64,000 nucleotides of DNA from Arenicellales bacterium. Its GTDB lineage: Bacteria > Pseudomonadota > Gammaproteobacteria > Arenicellales > Poriferihabitantaceae. Below are positions 1 through 64,000 of the stretch, piece by piece (the first letter of the stretch is position 1; every line of letters starts with the position of its first letter). The DNA lies in the NCBI GenBank assembly GCA_965116335.1, contig OZ220677.1:409629-473628 (forward strand). The letters are read 5' to 3'. A program made the position numbers and the translations under genes. Under the pieces are notes generated by a model, which had not been told where the DNA came from, did no database searches, and saw nothing but the letters and a program-made list of their open reading frames with translations.

Positions 1-720
1 AGTTGCCCCGCTGATGCCGATCCTGGGCAGACAGGGAATAAACACCACGGCGACGCCGGCTTGGGCACAACGCTGCTGCAAGGCGGGTACGAAATGCGCG
101 GGATCGGTTTCGGCCGTGAGGGAGCGGATATCATCCAGCGCCTGCCGAAATGCGGGTTTGTCATATGGCTGGCACTCGATGTTTGCAGCCTCCAGCTCGC
201 CTTGGCGCAGCCAGGCAGAAACCGCCTCCGGGAAGATTTCATGCTTGTTGTGCTGACGGTAGGCGACGGCCACGTTGGGCCAGATATCGTCCCATTGCTC
301 CACGCTGGCAATACCGAAAAAGCGCAGTACTTCATCGAGCTGCTGCTTTTTGTCCTTATGCTTTTTTAGCCATCCCATTTTTACCATAGCGTTGACGGGT
401 ATACGTTTGAGCCAGCTGATGTCTTTTTCCAGCTGAACCTCTTCCGCCAACCGCGCGCGGGTCTCCTGGTAGTGGGCATCCAGATTGAGCCAGTACTCGA
501 CTGGCATACCCAAGGCACGCTCCAGCTTGATAGCGGTTTCAGGCGTGATAATGACCGTACCCTTGCCCTTGAGAATGGTAATGATGTGCTTTTCACTTAA
601 GCCCGTGCGCTTGGCCAGTTCGGTCCGACTCATGTTTCGCAGTTCGAGCTCGTAGTCCAGCGCCTCGCCGGGAGTGACCGTGTAGTCAGGTGTATAGTGG
701 TTGATGGCTGCGTTATCCAT
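1..720 (-). CDS. higA: HigA-family antitoxin (XRE HTH fused to an ImmA/IrrE-type region), 3' end outside the window
   Basis: Absent from the ORF track because it runs off the edge. Manual translation from ATG 720: MDNAAINHYTPDYTVTPGEALDYELELRNMSRTELAKRTGLSEKHIITILKGKG...ITPETAIKLERALGMPVEYWLNLDAHYQ...AWLRQGE...AGVAVVFIP. Start overlaps the higB stop. Confidence 0.88.
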   Translation of the reverse strand, partial: MDNAAINHYTPDYTVTPGEALDYELELRNMSRTELAKRTGLSEKHIITILKGKGTVIITPETAIKLERALGMPVEYWLNLDAHYQETRARLAEEVQLEKDISWLKRIPVNAMVKMGWLKKHKDKKQQLDEVLRFFGIASVEQWDDIWPNVAVAYRQHNKHEIFPEAVSAWLRQGELEAANIECQPYDKPAFRQALDDIRSLTAETDPAHFVPALQQRCAQAGVAVVFIPCLPRIGISGAT

Positions 721-1060
721 GGGTGTCCTCAATACCTAATATCTTGATGGCGGTAATACGGTGCCAATCCAGCCCACCTTCCGGCCGCTTTGGGGGCGGG
801 TTGTTTAGCGGCTGGACGATCAACCGGTACGGGCCGTCCAGATCCAGACTGAACGTGCCCTTGCGCTTGCCCGTCAGTTCGTGGCACCGATGTGGTGAAC
901 TATAGGGCGGCGCAAATACGCCCAGATTTGGGGCTGCCCGCAATGCTGTCATCACCACCTTGATTCGCTTTGCGCGCTGCTGCCCGAAAACCTTGAGCAT
1001 CGTCTTTTCTTCGTTAAATTGCTTTCGCAGCTTCTTGCTGGAAAAATCGATATCAATCAA
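713..1060 (-). CDS. higB: HigB/RelE-family toxin (killer-protein type)
   Basis: 115 aa basic protein, IDFSSKKLRK...PHRCHELTGKRKGTFSLDLDGPYRLI...IEDTH; lies directly upstream of the HigA-like gene (toxin-first order). Confidence 0.88.
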   Translation of the reverse strand: MIDIDFSSKKLRKQFNEEKTMLKVFGQQRAKRIKVVMTALRAAPNLGVFAPPYSSPHRCHELTGKRKGTFSLDLDGPYRLIVQPLNNPPPKRPEGGLDWHRITAIKILGIEDTHG

Positions 1061-1306
1061 TTTTCACTTACCTGTTAGGTTAATACATTTTTATCTATAT
1101 ATCCATTACAATTTTTCCAACACTGACGCGCAGCCGGCATGGTTGTCGTCTACTGAAACGGCGGGTTGTCACTAAACTGATTGAATAGCTCGTTGTGCTC
1201 CGTATGATGTCATGGCAGTACTTCTGCCAATACAGTATTGACAGGCCATGACCAAGCGTAAAAACCAGAGTCTCCTGGATCAATCAGCGCGCTCGTGCTT
1301 TTCGGG

Positions 1307-2794
1307 CTAGGACATGAAGCCACTACCACCACAAAAGTCACACATACTATGCAATCCGCCCGTGCCCCTACATCGCGAGCACGTCATCCTGTTAGGTGTA
1401 TTGCCAAGACTATTGGAACCACCATCTTCAGCGGGCACGTCGTCCACATCATTTTCTTTGATGATTTCGCCAATATCGAATGGGTCAAATGATAGTCCGT
1501 ATGCAACGGATACCCGGTCATAATCATCCTCGCGTAGTCCACTCGCTTCTAATTGATCAGGCTTTGGTAGCTTCATGGCTTTGACCGGGAAACCGAAAAA
1601 CTCCCCGTTCTCAGACAAGAATATCTCCGTATAGAAATCGCAACCCGCACCACCTCCGCAAAGAAACACTGGCACGCCATCCTCCCATCGTCGAGAGAGT
1701 GGATACCGACAATTCTTGGTATGCCGTAACAGGTTGCCCACCGCTTTAATCACTCGTTGCTTGAAGGGTGAGTCATTGCGCTGGAAGATGGCGATATCAA
1801 TCCCAAGTAGCGAAGCGAATTCCGTTTTCTCAGGGACAGGGGCAAACGGAGCAAGCCCCTTCTCTTCCTTGAGCCCTCGCCCCTCAATACGTGACCTAAC
1901 AAGAAAGCGCGTGCCCAAGCGCTCAACCGCTTTGGCGAAAATCGGGAACTTATCCTCTCCCTCTACTTCATGGACATTAAAAATCGTTGCATCCAGCGTC
2001 CCTGCTCCCACATCGACTAGTAAGTGCAAGTCTGACTGACGTAAAGGAGACCTGATATATCCGGTTACTTGTGCGACAAATTCTGGAAATAGTGATACTG
2101 CCTCCCAATGCAAATCACGTTCTGAAGCCCCCGATTCCTCTTGAGTGCTGCTCTTCTGCCAAGCTTCCTTAATGCTTTGCTCTGACACTTCTCCCTCATA
2201 TGCGCTTGCGAACCAAGCAGCAGCAATCATTCGCTTGTATGAGGCCGCCAGTCTTTCATCGTGATAACTACTGGTGGGCAGGCCTACATTGACCAACCAA
2301 TCAATGTAATTGGAACCGTATACGCCTTGCTTATTGTCAAAAATGAAGGCTCGCACCCGTCGTAGCACCAAGGCAAGGTAAGTAGCAGCACTCTGTATCT
2401 CGGAGTCTTCGAGTTTTCCCTCCAGCAGTGACATCTTCAAGTCTGTGTACTGCTCACCTATAGGTGAGTCGATCGAGCGAAGACCTTCCTGGGTCGACCA
2501 AAACACTGTTGGCAGCAAGTAATCGCTGGTCTTCTCACCACGTCCTCTGAGCGGGATTGCGATCCTTATACGCTCTTCTCCAACGATAACCTTGGTGAAA
2601 GCTGTCCCAAAATCCAAGCCAATGACTAACTGCTTGTGTGGTGCAGATGGACCAATACCAGCGAACTGCGTAGCGATACCGCTTGATCGTGCTTTTCCCA
2701 TCGCACGTATGCCTGAATTTCTGGCCTGGTCGGGTGCCGATGTACTGACTACCTGCTTTTTTATCAAACCTTTTAGGACATCTTCACATGACAT
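1307..2794 (-). CDS. Hsp70/actin-fold (ASKHA) ATPase-like protein with C-terminal DnaJ-type zinc-finger motifs; function unknown
   Basis: Phosphate-1 IGLDFGTAFTKV, connect-1 FPEFVAQ, phosphate-2 LLVDVGAGTLD, adenosine FLCGGGA, connect-2 SVAYGL. The tail CSRCRGTG...CDFCGGSG is two CxxCxGxG repeats. Confidence 0.75.
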   Translation of the reverse strand: MSCEDVLKGLIKKQVVSTSAPDQARNSGIRAMGKARSSGIATQFAGIGPSAPHKQLVIGLDFGTAFTKVIVGEERIRIAIPLRGRGEKTSDYLLPTVFWSTQEGLRSIDSPIGEQYTDLKMSLLEGKLEDSEIQSAATYLALVLRRVRAFIFDNKQGVYGSNYIDWLVNVGLPTSSYHDERLAASYKRMIAAAWFASAYEGEVSEQSIKEAWQKSSTQEESGASERDLHWEAVSLFPEFVAQVTGYIRSPLRQSDLHLLVDVGAGTLDATIFNVHEVEGEDKFPIFAKAVERLGTRFLVRSRIEGRGLKEEKGLAPFAPVPEKTEFASLLGIDIAIFQRNDSPFKQRVIKAVGNLLRHTKNCRYPLSRRWEDGVPVFLCGGGAGCDFYTEIFLSENGEFFGFPVKAMKLPKPDQLEASGLREDDYDRVSVAYGLSFDPFDIGEIIKENDVDDVPAEDGGSNSLGNTPNRMTCSRCRGTGGLHSMCDFCGGSGFMS

Positions 2795-2807
2795 TTGTAA
2801 TTACACC

Positions 2808-5800
2808 TTACTGAACCAGGATCGCCCCGCAGCACACCTCGGATTGCAAGGGCCGCAACTTTGATTTCAAATTCAACTTTTCTCGTTGAACGTCGAACCG
2901 TTCTTTGATTTTTCTGATTTGGCCTTCGGTCGGAGGAATCATTCGTGTTTTTCCTGCAACACGATACCGATTCAACAACTCGTAACGGGTATTCAGTTGA
3001 CGATCCCGATGCCGTTCTGCTGATTTGATTTGGAACGCCACACGGTCTTCGTTCTCATTTTTTCGTTGAATCTGTTCAGCATCATAGTCAGCTTCAAGAG
3101 CTTCGACACAACGATCCAAGGCACTGACAAAGGACTCAACATCAAGCACACTCGTCACTTCCAGCCAGTCTGCCCCATCAATACGAGCAAAATTAAGCAA
3201 CGCCCAGGACTCGTCTCTGGACAGCAATCTGTCTGACTGAATCTCCACGATTCGAACCGGGAGTTCCTCCTCAACCTTGATGCCCGAGAACTCCCAGCGA
3301 TTGACAAAGAACGCATAAGTACCAGGCACTATATCTCTGGACACCTCCAAGCGGATTGCCACCAACCGATAAAACGCCTCGTTCTTCTCGCGTAGTTCCT
3401 GCCCGACGAACCGGATCAATGGGTGAAACTGACTAATCACCTCATCTCGAGTCGCCGGGTCCCTGACCTTGTTTGCAAACTTGCATCGAATAGTCTCTCC
3501 GGTAGCAAGTCGTGTCAGGCCATGAAGTTTATGTTTGGTAATGAAATCCCCTAGCGAGGCAGCCACGGTGGCGGGTAGTCTGAGATCAAATCGCTGTTCA
3601 TCCGATGACAGCTGCTTGAATTCGAAGCCCTGACAAAACTTATCAAGGTAGTCTTTTACATACGCAACCAAGTCTTCTTCGGTGATGCGTTTTTTGAACT
3701 GTTGTGCCGCCTGCACTTCGTCGAGAATATAGCCACCATGTGCTATCAGATGCGATGCCTGTTTTTCGAGCTCATCCTGGTCGTGACGGATTCTCTCGAC
3801 AGCCATCGCTGTTTGTTCAATACGCTGTTGCTCCTGCTCTGGCGTCAACGGCTCTCGTAGCAAATCCGCTGTCAGATCCGATATCTGCTCTCCGAGAATG
3901 GCTTCCATACCGCCAAGAGCCCGCTCGAAGATACGTAATCTCGTATACAGGCGCTCATGGATCCGATGATCTATAGTATCCGTAAACAACAGATTAACGA
4001 TGCTGATCTTGTCGGCCCGTTGACCAATGCGGTCGATACGACCTATCCGCTGCTCCACCTTCATAGGGTTCCACGGAAGATCGTAGTTGAACAGCACACG
4101 ACAAAACTGAAGGTCCACGCCCTCACTCGCTACTTCAGAAGAAAGCAGGACTGTGATATCCGGGGACTCCTTGAACCTTCTGATAACTTCCTGCTTCGTC
4201 TCCTTCATGCCGCCGACCAGAACCTGGGATTTGATGCCATCTTCAAGAAGCCGCTCCGCAAGATAGGCCAGCGTTTTTCGGTAGAACGAAAACACAATCA
4301 GTTTCTCATCAGAGTTATCCACCAAATACTCTCTAACCGCCTCGCGGAACATCTCGTACTTGTTATCGTTCTCCCTCAGTGCCTTCAAACTAATGAGTGG
4401 CAACACGTCATTTCGAAGACGTTCGATCAGAGGCGAAATCTCCACGTCACCACTCTCGTAACCAAAGTCTTCGTAGATTTGCTCCTCGTAGCTTTCGTAT
4501 TTCTCTTTCCATGCTGTTGCTGCCGCATACATACAGCTGGACACTTGTCGCTGAGGACCAGCAAGCAGAAACCCATCGCTGATGTCAGATTCCCAGGCAT
4601 AGCGCCGTATCGCTTCGGTAACGAGCTGATAAAACTGCCACTCAACACCATCTTTGTCTAGCTCGACGAAACGTTTCACGGGTTCGCGTATAACACGCCA
4701 CTCGGTAACCTCTGATTTGCGTGTCCGAGTAATGGCATGGCGTAGTAAATTGACCTTTTCGACTCGATTGGCCAAGCGGATACGCCCCGCTTTACTTGCG
4801 AGGTAATCGGTCAGGTCTTCCGATGAAACAAGCTCATCTAACTGTCGGCTGCTCTTCAGCAAGGGATGCTGTTGTGCAAGCGAGAGCTCTTCTCGAATCT
4901 GGTCTGCATCAGGGCGTACATTCAGAACCAGATCTCGTGCTTTCTGCAGATGTTCATTGGCTGTAATAACCTGCGGGAACACCTCCTTTACACTGAAAGA
5001 ATCTGGATCGACCAGATTCAACAAATGAAACAGATCGTAGTCACTCAGATTGATGGGGGTTGCTGACAGTAGCACCACATTGTCCGCTACACCTCGTAGA
5101 AGCTGTCCGAGCTTGGCAGTCTGGCTTTCAGGATTCCGTAGATAATGAGCCTCGTCGATGATGACGAGGTCTACCAGAGGCTCCTCGGTGGCTTGTTCCT
5201 CGAGAAACCGAGCCAGCTTGGCATCTGCACTGGTCTTCTTTTCTTCATCGCGCCAACCCGAGGGGGGGCGCAAACCCTGCACGCTACAAACGATCCCTTT
5301 CCCATCCGGGACGTTGTAACGATCCTGCTGAAGATACTTCAGTGCCTCAGCCGCCCCCATAATTTCGGCATCAACGCCGAAACGGTTCGCCAACTCGTCG
5401 CACCATTTTTCCCGCAACATCGCAGGACATACTACCATTAAGCGTCGCGCATCAAAACGTGCTCGCAATTCTGTCCATATTAAGCCCGCTTCGATCGTCT
5501 TACCCAAACCAACCTCATCGGCAATCAGCAAACCATTTGATGGCGAATCCAGGAAAGACAGGACTGGTTTGTACTGATACGCATAAAAATCCGTGTTGGT
5601 GGCATCCATACTGTAGACAAGGTTAGCGAGACGACCACTCAGATGAATGTGGGTGAGATTCCTGCGAAGATCGCGCACACGACCGAATCGCCCCTCAGCG
5701 ATGAGATGTTCCCAGTCGGAATTATCGTCATCGATCACCTCGAGTTCGTAGTCAGGTTGGAATGTCTTTCTCTCCGGGAACACAACCTGGTATTTCAAGA

Positions 5801-5924
5801 TGCCGGCTTGTGCACGGTGCTTTCCGGTCAATACGCCTTGCCGTCCAGGATCACTCTTGAGGCGGACAATCGTTCCTGGTGGAAGCAAATCTTTACTCTC
5901 TGTATCTGGCAATTTTACGGACAT
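2808..5924 (-). CDS. SNF2-family (SF2) helicase/translocase
   Basis: LLIADEVGLGKTIEAG (motif I), IIDEAH (II), LSATP (III), SEGVDLQ, YDLPWNPMKVEQRIGRIDRIGQ (V/VI); 1038 aa with a coiled-coil-like C-terminus. Confidence 0.92.
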   Translation of the reverse strand: MSVKLPDTESKDLLPPGTIVRLKSDPGRQGVLTGKHRAQAGILKYQVVFPERKTFQPDYELEVIDDDNSDWEHLIAEGRFGRVRDLRRNLTHIHLSGRLANLVYSMDATNTDFYAYQYKPVLSFLDSPSNGLLIADEVGLGKTIEAGLIWTELRARFDARRLMVVCPAMLREKWCDELANRFGVDAEIMGAAEALKYLQQDRYNVPDGKGIVCSVQGLRPPSGWRDEEKKTSADAKLARFLEEQATEEPLVDLVIIDEAHYLRNPESQTAKLGQLLRGVADNVVLLSATPINLSDYDLFHLLNLVDPDSFSVKEVFPQVITANEHLQKARDLVLNVRPDADQIREELSLAQQHPLLKSSRQLDELVSSEDLTDYLASKAGRIRLANRVEKVNLLRHAITRTRKSEVTEWRVIREPVKRFVELDKDGVEWQFYQLVTEAIRRYAWESDISDGFLLAGPQRQVSSCMYAAATAWKEKYESYEEQIYEDFGYESGDVEISPLIERLRNDVLPLISLKALRENDNKYEMFREAVREYLVDNSDEKLIVFSFYRKTLAYLAERLLEDGIKSQVLVGGMKETKQEVIRRFKESPDITVLLSSEVASEGVDLQFCRVLFNYDLPWNPMKVEQRIGRIDRIGQRADKISIVNLLFTDTIDHRIHERLYTRLRIFERALGGMEAILGEQISDLTADLLREPLTPEQEQQRIEQTAMAVERIRHDQDELEKQASHLIAHGGYILDEVQAAQQFKKRITEEDLVAYVKDYLDKFCQGFEFKQLSSDEQRFDLRLPATVAASLGDFITKHKLHGLTRLATGETIRCKFANKVRDPATRDEVISQFHPLIRFVGQELREKNEAFYRLVAIRLEVSRDIVPGTYAFFVNRWEFSGIKVEEELPVRIVEIQSDRLLSRDESWALLNFARIDGADWLEVTSVLDVESFVSALDRCVEALEADYDAEQIQRKNENEDRVAFQIKSAERHRDRQLNTRYELLNRYRVAGKTRMIPPTEGQIRKIKERFDVQREKLNLKSKLRPLQSEVCCGAILVQ

Positions 5925-6018
5925 CTTTTACCTATTGTGAATCACTTATTGCAGACGATCAAATACCCAACTGAGGTGCCAGGTTCCACTGCCATACTAA
6001 TCACCGCATTCTGTATCG

Positions 6019-7062
6019 TCATTTCATCACTGCTCCGAATTCTTCGTCGATCTCAAACAAATCAGGCGTAGAGCGATGAACGCCAATACCGTGTTCCATC
6101 AGAAGTATCACGAGTTGTTCCCCATTCATCAGGGCAATAGGAGTCTTGTCTGCCTCGGCAGCTTCCTTGACAGCACCTCGACTGAAGTTGCTGGTGGTGA
6201 TGATCAGGCCTTGCTCGTGCACTCCCAGGCTGCCGCGCACCTGCTGTACCACCGGAGCCTGTATATTGTTCTTGATCTTCCATTTCTTGACCTGAACGGC
6301 CATTTTGATCCGAACCACATCGCCCACCACCAGGGTGCCACGGACATCAATACCGCCGTCGCCGCTGAGCTTGGTCACCTCGACCTTCTCGAAACCCATC
6401 TCCGCCAGCAACTGCGAGATAAGTTCCTCGAACTCTCCGGGCTTCATAGCCAGCAGGCGGTCACGCAGAGCCTTTCGGACTTGCTGGTTGTGCTGCTCGA
6501 TTTGAGACGCCAAACCGCGCCCCATCCATTGACTCAAACCCACATAGCCACGGCCGTGTTGCACAAATCGAGGACGGTCGCCGCGTTTCTGCTGTCGCTT
6601 GATTTCGGTAATCACCTGCGCGTACATAGTGGCCTCCGGCGTCTTTCCGCTGGTAACCAGCCATCTTTTTTCAAGTGCCTGCCCAGTGATCTTCTTGTAG
6701 TGCATCGGTTTCTTGCCGCCAAACTCCTCAAGCACCTTCTGAGCACAATCGGTGAACGACAAACCAGTGTTCGAAGAGGGGGTGTTTGGAACTTGGCCAG
6801 CTTTCGGAGGAGTGGACTCAGTATTTTCCTTTTGCTTGAAGGTATCTCGAAGCGCGAATGTCTGAGCGCCAGTCTTAACGAAGGGTGATTTACTCCCCAT
6901 CTTATTGATGTCGGAATAAATCTGGGCGCTGACCGTATTACTCGGGGTCTTACCTTTGGACTCCCAGAGACCATTCGCCCTGATCTTCTCGGCAATGTCC
7001 TTGGCATGCAGCGACTTACCCGCCTTCTGCAAAACCTGAATGGCAGCAGTTTTAACGTCCAT
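6019..7062 (-). CDS. mrr: Mrr-family restriction endonuclease with two N-terminal HARE-HTH domains
   Basis: Two repeats of the type AIQVLQKAGKSLHAKDI...SKGKTPSNTVSAQIYSDI and AQKVLEEFGGKKPMHYKKI...TSGKTPEATMYAQVITEI. Mrr catalytic region FEELISQLLAEMGF...GDGGIDV...AVQVKKW...GLIITTSNFS. Start placed at ATG 7062 behind GGGGAGAG. Confidence 0.88.
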   Translation of the reverse strand: MDVKTAAIQVLQKAGKSLHAKDIAEKIRANGLWESKGKTPSNTVSAQIYSDINKMGSKSPFVKTGAQTFALRDTFKQKENTESTPPKAGQVPNTPSSNTGLSFTDCAQKVLEEFGGKKPMHYKKITGQALEKRWLVTSGKTPEATMYAQVITEIKRQQKRGDRPRFVQHGRGYVGLSQWMGRGLASQIEQHNQQVRKALRDRLLAMKPGEFEELISQLLAEMGFEKVEVTKLSGDGGIDVRGTLVVGDVVRIKMAVQVKKWKIKNNIQAPVVQQVRGSLGVHEQGLIITTSNFSRGAVKEAAEADKTPIALMNGEQLVILLMEHGIGVHRSTPDLFEIDEEFGAVMK

Positions 7063-7225
7063 GACTCTCCCCCGCGGCGGATTGTCCACTCTGCTTCTGG
7101 TAGGTCAAGCCAAAGATGGTGTCGGTTGGTTTCATAGATCCTCCAGTCGATTTCTCGCACCAGTGGTGCGGGTTTTTCAGACCGGTGCACGACTCAAAAA
7201 AGTTAGGAGTAGTGGTTGACAGGTT

Positions 7226-7316
7226 TGGCGGAGAGAGAGGGATTCGAACCCTCGATACGCTATTAACGTATACTCCCTTAGCAGGGGAGCGCCTTCAGCC
7301 GCTCGGCCATCTCTCC
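7226..7316 (-). tRNA. tRNA-Ser(GCT)
   Basis: Reverse complement GGAGAGATGGCCGAGCGGCTGAAGGCGCTCCCCT-GCT-AAGGGAG...GGTTCGAATCCCTCTCTCTCCGCCA; long variable arm, encoded CCA, usual position after csrA. Confidence 0.97.
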
Positions 7317-7395
7317 GGTATTGGGGGGTGCGACCGTTCCGCGTGCCGTCCTGTTCGGCAGCGCGGTCGGGACGCTTGAAACAAGACTACCCGGC

Positions 7396-7644
7396 TCAGA
7401 CGTTGTGCGGGTCACCTTCGTCATCATCGTATTCATGATGATAATTGTCGTCGCCATCCATATCTTCGACACCCTCTCCCTCTTCATGTTTGATGCGATA
7501 ATAAATTTCCTCGCGGTGGACCGGAACTTCTTTTGGCGCGTTAATTCCAAGTCGAACTTGTGTTCCACGCACACCCAGAATGGTTAGACGAACATCGTCA
7601 CCAATATACACGGATTCGCCGATTCGGCGGGTAAGGATCAACAT
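7396..7644 (-). CDS. csrA: Carbon storage regulator CsrA/RsmA
   Basis: [11 protein letters not shown]...[19 protein letters not shown] signature; acidic C-terminal tail. Confidence 0.97.
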
Positions 7645-7772
7645 TTTTTCATGCTCCCGTTATTAAATTACAGTCTAACTGATATTCATATTCGTCAAAC
7701 CATGGTCTGCCTTTGACACCCTGATACCAGTTCCCAACACAAAAGCTGTAGCCAGCTATACCTTACAGTATC

Positions 7773-8996
7773 TTATTTGCATATCTGATCAAGTTCAAAT
7801 GCATTATGCAACGTTCGAACCGCTAATTCTGCATATTCCTTGTCGATAGTAACAGAAATTTTGATTTCTGATGTGGAAATCATCTGAATATTGATCCCCT
7901 TCTCCGACAGGGCATGAAACATCCGGGTTGCAATACCTGCATGTGAGCGCATACCGACTCCCACTACGGAAATTTTCGCCAGATTGGTGTCGCCGGCCAG
8001 AGTCTCCGCGCCCAGTGATTTGACGATCGGTTCCAGCAGGTCGATGCTTTTTTGCAGGTCATCCCGATTGATAGTAAACGTAAAATCCGTCAAGCCGTCG
8101 AGTCCGATATTCTGGACGATCATATCCACAATGATCTGGGCGTCAGATATTGGCCCCAACAGGCTGTAGGCAATCCCCGGTTTGTCGGGTACACCGCGAA
8201 TGGTAACCTTGGCTTCATTGTCAACCGAAGTAATACCTGAAATTAAAGGTTTTTCCATATTCTTGTCCTCACAACTGATCAGTGTTCCCGGCCCAGGCTC
8301 GAAGGAAGAAAGCACGCGAAACGGGACATTGTATTTGCTGGCAAATTCGACAGACCGAATCTGCATGACTTTCGCTCCCGAACCTGACAATTCCAGCATT
8401 TCCTCAAACGTAATCCGGTCCAGTCTGTGCGCATCTTCCACCACTCGCGGGTCGGCAGTGTAAACGCCATCCACATCGGTAAATATCCTGCATTCATCGG
8501 CTTGCAGCGCCGCTGCCATGGCAACGGCCGTGGTGTCGGTGCCTCCCCGCCCTAAAGTGGTAATATCGTTGGCCTCGTTGATTCCCTGGAAGCCAGCCAC
8601 GACGACAACCCGCCCCTGTTCCAGGTCGCAGAGTACTTTTTTCGTGTCGATATTTTCTATTCTTGCCTTGCCGTGGAAACCGTCGGTCAGAATCGGAATC
8701 TGGAATCCGGTATAGGAACAGGCGGACACTCCGAGTTCCTGCAACGACATCGACAATAGTGCGATAGTCACCTGCTCTCCGGTAGTGACCAGAGTATCCA
8801 TTTCCCGGGATGAAGGATTATCGGAAATCTGGTGAGCCAATGCAATCAGACGATTGGTTTCCCCGCTCATCGCGGATACCACCACGACCAACTGATCGCC
8901 ATTTTCTACGCTTTTCAGGATATTTTCGGCTACTGCCTTGATCCGCTCCACAGACCCGACCGATGTGCCGCCGTATTTTTCAACAATGAGTGCCAA
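7773..8996 (-). CDS. lysC: Aspartate kinase
   Basis: KYGGTSVG, TLGRGGTDTTAVA, two ACT domains (ISTSEIKIS); lies between alaS and csrA. Confidence 0.96.
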   Translation of the reverse strand: MALIVEKYGGTSVGSVERIKAVAENILKSVENGDQLVVVVSAMSGETNRLIALAHQISDNPSSREMDTLVTTGEQVTIALLSMSLQELGVSACSYTGFQIPILTDGFHGKARIENIDTKKVLCDLEQGRVVVVAGFQGINEANDITTLGRGGTDTTAVAMAAALQADECRIFTDVDGVYTADPRVVEDAHRLDRITFEEMLELSGSGAKVMQIRSVEFASKYNVPFRVLSSFEPGPGTLISCEDKNMEKPLISGITSVDNEAKVTIRGVPDKPGIAYSLLGPISDAQIIVDMIVQNIGLDGLTDFTFTINRDDLQKSIDLLEPIVKSLGAETLAGDTNLAKISVVGVGMRSHAGIATRMFHALSEKGINIQMISTSEIKISVTIDKEYAELAVRTLHNAFELDQICK

Positions 8997-9007
8997 TTTT
9001 ATTACTG

Positions 9008-11620
9008 TCAGTTGTTCTGGTTCCGATCAGCCGTGTTTGCTTCCACCCATTTGAAAGCGGCCTCAATCGCGGGTTCGATATTTTCAATATTGGCCCCACC
9101 TCCCTGCGCCAGGTCGGGACGGCCTCCGCCCTTGCCATCGACAATCGAGGAAATAGTCTGAATCAGCTGGCTGGCCTTGAGTTGTGCGGTCAAATCCTGA
9201 CTGACTCCGGCGATCAATACCACCTTGTCATCATTTGCCGAAGCCACCAGCACGACCCCGCTCTCCAGCCGGTTGCGCCATTGGTCAACAACCATACGCA
9301 TGGATTTCACATCGGCCCCGTCCTGGCGAATAGCAATGACCTTGACCCCATTGATTTCCTTAAGATTTTCCTGATTACCGGCACCAGTAGCCAATTTCGT
9401 CTGCAAGGATTGTATCTGCCTTTGTTGCTGTTTCTGTGTTTCCAGCATCCCGTTGATTCGTTCGACTGCCTGCTCCGGCGAGGTTTTCAGCGAGGCCGTT
9501 AGTTGTTCCAGGAGCGATAATTGATCGTTGATATATTGCTCGGCGGCGCCTGCGGTTACTGCCTCAATTCGCCTGACTCCGGCGGCAATGCCGGTCTCTG
9601 ACAGAATCCTGAACAATCCGATGTCGCCGGTACGCGATACATGAGTACCACCACACAACTCACAGGAAAAATCGCCCATCTGGATGACTCGCACGGAGTC
9701 TTCATACTTTTCGCCAAATAGTGCGACCGCACCCCGGGATTTGGCTTCTTCCAGATTCATGACATCGACCTGAACCGGATAGTTGGATCGGATTTTCGAG
9801 CTTACCAGAGACTCGATCTGCCTTAACTGTTCATCGCTAACCGGCTCAAAATGGGAGAAATCGAATCGTAGCCGGGCAGGTTCGACGAGCGAGCCTTTCT
9901 GCTCGATATGCTGTCCCAGCACGGTTTTCAATGCCGCATGCAGCAGGTGAGTGGCAGAGTGATTGTTCGCGCTGTTGTAACGGGAGTCTGCTTCAACCTG
10001 TGCATTACCCTGGTCACCGACTCTCACTCTGCCGGACACAACCGTACCGAACAATCCAATCACCTGATTAGCCAGATATTGGGTATCTGAAACCGCGAAC
10101 TCGCCCTGATCGAGGAGAACCTGGCCTTTATCCCCGACCTGCCCCCCGCTCTCGGCATAAAACGGCGAACTGGACAGAACCACCACGCCGGCCTGACCCT
10201 GCTGTAATTGCTCAACCGGCTGCCCACCGTCCAGAACGGACACTATTTGTACTGGATTTTCGAGACTCTGATAGCCGGTAAAGGGCGTTTTTTCCATGCC
10301 TTCAACCCGCATCCGGGTACTGTCCACAAATCGGTTTGCAGACCGTGCACGGTTACGTTGCGCTTGCATTTCAACTTCAAACCCCTCGCTGTCGATGGTC
10401 AGACCGCGTTCTCTGGCAATATCCGCTGTCAAATCCGCCGGGAAGCCGTAAGTATCGTACAGTTTGAAAACACTTTCCCCTGCAATCACCGAGCCATCAA
10501 GTCCTGCAATTTCCTGATCGAGGATTTTTAATCCCTGATCCAGTGTTTCATTGAATTTTTCATTCTCCTGCCGCAATGCACGCACGACCTGCTCACGGGC
10601 GGCGACAAGCTCCGGGAATACATCCCCCATTTCCACAATCAACGGCTCAACCAGCCGATGCATGAATGGGGTCTTGCGTCCCAACTGGTAGCCATGCCGG
10701 ATGGCGCGTCGAATAATCCGGCGCAGGACATAGCCGCGACCTTCATTGGAGGGAACCACGCCATCGACAATCAGAAACGAAGTGGAGCGAATATGATCGG
10801 CGATCACGCGCAATGACTGGTTCTCCAGATCCTTGACCTCCAGAATACGGGCAATGGCGTGGATCAGATTTTTGAACAGATCAGTTTCATAGTTACTGTG
10901 TACCCCCTGCAGAACTGTCGCCATTCGCTCCAGCCCCATTCCGGTATCCACCGATGGTTTCGGCAATGGCGTCAGCTGTCCATCCGCGCTGCGGTTAAAC
11001 TGCATGAATACCAGATTCCAGATTTCAACATAGCGGTCTCCGTCCGCTTCGGGAGAGCCCGGCGGGCCGCCCTCGACTGTCGGCCCATGATCATAGAAAA
11101 TCTCCGAACAGGGGCCACAGGGTCCCGTGTCTCCCATTTGCCAGAAGTTGTCCTTTGCTCCGATTCGGGTAATGCGGTTCTTTGGCACGCCGATATGGTT
11201 AAGCCAGATTGCTTCTGATTCGTCATCTTCCTCGAATACTGTTACCCACAATCGCTCAGCAGGCAGGCCGAACTCGACCGTCAGTAATTCCCAGGCGTAG
11301 CGGATCGCATCTTCCTTGAAGTAGTCGCCAAAGCTGAAATTACCGAGCATCTCAAAGAAGGTATGATGTCTCGCTGTATACCCGACATTCTCAAGATCAT
11401 TATGCTTGCCACCTGCCCGGACGCATCGCTGGGAAGTGACCGCCCGCTGGTAATCTCTGGTTTCCTCGCCGAGAAATAAATCCTTGAATTGAACCATCCC
11501 GGAGTTGGTGAACAGCAAGGTCGGGTCATTGCCCGGAATCAGTGGACTGCTGGGCACTTCCTGGTGGCCCTGATTCCTGAAATAGCGGATAAACCTTTGA
11601 CGGATTTCGGTTGTTTTCAT
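9008..11620 (-). CDS. alaS: Alanine--tRNA ligase
   Basis: DPTLLFTNSGMVQFK, HHTFFEMLGNFSFGDYFK, HSATHLLH, ELCGGTH, GGGRPDLAQGGG. Confidence 0.99.
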   Translation of the reverse strand: MKTTEIRQRFIRYFRNQGHQEVPSSPLIPGNDPTLLFTNSGMVQFKDLFLGEETRDYQRAVTSQRCVRAGGKHNDLENVGYTARHHTFFEMLGNFSFGDYFKEDAIRYAWELLTVEFGLPAERLWVTVFEEDDESEAIWLNHIGVPKNRITRIGAKDNFWQMGDTGPCGPCSEIFYDHGPTVEGGPPGSPEADGDRYVEIWNLVFMQFNRSADGQLTPLPKPSVDTGMGLERMATVLQGVHSNYETDLFKNLIHAIARILEVKDLENQSLRVIADHIRSTSFLIVDGVVPSNEGRGYVLRRIIRRAIRHGYQLGRKTPFMHRLVEPLIVEMGDVFPELVAAREQVVRALRQENEKFNETLDQGLKILDQEIAGLDGSVIAGESVFKLYDTYGFPADLTADIARERGLTIDSEGFEVEMQAQRNRARSANRFVDSTRMRVEGMEKTPFTGYQSLENPVQIVSVLDGGQPVEQLQQGQAGVVVLSSSPFYAESGGQVGDKGQVLLDQGEFAVSDTQYLANQVIGLFGTVVSGRVRVGDQGNAQVEADSRYNSANNHSATHLLHAALKTVLGQHIEQKGSLVEPARLRFDFSHFEPVSDEQLRQIESLVSSKIRSNYPVQVDVMNLEEAKSRGAVALFGEKYEDSVRVIQMGDFSCELCGGTHVSRTGDIGLFRILSETGIAAGVRRIEAVTAGAAEQYINDQLSLLEQLTASLKTSPEQAVERINGMLETQKQQQRQIQSLQTKLATGAGNQENLKEINGVKVIAIRQDGADVKSMRMVVDQWRNRLESGVVLVASANDDKVVLIAGVSQDLTAQLKASQLIQTISSIVDGKGGGRPDLAQGGGANIENIEPAIEAAFKWVEANTADRNQNN

Positions 11621-11638
11621 GGTTCAGAATGATTGCCG

Positions 11639-12112
11639 CTATTCTTCATACCGGCCAAAGTGACTGGCCGAAAACCCGCGTTGTTGCAGGAACCGCGCCT
11701 GTTTACTCCATTCCTGCAGACTGCCCGGTGCGGCCTCACCAAACTTTTTCGAGCGCACCCGATTGGCAAGCTCTGTCCAGCGATCCTCGTATTCCAGCAT
11801 CGTGGCAGAAATAATCTCGTCGTCGATGCGGTGTTCCCGGAGTTCATGCAACAACCGGGCCGGTCCTTTACCCCGATTGAATCGCGACCGGCACAACATT
11901 TCAGCGAATCGGGTGTCGCACTGTTGACCACGGCTTTGCAGCTGACCGATAACCTGCTCTACGGCATCGGACGGTCCATGATTGGCCAGCTTTCTGCCCA
12001 ACTCCCAGGCGCTGTGTTCGCGTCTGACCAGACACTTAAGAGCACGCTCAGTCAACGATTTGATCAGCACTTCTCCGGACTGTTCGCTGTTGAAATTGTC
12101 TTTTTCTATCAA
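11639..12112 (-). CDS. recX: Regulatory protein RecX
   Basis: RREHSAWEL, KGPARLLHEL, RFLQQRGF; downstream of recA. Confidence 0.9.
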   Translation of the reverse strand: MIEKDNFNSEQSGEVLIKSLTERALKCLVRREHSAWELGRKLANHGPSDAVEQVIGQLQSRGQQCDTRFAEMLCRSRFNRGKGPARLLHELREHRIDDEIISATMLEYEDRWTELANRVRSKKFGEAAPGSLQEWSKQARFLQQRGFSASHFGRYEE

Positions 12113-12167
12113 TGAACTCTATCTTTATCTTAACAAGATAATCGGGTCGTCAATTCGGCTTCGGGGT

Positions 12168-13181
12168 TTATTCCGATTCATTTTCGGCAGTGCCGATACC
12201 CTTCCGATCCTTCACGATACGCTCGATCTGGTCGGCAACATCCGGGGTTTCCTTCAGGTATGCGCGCACATTATCTCTGCCCTGCCCGATTCGATCCGCG
12301 CCATAACTGTACCAGGCGCCTGACTTTTCAATAGCGCCCACCTCTACGCCCAGATCAATCAACTCGCCATGCTTGGAGATTCCCTCGTTGTAGAGAATGT
12401 CGAATTCAGTCTGTTTGAACGGTGGCGCGACCTTGTTTTTAACTACCTTCACACGAGTCTGGTTGCCCAGCACCTCATCCCCCTTCTTGATCGCTCCGAT
12501 ACGGCGGATATCCAGCCTGACCGAGGCGTAGAACTTCAATGCGTTACCCCCTGTCGTAGTCTCCGGGTTACCGAACATCACGCCGATTTTCATTCGTATC
12601 TGGTTGATGAAAATAACCATCGTGTTGGAACGCTTGATATTGGCGGTCAGCTTACGTAACGCCTGGGACATCAACCGGGCCTGTAGTCCGACATGATGGT
12701 CTCCCATTTCGCCTTCGATTTCAGCCTTGGGGGTCAGGGCGGCTACCGAGTCAACGACGACCACATCAACTGCCGCAGAACGAACCAGCATGTCAGCAAT
12801 TTCCAACGCCTGCTCGCCGGTATCCGGCTGGGAAACCAGCAGATCGTCGATATTGACACCGAGCTTTTCCGCATAACCCGGGTCCAGCGCATGTTCTGCA
12901 TCAATGAAGGCTGCGGTGCCTCCGAGTTTCTGCGCCTGGGCAATGACCGATAAGGTCAGCGTTGTTTTACCGGAGGACTCGGGACCATACACCTCAACGA
13001 TCCTGCCTCTGGGCAGCCCGCCTATCCCCAGAGCGATGTCCAGACCCAGCGAGCCTGTAGAATAAGACTGGATATCCTGGGCGACGTCAGAATCGCCCAG
13101 ACGCATGACGGATCCTTTACCGAACTGTCGATCTATCTGCCCCAGCGCAGCTTCCAACGCCTTGCGTTTGTTGTCATCCAT
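12168..13181 (-). CDS. recA: Recombinase RecA
   Basis: [43 protein letters not shown]. Confidence 0.99.
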
Positions 13182-13325
13182 TTGAATTTCCTGTAAGGGT
13201 TAAGTGTGGGTTGCTCCGATTGCACGGATGCAGGTAAAAGATCACCATAGAGGATAAAAATCCAGTCCGTGAGCGACCGCGATTATCGTGTAAACCTTAC
13301 ATCAGGTCAAGTTATGTTGCGTTGG

Positions 13326-13829
13326 TCAGGGCCGCCGGAAATCAATCAGTACGGGGTTGGTCAAATCCTCGTCATCAAAGCCAATGACCGCGCAGGCGGC
13401 GGTAGTCATCAGTTTGCCGCTGGCGCTCAGTTCGAGTTGTGGACAGAACCGCATCACAAGCATGTCCATCCCCGGATTGTGACCCACCACCATCAAGGCG
13501 TCGCAGTAACTGAATGCGGTCGCTATCCGGTCTATTAGGAACGATTCCCCGGCATGGTACAGGTCATCTGACACATCGGCCGGAATGTCTTTCCATTCAC
13601 TGCCGTGGCCCTCACTGCCCTGAATTACCAGACTCAATGTCTGTCGGGTTCGCTCGGCGCCGGAGCATAATATATGTTCCGGCCGGTAACCATTTTCGCC
13701 CAGCCATTGGCCGACCCGTGGAGTGTCTCGACAACCGCGGTCATTCAATGGGCGGTCATAGTCAGTGCGGACACGGCCGTACCAGTCGGATTTGGCATGC
13801 CGCAGTAATACAAGTTGTTTGTTCGCCAT
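13326..13829 (-). CDS. sixA: SixA-like histidine phosphatase
   Basis: LLRHAKSDW, DRPLNDRG, VVGHNPG; start taken at MANKQ (13829). Confidence 0.85.
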   Translation of the reverse strand: MANKQLVLLRHAKSDWYGRVRTDYDRPLNDRGCRDTPRVGQWLGENGYRPEHILCSGAERTRQTLSLVIQGSEGHGSEWKDIPADVSDDLYHAGESFLIDRIATAFSYCDALMVVGHNPGMDMLVMRFCPQLELSASGKLMTTAACAVIGFDDEDLTNPVLIDFRRP

Positions 13830-13910
13830 AATGGATTTGCCAACAAAATGGAACTTCGATGGTATATTGTAACTGACCAAATTCCATTCCCGTACATATC
13901 TGGTTTGAAA

Positions 13911-14720
13911 ATGCCCCCGAAAAAACGAACGATTGCCAGCGTCGCTGACCGCTATGAATATTATGAAAAAGCGGTGCAATGCGTGGAACCGGAAATCACG
14001 TTTGTCGAGCAAAGCTTTTTGGCATTACGGGGTCACAATGCGAAAATTTTGCGCGAGGATTTTTGTGGAACCGCCAAAGTCTGCTGTGAGTGGGTTCGCA
14101 GGAATACGAGCAACCGCGCGTTCGGTCTTGATTTGAGTCAGGAGGCACTGGATTGGGCAACCCGGCATAACCTGTCCCGCCTGAACACGCATCAGCGCAA
14201 CCGGATTGAATTGACCCTTGTCGATGTGCTGGACTATTCCGGCCAGAAAGCAGATATGATTCTGGGGATGAATTTCAGTTATCAGGTATTCAGGACTCGC
14301 CAGACTCTCGGCCAATATTTCAAAAAAGCGCGACAGGGGTTGAACGATAATGGCGTGCTGTTCATCGACGCCTACGGGGGGCATGAATCGTGGCGCGAGG
14401 TAAAGGAAAAAACCAGTCATGAGGACTTCAAATACTACTGGCATCAGGCACGATTCGATCCGATAACCGGCCATATACTCTGTCACATACATTTCAAATT
14501 CAAGGATGGCTCGAAAATGAAGAAGGCGTTTACATACAACTGGAGAATGTGGACATTGCCCGAATTACAGGAATTGATGCTGGAAGCGGGTTTCAGTAAG
14601 GTAACGGTTTACTGGGAGGGAACCGATGAGACAACAGGTGAAGGAAACGGAGAATATACTCCCGCCGAACACGGCCAGGACGATCCGTGCTGGATTGTTT
14701 ATCTGGCGGCTGAAAAATAA
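13911..14720 (+). CDS. Class I SAM-dependent methyltransferase
   Basis: LREDFCGTA SAM-binding motif followed by GLDLS; start taken at MPPKKR. Confidence 0.8.
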   Translation: MPPKKRTIASVADRYEYYEKAVQCVEPEITFVEQSFLALRGHNAKILREDFCGTAKVCCEWVRRNTSNRAFGLDLSQEALDWATRHNLSRLNTHQRNRIELTLVDVLDYSGQKADMILGMNFSYQVFRTRQTLGQYFKKARQGLNDNGVLFIDAYGGHESWREVKEKTSHEDFKYYWHQARFDPITGHILCHIHFKFKDGSKMKKAFTYNWRMWTLPELQELMLEAGFSKVTVYWEGTDETTGEGNGEYTPAEHGQDDPCWIVYLAAEK

Positions 14721-14790
14721 ATTTACAATTCGGATTGATCGTGGTAAATCGCGAGACTGTTTTTCAAATTCACGGTAAGGTAATCAGTTT

Positions 14791-15978
14791 ATGAACAGAA
14801 AAAGCATGCAGACTATCGCTGTACACGGTGGCGAGACGCCCGACCCGCAGACCGGGGCGTCGGCTCCCAACATTGTCATGTCCAGCACCTTTGTTGTCGA
14901 AGAGCCGGTCAGTTTCTCGGTAAACAACATGGATGAGAACAGCCCGTTTGTGTACACGCGCTGGTCGAACCCCACTGTGCGTCAACTGGAGATCAAGCTG
15001 GCCCTGCTTGAAGCCGCGGAACAATGTATTGCCTTTGCCTCCGGCATGGCCGCATCGTCCGGGGTTTTATTCAGCCTGTTAAAAAGTGGCGACCATCTGG
15101 TCATCAGTAATACGAATTACCCAGGCACTGCGGAAATCGCCAGAGACCTGTTGCCAGCGAATGGTGTTGAGGCATCACCCGTCGACACGTCTGACCTGGA
15201 CAGCATTGTCGGAGCCATGCGGGAAAACACCCGAATGATCTGGATCGAAACGCCTTCCAATCCCTTGCTTCGGATTACCAATATCAGGCGAGCGGCTGAA
15301 ATTGCTCACGAGAATGGCGCAATTCTGGTTGTTGACTCCACTTTTGCCAGCCCGGTAGCGACACGGCCACTGGAACTGGGCGCGGATCTGGTTGTGCATT
15401 CCCTGACCAAATATATTTCAGGACATGGTGACACGCTGGGCGGGGCAGTGCTGGGCAGTGCTGTGCTGATCACGAAAATGCGCGAGTCCGGGGTCATGCA
15501 CTACGGTGGCGTAATCAGCCCGTTCAACGCATGGCTGACCATGCGCGGTGCTGCCACCCTGCCGTTGCGGATGTGGGAACACCAGAAAAACGCCCTGGCG
15601 ATTGCGGATTTCCTGCACCACCATCCGGGGGTCGAGCTCATGCTGTATCCGGGTCATACATCTCATCCACAGCATGAACTGGCGAGGAAACAGATGGAGA
15701 ATTTCTCCGGCATGATCGCTTTTCGGACCAGACATCCAGAAGCAGTTGCCGGTAGAATGATGCAGCAACTCAAAACCATTCATTACGCAGTCTCTCTGGG
15801 CCATCATCGCAGCCTGATTTTCTTGATGGGCACCGAAGATCTGATCGGTTCCTCTTTCCGGCTGACCGGCGCCGAACTGGAAAAATACCGGGAGCTGGCC
15901 GGAGATGGTTTATTCCGCTTGTCCGTTGGGCTGGAAGACAGCCAGGATTTAATTGACGATCTGGCGCGAGTCCTTTGA
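14791..15978 (+). CDS. Cys/Met metabolism PLP enzyme (cystathionine gamma-synthase / methionine gamma-lyase family)
   Basis: YTRWSNPT, FASGMAA, ETPSNP, HSLTKYISGHGD (PLP lysine), RLSVGLED. Confidence 0.9.
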   Translation: MNRKSMQTIAVHGGETPDPQTGASAPNIVMSSTFVVEEPVSFSVNNMDENSPFVYTRWSNPTVRQLEIKLALLEAAEQCIAFASGMAASSGVLFSLLKSGDHLVISNTNYPGTAEIARDLLPANGVEASPVDTSDLDSIVGAMRENTRMIWIETPSNPLLRITNIRRAAEIAHENGAILVVDSTFASPVATRPLELGADLVVHSLTKYISGHGDTLGGAVLGSAVLITKMRESGVMHYGGVISPFNAWLTMRGAATLPLRMWEHQKNALAIADFLHHHPGVELMLYPGHTSHPQHELARKQMENFSGMIAFRTRHPEAVAGRMMQQLKTIHYAVSLGHHRSLIFLMGTEDLIGSSFRLTGAELEKYRELAGDGLFRLSVGLEDSQDLIDDLARVL

Positions 15979-16101
15979 TGTCCCGATACCAGGCACTCAT
16001 CCGTATAAACAACACAACGTGCAGAAACAATCCTTGTCCGCTCTGACCAGAAAAGCGGCCAACCAGCAAACCACTACTCATGTGTTTTCAAGGAAATTTT
16101 A

Positions 16102-16920
16102 ATGAACCCTTTGATAAATATAGGAATTAAAGCTGCGCGTAATGCCGGAAATATCATCGTCCGCTATATGGATCAGGTGCACCGGCTGGCCGTGGAGAAG
16201 AAAGGGGAAAATGATTTTGTCAGTGAAGTCGATCGGGCGGCGGAGGATGAAATCATTGAGGTCATCCAGCGAGCCTATCCGCATCACCGAATCACCGCAG
16301 AAGAAAGCGGCTCAGAACGTACATCCGCCGAAGCCTGCGCCACCAGCAAGGATGACGTGGAGTGGATTATCGACCCGCTGGACGGCACCACCAATTTCCT
16401 GCACGGTCACCCGGATTACGCGGTATCGATCGGTATCCGCTGCAAGGGCAGGATGGAACATGGCATCATATTCAATCCATTGCGTAACGAACTGTTTACC
16501 GCTTCCCGCGGACAAGGTGCTCAACTCGACAACAGGAGAATCCGGGTCAGTGGCCAGACTCTTCTGGGAAACAGCCTGGTGACAACCGGTTACCCGGCGC
16601 GGGATTTGCCACATTTCGATGTATGGCTCAAATGCATGGATCAAGTGGTCACGAAGTCAGCCGGTATCCGCCATACCGGTTCCACCGCGCTTGATCTGGC
16701 ATACATCGCCTGCGGGCGCACGGATGCTTTTTGGCAACCACGACTCAAAATTTGGGATATAGCCGCCGGAAGCCTGATCGTGCGTGAAGCACGTGGTCTG
16801 GTTGCGGATTTTGAAGGCAATCAGGACTTCCTGGAAAATGGCAACATCGTCTGTGCGAACCCGAAACTATTCAATGAGTTGCTACTCCTGATTAAACCCA
16901 CTCTGGGCGGGGTTTTATAA
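16102..16920 (+). CDS. suhB: Inositol monophosphatase / SuhB
   Basis: [25 protein letters not shown]. Confidence 0.93.
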
Positions 16921-16922
16921 CC

Positions 16923-19502
16923 ATGTCCGGATCGCCCTCGACACATACTCCGATCATGCGTCAGTATCTGAAGATCAAGGCGGATTACCCGGATACCCTG
17001 CTGTTCTATCGGATGGGTGATTTCTACGAACTCTTTTATGACGATGCAGAAAAAGCGGCCAGGCTGCTCGACATCACACTGACCGCCAGAGGAAAATCGG
17101 ACGGCTCCCCCATCCCGATGGCTGGCGTGCCCTGGCACAGTGCCGATCAGTATCTTGCCAGACTGTTAAAGCAACAGGTATCGGTGGCAATCTGTGAGCA
17201 AATCGGTGACCCGGCCACATCAAAAGGCCCGGTGGAACGGAAGGTCGTGCGGGTGGTGACTCCGGGAACCCTGACCGAAGAAACCCTGCTGGCCGACCGG
17301 GTCGAGAACATTACCGCCGCGCTGTTCGAGCATAACGGCAGAATCGGTATCGCTACACTGGAAATTTCCAGCGGACGATTCAAGGGTTATGAAGTCGAGT
17401 CCCGTGAACAGTTGTACAGCGAGCTGATGCGCTTCAAGGCTGCAGAAACCCTGGTCGGGGAGAATCAGAAGAGCCGGTTCAATATCGACAGTGAAACCAC
17501 GATACCGGACTGGTATTTCGATTCTGCCCGCGCCGAACAAATTTTATGCGATCTTTTCTCGACCCGAACCCTGGAGTCTTTCGACTGCCACCGGAATCCG
17601 CTGGCAACCCGCTCCGCCGGTGCCCTGATCCATTACGTCAGGGACCTGCATGAACAGGCGATACCCCATATTCGGGGAATCGAATTTGAGAACCCGGACA
17701 GCACGATTGTGATTGACACAGTCACCCGGAATAATCTTGAAATAGAAAAATCCCAAAGCGTGCAAAGCTCTCTTTCTCTGGTTGCCTTGTTTGATCGATG
17801 CGCTACCCCTATGGGCAGCCGGATGCTGCGGCGCTGGTTCAATGGTCCAACGAGGGATATTGATGCGCTCCGCAAACGGCATGACGGAGTTGAATGGTTG
17901 CTGGACAACCAGCGTTACACCGACCTGAAACCGATTCTGAAAGAGATAGGTGACATGGAGCGGATTCTGGCCCGGATAGCCATGAAATCGGCGCGACCCA
18001 GAGACCTGGTTCGTTTGAAAATTGCATTGGGAGTATTGCCAGCACTCAACAAACTGATCGACGATACCCCGTCGGCGCTGATTGCTTCCCTGATCAAGGG
18101 GTTGCGACCCAGGCCGAAGATCTGGAAGTTGCTGGATGACGCGATAAAGGATGAATGTCCTGCCCTGATACGTGATGGCGGCGTGTTGCGGGATGATTAC
18201 GATACGGAACTCAGTCAATTACGCCACCTGCAACGGGATTCGAGTGAATTCCTGATTGATCTTGAGAGACGCGAGAAAAAACGCACTGGAATCGGCAATC
18301 TGAGAGTCCGTTACAACCGGGTACATGGCTATTACATTGAAATCCCCCGCTCACAATCCGGACAGGCACCACCGGAATATATACGCAGACAGACCATTAA
18401 AAATGCGGAAAGATTTATCACCACGGAACTGAAGGAGTTTGAAGACCGGATTCTGGGCGCAAAGAGCAAGGCACTGACCAGAGAGAAATGGTTGTATGAA
18501 CAGCTACTTGAGAGCCTGATTCCAGAAGCACCGGAATTGCTGCAATGCGCCAACAATCTGGCGGTCATGGATTGCCTCGGCAATTTTTCCGAACGCGCCG
18601 CTGCACTGCAACTGACTCGTCCAGAACTGGTGGACTATGCTTCACTCTCGATAAGGGACGGGCGCCACCCGGTTATCGAGCAGGTGCTGGAGAGCCGGTT
18701 CATCTCCAATTCCATTGAACTGGATGATCAATCCCGGATGCAGATCATCACCGGCCCGAATATGGGAGGCAAGAGTACGTATATGCGTCAGGTGGCGATC
18801 ATTACATTGCTTGCCCACACCGGCTGTTTCGTCCCCGCCGAAGCGGCCCGGATCGGGCCGATTGACCGCATCTACACCCGCATCGGTTCAGCCGATGACC
18901 TGGCCGGAGGACGCTCGACCTTTATGGTGGAAATGACTGAAATGGCGCATATTTTAAGGAACGCAACCGGCAACAGCCTGGTTCTGGTGGATGAAATAGG
19001 TCGCGGAACCAGTACCTGGGATGGCTTGTCCCTGGCCTGGGCATGCGCCCGTTATCTGGCCAATCGGGTGTATTCATTCACCCTGTTTTCGACTCACTAT
19101 TTCGAGTTGACCGCATTAGCCGATCAGCTGACGGGAGTGGAAAATGTGCATCTGGACGCGGTTGAATACGGTCAGGACATTGTTTTCCTGTACAGCGTAA
19201 AACAAGGGCCGGCCAGTCAGAGTTATGGCCTGCAAGTCGCCAGACTGGCCGGGATTCCCGACCAGGTGATCGAAGAATCCCGCAGCCGGATGCGTGCGCT
19301 CGAAGCACGTTACGCGCACTCGGCATCACAACCGGACAACCCGGACTCTGCCCGACAAACTCGCCCATTGCCACAAAGCGACTCCGGGGAGCAGACGGTG
19401 ATTACCCGGTTACGGGAGTTCTCAGCCGATCAGACTTCTCCGTTAGAAGCATTGAATATGTTGTATGAATTGAGCGGATTGCTGGAAAAAAAAGGCGGAT
19501 AG
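16923..19502 (+). CDS. mutS: DNA mismatch repair protein MutS
   Basis: [52 protein letters not shown]. Confidence 0.99.
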
Positions 19503-19590
19503 CGAGGTTTTATGGCTGTTATTCAGTCGCCGGAAAACTTACAATATCACCTGGAATCAATCTTACCCATTGCTTGTGGAGCCTGGACAA

Positions 19591-19914
19591 ATGACCTATG
19601 TGGTAGTCGAATCCTGTATTCGTTGCAAACTGACAGACTGTGTTGAAGTATGCCCTGTGGACTGTTTTCATGAAGGTCCGAATTTTCTGGTGATTGACCC
19701 TGAAGAATGTATCGACTGTAGCCTGTGTGAACCGGAATGCCCGGTCAACGCGATTTACTCAGAAGATGAGTTGCCGGATGATCAGCAACATTTTCTGGAT
19801 TTGAATACCGAATTAAGCCAGATATGGCCGGTCATCACAGAAATGAAGCCAGCCCTCCCCGACTCGGATGAATGGCGGGATGTAAAGGACAAACTGAAGT
19901 ATCTCGAAAGGTAG
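19591..19914 (+). CDS. fdxA: 7Fe ferredoxin (FdxA type)
   Basis: [18 protein letters not shown] and [12 protein letters not shown]. Confidence 0.95.
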
Positions 19915-19923
19915 GGGTTCACT

Positions 19924-22569
19924 GTGTCGGAGTCCGAACCATGCGAGCAAACCCGGGGAATGGTCCCTGCACAAACGTATCGCTCCGATTACCGAGAGCC
20001 CGATTATCTGATCACATCTTCCAGTCTCGACATCCAGCTTGATTTTGAAGTCTGCCGGGTGGAGGCCGTACACACGGTCAGTAGAAATTCTCCTGATGCG
20101 ACTGAACTGAAACTCGACTGTGAGTGTATGGATATTCATTCGGTCTGCGTGGACGACCGCATACTGGAAGACGGACAATATGAGATAACCGATTATTATT
20201 TAACAATTTTCAACGCGCCGGATAAGTTTCAGCTGAAAATCAGCAACACCATCAATCCATCGGAGAATACCGCATTGATGGGGCTGTACCAGTCCGGAGA
20301 TATGCTCTGTACCCAGTGTGAAGCCGAGGGTTACCGCAAGATTACTCCGGCCATCGACCGCCCGGACAATCTGGCTCGATACCGGGTCAGGCTGAGCGCG
20401 GACAAAAATCGCTTCCCGGTTTTGTTATGCAACGGCAACCTGGTTGAGCAAGGAGACCTGGAGAACGGCAGACACTTCGCGCTCTGGGATGACCCTTTTT
20501 TGAAGCCGACTTACCTGTTCGCCATCGTCGCCGGTCGCCTGAACTGTCTTGAAGATCATTTCCTGACCATGGACGGGCGGGATGTCACCCTGCGGTTTTT
20601 CGCCAGGGGCGATGATATAGATAAATGCGGCCACGCCATGCAATCCCTGAAAAAATCCATGCAATGGGATGAGCAGGTCTATGGACGAATCTATGACCTC
20701 GACCGGTTCAATGTAGTCGCGGTGGACGACTTCAACATGGGTGCAATGGAAAACAAGAGCCTCAACATATTCAACACGAAATATGTGCTGGCAGACATGA
20801 AAATGGCTACTGACACTGATTTCCAGAACGTAGAATCCGTGATCGGTCATGAATATTTCCATAACTGGTCCGGCAACCGGGTTACTTGCAGGGATTGGTT
20901 CCAGTTGAGTCTCAAGGAAGGCTTTACCGTGTTCAGAGATCAAGAGTTCAGTGCCGATATGGGGTCAAGGGCCGCCAAACGCATCGAAGATGTCAGTATG
21001 CTGAGGTCTCATCAGTTCAAGGAAGACGCAGGGCCAATGGCGCATCCCGTGCGACCTGAGTCCTATCAAACCATCAATAATTTCTATACCACAACGGTCT
21101 ATGAGAAAGGGGCTGAAGTAGTCAGGATGATACATACGTTACTTGGGGCGGAATTATTCCGTAGGGGAACCGATCATTACTTCGAGACCTGGGACGGCCA
21201 GGCAGTGACCATCGAACAGTTTATCTCTTCCATGGAAACAGTCAGTAACCGCGACCTGACGCAATTCAAGAACTGGTATGACCAGGCGGGCACTCCGGTT
21301 GTCTCAGTGAAATCCGGTTATCATGCCGAGCGCAGGGAGTTTGAGCTAACTCTCTCACAAAGATGCCCGGATACGCCGGGTCAATCAGACAAAAAGCCTT
21401 TCGTAATCCCGGTCAGAAGCGCACTGTTCAACCTGTCTGGAGAAAAACTGGAGCTCGGACACGGCGAAAAGGAGCAGGTGCTATGCCTGGATAAAGTTGA
21501 GCAAACCTGGTGCTTCCCGAACATCGAAAGCCGTCCGGTGCCCTCGCTCCTGCGCGGATTCAGTGCTCCGGTTGAACTCGAACCGAATCTGTCCGATCAG
21601 GAGTTGAGAGTATTGCTTGACCATGATGATGACCCGTTCAATCGCTGGGATTCGGGGCAGAGGTTTTACCTCAAGGACCTGCTTGTTAACCTCGAAAGAC
21701 ACCAAAATGGCGAAGACCTGGCATTCAATCCTGTGTTGAACGGATTATTTGATACGGCATTGGCTAATCATGACCCGGACCCTGCACTCACAGCCCTGTT
21801 GCTGACTCTGCCCACCGTCTCCTACCTGACCGAACAGGTCTCACCCATAGACCCACAAGCCATTCAGAAGGTTCACCAGGCAATGAAAATCTTTCTGGCC
21901 ACCCGGTCACAGACCGCATTGAACCGGGTTTATCATAAATGCCAGAAGCTGAATCAGGGAAACCCGATGGAAAATGAGATCAAGGCACGTGACTTGCGAG
22001 ATCGGTGCCTGAACTACCTCATTACTCTGGATACCGAACCCGCCCATGCCCTGTGCATGGAACAACTGAGCCACTCGAAGTGTATGACCGATTCAGCGCG
22101 GGCCATGGCCTTCATTTGTCGCTCCACTTGCCCGCATAAGGAGTCTGTGCTGGATGATTTCTATGAACAGTGGAAAGACGAACCACTGGTTGTCGACAAC
22201 TGGTTGCGGGCGCAAGCCGGAGTGGATGATCCGGGTACGCTACAGCGAGTGAGAATATTGACTCAGCATCCGGGGTTCGATCACCTGAATCCGAACAAGG
22301 TTTATTCCTTGATACTGGGCTTCACTCATGGCAACCCCGTCTGTTTCCATGCCGAAGATGGCAGCGGCTATGATTTTCTGCTGGAATGGGTCGAAACTCT
22401 CGATCCGGTCAACCCCCAGGTCTGCGCCCGTCTGGCATCGGCGTTGAACAACTGGAAAAAATACAAACCGGCACTACGCGACCAGATGCACGAAGCACTG
22501 AACCGCATCCTGAAGATAAACGGACTGTCAACCGACGTCCGCGAGATCGCCACGCGCTGCCTGGAATAA
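19924..22569 (+). CDS. pepN: Aminopeptidase N
   Basis: GAMENK, HEYFHNW (HExxH), LKEG, YEKGAEV. Confidence 0.97.
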   Translation: MSESEPCEQTRGMVPAQTYRSDYREPDYLITSSSLDIQLDFEVCRVEAVHTVSRNSPDATELKLDCECMDIHSVCVDDRILEDGQYEITDYYLTIFNAPDKFQLKISNTINPSENTALMGLYQSGDMLCTQCEAEGYRKITPAIDRPDNLARYRVRLSADKNRFPVLLCNGNLVEQGDLENGRHFALWDDPFLKPTYLFAIVAGRLNCLEDHFLTMDGRDVTLRFFARGDDIDKCGHAMQSLKKSMQWDEQVYGRIYDLDRFNVVAVDDFNMGAMENKSLNIFNTKYVLADMKMATDTDFQNVESVIGHEYFHNWSGNRVTCRDWFQLSLKEGFTVFRDQEFSADMGSRAAKRIEDVSMLRSHQFKEDAGPMAHPVRPESYQTINNFYTTTVYEKGAEVVRMIHTLLGAELFRRGTDHYFETWDGQAVTIEQFISSMETVSNRDLTQFKNWYDQAGTPVVSVKSGYHAERREFELTLSQRCPDTPGQSDKKPFVIPVRSALFNLSGEKLELGHGEKEQVLCLDKVEQTWCFPNIESRPVPSLLRGFSAPVELEPNLSDQELRVLLDHDDDPFNRWDSGQRFYLKDLLVNLERHQNGEDLAFNPVLNGLFDTALANHDPDPALTALLLTLPTVSYLTEQVSPIDPQAIQKVHQAMKIFLATRSQTALNRVYHKCQKLNQGNPMENEIKARDLRDRCLNYLITLDTEPAHALCMEQLSHSKCMTDSARAMAFICRSTCPHKESVLDDFYEQWKDEPLVVDNWLRAQAGVDDPGTLQRVRILTQHPGFDHLNPNKVYSLILGFTHGNPVCFHAEDGSGYDFLLEWVETLDPVNPQVCARLASALNNWKKYKPALRDQMHEALNRILKINGLSTDVREIATRCLE

Positions 22570-22579
22570 TCTGACCCTG

Positions 22580-24454
22580 TCAGGACATTGCTTCCAGCTT
22601 TTCGACAATCCGCTGCCTGATACCCGCCACTGACAATCCGATTTCCTCCAGTTGCTGCTGCTGGGAACCGTGCTCCACGTGCCGGTCCGGGACACCCAGA
22701 TTCAGCACTGCGGTCTGTCGGCCATTTTCGGCCAGGCATTCATTCACCGCCGAACCGGCACCCCCCATCAGGACATTTTCCTCGACCGTAACCACCAGAC
22801 TATGACTGTCTGCCATAGCAAGTATCAACGCCGTGTCGAGTGGCTTCACAAATCTCATGTTAACCACCTTACAGTCGAGTTCATCACCGACTTCGATCGC
22901 CGGATAAACCATGGTTCCGAACGCCAGAATCACGACCTGGTTATTGTCGGATTCTCTGCGGACTTCCGCTTTTCCTATGGGCAATGCGACCATTTCAGCT
23001 TCTTCGGCAGCGCCGGGGCCACCGCCTCTCGGATAGCGCACTGAGGCCGGGCCGACATGGATATGCCCGGTATATAACATATTGCGACATTCCGCTTCAT
23101 CAGCCGGTGCCATGATGACCATTCCAGGGATACATCTCAGATAGGAATAATCATAAACTCCGGCATGAGTCGCGCCATCCGCGCCGACCAGTCCAGCCCG
23201 GTCTATCGCAAACAGCACATCCAGATCCTGTATCGAAATATCATGAATAAACTGATCGTAGGCACGTTGCAGGAATGTCGAATAAATGGCGACCACAGGC
23301 TTGAGCCCTTCGCAGGCCAGCCCGGCGGCAAATGTCAGGGAATGCTGCTCGGCAATGCCCACGTCGAAATACCGATCCGGGTACTCTTTGGCAAAGCGCA
23401 CCAACCCCGAACCCTCACGCATGGCCGGAGTAATACCGATCAGGGACGAGTCTTTGGCTGCCATATCACACAACCAGTCACTGAATACATGAGTATAGGA
23501 GCGCACCTTCTTGCCGGCTTCCAGTTTGCCGGTATCCTTGTCAAACGGAGAAACCCCGTGATAAGTGGTCGGTGCTGTCGATGCTGGCTCAAAACCGTGG
23601 CCTTTCTCGGTGACGATATGAAGCAACCGCGGCCCCTTCATTTTCTTCAGGTTTTCCAATGTGATAACCAAACTATCTACATTGTGTCCATCGATCGGCC
23701 CGATGTAATAGAAACCGAGTTCTTCAAAGAGTGTACTCGGCATCACCATTCCTTTCATGTGTTCTTCCAGCCGTCTCGCATACTTCTTGATCCGTGGCGG
23801 CAGAGTGGTCAATACCGTTCTTCCTTCCCGTATCGTTGAATAAGCTCGTCCCGACATCAGTCTCGCCAGATAACTGGAAATGGCGCCCACATTCGGGGAA
23901 ATCGACATCTCGTTATCATTCAGAATCACCAGCAGATCGACATCCAGGTCACCGGCATTGTTCAGCGCTTCAAAAGCCATACCGCCGGTCAACCCCCCGT
24001 CTCCGATCACTGCGACTACTTCACGTTCCATTTTCATGTGCCGGGAAGCGACCGCCATACCGAGCGCCGCACTGATCGAGGTGCTGGCGTGTCCCGCCCC
24101 GAAGGTATCATATTCGCTCTCAGTCCGTTTAAGAAATCCTGATAACCCTTTGTATTTACGAATAGTCTCGAATCTGTCACGGCGTCCGGTCAATATCTTG
24201 TGCGGGTACGCCTGATGACCAATATCCCAGACCAGCCGGTCATCTGGAGTGTTCAGAACATAATGCAATGCAATGGTCAGTTCTACCGTACCCAGACCGG
24301 GAGCAAAATGCCCGCCTGTCCTGGACAAGACTTCGATCAGATAATTGCGTAATTCATCAGCCAGTTGCTCCAGTTGTTTCTTTTTCAGTTTGCGCAAGCT
24401 GGCCGGGTCATCTATTTTCGACAGCAAGGGGTAACGGGTATCGGTCTCAGACAT
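22580..24454 (-). CDS. dxs: 1-deoxy-D-xylulose-5-phosphate synthase
   Basis: [52 protein letters not shown]. Confidence 0.98.
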
Positions 24455-25347
24455 CAGTAACTCCTGGTTATGACAAAATTCGCGAGCTGTTCAAGGAAAG
24501 CTCTGCTTTCTCCTGGACCTCGAATTGCTTGAACCGCCTGCTCTGACAATTTGGCGGCTTCGGCTTTTGCGGCATCCAGTCCAAGTATCGACACGTAGGT
24601 TGATTTATTCATGATCTGGTCCGCGCCACTGGCCTTACCCAAAGTCTGGCTATTTGAAGTGGCATCCAGTATATCATCCAAAACCTGAAATGCGAGACCA
24701 ATGCAGGAACCATAAACCCGTATACCGGACAACAATTCCTGGTCCGGGTTTTGCGCGGCCAGACAACCGATTATGGCTGATGATTCGATCAGTTGCCCGG
24801 TCTTGAGGCCATGAATCCGCACCAGACCAGCGTAGTCAACCGCTTGCCCCGTAGCTTCCATGTCCAGAGCCTGCCCACCCGCCATACCGAGTGAACCGGA
24901 GCCCCTGGCCAGTTGTTCGATCATCGCCACGCGGTTTTTAGCATCAATGTCATTCCATTTCGTGGAGGCGAGAATTTCAAAAGCCCGGCTCTGCAAGGCA
25001 TCTCCGGCCAGAATGGCCAGCGCCTCGCCAAAAGCGATATGGCAGCTTGCCCTGCCCCGTCGCAGATCATCGTCATCCATTGTCGGCAAATCGTCATGAA
25101 TCAGGGAATAGGCATGGATCATTTCCACCGCGCAGGCCGGAGTATCGAGTCGCTCCAGGGTCGCCCCGGCGGCCTGCCCGCAGGCGTAGACCAGCATAGC
25201 GCGAAATCGCTTCCCGCCACCGAGACAGCTATAGGCCATCGCCTGATGTAATCTTTCGGGAATCACCGAGCTTTCAATCAATCGGGCCGCCAGGGCGCGC
25301 TCGGTTCGTTTGCTATAACGCTCCCATACGGATTGAAACCCGGTCAC
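24454..25347 (-). CDS. ispA: Farnesyl diphosphate synthase (geranyltranstransferase)
   Basis: [31 protein letters not shown]; xseB-ispA-dxs order. Confidence 0.96.
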
Positions 25348-25632
25348 TTAACAATCCGCATCATCATGGGAACGGTTACCCATATCCGCGGGCGAGTCAC
25401 TGTCGATCATTTCCAATCGGTAGTCGCCATGTTTTTTAACCAGCATCTCCACTTTTTGCTGGGCCTCATCCAACCCTTTCCGGCACAGTTCAGACAACTG
25501 CATTCCTCTCTCGAAATCCTGAAGAGTATCGTCCAGTGACTGATCACCCTGCTCCATCCGCCTTACAATTTTTTCCAGTTCAGACAGGGATTTTTCAAAA
25601 TCGGTTATCGGTTTTTTCATCGGGGCTGTCAT
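25348..25632 (-). CDS. xseB: Exodeoxyribonuclease VII small subunit
   Basis: DFEKSLSELEKIVRRMEQGDQSLDDTLQDFERG; start at 25632 or 25620. Confidence 0.92.
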   Translation of the reverse strand: MTAPMKKPITDFEKSLSELEKIVRRMEQGDQSLDDTLQDFERGMQLSELCRKGLDEAQQKVEMLVKKHGDYRLEMIDSDSPADMGNRSHDDADC

Positions 25633-25675
25633 AATACGCGATAATCGGGTTTGGTATTCGCCAAGTATAGTAATT

Positions 25676-27568
25676 ATGAGCAACCGTTACAACGCATCTG
25701 CTATTGAAGTTCTGACCGGGCTTGAGCCGGTCCGCAAACGTCCGGGGATGTACACTGAGACAGACCGCCCCAACCATCTGGCCCATGAGGTCATCGACAA
25801 CAGTGTGGATGAGGCGATTGTCGGGCAGGCAGACTGTATCGAGGTTCATCTGCATCAGGATGGCTCACTGACCGTATCGGACAACGGGCGCGGTATGCCG
25901 GTGGATGTCCACCAGGAAGAAGGCATCAGCGGTGTCGAGTTGATTCTGACCCGGTTACATACGGGCGGTAAATTCTCCGGGGAACATTATCAGTATTCAG
26001 GCGGACTGCATGGCGTAGGCGTCGCGGTAGTCAATGCCCTGTCGGAGAAAATGGAAGTATGGATCAAGCGCAACGGTGAACAGTACCATATCCGCTTTGC
26101 CCATGGAGAGAAGCAAACAGAACTCACGATCACAGGCAAATCGGCCCGCTCCGACACCGGAACGAAAATCCGCTTTCACCCCGACCCTGCCTACTTCGAT
26201 TCTGCTGAGTTTCAGGTCGTCTCACTAAAAGCAATGCTGAAGGCAAAAGCAGTCTTGTGTCCGGGGCTACAAGTCCACTTTTTTGATGAGAAAACGCCGG
26301 AGAATACGGAATCATGGCATTACGACGAGGGTCTGCTCGAATACTTGAGCGGAGCCCTGGTCAATGCGGATCTGGTGCCAGCATTGCCTTATATCGGCAA
26401 ATTCCGCGGCGAATCCGGCAAACTGGACTGGGCCATGGCATGGGTTACCGATGGCAGCGGAATGGTCACCGAAAGTTATGTCAATCTGGTGCCCACTATG
26501 CGGGGAGGCACTCATGTCAGCGGTTTTCGGAGCGGGTTGACCGAGGCGATTCGGGAGTTTTGTGAGTTCCGGGATATACTTCCCCGTGGTATCCGGATTT
26601 CTGCGGAAGATGTAGTGAGTAATTGTGCATGGGTTCTGTCCGCACAGGTCCAGGAACCCCGGTTTAGCGGTCAGACCAAGGATCGGCTAACCTCCAGGGA
26701 AACCGCCACGATGGTGCACAATGCAGTCAAGGACGCATTCGGCTTCTGGTTGAACCACAACATCGCAGATGCGGAAAGTATTGCCCGCATTGCTATCGAA
26801 AATGCCCAACGCAGTTTGCAAGCGGGCAAACGGGTACAACGCAAGAAAATAAGCAGCGGCCCTGCCCTGCCCGGCAAACTGGCTGACTGTATCAGCGATA
26901 ATCTGGAAGAGACCGAGTTATTTTTGGTAGAAGGGGATTCTGCCGGTGGCTCGGCCAAGCAGGCCCGGCAACGCAACTTCCAGGCCGTGATGCCACTTCG
27001 CGGAAAAATCCTGAATACCTGGGAGGTTGATTCCACTGAAGTGCTGGCCTCGCAGGAAGTACATGACATAGCCGTAGCACTGGGCGTGGATCCGGGTTCC
27101 GATGACTTGTCCGGATTGCGCTATGGTCGGGTTTGTGTGCTCGCGGACGCCGATTTTGACGGAGCGCACATTGCCACCCTGTTATGCGCCTTGTTCCTGC
27201 GCCACTTCCCGGCACTGGTGGCTGAAGGGCGGGTTTGTGTGGCTATGCCACCACTTTATCGAATTGACGTAGCCAAAAAGGTCTTCTATGCGCTGGACGA
27301 GGAAGATAAGGATAACCTGTTGAAACGACTGGAATCCGAAAAGGTACGCGGCAAGATCAACATCCAGCGATTCAAGGGTCTGGGTGAAATGAACCCCCTG
27401 CAACTGCGGGAAACGACCATGGCACCACCAACCCGAAGCCTGCAACAACTCGAAGTCGTGGACGGCGATGACACGCACTCATTACTGGATATGCTGTTAG
27501 CCAAAAAACGAGCGGCTGACCGTAAATCATGGCTCAGTGAAAAGGGTGACCAGATCGAACTGATATAA
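25676..27568 (+). CDS. parE: DNA topoisomerase IV subunit B
   Basis: YNASAIEVLTGLEPVRKRPGMY, EVIDNSVDEA, LVEGDSAGGSAKQAR, QRFKGLGEMNPLQL; 630 aa without the long GyrB insertion. Confidence 0.97.
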   Translation: MSNRYNASAIEVLTGLEPVRKRPGMYTETDRPNHLAHEVIDNSVDEAIVGQADCIEVHLHQDGSLTVSDNGRGMPVDVHQEEGISGVELILTRLHTGGKFSGEHYQYSGGLHGVGVAVVNALSEKMEVWIKRNGEQYHIRFAHGEKQTELTITGKSARSDTGTKIRFHPDPAYFDSAEFQVVSLKAMLKAKAVLCPGLQVHFFDEKTPENTESWHYDEGLLEYLSGALVNADLVPALPYIGKFRGESGKLDWAMAWVTDGSGMVTESYVNLVPTMRGGTHVSGFRSGLTEAIREFCEFRDILPRGIRISAEDVVSNCAWVLSAQVQEPRFSGQTKDRLTSRETATMVHNAVKDAFGFWLNHNIADAESIARIAIENAQRSLQAGKRVQRKKISSGPALPGKLADCISDNLEETELFLVEGDSAGGSAKQARQRNFQAVMPLRGKILNTWEVDSTEVLASQEVHDIAVALGVDPGSDDLSGLRYGRVCVLADADFDGAHIATLLCALFLRHFPALVAEGRVCVAMPPLYRIDVAKKVFYALDEEDKDNLLKRLESEKVRGKINIQRFKGLGEMNPLQLRETTMAPPTRSLQQLEVVDGDDTHSLLDMLLAKKRAADRKSWLSEKGDQIELI

Positions 27569-28655
27569 GCCACTGTTACATCCCTATATCTACAGTAGTT
27601 GCTTTTCAATGTAAGACTGTAAAACACCTGTTGCTCCGTCACCGACTTTTGAACTTACACTTATAAGAAAGCTCTTAAGACGCTGCTTCATCTTTAACCT
27701 TTGCTCTTTGGGAACGCCAGTGTCTTCCAGTTCATACACGGATGAGGCTAACTTATCAGCATTTTTGCCACCGTATGTTTGTATTATCTCAAGTAACTGT
27801 TGTGTTTCAGGAGCAATATGCTGATTCCCTGTTATTTCTTGAGCGATAACACCGTGCACAGTTTCTACGAACTGAGGGTTCATGTTGATTGTCAGATTAT
27901 GAGCGGGACTAAAACCTGTAATCATAGGAGCACCTAAGTCAATAGAAGTAATACTTTGTGTACTACTTAATTGCGGGACTGCCATATCGACAAGCTGTCC
28001 AATAGCATCCCAATCTGTAACGCCATGTGATTTGTCAACAAGTTCCGATTCAAGACGTTGCCGTATGCTTAAAACTTTTTGCTCTAATTCATGTTTCAAA
28101 TCGACGCTTAAGCGCTTCGCTTCTTTCGAGTAACGAGACAAGATACCCATGATGTCTTTTTTCGGCATTGCTTTGTTTCTCAAAACATTCTCAGCAACAG
28201 CGGAATCAGTGACACATAAATCCATGAATTTAGTGAATTCCGAAAATTCAAAATCAATATTCGAACTTTGTTCGGATTCGCTACTATAAATTTCGTAAAT
28301 AACACCTTTGTTTGTTCGAGTTTGGTCAAATCTTACTGATAAGCCCGATATTTTTTCTAAATAGTCTCTAAATAGTTGTAGCAACTTGTCAGTTTCATTG
28401 GACCATAAGCGACTATTTGGAACGTATGTTCTGAACAGTAAATTATGCTCTGTTTCCGCGAGAAACGTTTGAGCCATCACGGTGACTTCTGCGCTTCTTT
28501 TATACGGCATTAATTCAATGTCATAATCAGCAATTAATTCAAAGAACCTCTCTCTCGCCACATGTGTTGGTTTATTGTAATAATATTCCCCCTCATCACT
28601 CTCTTTGTAATTTCCGGACAAGATGTCTTCATACACAAATACAATATTTGGCACA

Positions 28656-30189
28656 GGATGTAGAATGGGGATGTAGAATGGGTTGAGAGTTATGCGAATC
28701 CTGACGGGCTTTCGGTTGGGTGAACGAGGATCGGGCAGCCCCTCTCCGGAATGTGTCGTAAGGGGCGTTGCAAAGGGCGGTTGCGACCGGCAATCCGCCT
28801 TCTCAGGGGGTCGCGAGCGTCTGAAGCCGTCTGATGTTCAATGCCAGGCACACAAGCTCCCACTCGCATCGCACCGGGTCGAGACCCCGCAGGCTGAAAC
28901 GACGAAAACCCAGTACTTCCTTGATCCACCCGTTGGGTGCTTCCGACAACCACTTGCGTTGCGCGTATTGTTTGCGTCCCGCAGGGGTCGACAGTTTCTC
29001 GGCCATGCGCGCTTTTGCCGGACACTTCCGGGCATCTACCGCAATGTCCCTCCGCGACTCCCGACCCAAGGCCACATAGCCGTCTACGCCGCGACCCTCC
29101 AGCTTCGCAAGATCCGACTCGTTGCAGTAGCCCGCATCCGCCAGCACCGTATCTGGACGTTCCCCATAGACCGTCTCCACTTCGTCCAGCAGCCCCACCA
29201 GATGCCCTTGATCACTGGCGTTCGATGTCACCCCACTCGCCACAATCAACTGGTGACTGCCATCCACCACTACCTGCGCGTTGTAGCACTGTTGGTAGCC
29301 TTCCGATGAGGTCTTCATGATCCGGCTCTCGCAGTCTGTGAAATTATCCTGCGCCCGATCGTCCGGCTTGCCGTATTCACGCTTGTAGGGCCGCCCCCCC
29401 TTGGGATTACACCGGCTCCCCGGCTCCCGACCCCGCGCATCGTCCGATTCCCGTTGCCGTGCCTCCAGACGCGCCTTCGCCGCCCGAATCGCCGCCAACC
29501 GATCCTCCCGACGACGCAACGCCTCCGGCAATTCGTCTCCCCGAACCGAATGACCCAGCAATTCGTCCTCCGCAGCATCCGTCCTCCGTGCCTGTTCCAA
29601 CAAACCCTCAATCTCCGCCTCCAACTGACCCGCTTTCTCAACCATCCGACCATAGCTCATCGCCTTGCGCTTGCTCGCATTCGCGCGAACCTTGGTGCCA
29701 TCAACCGACAACTTGCCAAACTCAACCAAACCCACCTCCCGCGCCAAACGCACCACCTGGGCAAACAAACCTCCAAAATCTACAAGATGACGACGCCGAA
29801 ACTCGCAGATCGTCCGGTGACTCGGAAAATTGCCCGCACCCAACAACCGAAACGCCACATCTTCCTCCAGCTTGCACGACAACTTGCGCGAAGAAAATAC
29901 ACCCGTCGCGTAGCCGTAAATCAGTACCTTCAGCATCATCCGAGGCTCGTAAGGCGACTTGCGCCGACCATCTCCCAGGTAGGGCGCGTAAAATGCCGTC
30001 AAATCCAACCCGTCCACCAAATCACTCACATGGTGTGCCAAATGTCCTTCCGGCAACCAGTCCCGCAAGTCCGGCGGCAATAACAGTTTCTGATCCGGGT
30101 GGTAAGGGCGAAATCTCGTCGGCATCTCAAATATCCTCAATCATTCATTCCAAAATATTATCTCAAACCCGTTCCTACAGCGCAAACTC
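28656..30189 (-). mobile_element. IS1182-family insertion sequence (~1.53 kb)
   Basis: GC-rich block inside an AT-rich gene. The end upstream of the transposase reads CTAG|GAGTTTGCGCTGTAGGAACGGGTTTGAGA; the other end carries the related inverted TGTAGAATGGGTTGAGA. Confidence 0.85.
28803..30140 (-). CDS. IS1182-family DDE transposase
   Basis: LLPPDLRDWLPEGHLAH, YEPRMMLKVLIYGYATGVFSSRKL, PSHRTICEFRRRH, VDGTKVRANASKRKAMSY, ADAGY, GFRRFSLRG; may start at ATG 30125. Confidence 0.93.
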   Translation of the reverse strand: MRIFEMPTRFRPYHPDQKLLLPPDLRDWLPEGHLAHHVSDLVDGLDLTAFYAPYLGDGRRKSPYEPRMMLKVLIYGYATGVFSSRKLSCKLEEDVAFRLLGAGNFPSHRTICEFRRRHLVDFGGLFAQVVRLAREVGLVEFGKLSVDGTKVRANASKRKAMSYGRMVEKAGQLEAEIEGLLEQARRTDAAEDELLGHSVRGDELPEALRRREDRLAAIRAAKARLEARQRESDDARGREPGSRCNPKGGRPYKREYGKPDDRAQDNFTDCESRIMKTSSEGYQQCYNAQVVVDGSHQLIVASGVTSNASDQGHLVGLLDEVETVYGERPDTVLADAGYCNESDLAKLEGRGVDGYVALGRESRRDIAVDARKCPAKARMAEKLSTPAGRKQYAQRKWLSEAPNGWIKEVLGFRRFSLRGLDPVRCEWELVCLALNIRRLQTLATP

Positions 30190-30953
30190 CTAGCGATTTT
30201 CTCGAACAGCATTTCTCGAACACCGTTATATTCTGAGGAACAAGCGAGTGTAATGACATGGGATGAGAGCTTTACGATTACTCCGTCAATTAAAAATTCA
30301 TCGAAGTATTCAACAATTGACTTCCAGTTTTGTGCTGTAGATCTCAATAATTTGTGTTTATATTGTCGGCCTGCGGTTTGCAGAGGACTTAGTACCCCTC
30401 GGTCATGACCAATACTACCTATAAGCAACACCAGAGGCCGGTTATCTTCTAATTCGTATGTATCTGTTTCTGGGTTGTACATTTTTTGTTTTTTCCTAAC
30501 GAGGTTGTAGAAAAGCTTATATTCAAGTACGAATATATCTATTCTATCCTATTGAACCGGTGCCAAGACCCGCTTTCATCACTAGGGAAGAAAACCCGAA
30601 TTCGCCGTCAATACAAAGCGGTCTGCCCATCAACAACGGATAACTTGCACTAAATCTCACTTGAAAAACCAAGAGAACTAAATAAATTAGCGTTTTGAAC
30701 CAGATGAATAAATACTCTATACTTCACCTGTACCCGAACTAACAGTATAGTCATCTTTTCCAGCCTTCACTCGAACACAAGCATCATGGCACACTTCACA
30801 TGAACCAGGCAAATTTAGCCCGATACCCAAACCAGTCAGAATTCGAAACGGATCATCGACTACGAACTCCTTTGACCAAATGGTTGCTATAGCGGAAGGG
30901 TGCTGCGATGAGGATATTTTATACTTTTAGACAATTAAGGATTTCATAAAACT

Positions 30954-32012
30954 ATGGACAGCATAAAACCCTCTTTATACGGTTTAACTCACTCAAACAG
31001 AAACTTTTCAGACCCCTATTACTGGGGCAAAAATCAATTTAATTCGTCATTTCCCATAGCATTGGCCTGCTATATGAGGGACAAGGATATGTCAGTCGTA
31101 TATATCCAGCACACCCGGGAACTAACCACCCAAATTTCGGAAATATCTGTGGATCGTTTATTTAATACAGATACTCCGAACAATCAACTCAGCTTTCAAT
31201 TCGAATCCCGCTACCTGCCTTTCAAACAATTTGTTCATGATGAGCTCGAGACCATAGACTGCGTAGTCATGCATGGAAAGAAGCACCTCAGACCTATAGA
31301 AATTAAGCTCACAACATTACCGGATCAAACCACCTGCCTCAAAGAGGAAAACGAGTACGGCTGCGAGATTGTGGTTCGTTCTGCAACAATGAGATACCTT
31401 GCGCTCAGTATGGCCGAATCCCTGAACAGTGAATTTGGCGATGTGAGGGAGATATTTACTCCTTCATGCATGACCGTACAAAGCTGGGATAATCAGGCCG
31501 AACTGAAAGAAAGACTCACCGACATTTTGGATTGTCTGAACCAGTTTTACGTCACCTATTGTAAGTACCAAAAGCCATTACTAGTACAGCCAATTTGGAA
31601 AACTATCGGTAAATCTCCTTCATTAGCCGAGCATTGTCTGGATATTTTTGTCTGGAGCGATTTTGCGCTAACAAAATTATTCATGGATAGTGCTATGGAA
31701 AGCGGGGGCCAGAATATCAGCAGGCATCAACGCACCGCATTGCGACTGGCGAGATTCTTGTTTGAAGTCTCTGGCACCTCAAGCGTATACCAGAAACCTA
31801 TATATGATGGCATGACACTCGGAAACCAAACAGACAAGGAATTTGCTGTTTCTGGTATAAAAACAAGACAATACATGGCTTGTCACAGATTGACAAAACC
31901 GAAAGTTTCTAAAGATGAAATAAAGAACATCATACTTGGTGGTGGTCAAAAGTATTTATCTCCTGAACGAAGATTTGATGCGATTTTGTATTTTTCGGAG
32001 GATTTGTTTTGA
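30954..32012 (+). CDS. Type II restriction endonuclease, HindVP/HgiDI-like family
   Basis: WGKNQFNSSFPIALACYM, ETID...IEIKLTTLPD (PD-(D/E)xK type), GGGQKYLSPERRFDA; overlaps the adjacent C5 MTase gene. Confidence 0.82.
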   Translation: MDSIKPSLYGLTHSNRNFSDPYYWGKNQFNSSFPIALACYMRDKDMSVVYIQHTRELTTQISEISVDRLFNTDTPNNQLSFQFESRYLPFKQFVHDELETIDCVVMHGKKHLRPIEIKLTTLPDQTTCLKEENEYGCEIVVRSATMRYLALSMAESLNSEFGDVREIFTPSCMTVQSWDNQAELKERLTDILDCLNQFYVTYCKYQKPLLVQPIWKTIGKSPSLAEHCLDIFVWSDFALTKLFMDSAMESGGQNISRHQRTALRLARFLFEVSGTSSVYQKPIYDGMTLGNQTDKEFAVSGIKTRQYMACHRLTKPKVSKDEIKNIILGGGQKYLSPERRFDAILYFSEDLF

Positions 32013-32989
32013 CGATCAGGGCAATGAATGTCGTTGATTTATTTGCTGGTGGAGGTGGATTGTCATTAGGGTTTACCTTGTCCGGTTTCAATGTTGTGGC
32101 TGCGTTTGAAAATTGGGAGTCAGCGATAAAATTGTATCAAGCAAATTTTAAACATCCTGTTATCAATATGGATTTGTCGAAAAAAGAGGCTATCGATAAA
32201 ATCGCTGAATATGAACCAGATATCATAATTGGAGGACCGCCCTGTCAGGATTTCTCTTCGGCGGGGAAAAGAGACGAGTCCTTGGGTCGGTCTGACTTGA
32301 CAATATCTTTCGCTGAAATTGTCAGCGCATTGAAACCGCATTACTTTGTGATGGAAAACGTAGACAGGTCACTGCACAGTAATGCCATGCACAAAGCTTG
32401 GGCCTGTTTGAAAAAAAATGGATATGGGTTAACCATCAAAGTATTGAATGCCAGCCACTATGGCGTACCCCAGAACCGGAAAAGGTTGTTCGTGGTAGGT
32501 GAACTTGGCGCAGAAGATCAATTCCTGTCCGAATTTCTTGACGAAGGCAAAGCTGAAAAAACCATGACCGTAAGGGATTATGTTGGGAACCGTTTTGGAA
32601 TCACGCATTACTACAGGCATCCCCGAAGTTATAAAAGGAGAGGAGTATTCAGTATTGACGAGCCTAGTCCGACTGTCAGGGGCGTAAACCGGCCTGTCCC
32701 TAAAGGATATCCTGGGCATGCGGGTGACACCGTTCAAGTAACCAAAAACCTCCGCCCCCTGACAACCAAAGAACGAAGTTTAATTCAGACATATCCTGAT
32801 GAATTCAGGTTGGTCGGTTGCAAAACTGACTTGGAGCAAATCATTGGAAACGCAGTTCCGGTAAATTTGGCGAAACATGTTGCAAGAACACTACAAAAAC
32901 GGATAGAACGGAAACAATCGCATCAAAACCAAACTCGTTTCCCTTCTTTTACAAGCCAGGCTCGTCAAGCTCGTATCCCAGGACTCTGA
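32009..32989 (+). CDS. DNA (cytosine-5)-methyltransferase, cognate of the HindVP-like REase
   Basis: DLFAGGGG (I), GGPPCQDFS (IV), MENV (VI), QNRKR (VIII), target-recognition segment PSPTVRGVNRP, IGNAVP (X). Confidence 0.94.
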   Translation: MTIRAMNVVDLFAGGGGLSLGFTLSGFNVVAAFENWESAIKLYQANFKHPVINMDLSKKEAIDKIAEYEPDIIIGGPPCQDFSSAGKRDESLGRSDLTISFAEIVSALKPHYFVMENVDRSLHSNAMHKAWACLKKNGYGLTIKVLNASHYGVPQNRKRLFVVGELGAEDQFLSEFLDEGKAEKTMTVRDYVGNRFGITHYYRHPRSYKRRGVFSIDEPSPTVRGVNRPVPKGYPGHAGDTVQVTKNLRPLTTKERSLIQTYPDEFRLVGCKTDLEQIIGNAVPVNLAKHVARTLQKRIERKQSHQNQTRFPSFTSQARQARIPGL

Positions 32990-33114
32990 CTTCCGAATGG
33001 GCGGATTTGTATATAACAACTCTCACCTCTGATTGAAGTAATATAGTAGTTTCCCGGTATTCCCGGTTTCTACTGTAGGATTTAGGGTTTTGCGCTCCCA
33101 AGATTGGTTGGTAC

Positions 33115-33753
33115 CTACGGCGACAGGCGCGTTATTTCCCACTTCCCTTGATTGTGGTGATAGACGATGCGGTCATGCAGGCGATGACTTCTGCCCTGCC
33201 AGAACTCGAAGCGTTCCGGTTTGATCCGGTAACCACCCCAGAACGGGGGCAATGGAATATCCTGACCCCGGAATTTCCTTTCCATGTCCCGAAAGCTCTC
33301 CTCAAGTTGTGAGCGTGAAGTGAGCGGTTCGCTTTGCCGAGAGGCCCAGGCACCTGTCTGACTGGCTCGCGGGCGGGAATTGAAATACTCGCGGGACGCC
33401 GCCTCGCCGATTCGCGACACCTCGCCCTCGATATGCACCTGACGATGCAGTGCATACCACGGAAAAAGCATAGAAACCTGATTATTTTCAATTATTTGCT
33501 GTGCTTTCCTGCTACCATGATTAGTATAAAAAACGAATCCGGCATCGGTATACGATTTCATCAGCACGGTGCGCTGGGTTGGTTTCCCATCCGCCGAGAT
33601 CGTACACAGGGAAAATCCATTCGGCTCGGCAATGCCGGAATCGGACGCTTGTGCGAACCATAATGAAAACTGGACAAACGGATTGGGAGCAACGCAGCTC
33701 AAATCAATCCCGCTATCCGAATATTCCTGCCTGAGCTGTTTCAGGTCTTTCAT
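33115..33753 (-). CDS. pdxH: Pyridoxamine 5'-phosphate oxidase
   Basis: RTVLMK, FYTNHGSRKA, EFWQGRSHRLHDR. Confidence 0.95.
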   Translation of the reverse strand: MKDLKQLRQEYSDSGIDLSCVAPNPFVQFSLWFAQASDSGIAEPNGFSLCTISADGKPTQRTVLMKSYTDAGFVFYTNHGSRKAQQIIENNQVSMLFPWYALHRQVHIEGEVSRIGEAASREYFNSRPRASQTGAWASRQSEPLTSRSQLEESFRDMERKFRGQDIPLPPFWGGYRIKPERFEFWQGRSHRLHDRIVYHHNQGKWEITRLSP

Positions 33754-33786
33754 CTGCCCGGACGGCAATCGCAGGTGGCTGGCTCG

Positions 33787-34248
33787 CTAAAACGGAATGT
33801 CATCGTCGAAGTCATCTGCCTGTGCAGGTGGCGGGGCACTCTTCGCAGCGGGTTTTGCAGCCGGTCTGGCTTGATTGTAGTCAGTCGGAGAAGCGGCTCC
33901 GGCACCCTGGCTACGGCTACCGAGCATCTGCATTTCACTGGCCACGATCTCGGTGGTATAACGGTCCTGCCCGCTTTGATCCTGCCATTTGCGAGTCTGC
34001 AAACGTCCCTCGATGTAAACCTGCGAGCCCTTCTTCAGATATTCGCCCACAATTTCCGCGAGACGATTGAAAAACACGACCCGGTGCCATTCTGTCCGTT
34101 CCTGCTGCTCTCCGGTCTGCTTGTCCTTCCATGCATCAGTAGTTGCGATGGTGACGTTGGCGATTGCCATGCCACTCGGAGTATAACGAATCTCAGGGTC
34201 CTGCCCCAGATTCCCGACCAGTATAACTTTGTTGATACCTCTAGCCAT
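33787..34248 (-). CDS. ssb: Single-stranded DNA-binding protein
   Basis: [19 protein letters not shown]...DDFDDDIPF. Confidence 0.98.
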
Positions 34249-34269
34249 GATTGATCTCCATAGAATTGA

Positions 34270-35475
34270 TTAGTTCGCGCCAGCCAGCCGGAACCTGAAA
34301 AAAATACAACTGGTCAGTAGCCACATTGTAATCATCCCGGCGCAAAAAATAAATACTCCCGCACTGTCATACTGTCCATATATCCAGCCTCCCGCAACCC
34401 CCCCGAAGAAAACTCCGGCAAACTGAAAGGTATTGTAGATGGCAAGCGCTGTCCCCTTGCCGTCTGCTGGCGCGATCTGGGAAACCATCGAAGGCAGCAG
34501 CGATTCCAGTGCATTGAAGGCACCGAAGAACACCACCATTCCACCTGTCAACCATAAGAGCGGACGAGGTTCACTGAATATCAGTATCATGAAGGAAACC
34601 AGTAACAGCAGGATCGCCGCCCGATACGCATGAGGAATCATTCGCTCTTTCGAGCCAGCCATGATAAACGGCGCCATTGCCGGTAGCGATAGTAACAATA
34701 TCGGTATATAGATTTTCCAGTGACTCGCCAGCGGGTAATTACCGCGGGAAATCAACAGCGTGGGCAGAACCAGGAATAACGCGGTTAAAACCGCATGGGA
34801 TAAAAAAATACCCAGATTCAGTTGCATCAGTTGAAAATCTGCAAGCGAGCGTCTGATTTGCGTGCTGGCTGGTGCTATATCTCGATGCCGAGGACGTGAT
34901 TCTGTGTCCGGGACGACTCGCAACACGGCCAATATGGCGACAACCGACAAACCTGCGGTTAGCCAGAACAATCCGGGAACTCCGATCCAGTGCTGGATAG
35001 GGGGAGCAACAACCAGCGCCAGCATGAACGAGGCGCCAATGCAGATGCCGATTACAGCCATGGCCCGGGTGCGCTGGTTGTTTCGCGTCAGGTCCGCTGT
35101 CAGAGCTAGTGTGGCCGCCGAAATCGCGCCGCAGCCCTGAATGCTCCTGCCGATAATCAAGCCATAGATCGAATCGGACAATGCAGCAACCACACTGCCA
35201 AAAGCAAATACAACCAGCCCGAACGCGATCACATGTTTGCGATTGATCCGATCCGATGCCAGGCCGAAAGGAATCTGCAGCAAAGCCTGAGTCAAGCCGT
35301 AAGCGCCGAGCGCCAAACCGATCAATAAAGGCGTGGTATGCACAAGGTCACCCGCATAGACGGACAGAACCGGCAACAGCATGAACAATCCGAACATCCG
35401 CAGTGAGAAAACGCCCGCCAGGGAAATCACCGCCCTCCGTTCCGCCGGGGTCATCGCAGTATCAGGGCGTGTCAT
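34270..35475 (-). CDS. MFS transporter (YajR-like)
   Basis: LRMFGLFMLLPV, GAYGLTQALLQIPFGLASDR; about 12 hydrophobic segments; common uvrA-MFS-ssb arrangement. Confidence 0.88.
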   Translation of the reverse strand: MTRPDTAMTPAERRAVISLAGVFSLRMFGLFMLLPVLSVYAGDLVHTTPLLIGLALGAYGLTQALLQIPFGLASDRINRKHVIAFGLVVFAFGSVVAALSDSIYGLIIGRSIQGCGAISAATLALTADLTRNNQRTRAMAVIGICIGASFMLALVVAPPIQHWIGVPGLFWLTAGLSVVAILAVLRVVPDTESRPRHRDIAPASTQIRRSLADFQLMQLNLGIFLSHAVLTALFLVLPTLLISRGNYPLASHWKIYIPILLLSLPAMAPFIMAGSKERMIPHAYRAAILLLLVSFMILIFSEPRPLLWLTGGMVVFFGAFNALESLLPSMVSQIAPADGKGTALAIYNTFQFAGVFFGGVAGGWIYGQYDSAGVFIFCAGMITMWLLTSCIFFRFRLAGAN

Positions 35476-35600
35476 AATCTTGAAATGGTAATGGTTGTTT
35501 TTGCGAGATTCCGGGCAACGAAACTATTTTCACAACGGGGTTGTCCGGGAGATAAAAGAGCGCGTATAGTAACCGATTTATTTTAGGAAAATCATATCCA

Positions 35601-38435
35601 GTGTCCGTTCAAAATATCCTGATTCGCGGTGCTCGCACGCATAATCTGAAGTCCATTGATCTGGATCTGCCGCGAGACCAACTGATTGTCATTACCGGCT
35701 TGTCTGGCTCCGGCAAATCCTCTCTGGCCTTCGATACCATTTACGCCGAAGGGCAACGACGTTATGTGGAGTCGCTATCGACCTATGCCCGACAATTTCT
35801 GTCACTGATGGAAAAACCCGATGTCGATATGATCGAGGGGCTTTCGCCCGCTATCAGCATCGAGCAGAAATCATCCTCCCATAACCCCCGTTCCACGGTC
35901 GGCACGGTCACCGAAATCTACGATTACCTGCGCCTCCTGTTTGCCAGAATCGGTGACCCGAAATGCCCGGATCACCAGGTGACGCTGGAAGCCCAGACGG
36001 TCAGCCAGATGGTCGATCTGGTGATGCGGCAGCCGGAAGGCGCCGCGGCTATGCTGCTCGCCCCGGTCGTCACAGACCGCAAGGGAGAGTTTCAACAACT
36101 GCTCGGCGAGCTTCATTCCCAGGGCTATATCCGCGCTATCATCGACGGCGCTATGGTTGAGCTGGATGATCCGCCGAAGCTCGACAAGCGCTACAAACAT
36201 CATATTGATGTCATTGTCGACCGCCTGATTATCCGCGAAGACAACCGGCAACGCCTGGCAGAGTCCTTTGAGACCGCTCTGGAACTCACTGCCGGTGCCG
36301 CCAAAGTAGCGTTGCTCGATGAGCAGAGAAACATTCGCGAGACCCAGGTATTCTCCAGCCGGTTCGGTTGTCCGTACTGCGGCTACAGTCTGGATGAACT
36401 GGAACCTCGGCTGTTCTCATTCAATAATCCCGCAGGCGCCTGTGAGGATTGTGATGGCCTCGGCATACGCCGGTTTTTCGATGCGGATCGGATTGTGCAG
36501 GATGCTGGACTACCGTTGTCCGCTGGCGCCATTCCAGGCTGGGAGAGACGCAATGGCTACCACTATGCCCAGCTGTCCTGTGTCGCCCGGCATTACCACT
36601 TTGACATGGAGACCCCGTTCGCAGAGCTGTCGAAGGAGAATCAGGACATCGTGTTATATGGCAGTGGCAGCGAAAAAATAAGTTTCGTCTATTCCAGGCC
36701 GGGCCGCAAGTATGAGAAGCGTCATGTGTTTGAAGGCATCGTCAACAATTACGAACGGCGCTATCGGGAAACCGATTCCTCCCTGGCGCGGGAATATCTC
36801 AGCCGGTACATGAGTTCACGGGCTTGTTCGAGTTGCGATGGCAGCCGCCTGCGTATTCAGGCTCGCCATGTTTTTATCCAGGATCAGACCATCCAGCAAC
36901 TGACCGCATTTCCAATCGGCAAAGCCCTTGCCTTTTTCGAGAATCTGAAACTGCATGGCAGACGCGCGGAAATCGCGGCAAAAATCATTCAGGAGATTCG
37001 CAACAGACTGGGTTTTCTGATCAATGTCGGATTGAATTACCTGACTCTTTCCCGCGCCGCTGAAACCCTGTCCGGCGGTGAAGCCCAGCGTATACGGCTG
37101 GCCTCTCAAATAGGCTCTGGTCTGGTTGGTGTCATGTATGTACTGGACGAACCATCCATCGGGCTGCATCAACGGGATAATGAACGCCTATTGAAAACGC
37201 TGTTCCATTTACGTGACCTGGGCAATACGGTGATCGTGGTTGAACACGATCAGGAAGCGATCACAAGCGCGGATTATGTGGTCGACATCGGGCCGGGCGC
37301 TGGCAAGAATGGCGGCCAGGTGGTGGTAGAAGGCCCTCCCGACACGATCAGAAACAGCCACCATTCAATGACTGGCCGCTATCTGAGTGGTACAGAGCAA
37401 ATCGAAATCCCGGCAAAGAGAACCCCGATTAACCCACGCCGGGTTTTACGAGTGAATAACGCGACCGGCAATAACCTCAAGAGTGTTTGCGTAAAAATAC
37501 CGGTAGGCCTGTTTACCTGTGTCACCGGAGTATCCGGTTCCGGCAAGTCCACTCTGGTCAACGGCACCCTGTACCCCGCTGTTGCCGAGAAACTACACCT
37601 GATTCGAACCAAACCACAACCCTGCCAGTCGATTGACGGCCTCGAACATTTTGACAAAATCATCTCCATAGACCAGAGTCCGATTGGCCGCACTCCGCGC
37701 TCGAATCCGGCCACCTATACCGGATTGTTTACCGCTATACGCCAGATATTCACCAACCTGCAGGAATCCAGAGCCAGAGGCTACAAACCCGGGCGGTTCT
37801 CATTCAATGTCAAGGGCGGACGCTGCGAAGCCTGCAAGGGCGACGGTCTGATTCGTGTCGAAATGCACTTTTTACCGGATATTTATGTGCCCTGTGATGC
37901 CTGCAAGGGCAAACGCTACAATCGGGAAACACTGGAAATCTACTTCAAGGGAAAGAATATTGCCGAGATACTGGACATGACCGTTGAAGAAGCGGCAGAG
38001 TTTTTCGTCGCCATTCCATCCATCAAACGTCAACTCGATACATTACTCAATGTCGGTCTCGGCTATATTACTCTCGGTCAGAGCGCCACCACCCTGTCCG
38101 GGGGCGAAGCCCAGCGCGTCAAACTGTCCCGTGAATTATCAAAAAGAGATACCGGAAAAACGCTTTACGTGCTGGATGAACCGACTACCGGACTGCATTT
38201 CCATGACATCAAGCAACTTCTCTCGGTGCTTCACCGACTGCGCGATCAGGGCAACACCGTAATCGTCATTGAACACAACCTCGATGTAATCAAAACCGCC
38301 GACTGGATCGTCGACCTGGGTCCGGAAGGTGGAGATGAAGGCGGCGAAGTAGTCGCAGCAGGCACCCCCGAACAAATAGCCAAAAAGAAAAAGTCCCACA
38401 CCGGCCGCTACCTGACCCCCCTCCTCAACCAATAA
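35601..38435 (+). CDS. uvrA: Excinuclease ABC subunit A
   Basis: [14 protein letters not shown], two LSGGEAQR signatures, GVSGSGKS, zinc-finger cysteines. Confidence 0.99.
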
Positions 38436-38487
38436 CATCATTCCACCCTTGAGAGGGAATCCACAACCATGCGGAACCTGAATTACC
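38435..38487 (-). repeat. Partial inverted copy of the palindromic dispersed repeat
   Basis: CATCATTCCACCCTTGAGAGGGAATCCACAACCATGCGGAACCTGAATTACC resembles CATCATTCCCCCCTTGAGGGGGAATC (~41515) and the reverse complement of GGTAATTRCAGCATCCGTATTGTTGTGGATTCCC (41439-41472). Confidence 0.65.
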
Positions 38488-38539
38488 CACATCACCGCTG
38501 ATTCCCTCAACAGCCTGAAATCGTGTAACATCAACACCC

Positions 38540-39826
38540 ATGAGCGACCACGAATTTGAATTTGATACACTTTGCCTGCACGCAGGCACCCAGCCGGACC
38601 CCGCTACAGGCTCCAGGGCTCCGCCGATCTATCAGACCGCTTCTTACGTGTTCGATGACACCGACCATGCGGCCAGCCTGTTCAACTTGCAGACTTTCGG
38701 CAACATCTACACGCGCCTGACCAATCCGACCACAGCGATGTTTGAACAACGAATGGCGGCCCTGGAAGGCGGTCGCGCCGCCGTCGCCGCCAGCACCGGA
38801 ATGGCCGCGCAGATGGTCGCGCTACTGACGATTCTGAAAGAAGGCGATGAACTGGTTTCCGCCAGCACATTGTACGGCGGCACCGTGTCCCAGTTCGCGA
38901 TCAACTTCAAGCGTATGGGCATTAAAACCATTTTCGTTGATCCCGACGACCCGCAGAATTTTGACCGGGCGATCACCAGCAAAACCAGGGCACTATACGG
39001 CGAGACAGTCGGCAACCCGAACAACAATGTGCTGGATATCGAGCCGATTGCTGACATCGCCCACAAACACGGACTGCCGCTGGTCATCGACAACACATTC
39101 CCCTCACCCTATCTGTGCCGTCCGGTCGAACATGGCGCTGATCTGGTGGTTCACTCCGCCACCAAATTCATTTGCGGACACGGCACCTCGATGGGTGGCA
39201 TTGTCGTCGAATCCGGCAAATTCGACTGGGGCAATGGCAACTTCCCGGACATGACCGAACCCTCCGAAGGCTATCACGGCGTCAAGTTCTGGGAGACCTT
39301 CGGCGATTTCGCCTTCACCATGAAGGCTCGATGTGAGACCCTGCGTACACTCGGCCCGACCCTGAGCCCGTTCAACTCATTCATGATGCTGCAAGGTCTT
39401 GAAACCCTGCCGGTGCGTATGCACCGACATGTGGAAAACACGGCAAAAGTGGTCGAATTCCTGAAACAGAGCAAGCGCGTCAACTGGATAAAATATGCCG
39501 GAGACGTTGACAACCCTTATTATCCGCTGGCGCAGAAATATCTGCCCAAAGGAGCCGGTTCCGTACTGACCTTCGGCATCGAAGGCGGCCAGAGTGCAGG
39601 CGCGAAATTCATAGAAAGCGTCCAGTTCCTGAGTCACCTGGCCAACATCGGCGATGCCAAGACACTGGTGATTCACCCCGCCTCAACGACCCATCGGCAG
39701 CTGAACGAACAGGAGCAGATTCAGGCTGGCATCAGCCCGGACATGATCCGGCTCTCCGTGGGACTGGAGTCGGTCAATGACATTATCTGGGACATCGGGC
39801 AGGCGCTGGAACAATCCCGGCTGTGA
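38540..39826 (+). CDS. metY: O-acetylhomoserine aminocarboxypropyltransferase (MetY family)
   Basis: PIYQTASYVF, IYTRLTNPT, HSATKFICGHG, HLANIGDAKTLVIHPASTTH. Confidence 0.92.
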   Translation: MSDHEFEFDTLCLHAGTQPDPATGSRAPPIYQTASYVFDDTDHAASLFNLQTFGNIYTRLTNPTTAMFEQRMAALEGGRAAVAASTGMAAQMVALLTILKEGDELVSASTLYGGTVSQFAINFKRMGIKTIFVDPDDPQNFDRAITSKTRALYGETVGNPNNNVLDIEPIADIAHKHGLPLVIDNTFPSPYLCRPVEHGADLVVHSATKFICGHGTSMGGIVVESGKFDWGNGNFPDMTEPSEGYHGVKFWETFGDFAFTMKARCETLRTLGPTLSPFNSFMMLQGLETLPVRMHRHVENTAKVVEFLKQSKRVNWIKYAGDVDNPYYPLAQKYLPKGAGSVLTFGIEGGQSAGAKFIESVQFLSHLANIGDAKTLVIHPASTTHRQLNEQEQIQAGISPDMIRLSVGLESVNDIIWDIGQALEQSRL

Positions 39827-39878
39827 TCAAAAATAATCAGGCGGAGCGGACAGTCTGTTCAATAAATGATCGGGCGGA

Positions 39879-40283
39879 TCAGTCGATTCTTTCAAGCGGT
39901 ATCGGCTTGCGCTCCTGATTGACCGAAACATAGGTATAAGTCGCCTCGGTAACCTTGAGACGCTCCCGGCGAGCGTGCTTTCTCCGCGCCCAGACCTCGA
40001 TATGAACCGACAGCGAAGTATTGCCGAACCGGGTTACCTCACAATAGCAACTGACCTGGTCGCCGACAAATACCGGCAAATGAAAGGTCATGCCTTCCAC
40101 GGCCACCGTCACCAGACGGCCATGTACGACATAACTCGCATAAATCGCGCCCGCGATGTCCATTTGCGACATGATCCATCCACCAAATATGTCCCCGCTT
40201 GGATTCGCGTCTGCCGGCATCGCGACAGTACGCAACGACGGCGGCTTGTCTGTCAATCGTGTTTCGTTCATTTTTTCTTTCAC
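39879..40283 (-). CDS. yciA: Acyl-CoA thioesterase (YciA family)
   Basis: AMPADANPSGDIFGGWIMSQMDIAG hot-dog motif. Confidence 0.9.
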   Translation of the reverse strand: MKEKMNETRLTDKPPSLRTVAMPADANPSGDIFGGWIMSQMDIAGAIYASYVVHGRLVTVAVEGMTFHLPVFVGDQVSCYCEVTRFGNTSLSVHIEVWARRKHARRERLKVTEATYTYVSVNQERKPIPLERID

Positions 40284-40388
40284 GAGGTAACTCCTGCCTG
40301 TTTTCCTGCCTGTGTCTATGATATTGCTGTTTACTTCACTATGCCTGAATCCGTATACTCGCGCGCTGACTTCACCTGAACCTGACCC

Positions 40389-40949
40389 ATGAAAATATTA
40401 TTTGATCTGTTCCCGTTACTGATCTTTTTCGGCGCATTCAAATTTTACGATATTTTTATCGCCACTGCTGCGGCAATTATCGCCACATTTATTCAGGTCG
40501 GGGTATTCTGGACAAAACATCGCCGATTTGAAACCGTTCATATCGTCACCCTGATCATCATTACCCTGTTCGGCGGACTCACCATCCTGCTCAAGGACGA
40601 TATCTTTATCAAATGGAAACCGACCATCGTCAACTGGCTGTTCAGTGGAGTAATCGTCAGTATGCTGTTATTCGCCAGGAAATCGGCGCTGGAATTCGTG
40701 ATGGGCAAACAGATAAGCCTGCCGGCATCAATATGGCGCAAGCTGAACTGGGCCTGGGCTATCTTTTTCTTAGGTTTAGGCGCACTGAATCTGTACGTCG
40801 CCTTCTACTACAACGCCGATGCCGACCCCGAAGTCCGAACCGCCGCCTGGGTCAACTTCAAGGTATTCTGGTTGTTCGGGCTCACCCTGGCATTCGCCGT
40901 CGTGCAAATGCTCTTCATCAGCAAACACATCCAACTGACCGAGGAATAA
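40389..40949 (+). CDS. yciB: Inner membrane protein YciB / septation protein A
   Basis: [29 protein letters not shown]. Confidence 0.94.
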
Positions 40950-40954
40950 GGATT

Positions 40955-41254
40955 ATGTATTACACCATCTATGCAACCGATGCCGACAACAGTCTGGAAA
41001 ACCGCATGGCCGCCAGACCGGCCCATGTCGAACGCCTCAAAGCACTGGTCGAACAAGGCCGCCTTCTGGCATCCGGCCCCCACCCCGCGATTGATACCGA
41101 AGATCCCGGCAGCGCAGGATTTACCGGCAGCCTGATCATCGCCAGATTCGACTCCCTCGAAGACGCCAAAAACTGGGCTGAAGCCGACCCCTACGTAACC
41201 GCAGGCGTCTACGCAAAAGTAGAAGTCAAACCCTGGAAGAAAGTATTACCCTGA
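40955..41254 (+). CDS. yciI: YciI family protein
   Basis: From ATG 40955: [31 protein letters not shown]. Confidence 0.93.
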
Positions 41255-41602
41255 TGGGTTAAAAGCCACCCCATCAAACCGGGGACAGGCTCTTGTATCG
41301 CGGACCTCTCTCAATGGTGATTGGATGTTGATTCCTGCCCGAACCATCATCGTAGGGGAGGGTCTCCGTGCCCTCCCGCGAATATCGGAACAGGTATCAA
41401 CGATAGCGGGCACCCACAGAGGGGTGCCCCTACGCATCGGTAATTACAGCATCCGTATTGTTGTGGATTCCCGTTTTCACGGGAATGACGGAATGATTAC
41501 CAACCCGTCATTAACATCATTCCCCCCTTGAGGGGGAATCACATCGCGCAGACCGCGGGTGTGATGGGGGGACACAACCACCGGAACAGCTATCAACAAT
41601 AC
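41202..41602 (+). repeat. Direct repeat, left copy (yciI 3' end plus REP-like palindromes), flanking the BREX island
   Basis: Matches 57621-58022; manual alignment gives about 18 substitutions and 1 indel over ~401 bp, with the first ~63 bp identical. Confidence 0.95.
41351..41434. repeat. Inverted pair of GTAG-class REP-like palindromes (REPIN-like); second copy at 57771-57854
   Basis: CGTAGGGGAGGGTCTCCGTGCCCTCCC ... GGGCACCCACAGAGGGGTGCCCCTACG; each unit is GTAG plus an imperfect hairpin, in opposite orientations. Confidence 0.75.
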
Positions 41603-41669
41603 CCGAAAAGCGAATGCTTCAGATAGATACCTGTATAATGCAGTTTTTTTGGGAGTGACGGGGAACAAC

Positions 41670-42173
41670 ATGGTCGAGATTCACGATAAGATAAAACGCT
41701 CCCTGCAAGCAGCTGAGAGCTTATATCACAGGCTGGTATTGCTGGTGGGTAAGAGTGGCTCCGGCAAAACCGGCGTTCTTCGGGAAGTCGCGGAAGATCA
41801 GGACACTCCCCTGATCAACATCAATCTGGAGCTTTCGCGTAGACTGATTGAACTGACAGCCAGACAGCGAGCATTACAGCTCCCCAAAATACTGAATCAA
41901 ATAATGAATGAAGCTCAACCACTGGTGGCGCTGGACAATCTCGAAATCCTCTTCGATCAGACACTCAAGCAAAACCCCTTGCATTTATTGCAGGGTATCT
42001 CAAGGAACCGCACTGTGCTGGCATCATGGAATGGGGCGTATGATGGCAGGAAGATCGTATATGCTGAAATCGGCCATCCGGAATACCGCAGCTATGACTC
42101 TGGAGACCTGTTGATCGTTAGCATGGATGGCGCGGACCCGGTAAAAAACAATACCAGAGTGTGGCAGGCATGA
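41670..42173 (+). CDS. brxF: BREX-3 P-loop protein BrxF
   Basis: [35 protein letters not shown]; first gene, stop overlaps brxC start (ATGA). Confidence 0.87.
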
Positions 42174-45100
42174 AATACGGAGACCTGATCCAATTCGACC
42201 CGATTGAATCAGTCGTTCAGTTACGTGATGCCAACCGACCGGATTCTGCCCGTAATCTGGTCAACACCTATGTCATCTCCGATGAAATGGCAAACCGTCT
42301 CACGCAACTGGTCATTCCACAGCTACAGTTCGACCAGCCAGTCGACAACAAGGGATTGCTGATCGTCGGTAACTATGGCACCGGCAAATCGCATTTCATG
42401 TCGGTGGTTTCCAGTCTTGCCGCCGATTCCTCCCTGCGAGAATCATTGAATCATGCCGCTGTCCGTGAGGCAGCCGATCAGATTGCCGGACGATTCAAGG
42501 TCATCCGTACCGAGATCGGTTCTACCACCATGTCCCTGCGCGATATTCTGGTTGCCGAACTGGAAGAACATCTGGCTGAGATTGGTGTGGAATATGTGTT
42601 TCCTGAAACAGACACCATTCCCAACCACAAAGTAGCCTTTGAAGACATGATGGCAAAATTCGCGGAGGTTTTTCCTGATCAGGGTCTTTTGCTGGTGGTT
42701 GATGAATTGCTGGACTACTTGCGTACCCGCAAGGATCAGGAACTCATTCTTGATCTTAACTTTCTGCGTGAAACTGGAGAAATTTGCAAGGATTTACGTT
42801 TCCGCTTCATGGCCGGCGTGCAAGAGGCCATTTTTGACAGCCCGCGCTTCTCTTTTGTCTCTGATAGTATCCGCCGTGTGAAAGACCGTTTCGAGCAGAT
42901 TCTGATCGCCCGCGACGATGTCAAGTTCGTGGTATCTGAACGCCTGCTCAAGAAGACCGTCGAGCAGAAAGACCATATCCGTGGTTACCTGAATCCCTTT
43001 GCCGAATATTATGGTAGCCTCAACGAAAAAATGGAGGAATTCGTTCAACTCTTTCCGGTGCATCCCGACTACATTGATACATTCGAGCGGGTGACTGTGG
43101 TAGAGAAGCGCGAGGTGTTAAAAACCCTTTCTACCAGCATGAAGAGGATTCTGGATCAGGATGTCCCCCGGGACAGACCCGGGTTAATCGCTTTCGATAG
43201 CTACTGGGATACGCTCAGGAAAAATGCCGCTTTCCGCGCTATCCCCGACATCAAGGACGTTATGGATTGCAGTCAGGTTCTGGAGTCCCGTGTCGAAAAT
43301 GCCATATCGAGAGAGCAGTACAAACCGATGGCGCTGCGCCTGATTCATGCCCTGTCTGTTCATCGCCTCACCACAGGTGACATCCATACTCCGGTCGGGG
43401 CCACCGCCGAAGAATTGCGCGACCGCCTCTGCCTCTTTGAACCCCAGATCGCCGAGATGGGTGGTAACGAACTGGATAAAGACCTCCATACCCATGTAGA
43501 AACCGTTTTACGCGAGATTCACAAGACAGTCAGCGGTCAGTTCATCTCGACCAATACCGACAACGGCCAGTATTATCTTGACCTGAAAAAGACCGATGAT
43601 TTCGATGCCCTGATTGACAAACGGGCCGAGAGCCTGGGCGATGATCAGCTGGATCGTTACTATTACGAGGCGCTCAAGCGAGTGATGGAATGTCAGGACA
43701 CGACCTGGGTGACTGGCTACAAGATATGGCAACATGAACTGGTCTGGAAAGAGCGCAACGCCGCTCGCTCAGGCTACCTCTTTTTCGGAGCGCCCAATGA
43801 ACGCTCCACGGCTGTTCCACAGCGGGACTTCTACCTCTACTTCATCCAACCGAACGATCCGCCGTATTTCAAGGACAACAAGAACAGCGACGAAGTCTTC
43901 TTTCGATTGAAAGGCATCGACGAGGAATTCCAGAGTGCACTGAAGAGCTATGCGGCCGCCCAGGACCTGGTCATTACTTCATCCGGTCACGCCAAAAAGA
44001 TCTATACGGAGAAGGCAAATGATCACCTCAGGAAGCTGGTTCACTGGCTGCAAAGGCACATGAGCGATGGCTTCGAGGTTACCTGGCAGGGCCGTACCCG
44101 ATCCATGACTGAATGGGCCAAAGGAAAATCCATCCGCGACCTGTCTGGCCTGTCGCCCCATGAGACCATCAATTTCCGCGATCTGGTCAACACCATCGCC
44201 GGTATCTGTCTGGCGCCGAATTTCGAAAATCAGGCGCCCGGATACCCGTCTTTCTCTGTGTTGATCACCAGTGGTAATCGCACGCAGGCGGCGCAGGATT
44301 GCTTGCGCGCCATCGCTGGACAGAACCGCACCAGACAAGCCACGGCAACACTGGACGCTCTGCAACTGCTGGATGGCGAGAGAATCGAACCCTCTGGATC
44401 AAAATACGCCCGATTCATCCTCGATGCGATCCATGCGAAGGGGCACAATCAGGTAGTGAATCGGAACGAAATTATTCAGGGAACCCACGGCCTGGAGTAT
44501 ATGAATCCAGGGGATGCTCAACTGGAGCCTGAATGGGTAGTGGTAACCCTGGCCGCGCTGGTTTACTCGGGAGATATTGTGCTCGCAATTCCGGGTAACA
44601 AGTTCGATGCCACCGGGCTACAGAAACTGTCGGCTACCGGCATGGATGAACTGATCCGTTTCAAGCATCTGGAACGGCCCAAAGACTATGATCTGCCCGC
44701 GCTCAAGGCACTGTTTGAGTTGCTTGACATACCCCCTGGCACGGTGCAACTGATCACCCAGAACAAGGATGAGCCGATTCAGGCCATGCAAGACGCTGTA
44801 GGCAAGATGGTCCAGCGTATCGTCACATCCCAGCAAACCCTTCGAGAAGGCATTTCATTCTGGGGAGCACAATTAGACAACCCGGTCGCGATTCACAGAC
44901 CTTCTGACCCGAATCTGGAAAACGCGAAAGAGTTTTTTGAATCACTCCAGGTCTACTCAACTCCCGGCAAACTTAAAAACTTCCGCTACAGCGCTGCGGA
45001 GGTCATTGCCCATGAATCAGCAGTGAAAGCCCTCAACGAACTGGATACCCTGCGCGAATTCATAAGGACGCATAGCCAGACAGCTTCCTGGCTCTCCACC

Positions 45101-45925
45101 GCCGAAGCGATGTTGCCCGTCGAGCATAACTGGGTGGACCGTGTGCAGACCGCTCAACAGGATATCCTGGATACACTCAAAAAGCGCTCACAAGCCGGTC
45201 TCGCCACACAATCCCGAAATGTCGGGAACAGACTCCAGAAACTCAAGCAGGATTACATAATCGCCTACAGCAGTCTGCATACTCAGGCTCGCCTGGGTGT
45301 GAACGCCGACAAGCACAAAGGAAAGTTGCTCCAGGACCCTCGCTTGCGAATCCTGATTAAACTGGCGGATATCGACCTGATGCCCCGCCAGCAGATCACT
45401 GACTACCAGACCCGACTGACCAATCTGAAAAGCTGTTTTGCCCTGACTGGTAAGGATCTGGATTTATCACCCATCTGCCCGCATTGTAATTTTCGTCCAT
45501 CGGTCGAAACTGCCGCCTCGGTATCTGGCTCGCAGAGGGTTGCACAACTGGATGACCAGTTGGATACCATGGTGAAGACCTGGACCTCCACTATCATGAG
45601 TAATCTGGAGGATCAGGCGACAAAGGCCAACATGGAACTGCTGAAGGTTGACGCCCGCAAGCTGCTTGAGGCTTTCATTCAATCGCGTGAACTGCCGACT
45701 CCGCTGGGCAGCCACTTCGTCCCGGCAGTGAAGCAAGCGCTCTCCGGCCTGGTCAAGATCAACATCCAGCCAGCGGAATTACAGGATGCCCTGAAAGCCA
45801 GCGATGGCCCGGCAACTCCACAAGAGATAAAGGAACGCTTTGAATCATTCATTGATCAACGCACAAAAGGCAAAGACCCTGCCAGGGTGCGTATCCTTCT
45901 GGAGGAACGTAGTGACAAGGGATGA
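42170..45925 (+). CDS. brxC: BREX-3 large ATPase BrxC/PglY (DUF6079-like)
   Basis: [18 protein letters not shown], Walker [10 protein letters not shown], Walker [13 protein letters not shown]-terminal CPHC; ~1250 aa. Confidence 0.85.
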
Positions 45926-47669
45926 ATTATTAATCCGTCTTAAAGGTTATGAATGGACAGACTTCGAGTGCAAAAAGGCGCGACGTGTTGTCCCCAAAGA
46001 TGCCTATTCAACCGTCAGTGCCTTTGCCAATACACAAGGCGGCTGGTTGCTGCTTGGCGTTTCCGAAATTGGTGGACAACTTGAAGTGACCGGAGTCGAT
46101 CCTGAAGCATTCGATCGTGTACAGAATGATTTTCTTTCAGCTCTAAGGGGCGGCCAAAAGTTAAATCAGATGATTAGCGTTGAAGCAAATGTCTATGAAG
46201 TCGATGGCAGCAGGGTGATGGCTTTTCATATCCCCGAGTCTCCCAGGCATCAGAAGCCGGTTTACCTGAAAAATGACCCGCGCGAAACCTATGTGCGGCG
46301 CGCTGCCAGTGATGAACGGGTGACAGATGCCGAACTGCAACGGTTTTTACGTGATAGTTCAATGCGCCCCTGGGATTCTGAAGTCGTCACTCAGATTGAT
46401 GTCACTCGATGTTTCGATGATGAAACGGTTCGTTGGTATCGTGATCAATTTTATCGCAGAGAACCAGAGCAAAGTCGTATTAATAGCACAGTCGACTTCC
46501 TTCGGGAGTGGAACTTTATTGTTGAGCAAGATGATCGGTTGCTACCAATGCGAGCCGCAATTCTGCTTTTTGGTACAGACCACGCGGTGCGCCAGTTATT
46601 GCCACGCCCCGTGTTGGATTATCAAAGGATTGATACCCAATTCGAGAATTGGTCCAGCAATAAGCGCTGGCACGACCGTTTGGTCTTTGAAGAGAATATT
46701 TTCAAGACGTGGCGCTGCCTGGTCAGCAAGTACATGCGCTTAGCTGAGCATCCGTTCTCACTCGATCCCGCAACCCTGCGCCGAAACGACGATCCACCCG
46801 ATTATGTTTCTTTCAGAGAAGCGGCCATCAATCTGCTCATGCATCAGGACTATGGAGACGCCTTCCGGAAAGCCACCATTAAATTTTTCACCGACAGGAC
46901 TATTTTCTGGAACCCGGGGGATGCGTTTTATACGAAATCCGAGCTACTTGACCCCAGTGAGAAAGAAGTCCGCAACCCATCCATCGTCAAGGCATTTCGC
47001 CGCATTGGTATGAGTGACCAGGCCGGTTCCGGCATCCGGGCCATTTTTCTAAACTGGCGCGATCTGGGGCATGTGCCTCCAGAAATTAATAATGACAGGT
47101 CCAGAAAGTCATTTGAAATAGTGCTTGTCAAACAGGCACTGATTACTGAAAAGCAAATGAGCTTTTTACAAACCGTTGGCGTGAAGCTGACTGCAGAAGA
47201 AGCCGATGCCCTCGCCTTTGCGGCTGAACACGGCGTGATAAATCTTACCGAAATCCGAGGATTGGCGAATGTACCAACATCGAAGGCCAAGAAGTTGACT
47301 GATGCTTTAGTCGAACAACACCTGCTGGAAGCCATTTCCGATACACACTTCCAGCTTGCTCCAGCCATGATGGCACGTTACAGCCGTGATCAGTTGATCG
47401 AGGACACTGTCGGCGCTACCCCCGAAGTCACCCCCGAAGTCACCCCCGAAGTACGAAGAATGGTGTCAGTGCTCGTTGGCGACATGAGCAGAGCCGAAAT
47501 AATGGCCGCTTTGGGGCTGAAAGACGAAAAGCACTTCCGGGAACATTATCAGCATAACGCGATCAGCGCAGGGCTCATCGAAATGACCATTCCAGAAAAA
47601 CCCACAAGTAGCAAACAAAAATACCGATTGACCGGGGACGGAAAACATATTCTGGATATAAACAAATGA
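45912..47669 (+). CDS. AlbA_2/Schlafen-like domain + HATPase-like domain + winged HTH protein
   Basis: [10 protein letters not shown]...[45 protein letters not shown] repeats, C-terminal [16 protein letters not shown]; GTG start behind GGAGG. Confidence 0.8.
47418..47452 (+). repeat. 12-bp coding tandem repeat (ACCCCCGAAGTC x3, TPEV)
   Basis: Directly visible in the sequence. Confidence 0.9.
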
Positions 47670-50488
47670 GCGATTATCAGGAAGCCCTGGAGTCTGAATC
47701 GGAAGAACACGGCCAGGTCAGAGATGAACCGGTGACTTGTCTGGGCATGACTTTCGAGAACGACGAAGCCCGCCGCGCCTGGTTCACCGAGGAGTTAGCC
47801 AGGAAACTGCAAGAACCAGAGTTTCGCAAGATCGAAGGTTTCCCTATTGGCGAGGACGAGGACATCCTGAATTTAAGCGACCCTCCCTACTACACCGCCT
47901 GCCCAAACCCCTGGCTCGGTGATTTTATCGCCGAATGGGAGACACAGAAGCCCACGCAACCCGAAGGCTATCATTACCACCGGGAACCTTTTGCGGCGGA
48001 TGTGAGCGAGGGCAAGAACGACCCGATCTACAACGCGCATTCCTACCATACCAAGGTCCCGCACAAAGCCATCATGCGCTATATCCTGCATTACACGGAA
48101 CCGGGCGATATCGTGTTTGACGGCTTCTGCGGAACCGGCATGACCGGAGTGGCGGCGCAGATGTGCGGCGATAAAAGTGCGGTTATCTCGCTCGGCTATC
48201 AGGTGAAGCCGGACGGCACTATTTTGCAGCAAGGTGCTGATGAGAACAGCAAAAATGTTTGGATCCCTTTTTCGAAAATCGGTGCTCGCCATACGGTACT
48301 AAATGACTTGTCTCCCGCAGCTACTTTTATTGCACACAACTACAATAGACCGATTGATAGGTTTGAATTTGAGAAGACCGCAAAAAGAATCGTCAGGGAA
48401 GTAAAAGACGAATGCGGATGGATGTTTGAAACACTCCATACAGATGGGAATACGATTGGCGAGGTGAAGTTAACCCTTTGGAGTGATGTCCTAGTATGTC
48501 CGGAGTGCACACATGAATTTGTTTTTTGGGACGTTGCGGCGGACCCTGAAAGTGGATCCCTAAAAGAACCATTTGAATGCCCTTCGTGTGCCGCCTCTGT
48601 GACCAAAAAGAAGTGCGACAAGGCTGTAGAAACAGATTATGACCCTGCGATCAGTAAGACAATTTCTCAGAGAAAACAGAAGCCTGTAAGAGTTATCTAT
48701 ACGGTCGGCGGGAAGAGGCACGAAAAAGATGTAACACAAAATGATTTGGACATCATATCAAAATCCCAATTAGCAACCTCTAAATCCTGGTTTCCTGCAA
48801 GTAGAATGATGGAAGGCGGGGAAACTCGTAGAAATGATGCCGACGGCATCACTCACGCTCATCATTTTTACACGAAGCGGAACTTGATTGAACTATCATT
48901 GTTTAGAGAAAAAGTTTTTCAACATAAATCAAAATTACCAGCTCTCGGGCTTTGGTTTACTTCATCTCACCCATGGGTGACGAGACTGAGTAGGCTACTG
49001 ATTTCAAATTACTTCAAAAAAAAAGGGGGCGTTGTAGCCCCTACACTCCAAGGCACCCTTTATGTTAGCTCGATGTATGCTGAAACTAATGCCGCTGATC
49101 GTTTTGAGCTCCGCATTAACTCCTGTCCATATACAGGATTCGGCGGCGATGTTGCCGTCCTAACGTCCTCTACGTCTGACACTAAAATTCCTGACAACAG
49201 TATTGACTACCTGTTTCTTGACCCACCATTCGGCGCAAACATTGCTTATTCGGAACTGAACTATCTCTGGGAATCATGGCTCCGCGTTACAACAGCTGTT
49301 GACGCAGAAGCAATAGAAAACAGACCTCACAATAAGTCACTAACTGATTACCTGCACTTGATTCAGAAGTGTTTCACGGAATGCTATCGTGTGCTTAAAC
49401 CAGGTAGGTGGATCACTGTAGAATTTTCTAATACCAGAGCTTCTGTATGGAACGCCATACAAACAGCCATTGGTGACGCTGGCTTTGTGGTGGCCAACGT
49501 TTCCATACTCGAAAAGTCACATAAAGGTTTTCGAGCGGTCACGACATCCACTGCCGTCAAAGAGGATTTAGCAATTTCCGCCTACAAACCAAATGACGGC
49601 TTTGAAGAACGGTTCCAGAAAGAAGCGAAAACCGCAGAAGGTGCTTGGGACTTTGTCCGTAACCACTTGAAATACCTACCCGTCACCAAACACCAGGGCA
49701 CACGGATGCAATTTGTTCAGGAGCGCGACCCGCGTATCCTGTTCGACCAGATGGTGGCCTGGTACGTCCGCAAGGACTTTCTGGTGCCGGTTTCCAGTCA
49801 GGAATTTCAGGCTGGATTGCCGCAACGCTTCATCGAAAGAGACGGGATGTATTTCCTGCCCGATCAGGTGGCAGAATACGACCGTAAGAAGATGATCTCC
49901 GGCGAGTTGTTGCAAACCTCCCTGTTCGTTTCCGACGAGGCATCGGCGATTCAATGGCTTCGCCAGATTATCAAGGAAAAACCCCAAACCTTCTCCGACA
50001 TCAATCCGCAGTTCATGCAGCAGTTGGGCGGTTGGAGCAAGAACGAGGTCCAGCTTGACCTGCGCGAGTTGCTGAATCAGAACTTCCTCTGTTACAACGG
50101 CAAGGAGCCGGTGCCGGAACAGATTCACGCTTACCTCTCAACCAACTGGAAGGAATTGCGTAATCTGCCGAAGGACGCTCCGGCGCTGGTTGCCAAAGCC
50201 CGTGACCGCTGGTATGTGCCCGATCCCAACAAGGCAGGCGACCTGGAGAAACTGCGTGAGAAATCCCTGCTCAAGGAATTCGAGGAATACAAGAAATCCG
50301 AAAAGAGGCTCAAAATCTTCCGCCTGGAGGCCGTCCGCGCCGGGTTCAAGAAAGCCTGGCAGGAAGGCGACTATGCCGTAATCACCACCATGGCCGACAA
50401 GATTCCCAATAAAATCCTGGAAGAAGACCCGAAATTACTCATGTGGTACGATCAGGCAGTAACACGGATGGGAGAGAACAACACATGA
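47666..50488 (+). CDS. pglXI: BREX-3 amino-DNA methyltransferase PglXI
   Basis: SDPPYYTACPNPW, HSYHTKVPHKAIM, motif I DGFCGTGMTG, catalytic LDPPF, CPEC/CPSC zinc motif, WYVPDPNK. Confidence 0.85.
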   Translation: MSDYQEALESESEEHGQVRDEPVTCLGMTFENDEARRAWFTEELARKLQEPEFRKIEGFPIGEDEDILNLSDPPYYTACPNPWLGDFIAEWETQKPTQPEGYHYHREPFAADVSEGKNDPIYNAHSYHTKVPHKAIMRYILHYTEPGDIVFDGFCGTGMTGVAAQMCGDKSAVISLGYQVKPDGTILQQGADENSKNVWIPFSKIGARHTVLNDLSPAATFIAHNYNRPIDRFEFEKTAKRIVREVKDECGWMFETLHTDGNTIGEVKLTLWSDVLVCPECTHEFVFWDVAADPESGSLKEPFECPSCAASVTKKKCDKAVETDYDPAISKTISQRKQKPVRVIYTVGGKRHEKDVTQNDLDIISKSQLATSKSWFPASRMMEGGETRRNDADGITHAHHFYTKRNLIELSLFREKVFQHKSKLPALGLWFTSSHPWVTRLSRLLISNYFKKKGGVVAPTLQGTLYVSSMYAETNAADRFELRINSCPYTGFGGDVAVLTSSTSDTKIPDNSIDYLFLDPPFGANIAYSELNYLWESWLRVTTAVDAEAIENRPHNKSLTDYLHLIQKCFTECYRVLKPGRWITVEFSNTRASVWNAIQTAIGDAGFVVANVSILEKSHKGFRAVTTSTAVKEDLAISAYKPNDGFEERFQKEAKTAEGAWDFVRNHLKYLPVTKHQGTRMQFVQERDPRILFDQMVAWYVRKDFLVPVSSQEFQAGLPQRFIERDGMYFLPDQVAEYDRKKMISGELLQTSLFVSDEASAIQWLRQIIKEKPQTFSDINPQFMQQLGGWSKNEVQLDLRELLNQNFLCYNGKEPVPEQIHAYLSTNWKELRNLPKDAPALVAKARDRWYVPDPNKAGDLEKLREKSLLKEFEEYKKSEKRLKIFRLEAVRAGFKKAWQEGDYAVITTMADKIPNKILEEDPKLLMWYDQAVTRMGENNT

Positions 50489-52401
50489 TTACCAAGTGGA
50501 AGGTTTTTAACTTCAAATCAATTCGGGGAGAAACCGAACTGGATTTCGGGCCACTGACAATCTTCGCTGGCGCGAATAGTAGCGGTAAAAGCACATTCAT
50601 TCAGTCAATTTTACTCGTTGCACAGACCCTGGCGCATAAAGTCGGATCGCGATCTGTCGTTTTGAACGGGGCACTCACCAGCCTTGGCGAGTTTGACGAC
50701 CTGAAATCCAACGATAGTGAGTCCGATCAAATCACCATCAAATGCACCTGCCGACCACTGCCTGATCAGGATTCAGGACTTCCGAGTCAGTCGCACCGTA
50801 CATACCGCAGCCCGATCTACTACAGGCCACTCTTTGACCAGTTTGAAGAAATTGCCTGTGAAATTTCTTTTGACGCGAACCCATCCGGCTCGCAACGAGA
50901 CCTGTCCCAGATACGCCCACACCTTTTCGCTACCTCGTTGTCCTGCGTATCCAGAGATGAGGATGATGAGGATAATGTGGATCAACAGGCTGATATTGAA
51001 ATTCGGCAATCGAACAAAACAATAGCTGAAATTTCCGACGTGGACGAAATTGAGGGTAAGTTTCGAGATGGCCTGGGCTACGATGTCGCCCTCGATGAGA
51101 ACTCAATGGCCGAAGTGAAAGAAAAATACCGATCCGCGAAACCTGTCGGTTGTATGTTCCGGCACTTTCTTCCGGATCGGATCATTTGTTCCATAGACAC
51201 TATACAGGAGGATGCAAACACAATTTCTCAAGTGCTCCAAAGTGACCGTCGGTTGCCTGTCTTAAGGCGCATGCGTAAAAGACATCTCCTGCTTTCTGAA
51301 CAGATCATTACGGTTTTGCGTGAAATCCTGGATGGAGTGCTTGATTTCGATGAGGTATTCGAAAACAAGCCTCAAAAAGCATCCCCACTTGATCCTGATT
51401 CACAGGCTATTTCACTTGAAACCTGGAATGATGGAATGCGGAGATTACCCCGCAATGAGCGTATGAAGGTTCATCAGGTATTGGGCGAGTGCGATGATCT
51501 TTTTGACCGTATTTATCAGGCTATAAAAGAACCAGATTCAGAGGAACCTCGCACGCGCCCAATCGACACGCTCCGCTTGCCGCCTCTAATCTCTGGAGCC
51601 ACTCGATATCTGGATGATTTCTTCTCGTCATCACTCAAATATCTTGGCCCATTGCGGGATGCTCCGAAACCTTTATATCCGATTGCACCGACAGCCGACC
51701 CGGATGATGTTGGCCTGCGAGGTGAAAATACAGCATCTATCCTTGAGTTGCACAAATTCAATCAGATCAAGTACATTCCTTCAGAAAATTTCAATTCGTC
51801 TGTTATCAATCGTACAACAGTTACAAGAACAGTAGAGACTGCTGTAGTTGATTGGCTTCAATACCTCGGAGTAGCCAGCTCGGTAAAGAGTCGGGACCAG
51901 GGGAAGCTCGGACACGAGTTGAAGGTGGGTCTCTCCGACTCGGATAGCACACATGACCTGACACATGTCGGTGTCGGTGTCAGTCAGGTCCTTCCCATTC
52001 TGGTGATATGTCTGTTGGCAGATACTGATTCAACCCTGGTATTTGAACAGCCGGAACTGCATCTTCATCCAAAGGTCCAAACCCTGCTCGGAGATTTCTT
52101 TCTATCAATGGCTCTGTGTAATAAACAGTGCATTGTTGAAACCCACAGCGAGTATCTTATCGACCGCCTCAGATTCAGGATTGCCGCGAATCCTGGAAAC
52201 GAATTAAACAGCATGAGCAAAATTTACTTTGTCGAGAAGACATCCCGGGGATCAGCGTTCCGGGAGGTGCAGATCAATGAATATGGCGCGATTTCCGACT
52301 GGCCGGAGGGATTCTTTGATCAATCTCAACAGCAGGCAGAAGAAATTTTGCGCGCTGCGACCAAAAAGAGAAAGGCGGGCCGGGAGAAATTGGATGCATA
52401 A
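50485..52401 (+). CDS. ABC-type (AAA_21-like) ATPase with DUF3696-like C-terminus
   Basis: NFKS, Walker A GANSSGKS, YLGPLR, signature VGVGVSQVLP, Walker B FEQPELHLHP, H-loop VETHSEY, WPEGFFDQ; ATGA overlap with pglXI. Confidence 0.85.
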   Translation: MITKWKVFNFKSIRGETELDFGPLTIFAGANSSGKSTFIQSILLVAQTLAHKVGSRSVVLNGALTSLGEFDDLKSNDSESDQITIKCTCRPLPDQDSGLPSQSHRTYRSPIYYRPLFDQFEEIACEISFDANPSGSQRDLSQIRPHLFATSLSCVSRDEDDEDNVDQQADIEIRQSNKTIAEISDVDEIEGKFRDGLGYDVALDENSMAEVKEKYRSAKPVGCMFRHFLPDRIICSIDTIQEDANTISQVLQSDRRLPVLRRMRKRHLLLSEQIITVLREILDGVLDFDEVFENKPQKASPLDPDSQAISLETWNDGMRRLPRNERMKVHQVLGECDDLFDRIYQAIKEPDSEEPRTRPIDTLRLPPLISGATRYLDDFFSSSLKYLGPLRDAPKPLYPIAPTADPDDVGLRGENTASILELHKFNQIKYIPSENFNSSVINRTTVTRTVETAVVDWLQYLGVASSVKSRDQGKLGHELKVGLSDSDSTHDLTHVGVGVSQVLPILVICLLADTDSTLVFEQPELHLHPKVQTLLGDFFLSMALCNKQCIVETHSEYLIDRLRFRIAANPGNELNSMSKIYFVEKTSRGSAFREVQINEYGAISDWPEGFFDQSQQQAEEILRAATKKRKAGREKLDA

Positions 52402-53443
52402 CCTGTCCAGCGTCACAATTGATGCAGGCGTTCTTGTAGTCCCGTATATTAACTGCACCAGAGATGACGCTTATCAATATGTAGCCACGCTGCTAGACTG
52501 GAAACAACTACTTAACGAACCATGGGTCGCTATTCACATGAGCGAAAGGGCATCGGATGCTCTTATTGCTGATGATCTTTATCCTTTAAGAGATCAACTC
52601 AAGGGACTTTTCAGTGCACATGGGATTGTGGAATATGATGTGAACACGGTCGCAAGAATTGCAGATCAACTACTGTCGATCACTCCGTCATTCGAGACTT
52701 ACTACCGGGTCAAAGATGTTTTGTCAGACAACCTCCAGACAGAGCCGGATGTAATTCGTTTAACAACCCACGCTGGACTACAGTCTGACTTGGCGCGTTG
52801 CGTTACACTGATTGCGGTCCTGCGGAAACATTGTTCCCAACCTCTCGCGGGACACTCATTCATACTGAAGGAAGCGTCCAGGCAGACTATTATGGTCAAA
52901 GCTCAGATTCATGCCCTTGAACACGAAAGAACTGACATCCCGGAACTGCCGTGCCCGCCTGAATATTTTGAAGGCGATGTAATGGCATGTGACAATTTTC
53001 GAGGGCTCATCGAGTGTCTTGATGAAGCGGCAATCCTTGTCGGAGCTTCAGACAACCAGGGCATTGAGCTTTCGATTCGTATTTCCCTGTTCAAGTACAG
53101 CATTGCCCAGAGTGAGGAACCAGACTGGTCGAATGTCCTGAACTTTAGGGTTGGGGCTAAATTTCGTGAGTTATGCCAACAATGTTGCACCGACCAGGGT
53201 GACTCCTTGCCTCCCAAAATACTCCGGTCAATCACGGAAACAATCAAAGGTCAGAATCTACCGGATGTCCATGTTCTCAGAACAAGCTCTGGAGGCAATG
53301 CCGTTCAACGGTTGCGTGGAGATGACAAGGCGCAGCGTCGTGACATAGATCGAGAATTCCACCTCCATTATTGGGAATGCTCGGACGGGACTACCGAATT
53401 GGCATCTGTGGTTTATCATGATGATTTTTCAATCCCGGAATGA
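52394..53443 (+). CDS. Hypothetical protein (349 aa), translationally coupled to the ATPase
   Basis: ATG 52394 overlaps the ATPase stop; C-terminus ...HVLRTSSGG...AQRRDIDREFHLHYW...ELASVVYHDDF is loosely RelE-like. Confidence 0.75.
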   Translation: MHNLSSVTIDAGVLVVPYINCTRDDAYQYVATLLDWKQLLNEPWVAIHMSERASDALIADDLYPLRDQLKGLFSAHGIVEYDVNTVARIADQLLSITPSFETYYRVKDVLSDNLQTEPDVIRLTTHAGLQSDLARCVTLIAVLRKHCSQPLAGHSFILKEASRQTIMVKAQIHALEHERTDIPELPCPPEYFEGDVMACDNFRGLIECLDEAAILVGASDNQGIELSIRISLFKYSIAQSEEPDWSNVLNFRVGAKFRELCQQCCTDQGDSLPPKILRSITETIKGQNLPDVHVLRTSSGGNAVQRLRGDDKAQRRDIDREFHLHYWECSDGTTELASVVYHDDFSIPE

Positions 53444-53539
53444 TGTCGATCAACCTGTAATCGCAGCGCAGGCCAAGGGTGAAAGGTGGAGTGCTGCCTG
53501 CATGGCAACACAGATAGCCGAGGTACTTGGGGCGACTCA

Positions 53540-55531
53540 ATGAACAACTGGCGCGATACCATCCTGAACGACTTTGTTCCAAAAGTCAGCAAACTAACCC
53601 TGGTTGCTGACCCGGACAGCCTGTTGACCGAAGAGAAATTGGCGCTGGAATTACTCGGACGCGGATTTGATCTGATCGAATTCGACGATCCGGTCGAATT
53701 CCGGTATGCCTGTGAATCAAAATATCGCTCGATCTGGGACCGGGGCGATCATACAGATCGGGTAGTCATTCTTCGCCTGCAGGATAAAGAACTGGATTGC
53801 TTGCCTTACGACCTGTTACAGACGGGAAGGAAACTATCGTTTAATCTGGGCGGTCTTTTCCCCGGCCTGAGCTATTCGGTGGTTGAGGAGCTTGACCTAA
53901 ACTTGCTGGACCAGTTGTATGAGGCTCAGCGCAACTCATCTTCCGACAACATGGGCGACAACGCCACCCGGGATTTCATTCTCCGTTATGTATTCGGTAT
54001 CGCCACAGACCTGATTACCAATGAAGTGGAACTGCTGCGGGCTTTGCTACGACTGCATTACAGGAAAATCCAGATTCCTCTTACCCTGATCCCGCGACTG
54101 ATACAAACAATTCGCAAGCATAGCCGCTTCAAGGGTTGGCCACTGGATGAAATCGTTGCGGACGGCGAGGCGTTTTTTGCCTTTCTCCAGGAGCGCTGGC
54201 CGGTATTTCTGGATAGTCTGGATCAGTCAGGAATGATCAGGGATACCTTTCAACAGGATTGCAAATATCCCGGACCTGATCGGTTGCCGTTCGATCATCA
54301 GGACATCAGGGTTTACATTGACAACCTGTTCATTGAGGGGAAACTGGCTCCGATTCGGGGCGATGGCATCAGGGTGAAAGCCGGTTCCTGGGTTCATTGC
54401 GGCATCGTGCCTGCCGATACGGATAATCAAGAGATGCGCGCCGACCGCTTGTTTGATCATGTTGAGGCAACCCTGCCAACAGAAGAATTCCGACACTCCG
54501 ACTGGATTTCTTTTGCACTGAAATGGGCTGAACTCTCATGCCTGGTTCATTGTGGGAGCAACGCTGAACAACAATCGCGGTTCAGAGATATTGGCGATGC
54601 CATGAATTCTGCGTTTTCCAGGTGGTTAAGTGACCATTATGCCAGCCTGACCAACCTTCCTCCGACCACCCCGGTAATGCTGCACCATGTCGCGCGATGC
54701 CTGGCGCGGGATATAGAAAGATCAGAAAATAATCGTGTCGCCCTGATCGTGATGGATGGTCTGGCTCTTGACCAATGGGTAACTGTCCGCCAGATTCTGA
54801 AACAGCAGGTCGGTAATCTGGTCATGCGTGAATCCGCGACTTTTGCCTGGATTCCAACACTCACCTCAGTATCACGGCAGGCGATATTTGCAGGCAGGAC
54901 GCCACTCTACTTCCCGTCATCCATCCATTCAACCCACCGTGAAGAAAAGCTCTGGAAACAGTTCTGGGAGGGGCACGGCCTTGCCCGCAAGGATATCGCT
55001 TACCAACGGGGTTTGGGTGATGGTGATGTGTCCAGCGTACTGGATGCAGTCATTCATTCCGATAAAACCAGAGTAGTGGGACTGGTAGTGGATAAGGTGG
55101 ACAAGATCATGCACGGCATGCAACTCGGTTCAGTCGGGATGCACAGCCAGATCAAGCTATGGTGTCAGGGCGGTTTTCTTGGCGCCGCAATCAACTATCT
55201 GCTGAGTCATGGATACAGGGTCTGGCTGACGGCTGATCACGGTAATATCGAATGTCACGGTAAAAGCCGCCCATCCGAAGGAGCGATTGCCGAAACTCGT
55301 GGTGAACGGGTGCGTGTTTACCCGACTCCTGAACTGCGTTCACAGATTGCCCGATCATTTTCCTTCGCCCACGAATGGCAGCCGGTTGGCCTGCCACCGG
55401 ATTACTTCCCGCTGGTTGCTGGTGGTCGGGATGCCTTTGCCAAACCCGGAGATTCAATTGTCGGTCATGGTGGCATATCTATCGAAGAAGTCATCGTCCC
55501 CCTTGTGAAATTTGAAAGGACAACACAGTGA
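53540..55531 (+). CDS. pglZ: BREX-3 PglZ (alkaline-phosphatase superfamily)
   Basis: LVADPDSLL, ALIVMDGL, WIPTLTSVSRQAIF, TADHGN, HGGISIEEVIVP. Confidence 0.9.
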   Translation: MNNWRDTILNDFVPKVSKLTLVADPDSLLTEEKLALELLGRGFDLIEFDDPVEFRYACESKYRSIWDRGDHTDRVVILRLQDKELDCLPYDLLQTGRKLSFNLGGLFPGLSYSVVEELDLNLLDQLYEAQRNSSSDNMGDNATRDFILRYVFGIATDLITNEVELLRALLRLHYRKIQIPLTLIPRLIQTIRKHSRFKGWPLDEIVADGEAFFAFLQERWPVFLDSLDQSGMIRDTFQQDCKYPGPDRLPFDHQDIRVYIDNLFIEGKLAPIRGDGIRVKAGSWVHCGIVPADTDNQEMRADRLFDHVEATLPTEEFRHSDWISFALKWAELSCLVHCGSNAEQQSRFRDIGDAMNSAFSRWLSDHYASLTNLPPTTPVMLHHVARCLARDIERSENNRVALIVMDGLALDQWVTVRQILKQQVGNLVMRESATFAWIPTLTSVSRQAIFAGRTPLYFPSSIHSTHREEKLWKQFWEGHGLARKDIAYQRGLGDGDVSSVLDAVIHSDKTRVVGLVVDKVDKIMHGMQLGSVGMHSQIKLWCQGGFLGAAINYLLSHGYRVWLTADHGNIECHGKSRPSEGAIAETRGERVRVYPTPELRSQIARSFSFAHEWQPVGLPPDYFPLVAGGRDAFAKPGDSIVGHGGISIEEVIVPLVKFERTTQ

Positions 55532-56292
55532 CAGGAACCAGGCTCGAAAAGTTAGGCATCAAGCAGACAATCCAGAAGGCATGGATGGATCGTGTTGTAC
55601 AAATGATGCTCGCAGGAATTCCCGAGAAAGAGATAAGAGCCGACCTGGATGAATTCCTCACTACCCGGTTGCAAAGTGGTGGAATCGGGAAACGGGGCAA
55701 AAATACTTACCCGATGGCTATAAGTATCCTCTCTTGCTGGTTTTCTCCCGATACGGATTTGGTCGCATTTCGCGACGATGCCCTGAAACTCGCGGCAACA
55801 TTGGCTCCAGATCAGTGGCTCCCCTTACATTGGGCCGTACTCTCTGCTTCGTATCCATTCTGGTTCAATGTGGCAAAGCAGGCTGGAAGGCTTCTGGGTC
55901 TTCAAGATCAGATAAGGCAAGCCCAGGTATTCGGGCGGTTAAAAGAACAATACGGTGACCGGGAAACCGTGGCTAGAAATGCGAGGTATACGGTGCGCTC
56001 CTTTGTCGCCTGGGGAGTATTACAGGATTCCAGCACCAAAGGTTGTTACGAAAAATCTTCGCCAGTCAATGTGGAGAACCCCGATTTAGCTATTTTGATG
56101 ATTGAATCAGCACTCCATGCTACGCCAGAAGCGGCAGGGACACTGAATCTGTTACTGAACAATCCGGCATTCTTTCCATTCCAGCTTCCGGCCATGACAG
56201 GAAATTTAGTCTCTCAACACAGTAGCCGCATAGAGGTATCTCAATATGTGGATAATGACTTTCTGAAATTGAAGGGGCAAGATAACCGCTGA
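55528..56292 (+). CDS. brxA: BREX-3 terminal gene, BrxA-like
   Basis: Overlaps the pglZ stop (GTGA); LHWAVLSASYPFW, YGDRETVARNARYTVRSFVAWGVL; called mainly from operon position. Confidence 0.65.
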   Translation: MTGTRLEKLGIKQTIQKAWMDRVVQMMLAGIPEKEIRADLDEFLTTRLQSGGIGKRGKNTYPMAISILSCWFSPDTDLVAFRDDALKLAATLAPDQWLPLHWAVLSASYPFWFNVAKQAGRLLGLQDQIRQAQVFGRLKEQYGDRETVARNARYTVRSFVAWGVLQDSSTKGCYEKSSPVNVENPDLAILMIESALHATPEAAGTLNLLLNNPAFFPFQLPAMTGNLVSQHSSRIEVSQYVDNDFLKLKGQDNR

Positions 56293-56362
56293 CGATGCGC
56301 CGCGTCATCTGCCTGTCGAGCTTGCGAAGCTGTTTTCTGGCCGTGTCGGTATACTCAATCGT

Positions 56363-57565
56363 TCAGACCGCTGCGCTAACTTCGTTCACAGCATCAAGCA
56401 ACGGCATGGCCTCTATACCATTTCGCATAGGGAACGAATGCTTTCCCTTGTGTACCAGAATCCGCCGCTCCGCTCCAATATCGTTTGCCGCATTGTGAAA
56501 CCCCCGCTCAGTGGTGGGAGCGCTCGACAGTTTAATCTCGACCGCCCAGTGCTTGCCCGGAGCAAATTCCAGTACCAGATCAATTTCAGCACCTGCGCTT
56601 GTACGATAAAAGTATGGCCTCGCCCGACCGGAGGAAGCGTTTACGAGATTCTCAATGACAAACCCCTCCCAACTCTTGCCTGCCACCGAGTGCGACAGGA
56701 TATCGTCCAGGGTACGCAAGCTCAGAAGTGCGTGCAGGATACCGCTGTCACGCACATAAGGCCGTGGCGACTTGACAAGACGTTTACCTGTGTTGGCATA
56801 CCAGGGCTGTAGCAGGCGAATCAAAAGCAATCGTTGCAGGGCATCCAGATAATGGACAACGGTTTTCCCGCTCACACCCAGGGATCGCGCGTAACGTTGT
56901 GCATTGAATAATTCGCCTTGATCATTAGCAATCATGCGCCACAACCGATCCATGCGATCAGTTGCAACCTGAATACCAAATTGTGGAAGATCACGCTCCA
57001 GATAAGTCTGGATGAAATCAGAACGCCACTGCAAACTCACACCCTGATCGGTGCGAAGATAACTGGACGGGAAACCACCCTGCAACCACAGGCGATCCAA
57101 CTCCATTGCCGCCATGTCCGGGGAGACGACACTCTGATTACAAGCCTCCCGTATCGTGATCGGTGCCAGTTCCACATAACTGATGCGCCCCGCCAGACTT
57201 TCCGACGACTGGCGCAGCAGGTCCACCGACGCTGACCCCAGGATCAGAAACTTTCCTCCCTCCCTGCCCAATCGGCGACGTTCATCAATCTGCCCCCTGA
57301 GAACCTGGAATATCTCAGGGACACGGTGTATCTCATCCAGAACGATGAGCTGGCCGGCATGGCTTGACAGGTATGCAACCGGATCATCCAGCAGGCGTCG
57401 ATCTGCAGGATTCTCAAGATCCAGATATTTCGCTCCACTGTCCCATTGGGCCGCGACCTGATGTGCCAGCGTAGTCTTACCCACCTGCCGTGGGCCAATT
57501 AACGCTACACTATCAAAATGCGTTAAGCGGGTTTGTACAATATGATGGGCTTCTCGTGATAGCAT
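56363..57565 (-). CDS. AAA_14-type ATP-binding protein with DUF4143-like C-terminus
   Basis: GPRQVGKTT, VLDEIH, LGSAS, ESLAGR, GGFP, KRLVKSP, EIDLV...VEIK. Confidence 0.88.
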   Translation of the reverse strand: MLSREAHHIVQTRLTHFDSVALIGPRQVGKTTLAHQVAAQWDSGAKYLDLENPADRRLLDDPVAYLSSHAGQLIVLDEIHRVPEIFQVLRGQIDERRRLGREGGKFLILGSASVDLLRQSSESLAGRISYVELAPITIREACNQSVVSPDMAAMELDRLWLQGGFPSSYLRTDQGVSLQWRSDFIQTYLERDLPQFGIQVATDRMDRLWRMIANDQGELFNAQRYARSLGVSGKTVVHYLDALQRLLLIRLLQPWYANTGKRLVKSPRPYVRDSGILHALLSLRTLDDILSHSVAGKSWEGFVIENLVNASSGRARPYFYRTSAGAEIDLVLEFAPGKHWAVEIKLSSAPTTERGFHNAANDIGAERRILVHKGKHSFPMRNGIEAMPLLDAVNEVSAAV

Positions 57566-57571
57566 CCTTGT

Positions 57572-57600
57572 ATTTTAGGACTGTGACTTCCATTTTACAA
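57572..57600 (-). promoter_or_regulatory. Sigma70-like promoter just upstream of the AAA_14 start codon (probably leaderless)
   Basis: Minus strand TTGTAA-17 nt-TAAAAT-ACAAGG-ATG, bracketed by the inverted repeat CCTTGTA...TACAAGG. Confidence 0.55.
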
Positions 57601-57620
57601 GGTTAAAACAGCCCAACACA

Positions 57621-58022
57621 CAGGCGTCTACGCAAAAGTAGAAGTCAAACCCTGGAAGAAAGTATTACCCTGATGGGTTAAAAGGCCACTCCATCAAGCC
57701 GAGGGCAGGCTCTTGTATCGCGGACCTCTCTCAATGGTGATTGGATGTTGATTGCTGCCCGAACCATCATCGTAGGGGAGGGTCTCCGTGCCCTCCCGCA
57801 ACCGCCGGAGCAGGTATCAACGATAGCGGGCACCCACAGAGGGGCGCCCCTACGCATCGGTAATTGCAGCATCCGTATTGTTGTGGATTCCCGTTTTCAC
57901 GGGAATGACGGAATGATTACCAACCCGTCATTAACATCATTCCCCCCTTGAGGGGGAATCACATCGCGCAGACCGCGGGTGTGATGGTGGGAAACAACCG
58001 CCGGAACAGGAATCAACAATAC
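57621..58022 (+). repeat. Direct repeat, right copy (orphan yciI 3' fragment plus REP-like palindromes)
   Basis: Begins CAGGCGTCTACGCAAAAGTAGAAGTCAAACCCTGGAAGAAAGTATTACCCTGA, identical to the last 53 nt of yciI. Confidence 0.95.
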
Positions 58023-58034
58023 TGAATGATTGTA

Positions 58035-58667
58035 TCAGGCAGTGATAACCAGCACTCGTGAATCAATCCCCTGATTCTCGATATATCCGGCCCGGCGAAC
58101 CTGATTGATCGTGAAGTCATGGCGCTCCGCCTCTCGGTACACTTCCGGCTCCAGGTTGAGGTCGCGCCAGGCGGCACCGTTGACCGTGATCACGCAAGTA
58201 GCTCCCGGACGAGCGCAACGCACCACATTGTGCATGTCCGTGATCTTTGGCACTGCATACGAGAACATACCGACACACAATACCGCATCATAGAGTTTCT
58301 CCAGCCTGGCCGGCCTGGTGAAATCATGTTGCCATGTGGAACGATACAGACCGCGCTGACTGGCAACCTCCATCATTTTCGTGGACAGATCGGTGCCATC
58401 GACATGCAGGTATCCATGTCGTTGCAAATACGCTCCCGCCAGACCGGTGCCACAAGCCACATCCAGAATACGGGCTGAACGATCAGTCACGGCCTCCATG
58501 AAAATATCACCGGCCTCACTGAACGCGACATACCCCAGATCATCCACCAGGTCGGAGTCATACGTCTGCGCCCACTCATCATACTGCTGTTCCTTGTTTT
58601 CCGTCCGCCCGTAAACCGCTGCCAGACGCTCATCGAACCGCTCCAGGTTTGGATTATCTTCAGTCAT
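58035..58667 (-). CDS. Class I SAM-dependent methyltransferase
   Basis: YDEWAQTYD, ILDVACGTG, GTDLS, YDAVLCVG. Confidence 0.85.
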   Translation of the reverse strand: MTEDNPNLERFDERLAAVYGRTENKEQQYDEWAQTYDSDLVDDLGYVAFSEAGDIFMEAVTDRSARILDVACGTGLAGAYLQRHGYLHVDGTDLSTKMMEVASQRGLYRSTWQHDFTRPARLEKLYDAVLCVGMFSYAVPKITDMHNVVRCARPGATCVITVNGAAWRDLNLEPEVYREAERHDFTINQVRRAGYIENQGIDSRVLVITA

Positions 58668-58679
58668 TTCTCCTCTCCC

Positions 58680-59927
58680 CTACAACCCAGTCGCCATGCG
58701 CTGGGCAATCGCCTTATCTATCAAGTGCTGTACGGTCTCCATCACATGGATAAACTCGAATTTTTGCATAAACAGAACCGGGCCCACTTCAACAAATAAT
58801 TTGCCAAACACTTCATCAGCAAAACTGGACGATATAATTGGAATACCCTCCATATCTATATAGATTTTCTCCCCATAGCACTGCATCTTGAACAGATTCA
58901 TCAATTTGATTCTGACAGGCTTACCAGCCACCCTGCTGCCAAAGCTGGGAGATTCTTCCAGTAACTTGAAACGGATATTCCCATCTTCACTCTTTTCGTA
59001 TTCTGTCTCAACAAAATCAACAGGAGTATATTGCCTGTTGCGAAAGCGAAGTGCCTCCCTCAATAATCCAGGCTCCGAAAAACCTATAGTCGCGGTGATC
59101 AAGGTGCCACTATACGGAATGTTTTGATTCCTGACAGAAAATTTTTTATTTGTTGTGTATTCCAAACGGGCATGCCCAGAATCAACGCTGAAAAACCCTT
59201 TGGATTGACTACAAATCTGATAGCTGCCAAAAAGGCCATTACCCTGCCCTATGGTCTGGTCTCGTGTTACTCCTTCTTTAATTGCATACTCCAGAGCTTC
59301 CGTATCCGTGCTGATGTGCGAGTGACCTTCTTTCAGAGATGCCGGGATTCCGATACCTGCATCGGCGACTACAAACTGGACTTTTTTCGCACCTCTTTGA
59401 AAGGTGGAAACCTGTACAAGACCACCAATGGCAGATTGAGAGTGCATCAGGACATTATCAGTCAATTCATTGATTGCCCATTCAAATGCAGCAAAATCAA
59501 TGCGTTGCATTTCTGGTATTGCTCCTAAAATGACATTCACAATTTTGTTTACCACAGCATGTTGATCTTCCGGTGTTTTATATTGGGTAGCAGGAATGCT
59601 GGTGTATCCTCTAAAAGAAGAAGGAGTAAATTGACGAGGATCGAGCAAATGATTCCAGTTCGCATTCTGGAACAGTCTGCCAAGCCTTTTGTCCTCGGGA
59701 GGAATAAAAGTGAAATCAATTCCAGACTCCCGACATCTCAGTACCTGGGCACATAGAGCAAGCACAGAATTCTGGAATGCCAAAGTACATTTTGAAAAGT
59801 CCAGTCGCAGGTCTTTGTATTCAGCGCGCTCGATCGCTACATGTACTTCAGAAAGCAGCTTATGGAACCCGGAAAGCTCGCCAGTTACTCCAATAACATT
59901 CCCGTCCCTGATTACGTCCCCATTCAT
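58680..59927 (-). CDS. STAS-like + HATPase + DUF4325/STAS-like multidomain protein
   Basis: N-terminal LRLDFSKC, N-box INELTDNVLMHS, G1 VADAGIGI, G2 GQGNGL, C-terminal IDMEGIPIISSSFADEVFGKL; AT-rich. Confidence 0.75.
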   Translation of the reverse strand: MNGDVIRDGNVIGVTGELSGFHKLLSEVHVAIERAEYKDLRLDFSKCTLAFQNSVLALCAQVLRCRESGIDFTFIPPEDKRLGRLFQNANWNHLLDPRQFTPSSFRGYTSIPATQYKTPEDQHAVVNKIVNVILGAIPEMQRIDFAAFEWAINELTDNVLMHSQSAIGGLVQVSTFQRGAKKVQFVVADAGIGIPASLKEGHSHISTDTEALEYAIKEGVTRDQTIGQGNGLFGSYQICSQSKGFFSVDSGHARLEYTTNKKFSVRNQNIPYSGTLITATIGFSEPGLLREALRFRNRQYTPVDFVETEYEKSEDGNIRFKLLEESPSFGSRVAGKPVRIKLMNLFKMQCYGEKIYIDMEGIPIISSSFADEVFGKLFVEVGPVLFMQKFEFIHVMETVQHLIDKAIAQRMATGL

Positions 59928-60203
59928 AATAATTTCTCTCGCCTTCCGTTCATTACCAAGTGTATCATCAAGTCACTTGGTTGCCACTCTCGTTTAATAT
60001 CCTGCATCAATTCAAGAGCATTGTCAAAGAGAAGCTGGCAGGGCTGGCTGAATGGACATCAGGAGCGAAGCCACTCATCGGTCGGTCGGGCCCGCTCCTG
60101 CTTCTACAACGTATTCACCACTTCTCAATCGTGTTGTCAAAGGACGGGGTCGAACAGGTCAATGTGTATCTGTTTCTGTTGATGGCACGTTGGTCACGAC
60201 AGC

Positions 60204-60272
60204 CGTAGCGAACCGGCTCTACCCATCGGTAATTGCGGATTCCGTATGGTTATGGATTCCCGTTTCCCGTTC
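60204..60272 (+). repeat. Degenerate partial copy of the palindromic dispersed repeat
   Basis: CATCGGTAATTGCGGATTCCGTATGGTTATGGATTCCCGTTTCCCG resembles CATCGGTAATTGCAGCATCCGTATTGTTGTGGATTCCCGTTTTCACG (from 57855); preceded by GTAG...CTAC. Confidence 0.65.
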
Positions 60273-60321
60273 GGATCCGGGGAGTGTCTTTGCAATCGTG
60301 TAAAAATCCTGTTAAAAATCC

Positions 60322-60350
60322 TTGATTGGTAATCGCTGTAGCATTAGAAT
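60322..60350 (+). promoter_or_regulatory. Sigma70 promoter of the tRNA-Ala/Glu operon
   Basis: TTGATT-17 nt-TAGAAT, GC-rich discriminator ACGCCAC, upstream A-tracts (TAAAAATCC x2). Confidence 0.7.
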
Positions 60351-60363
60351 ACGCCACCTCTTC

Positions 60364-60439
60364 GGGGCCATAGCTCAGCTGGGAGAGCGCAACACTGGCA
60401 GTGTTGAGGTCGGCGGTTCGATCCCGCCTGGCTCCACCA
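60364..60439 (+). tRNA. tRNA-Ala(GGC)
   Basis: GGGGCCATAGCTCAGCTGGGAGAGCGCAACACT-GGC-AGTGTTGAGGTCGGCGGTTCGATCCCGCCTGGCTCCACCA. Confidence 0.97.
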
Positions 60440-60516
60440 GCTTCCTGGCGGGTGATCCCCGACCCTGGTTCTTGAAGAGATAAGCGACTGGTATTTCCAG
60501 TCGAGGCAATCTTGTT

Positions 60517-60593
60517 GTCCCCATCGTCTAGTCGGCCTAGGACATCGCCCTTTCACGGCGGCAACAGGGGTTCGAATCCCCTTGGGGACGCCA
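60517..60593 (+). tRNA. tRNA-Glu(TTC)
   Basis: GTCCCCATCGTCTAGTCGGCCTAGGACATCGCCCT-TTC-ACGGCGGCAACAGGGGTTCGAATCCCCTTGGGGACGCCA. Confidence 0.97.
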
Positions 60594-60660
60594 CTTGCAA
60601 TGAAATGCCCGCTATGGATAGCCGGGTGTTTCCTGCATACAGGTCAGTCAGTCTGGCCGA

Positions 60661-61971
60661 TCAGGACAGCCGCTCCAGGCGTATTCGATTGATCCGGCCC
60701 TTCACGGTATCCAGTTTTTCCACTTCCCTGAGTGCTTGATTCAGATTTCCCTCCAGAGTTTCCTGAGTCAGGAAAATGATGTTGACATCCTCATCCTTGC
60801 GACCACTGCCTTTCTGCACCACAGAATCAATACTGATTCCGCTTTGTCCGAACAGGGTCGCGATGGATGCCATCACGCCGGGGCGGTTGACCACAGACAT
60901 CCGCAAATAATAAGAAGTCCGAACCTCCGCCATATCGAGTATGGGAAGATCAAGCATCGAATCCGGCTGAAACGCGAGATGCGGAACCCGGTTTCCAGGG
61001 TCCGTGGTGATCATCCTGACCACATCAATCAGATCAGCCACCACCGCAGAGGCCGTCGGCTCCGAACCGGCACCCGCTCCATAATAAAGGGTCGGGCCCA
61101 CCGCGTCCGACTGTACCAGCACGGCGTTCATCACTCCGTTCACATTCGCGATCAATCGTCTGTCCGGGATCAGGGTCGGATGTACACGCAACTCCACCCC
61201 TTTGTCCGTCTTTCTGGCAACCCCCAGGTGTTTGATGCGGTAGCCCAGCTCCTCAGCCCAGGCGATATCCTCCACGGTAACGCTGGCAATGCCCTCAATA
61301 CAGACCTTGTCGAACTGCAATGAAATGCCAAACGCGATGGATGCCAGGATGGTCAGTTTATGTGCCGCGTCAACACCTTCCACATCAAACGCCGGATCCG
61401 CTTCTGCATAGCCCAACTCTTGCGCCTCGGACAATACCTCATCAAAATCCCTGCCGCTTTGGGACATTTGCGTCAGGATATAATTTGAAGTGCCGTTGAT
61501 GATGCCGGCGAGCCACTCGATGCGGTTGGCGGACAACCCTTCCCGAATCGACTTGATGATCGGAATACCACCTGCCACCGCCGCTTCGAACGCCACCATC
61601 ACGCCTTTGCGCTGCGCTTTTTCAAACAGGATATTGCCGCAAGTAGCGATCAGCGCCTTGTTGGCGGTCACCAGGTGCTTGCCATTGTCGAGTGCCTGCA
61701 TACAGGCTTCCAGGACTGCATCACTCCCGCCCGCCACTTCAACCACCACCTGAATATCCGGGTGATTGACTATTTCTGACATATCTTCCGTCAGGTAAAG
61801 TCCGCTGGTATCCACCTCACGTGGTTTGGAGAGGTCACGGACAGCCGCGCCAATCACTCTGATTTCCCGCCCGGCGCGGCGCGAAATCTCCTCGGCATTG
61901 CGTTGCAGCACAAGAAGTGTGCCACTCCCTACCGTACCCAATCCAATCAGACCGATGTTTACTGCATTCAT
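60661..61971 (-). CDS. hom: Homoserine dehydrogenase
   Basis: GLGTVGSG, VTANKALIA, FEAAVAGGIP, GIINGTSNYIL, C-terminal ACT domain. Confidence 0.97.
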   Translation of the reverse strand: MNAVNIGLIGLGTVGSGTLLVLQRNAEEISRRAGREIRVIGAAVRDLSKPREVDTSGLYLTEDMSEIVNHPDIQVVVEVAGGSDAVLEACMQALDNGKHLVTANKALIATCGNILFEKAQRKGVMVAFEAAVAGGIPIIKSIREGLSANRIEWLAGIINGTSNYILTQMSQSGRDFDEVLSEAQELGYAEADPAFDVEGVDAAHKLTILASIAFGISLQFDKVCIEGIASVTVEDIAWAEELGYRIKHLGVARKTDKGVELRVHPTLIPDRRLIANVNGVMNAVLVQSDAVGPTLYYGAGAGSEPTASAVVADLIDVVRMITTDPGNRVPHLAFQPDSMLDLPILDMAEVRTSYYLRMSVVNRPGVMASIATLFGQSGISIDSVVQKGSGRKDEDVNIIFLTQETLEGNLNQALREVEKLDTVKGRINRIRLERLS

Positions 61972-61997
61972 GGCGAATGATTTATAATATTGGTGAA

Positions 61998-62375
61998 ATG
62001 AAACTTCATCTTGGCAATCCTGACGAAAATCACCTGATAAAAAGCTGCGAAAAACACGGAGAAGGTTACCAGATCAGGATTGGCGATACCCTTTATACAA
62101 GCAGCCTGATAATAACATCTGAAAAACTGGAATTGTGGCCCGTTCATCAGGTTTCTGATCTTGCGACAGAAGATTTTTCCCGGCTGGCCGGGTTTGGCAG
62201 TGAAGTCGTCCTGCTTGGCACCCGATCCAGATTGGTCTTCCCGCACCCGCGCCTGACCCGACCACTGATTGAGTTGGGCATCGGCCTTGAGGTCATGGAT
62301 ACGCCAGCAGCCTGCCGAACCTGGAATATCCTGCTCAGTGATGGACGCAACGCCGCCATCGGACTGATTTTATGA
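61998..62375 (+). CDS. Mth938-like (DUF498) protein
   Basis: EVVLLGT, GIGLEVMDTPAACRTWNILLSDGR. Confidence 0.88.
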   Translation: MKLHLGNPDENHLIKSCEKHGEGYQIRIGDTLYTSSLIITSEKLELWPVHQVSDLATEDFSRLAGFGSEVVLLGTRSRLVFPHPRLTRPLIELGIGLEVMDTPAACRTWNILLSDGRNAAIGLIL

Positions 62376-62482
62376 GCACCACCCTGTGAGTCGAATTCAT
62401 TAAATAACGTTAAGTTATGGAACTATCCCGCCGCGCCGCTTTCTATCAGTCAAGTACTCAATACAACACAATACCTGTTATC

Positions 62483-63694
62483 ATGAAACGCATTCTTTTA
62501 CTGGTCGCGATAGTAACGACCGCCCTGATCGTAACCCGGTTTGCGAACAGCCAGACCGATTCCAGCCCGGTCGATCAATCATCCGACCAGACAGCATCCA
62601 GTGCCGTTGTACCAGCCTCCGGGAAGTCCGGGATGGCAGTCGCCACATTTGCCGGCGGATGCTTCTGGTGCATCGAATCCACTTTTGAAAAGCTCGATGG
62701 AGTCACAGAGGCGGTATCCGGGTACAGTGGCGGTCAAACTGAAAACCCGACCTACTATGAGGTAGGTAAAGGTAATACCGGGCATACCGAAGCGGTACAG
62801 ATCTACTATGACCCACAAGTGATTTCCTACGAGGAATTGTTATTCCGTTTCTGGCGCGATATTGACCCGACGGATTCCAAAGGCCAGTTTGCCGACCGGG
62901 GAGACCACTATCGTCCCGCCATTTTTTACCATAATGAACAGGAGAAACAGTTAGCGCTCGCATCCAGAGAAGCTCTCGATCAGTCTAATCGTTTCAGCAA
63001 ACCGGTCACGGTGGAAATCGTCCCGTTTGACAAATTCTACAAGGCGGAGAGTTATCACCAGAATTATTACGCCACCAACTCACTGCGTTATAAACTGTAC
63101 CGGAAAGGTTCAGGCAGAGACCGGTTCCTTGAGAAAGTATGGGGCGATGATCTCCATGCGAAATTTGAGAAAACCCTCGACATACCGGATTCCGGCTCGT
63201 CCGGCGCAACCGATGACAGGAGTCAGTCGAACCCGGAAATGGCACCGGAAGCGGCCTGGGTCAAACCGGATGACGAAACATTGCAGCAGATACTGACTCC
63301 CCTGCAATATCAGGTCACCCAGCACGAAGCCACCGAACCGCCTTTTCGCAATGAATACTGGAATAACAAGGCCGAAGGCATTTATGTGGATATCGTCACC
63401 GGGGAACCCTTGTTTTCATCCACGACAAAATATCGATCCGGTACAGGCTGGCCCAGCTTCTGGGAACCGATTGACGATCATTTCATCGTCAAGACTACGG
63501 ATTACAAACTGCTATACCCCCGAACCGAGATAAAGAGCAAATATGGTGACTCCCATCTGGGTCATGTATTCAAGGATGGCCCGGCGCCTACCGGACTACG
63601 CTACTGCATCAACTCCGCGTCTTTACGGTTTGTCGATAAAGGGCAGATGAAGGAACAGGGATATACGGAATATCTGGCACTGTTTGAACAATAA
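62483..63694 (+). CDS. msrAB: Bifunctional methionine sulfoxide reductase MsrA-MsrB with N-terminal signal/anchor
   Basis: [17 protein letters not shown] leader; GGCFWC and AESYHQNYY (MsrA); [14 protein letters not shown] and RYCINS (MsrB). Confidence 0.95.
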
Positions 63695-63740
63695 CCGGCA
63701 GAAGCAGCCGCCGAAGTGGTCGCTCGCCCTGCCCGGCTCC

Positions 63741-64000
63741 TCAATTACGCCGGGAACGCTGGCGCATCACCTCGAACAAAAAGATTCCGGTTGCGACGGA
63801 AACATTCAGGCTCGACACGCTCCCGGACATCGGAATATGCACCAGCCAGTCGCATTTCTCACGAGTAAGCCGTCTCAGCCCCTTGCCTTCGGCTCCCATT
63901 ACGATCACCGCTTTATCGGCATATTGACATTCATACAATGAATCGGCAGCCTCGCCGACTGCCCCGTATACCCAGAATCCGTTGCCTTGCAATTTGTCGA
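63741..64000 (-). CDS. rlmB: 23S rRNA 2'-O-methyltransferase RlmB (SpoU family), 5' end outside the window
   Basis: MGAEGKGLRRLT, IPMSGSVSSLNVSVA. Confidence 0.9.
   Translation of the reverse strand, partial: DKLQGNGFWVYGAVGEAADSLYECQYADKAVIVMGAEGKGLRRLTREKCDWLVHIPMSGSVSSLNVSVATGIFLFEVMRQRSRRN

Follow-up and report, generated by a model that had tools for sequence, protein, structure and literature searches.

SNF2 motors resembling RapA and DrmD recur in the defence systems DISARM, BREX and ARMADA. In class 1 DISARM, the SNF2-like helicase is reportedly DrmD, and Escherichia coli RapA is a Swi2/Snf2 ATPase that recycles RNA polymerase. In eukaryotes, SNF2 remodellers carry actin or Arp subunits, which have the ASKHA fold. 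What the motor does in DISARM, BREX and ARMADA is poorly understood because it always occurs inside large multi-gene systems. For ArmA of ARMADA, protection is reported to depend on residues of both Walker A and Walker B (PMC12458937). A minimal, widespread two-gene form in which the motor has only an Hsp70-like partner would offer a simple handle on its role in immunity.

Gene layout of the tRNA-Ser island

We analysed a 64,000-nt stretch of DNA (the window), in which a gene pair encoding a SNF2 motor and an Hsp70-like ATPase lies among the following features.

1–732, minus strand: XRE-HTH plus Peptidase_M78 (ImmA/IrrE-like) protein, 370 aa in all, running past the left end of the window; separate module
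713–1060, minus strand: weak HigB/RelE-like toxin ORF, below the cut-off of Pfam HigB-like_toxin; separate module
1307–2794, minus strand: Hsp70-NBD-like (ASKHA-fold) ATPase, 495 aa; second gene of the pair, unnamed
2808–5924, minus strand: RapA/DrmD-like SNF2 (Swi2/Snf2) ATPase, 1038 aa; first gene of the conserved pair
6019–7062, minus strand: predicted Mrr-type (type IV-like) restriction endonuclease with two HARE-HTH domains; island passenger apart from the pair
7226–7316, minus strand: tRNA-Ser(GCT), found with ARAGORN; right border of the island, 3′ end toward the island

A sequence-only reading of this DNA had placed co-oriented mrr, SNF2 and ATPase genes behind tRNA-Ser, and all four features are indeed found at these positions on the minus strand. 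The spacings that it gave also hold, with 13 nt between the SNF2 stop and the ATPase start and 94 nt between the Mrr stop and the SNF2 start. The Mrr ORF spans 6019–7089 from a GTG start; position 7062 marks the first ATG (M10), which by coordinates is 163 nt from the tRNA gene. A promoter scan gave a count no higher than that for shuffled sequences (5 versus 5.7), and a terminator scan yielded weak hairpins only.

The same reading had a HigBA pair follow the ATPase gene, a description that needs two corrections. A toxin-like ORF is present at 713–1060, but its match to Pfam HigB-like_toxin (E 5.6e-4, 20.8 bits) does not reach the cut-off of 27. Likewise, the HTH_3 partner exists, yet it is an ImmA/IrrE-like protein in which XRE-HTH is joined to Peptidase_M78. 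Both of these domains were found with Pfam on the full ORF (L001:1120–2232), and the protein also has a weak PADLOC match to PD-Lambda-2_B (1.7e-7).

The pair belongs to an 11.1-kb defence island whose tRNA-Ser insertion site varies among relatives. One congener (G401) has an empty site, with a metC-type gene and tRNA-Ser 37 bp apart, and four other congeners carry inserts of 1.4 to 9.6 kb there. No exact copy of the tRNA end of at least 12 nt was detected at the left border of the island. The pair was found in none of the seven congeners, in one of the 18 genomes of the family and in none of 12 others of the order. The remaining island modules (the Mrr nuclease, the HigB-like/HTH-M78 pair, a NERD-UvrD helicase and HipBA) appear to be independent; a relative of the NERD-UvrD gene adjoins the pair in only one locus (L030).

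The Mrr protein has matches to Pfam HARE-HTH (4.9e-41, in two stretches) and Mrr_cat (7.6e-26), and in PADLOC to the single-gene candidate PDC-S02 (154.7 bits) and to mREase_IV (57.5 bits). With a Mrr catalytic domain of the PD-(D/E)xK type and a DNA-binding N terminus, its predicted product has the make-up of a type IV (Mrr-like) restriction endonuclease.

A RapA/DrmD-like motor and an Hsp70-like ATPase

The SNF2 protein carries Pfam Helicase_C (6.1e-21) and SNF2-rel_dom (1.9e-20) domains. The GLGKT motif noted in the initial reading is part of a Walker A sequence (DEVGLGKT, residues 136–143) that, together with DE(AH) at 257–260 and motif VI, is invariant or nearly so across 34 homologues. 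The best match in the PDB to its AF2 model (pLDDT 77.8) is E. coli RapA, aligned by Foldseek over about 1000 columns with an E value of 1.4e-31. RapA structures, including 6bog and 8t0l, match at E values of 1e-31 to 5e-30 across the N-terminal, motor and C-terminal parts; Sth1–Arp7–Arp9 ranks 50th. The protein thus combines the motor motifs with RapA-like N- and C-terminal domains, which is the Swi2/Snf2 architecture of RapA.

Family models place this motor near DrmD. It scores 945 bits over the whole length of the PADLOC DrmD model (PDLC02623), but only 423.5 bits against NCBIfam DISARM_DrmD (NF038317; aligned 62–1029 of 1038), for which the cut-off is 610, and four other pair-linked SNF2 proteins are also below this cut-off, at 380–445 bits. 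The score against the RapA equivalog is 151 bits, below the cut-off of 576. For ZorD the scores are 40.7 bits on NF041790, where the cut-off is 1500, and 62.8 bits on the PADLOC model, and for PADLOC BrxHI|BrxHII the score is 215.6 bits; both PADLOC matches are partial, the latter restricted to two stretches. The SNF2 protein is a paralogue of DISARM DrmD that is RapA-like over its full length, yet is not a RapA equivalog. For annotation, this means that a strong PADLOC ‘DrmD’ match should not be equated with DISARM.

The 495-aa ATPase matched no Pfam or NCBIfam family, and its identity emerges from structure. The best matches to its AF2 model (pLDDT 89.6, pTM 0.86) are the nucleotide-binding domains (NBDs) of DnaK/Hsp70 proteins (Foldseek E 8e-12, probability 1.0). 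A profile of 80 homologues also finds the DnaK NBD (E 9e-4), with the phosphate-1 (DxGT) and phosphate-2 (DxGxGTxD) motifs aligning with DnaK residues 4–10 and 192–201. The DFGT motif pointed out earlier lies within GLDFGT at residues 59–64 and is accompanied by DVGAGTLD (261–268) and CGGG (379–382); across the 80 homologues, the phosphate-1, phosphate-2 and adenosine motifs vary little or not at all. Fold and motifs together assign the protein to the ASKHA superfamily, on the Hsp70 NBD-like side.

However, the protein is not an Hsp70 chaperone proper, as the model includes neither a substrate-binding domain nor a lid and Pfam HSP70 is not matched. The fold stops near residue 445, beyond which the model contains only a low-confidence, Cys-rich tail. 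This C terminus has two CxxCxGxG zinc-knuckle motifs, a pattern present in 13 of 34 pair ATPases, which form a subclade. At E ≤ 1e-3 the family comprises 1850 representatives; its nearest ESM Atlas clusters are unnamed ‘hypothetical protein’ sets, and in one lower-ranked cluster 12% of members carry PF00012. The sole PADLOC match, to PDC-M61B (22.6 bits, 39 residues), was rejected as an identity: it recurs for pair ATPases in two of five other genomes at 20–25 bits, and its restriction to the phosphate-2 region indicates a different ASKHA family.

Two genes form the conserved core

The proposal that the helicase and ASKHA ATPase form a two-gene core is borne out by their linkage. We used the ATPase as a query to collect 50 related loci from many phyla, and in 45 of these a SNF2 gene is directly upstream on the same strand, a recurrence that puts the pairing far beyond chance. 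The pairs occur in Pseudomonadota, Verrucomicrobiota, Acidobacteriota, Actinomycetota and Cyanobacteriota. The distance from SNF2 stop to ATPase start ranges from −56 to +33 nt across 43 consecutive pairs, seven of which have a 4-nt overlap; the two genes would be co-transcribed and are probably translationally coupled. Among the five loci lacking SNF2, the match is at a contig end in two (L006, L029), the contig is only 1.5 kb long in another (L054) and the ATPase is fragmented in a fourth (L035). The true exception is L033, where no SNF2 gene occurs in the 5.4 kb upstream or the roughly 2 kb downstream of the ATPase.

The reverse search gave a matching result. Among 400 other genomes of the phylum, with two candidates scored per genome, a full-length SNF2 gene of the pair type (at least 36% identity) was found in five, two of which are duplicates (L056 is the same as L019, and L058 is close to L059), and the ATPase adjoins it in all five. 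Four weaker SNF2 matches in this sample (about 1200 aa, about 30% identity) have no adjacent ATPase.

Also consistent with joint evolution is the correlation between SNF2 and ATPase pairwise distances (Spearman 0.92), a value reached by none of 2000 permutations, although it partly reflects shared descent. In a FastTree phylogeny, 38 of 39 pair-linked SNF2 proteins form one clade (support 99), separate from three DrmD proteins encoded next to DrmMI (support 100). No third gene cluster recurs in more than five of the 50 loci. We considered an SF1 helicase as a third core part and rejected it: UvrD_C_2 is found in 11 of 75 immediate neighbours, but these belong to several unrelated families. A search of longer proteins returned no SNF2–ATPase fusions, which is weak evidence, and co-folding of SNF2 residues 545–1038 with the whole ATPase, each with its own alignment, gave no verdict (score 0.01, mark 0.32). 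Overall, these data support a conserved core of two genes, SNF2 and the Hsp70-like ATPase, that evolve as a unit.

Proposed function and alternatives

Gene context makes a defence role for the pair likely. Its 75 immediate neighbours include PDC-S68 (five), PDC-M16A (six) and GajB-like helicases (four), as well as a type I REase and a DRT reverse transcriptase; these assignments are PADLOC names, many of which are themselves candidates (PDC-*). The pair is carried by conjugative plasmids, and on one of these, pAA03, genes for Hachiman, AbiE and restriction lie beside it. A pattern scan of 50,697 phage records and IMG/VR did not find the pair. We slightly favour the view that it is a horizontally mobile two-gene cassette, most likely acting as a stand-alone anti-phage or anti-plasmid module.

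In such a module, the SNF2 protein would be a RapA/DrmD-like dsDNA translocase with an intact motor, and the partner an Hsp70-NBD-like ATPase whose nucleotide site is intact but which lacks a peptide-binding domain. The motor may track along invading DNA or remodel its protein complexes, as RapA does with RNA polymerase, and the ASKHA ATPase may be a sensor or regulatory subunit of this motor, gated by nucleotide. Because the conserved unit comprises neither a nuclease nor a methylase, interference would either proceed without degradation or depend on nucleases from other loci. A more specific version of this model, drawn by analogy and in our judgement quite unlikely to hold in full, is that the pair parallels, in prokaryotes, the eukaryotic arrangement in which actin-superfamily subunits gate SNF2 remodelling motors. 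The ATPase would sense a phage or plasmid cue and switch on the RapA-like motor, which would then leave the invading DNA uncut and block it by stalling replication or transcription complexes or by stripping them off. If true, this would constitute immunity that requires neither a nuclease nor methylation.

A role outside defence is rather unlikely, but has several observations in its favour. The pair could serve a mobile element or a housekeeping process, either by RapA-like recycling of complexes on acquired DNA with a chaperone-like helper or by plasmid or island maintenance through an actin-fold ATPase. The observations are the full-length fold match to RapA, carriage on conjugative plasmids and membership of an ASKHA superfamily that includes ParM-type segregation proteins, which appear as weak profile matches of the ATPase. 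Furthermore, Pfam recognizes no effector domain in either protein, and the genes around some loci are ordinary ones; upstream of the pair in L005 come a 358-aa ORF that has no Pfam or PADLOC match and then rapA. In contrast, the distribution is sporadic (five of 400 genomes in the phylum sample and none of seven congeners), the location is a variable tRNA hotspot, the neighbours repeatedly include restriction, Hachiman, AbiE, DRT and candidate defence genes, and the motor scores below the RapA equivalog cut-off. These features are more in line with a defence cassette.

It is improbable that the pair is an accessory to, or remnant of, a class 1 DISARM or ARMADA-type system, working only with a DrmD–DrmMI–YprA-type module and inert alone. 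Its motor is a DrmD paralogue, and in three loci (L007, L012 and L022) the pair adjoins DrmMI and a bona fide DrmD above the cut-off, followed in L007 by a DruE/YprA-like gene. However, DISARM has its own DrmD in each of these three loci, and DrmD with DrmMI was seen beside the pair in no other locus. The island ORFs include no methylase (Pfam), no DrmA or DrmB (YprA-like, DUF1998/MZB) and no DrmC (PLD). Genome-wide, the best DrmMI match (PDLC02643) reaches only 23.1 bits and is 2.2 Mb from the pair, and the only MZB/DUF1998 match, at 2.22 Mb, is 1.8 Mb away.

Finally, the earlier suggestion that the pair directs Mrr as its nuclease effector to foreign DNA is highly improbable. In its favour, Mrr is co-oriented 94 nt upstream of SNF2, the pair itself encodes no nuclease, and ZorD-type proteins are described in PADLOC as SNF2 fused with an Mrr-like domain. 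Against it, tblastn matched the Mrr of the window in none of the 50 related loci, not even in L005 with its 87–92% identical pair, and Mrr_cat is found in at most one of 75 immediate neighbours. On pAA03, the restriction gene that precedes the pair shows no relationship to this Mrr (E 1.5), and Mrr alone fits the single-gene candidate PDC-S02. For annotation, Mrr is better read as a separate passenger of the same island, predicted to be a type IV-like restriction gene.

Comparison with known systems

The two-gene cassette does not correspond to any described system that we compared. As had been claimed, Pfam and PADLOC searches of the island revealed none of the DISARM, BREX or Zorya partner genes. 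The island contains no PglX-like methylase, PglZ or YprA-like helicase, as BREX or ARMADA would have, nor any ZorABC-like ORF of type I Zorya to accompany the low ZorD score. The combination was also said to be unrecognized as a named system, and our literature searches for SNF2 with Hsp70/ASKHA and defence agree in returning no paper, although supplementary tables may list such neighbourhoods.

DrmD is homologous to the pair SNF2 over nearly its whole length and likewise occurs in defence islands. Nevertheless, the DrmD proteins next to DrmMI score 1406 (L022), 1041 (L012) and 640 (L007) bits, compared with 423.5 bits here, fall in a separate clade, and have DrmMI, DrmA, DrmB and DrmC as partners rather than an Hsp70-like ATPase. 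RapA, the best structural match, has only 17–19% identity and is a core gene, whereas the pair SNF2 is an accessory island gene with an ATPase partner. ArmA of ARMADA and BrxHII of BREX show the same reuse of a RapA-like Swi2/Snf2 motor as a defence module, but their partners are a PglX-like methylase and a YprA-like helicase-nuclease (PMC12458937), both of which are absent here.

For the ATPase, the Hsp70/DnaK NBD is the best fold match, at about 14% identity, and the double CxxCxGxG motif resembles the zinc-finger repeats of DnaJ by pattern only. The likeness to eukaryotic SNF2–Arp remodellers is an analogy only, and the pair ATPase is nearer to Hsp70 than to actin. Divergent Hsp70-like ATPases are also described in predicted defence operons, namely CnuD of CoCoNuTs (PMC11090510) and the HSP70-only proteins of GTPase-centred systems (PMC7159879). 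CnuD reportedly keeps its substrate-binding domain and has a degenerate ATPase site (PMC11090510), and the partners of both are McrB-like or GAP1-type GTPases (PMC11090510, PMC7159879). The partner of the pair ATPase is instead a SNF2 motor, and the pair would thereby put an Hsp70/actin-fold protein among the regulators of defence.

Gene layout beside the tRNA-Ser gene

The window corresponds to G000:C1:409629-473628 in the host genome (G000), and the genes of interest lie in it as follows.

7226–7316, minus strand: tRNA-Ser(GCT)
6019–7089, minus strand (first ATG at 7062): Mrr ORF, with HARE-HTH (two stretches) and Mrr_cat (Pfam)
2808–5924, minus strand: 1038-aa ORF, with SNF2-rel_dom and Helicase_C (Pfam)
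1307–2794, minus strand: 495-aa ORF (ATPase), no Pfam family

A sequence-only reading of this DNA had described three co-oriented genes behind the tRNA-Ser gene, with gaps of 94 nt between the Mrr and SNF2 genes and 13 nt between the SNF2 and ATPase genes, and the coordinates agree. Downstream, where it named a HigBA pair, lie a weak HigB-like ORF that scores below the Pfam cut-off (20.8 versus 27 bits) and a 370-aa XRE-HTH/Peptidase_M78 protein that extends past the window edge. Between the HigB-like ORF and a small ORF (1095–1283) is a 92-nt stretch (1019–1110) with an 89%-identical second copy at G000:C1:309169-309260, possibly a small repeat or a regulatory element common to both sites.

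Linkage of the SNF2 and ATPase genes

The pairing of SNF2 and ATPase is strictly operonic. Pattern scanning, with each species represented by one genome, yielded 50 loci that encode a relative of the ATPase; in 45, tblastn with the window SNF2 as query placed an SNF2 gene immediately upstream, on the same strand. This count supports the two-gene core proposed in the sequence-only reading. The loci lacking SNF2 are L006, L029 (match at contig end), L054 (1.5-kb contig), L035 (fragmented ATPase) and L033, where the ATPase is intact and no SNF2 lies within 5.4 kb upstream. Spacing between the two genes ranges from −56 to +33 nt in the 43 loci with consecutive ORFs, including 4-nt overlaps in seven. 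Hosts, as given by record titles, are Gamma-, Alpha-, Beta- and Zetaproteobacteria, Desulfuromonadaceae, Acidobacteriota, Latescibacterota, Binatia, Acetothermia, Gemmatimonadaceae, Verrucomicrobiota (including Akkermansia), Planctomycetales, Treponemataceae and Streptomycetaceae. A distant pair of reversed gene order occupies positions 14040–19498 of a Leptolyngbya plasmid (L066, NZ_CP046159.1), where a 744-aa ATPase-like protein is encoded ahead of SNF2 and a CRISPR-Cas locus lies alongside.

The reverse search covered 400 other genomes of the phylum, with two candidates per genome scored (locus L056 being identical to L019, and L058 nearly so to L059). Full-length SNF2 proteins of at least 36% identity were found in five genomes, all five with an adjacent ATPase gene; four genomes carry SNF2 proteins of about 1200 aa (roughly 30% identity) without one. 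Across 34 pairs, SNF2 and ATPase distances are correlated (Spearman 0.92, reached in 0 of 2000 permutations), which is expected for a jointly inherited unit and is no proof of contact.

An Hsp70-like ATPase without a client-binding domain

The 495-aa protein (P0001) is an intact ATPase that resembles the nucleotide-binding domain (NBD) of Hsp70 and has no client-binding domain. No Pfam or NCBIfam family matches it. Its AlphaFold2 model, made from an 80-sequence alignment (pLDDT 89.6, pTM 0.86), finds DnaK/Hsp70 NBDs as the top Foldseek matches in the PDB (E 8e-12, probability 1.0, TM at most 0.56, about 14% identity), and its profile matches the DnaK NBD (E 9e-4), with GLDFGT aligned to DnaK residues 4–10 and DVGAGTLD to residues 192–201. 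Residues D61, G63, K120, E238, D261, G263, D268 and G380–381 do not vary across the 80 sequences, at least 90% of which also keep T64 and T266; K120 and E238 are the putative equivalents of DnaK K70 and E171.

The model contains no substrate-binding domain, and its folded part stops near residue 445. The tail carries two CxxCxGxG motifs, which 13 of the 34 pair ATPases share, every one of them from the subclade closest to the window protein. Because the Pfam DnaJ zinc-finger model does not match this tail, its likeness to DnaJ is one of pattern only. Most homologues also share an N-terminal motif, MS-W-K-D-x-L-x-x-L (residues 1–12, window 2759–2794), which is modelled as a helix and is followed by a variable, low-confidence linker before the ATPase fold; possible readings of this motif are a docking peptide and an amphipathic membrane helix.

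Homologues at E ≤ 1e-3 number 619 among the 8000 candidates scored, nearly all without a name, and the full library holds 1850, 1246 and 631 representatives at E ≤ 1e-3, 1e-10 and 1e-30, respectively. The sole PADLOC match, to candidate system PDC-M61B, is at motif level (22.6 bits), and closer comparison showed PDC-M61B to be a different family. Elsewhere in the genome, G000:C1:2039661-2041088 strongly matches PDC-M61A (660 bits), whose partner B is another family of ASKHA-motif proteins.

A variable island and its defence-gene surroundings

Two further features define the setting of the pair.

7226–7316 (window) and G000:C1:405705-416853: variable tRNA-Ser hotspot and island
L003:17754-19415: NERD-UvrD helicase of the island

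The tRNA is flanked on its right by the core genes csrA, aspartokinase, alaS, recX and recA; beyond the left edge of the window come the NERD-UvrD helicase and HipBA, and then core genes for a Cys/Met-metabolism PLP enzyme, gshA and dus. The 11,149-bp segment is an insertion at a variable tRNA-Ser site, because the site is empty in congener G401 (37 bp between the PLP-enzyme gene end and the tRNA) and is filled by other DNA of 1.4 to 9.6 kb in four further congeners. Specifically, inserts at tRNA-Ser(GCT) measure about 1.4 kb (G403, G407), 6.7 kb (G406, with a second partial tRNA copy), 9.6 kb (G404) and 11.1 kb (G000). Neither an integrase nor a repeat of at least 12 nt of the tRNA end was found for the island. 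A search for the ATPase gene found it in none of seven congeners, in a single genome among 18 from the family (42% identity) and in none of 12 others from the order.

Among 75 immediate neighbours of the pair (36 upstream and 39 downstream ORFs), PADLOC models include PDC-M16A (6), PDC-S68 (5), NERD+UvrD (5) and GajB-like (4), and Pfam families include UvrD_C_2 (11) and phage integrase (2). A type I REase, MkoA/MkoC-like helicases, a C5 methylase and a DRT reverse transcriptase are each neighbours at one locus. The conjugative plasmid pAA03 carries the pair under the annotations 'helicase-related protein' and 'hypothetical protein', with restriction genes on one side and Hachiman/AbiE on the other. 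Of 72,556 plasmid records, 5 contain a match to the ATPase; no match was found among 50,697 phage records, and a pattern scan of IMG/VR returned none either.

The pair is accessory, carried on islands and plasmids and placed among defence genes. We cautiously favour a stand-alone defence module. A non-defence role in mobile elements or in nucleic-acid housekeeping is the strongest competing account, and we consider it unlikely.

Relation of the SNF2 protein to DISARM

The SNF2 protein is an intact ATPase and a RapA-like dsDNA motor, in which Pfam detects no nuclease domain. Its AlphaFold2 model (pLDDT 77.8) matches Escherichia coli RapA across about 1000 columns (E 1.4e-31), and its score against NCBIfam RapA is 151 bits (cut-off 576). 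Dependence of the pair on DISARM-like partners would fit the end-to-end match to the PADLOC model of the DISARM helicase DrmD (PDLC02623, 945 bits), and at L007, L012 and L022 a second SNF2 gene and a DrmMI-type methylase gene adjoin the pair. These DrmMI-adjacent SNF2 proteins exceed the NCBIfam DISARM_DrmD equivalog cut-off of 610 bits (640, 1041 and 1406 bits, respectively); five pair-linked SNF2 proteins (380–445 bits), the window SNF2 (423.5 bits) among them, fall below it. In a FastTree phylogeny of 48 sequences, the three DrmMI-adjacent proteins group together in one clade (support 100), 38 of 39 pair-linked proteins make up a separate one (support 99), and the L045 SNF2 lies beside the ~1200-aa group at a position that is not resolved. 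The best DrmMI match anywhere in G000 reaches only 23 bits, and the sole MZB/DUF1998 match lies 1.8 Mb from the pair.

Because of the sub-cut-off DrmD scores, the separate clades and the lack of DrmMI or MZB/DUF1998 near the pair, the pair is a module built around a paralogue of DrmD rather than the remnant of a DISARM system, and dependence on DISARM-like partners is improbable. It is notable that DISARM/ARMADA-like genes occasionally adjoin the pair. At L007, a DruE/YprA-like gene follows DrmD and DrmMI in an ARMADA-like arrangement; at L012, a DRT reverse transcriptase (RT_UG19) separates the pair from DrmD/DrmMI. A second G000 SNF2 protein outside the window (about 1218 aa, G000:C1:948805-951435, 33% identical to the island SNF2) belongs to a clade without an ATPase partner.

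Candidate third partners

The Mrr nuclease, put forward in the sequence-only reading as part or effector of the system, is very improbable in that role: adjacent as it is in the window, it has a tblastn match in 0 of 50 loci, L005 included (ATPase 87% and SNF2 92% identical to those of the window), Mrr_cat is missing from the families listed for the 75 neighbours and so occurs in at most one, the pAA03 restriction gene upstream of the pair is unrelated, and Mrr by itself matches single-gene PADLOC candidate PDC-S02 (154.7 bits) and mREase_IV. When all flank ORFs were clustered, no other cluster occurred in more than 5 of the 50 loci. A RecD-like protein (1243–1274 aa, PDC-S68 match) is encoded directly upstream of SNF2 at L028, L030, L038, L045 and L046, and a 39%-identical relative of the island NERD-UvrD helicase adjoins the pair at L030.

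Proposed function and comparison with known systems

We infer that the two proteins act together. In the stand-alone defence module that we favour, the ASKHA protein would gate or target the SNF2 motor, whose target would be invading DNA or the machinery that replicates or transcribes it, and interference might need no dedicated nuclease. Full-text searches of main articles found no paper on an SNF2 and Hsp70-like pair. Each half has counterparts in published systems: CoCoNuT systems join the Hsp70-like CnuD to McrB-like GTPases (PMC11090510), GTPase-centred systems contain HSP70-only proteins (Kaur et al. 2020, PMC7159879), and ArmA of ARMADA is a BrxHII/RapA-like SNF2 protein, with protection dependent on its Walker residues (PMC12458937). 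The pair is a predicted, unnamed variant of SNF2-based defence modules, to which the window adds a further example.
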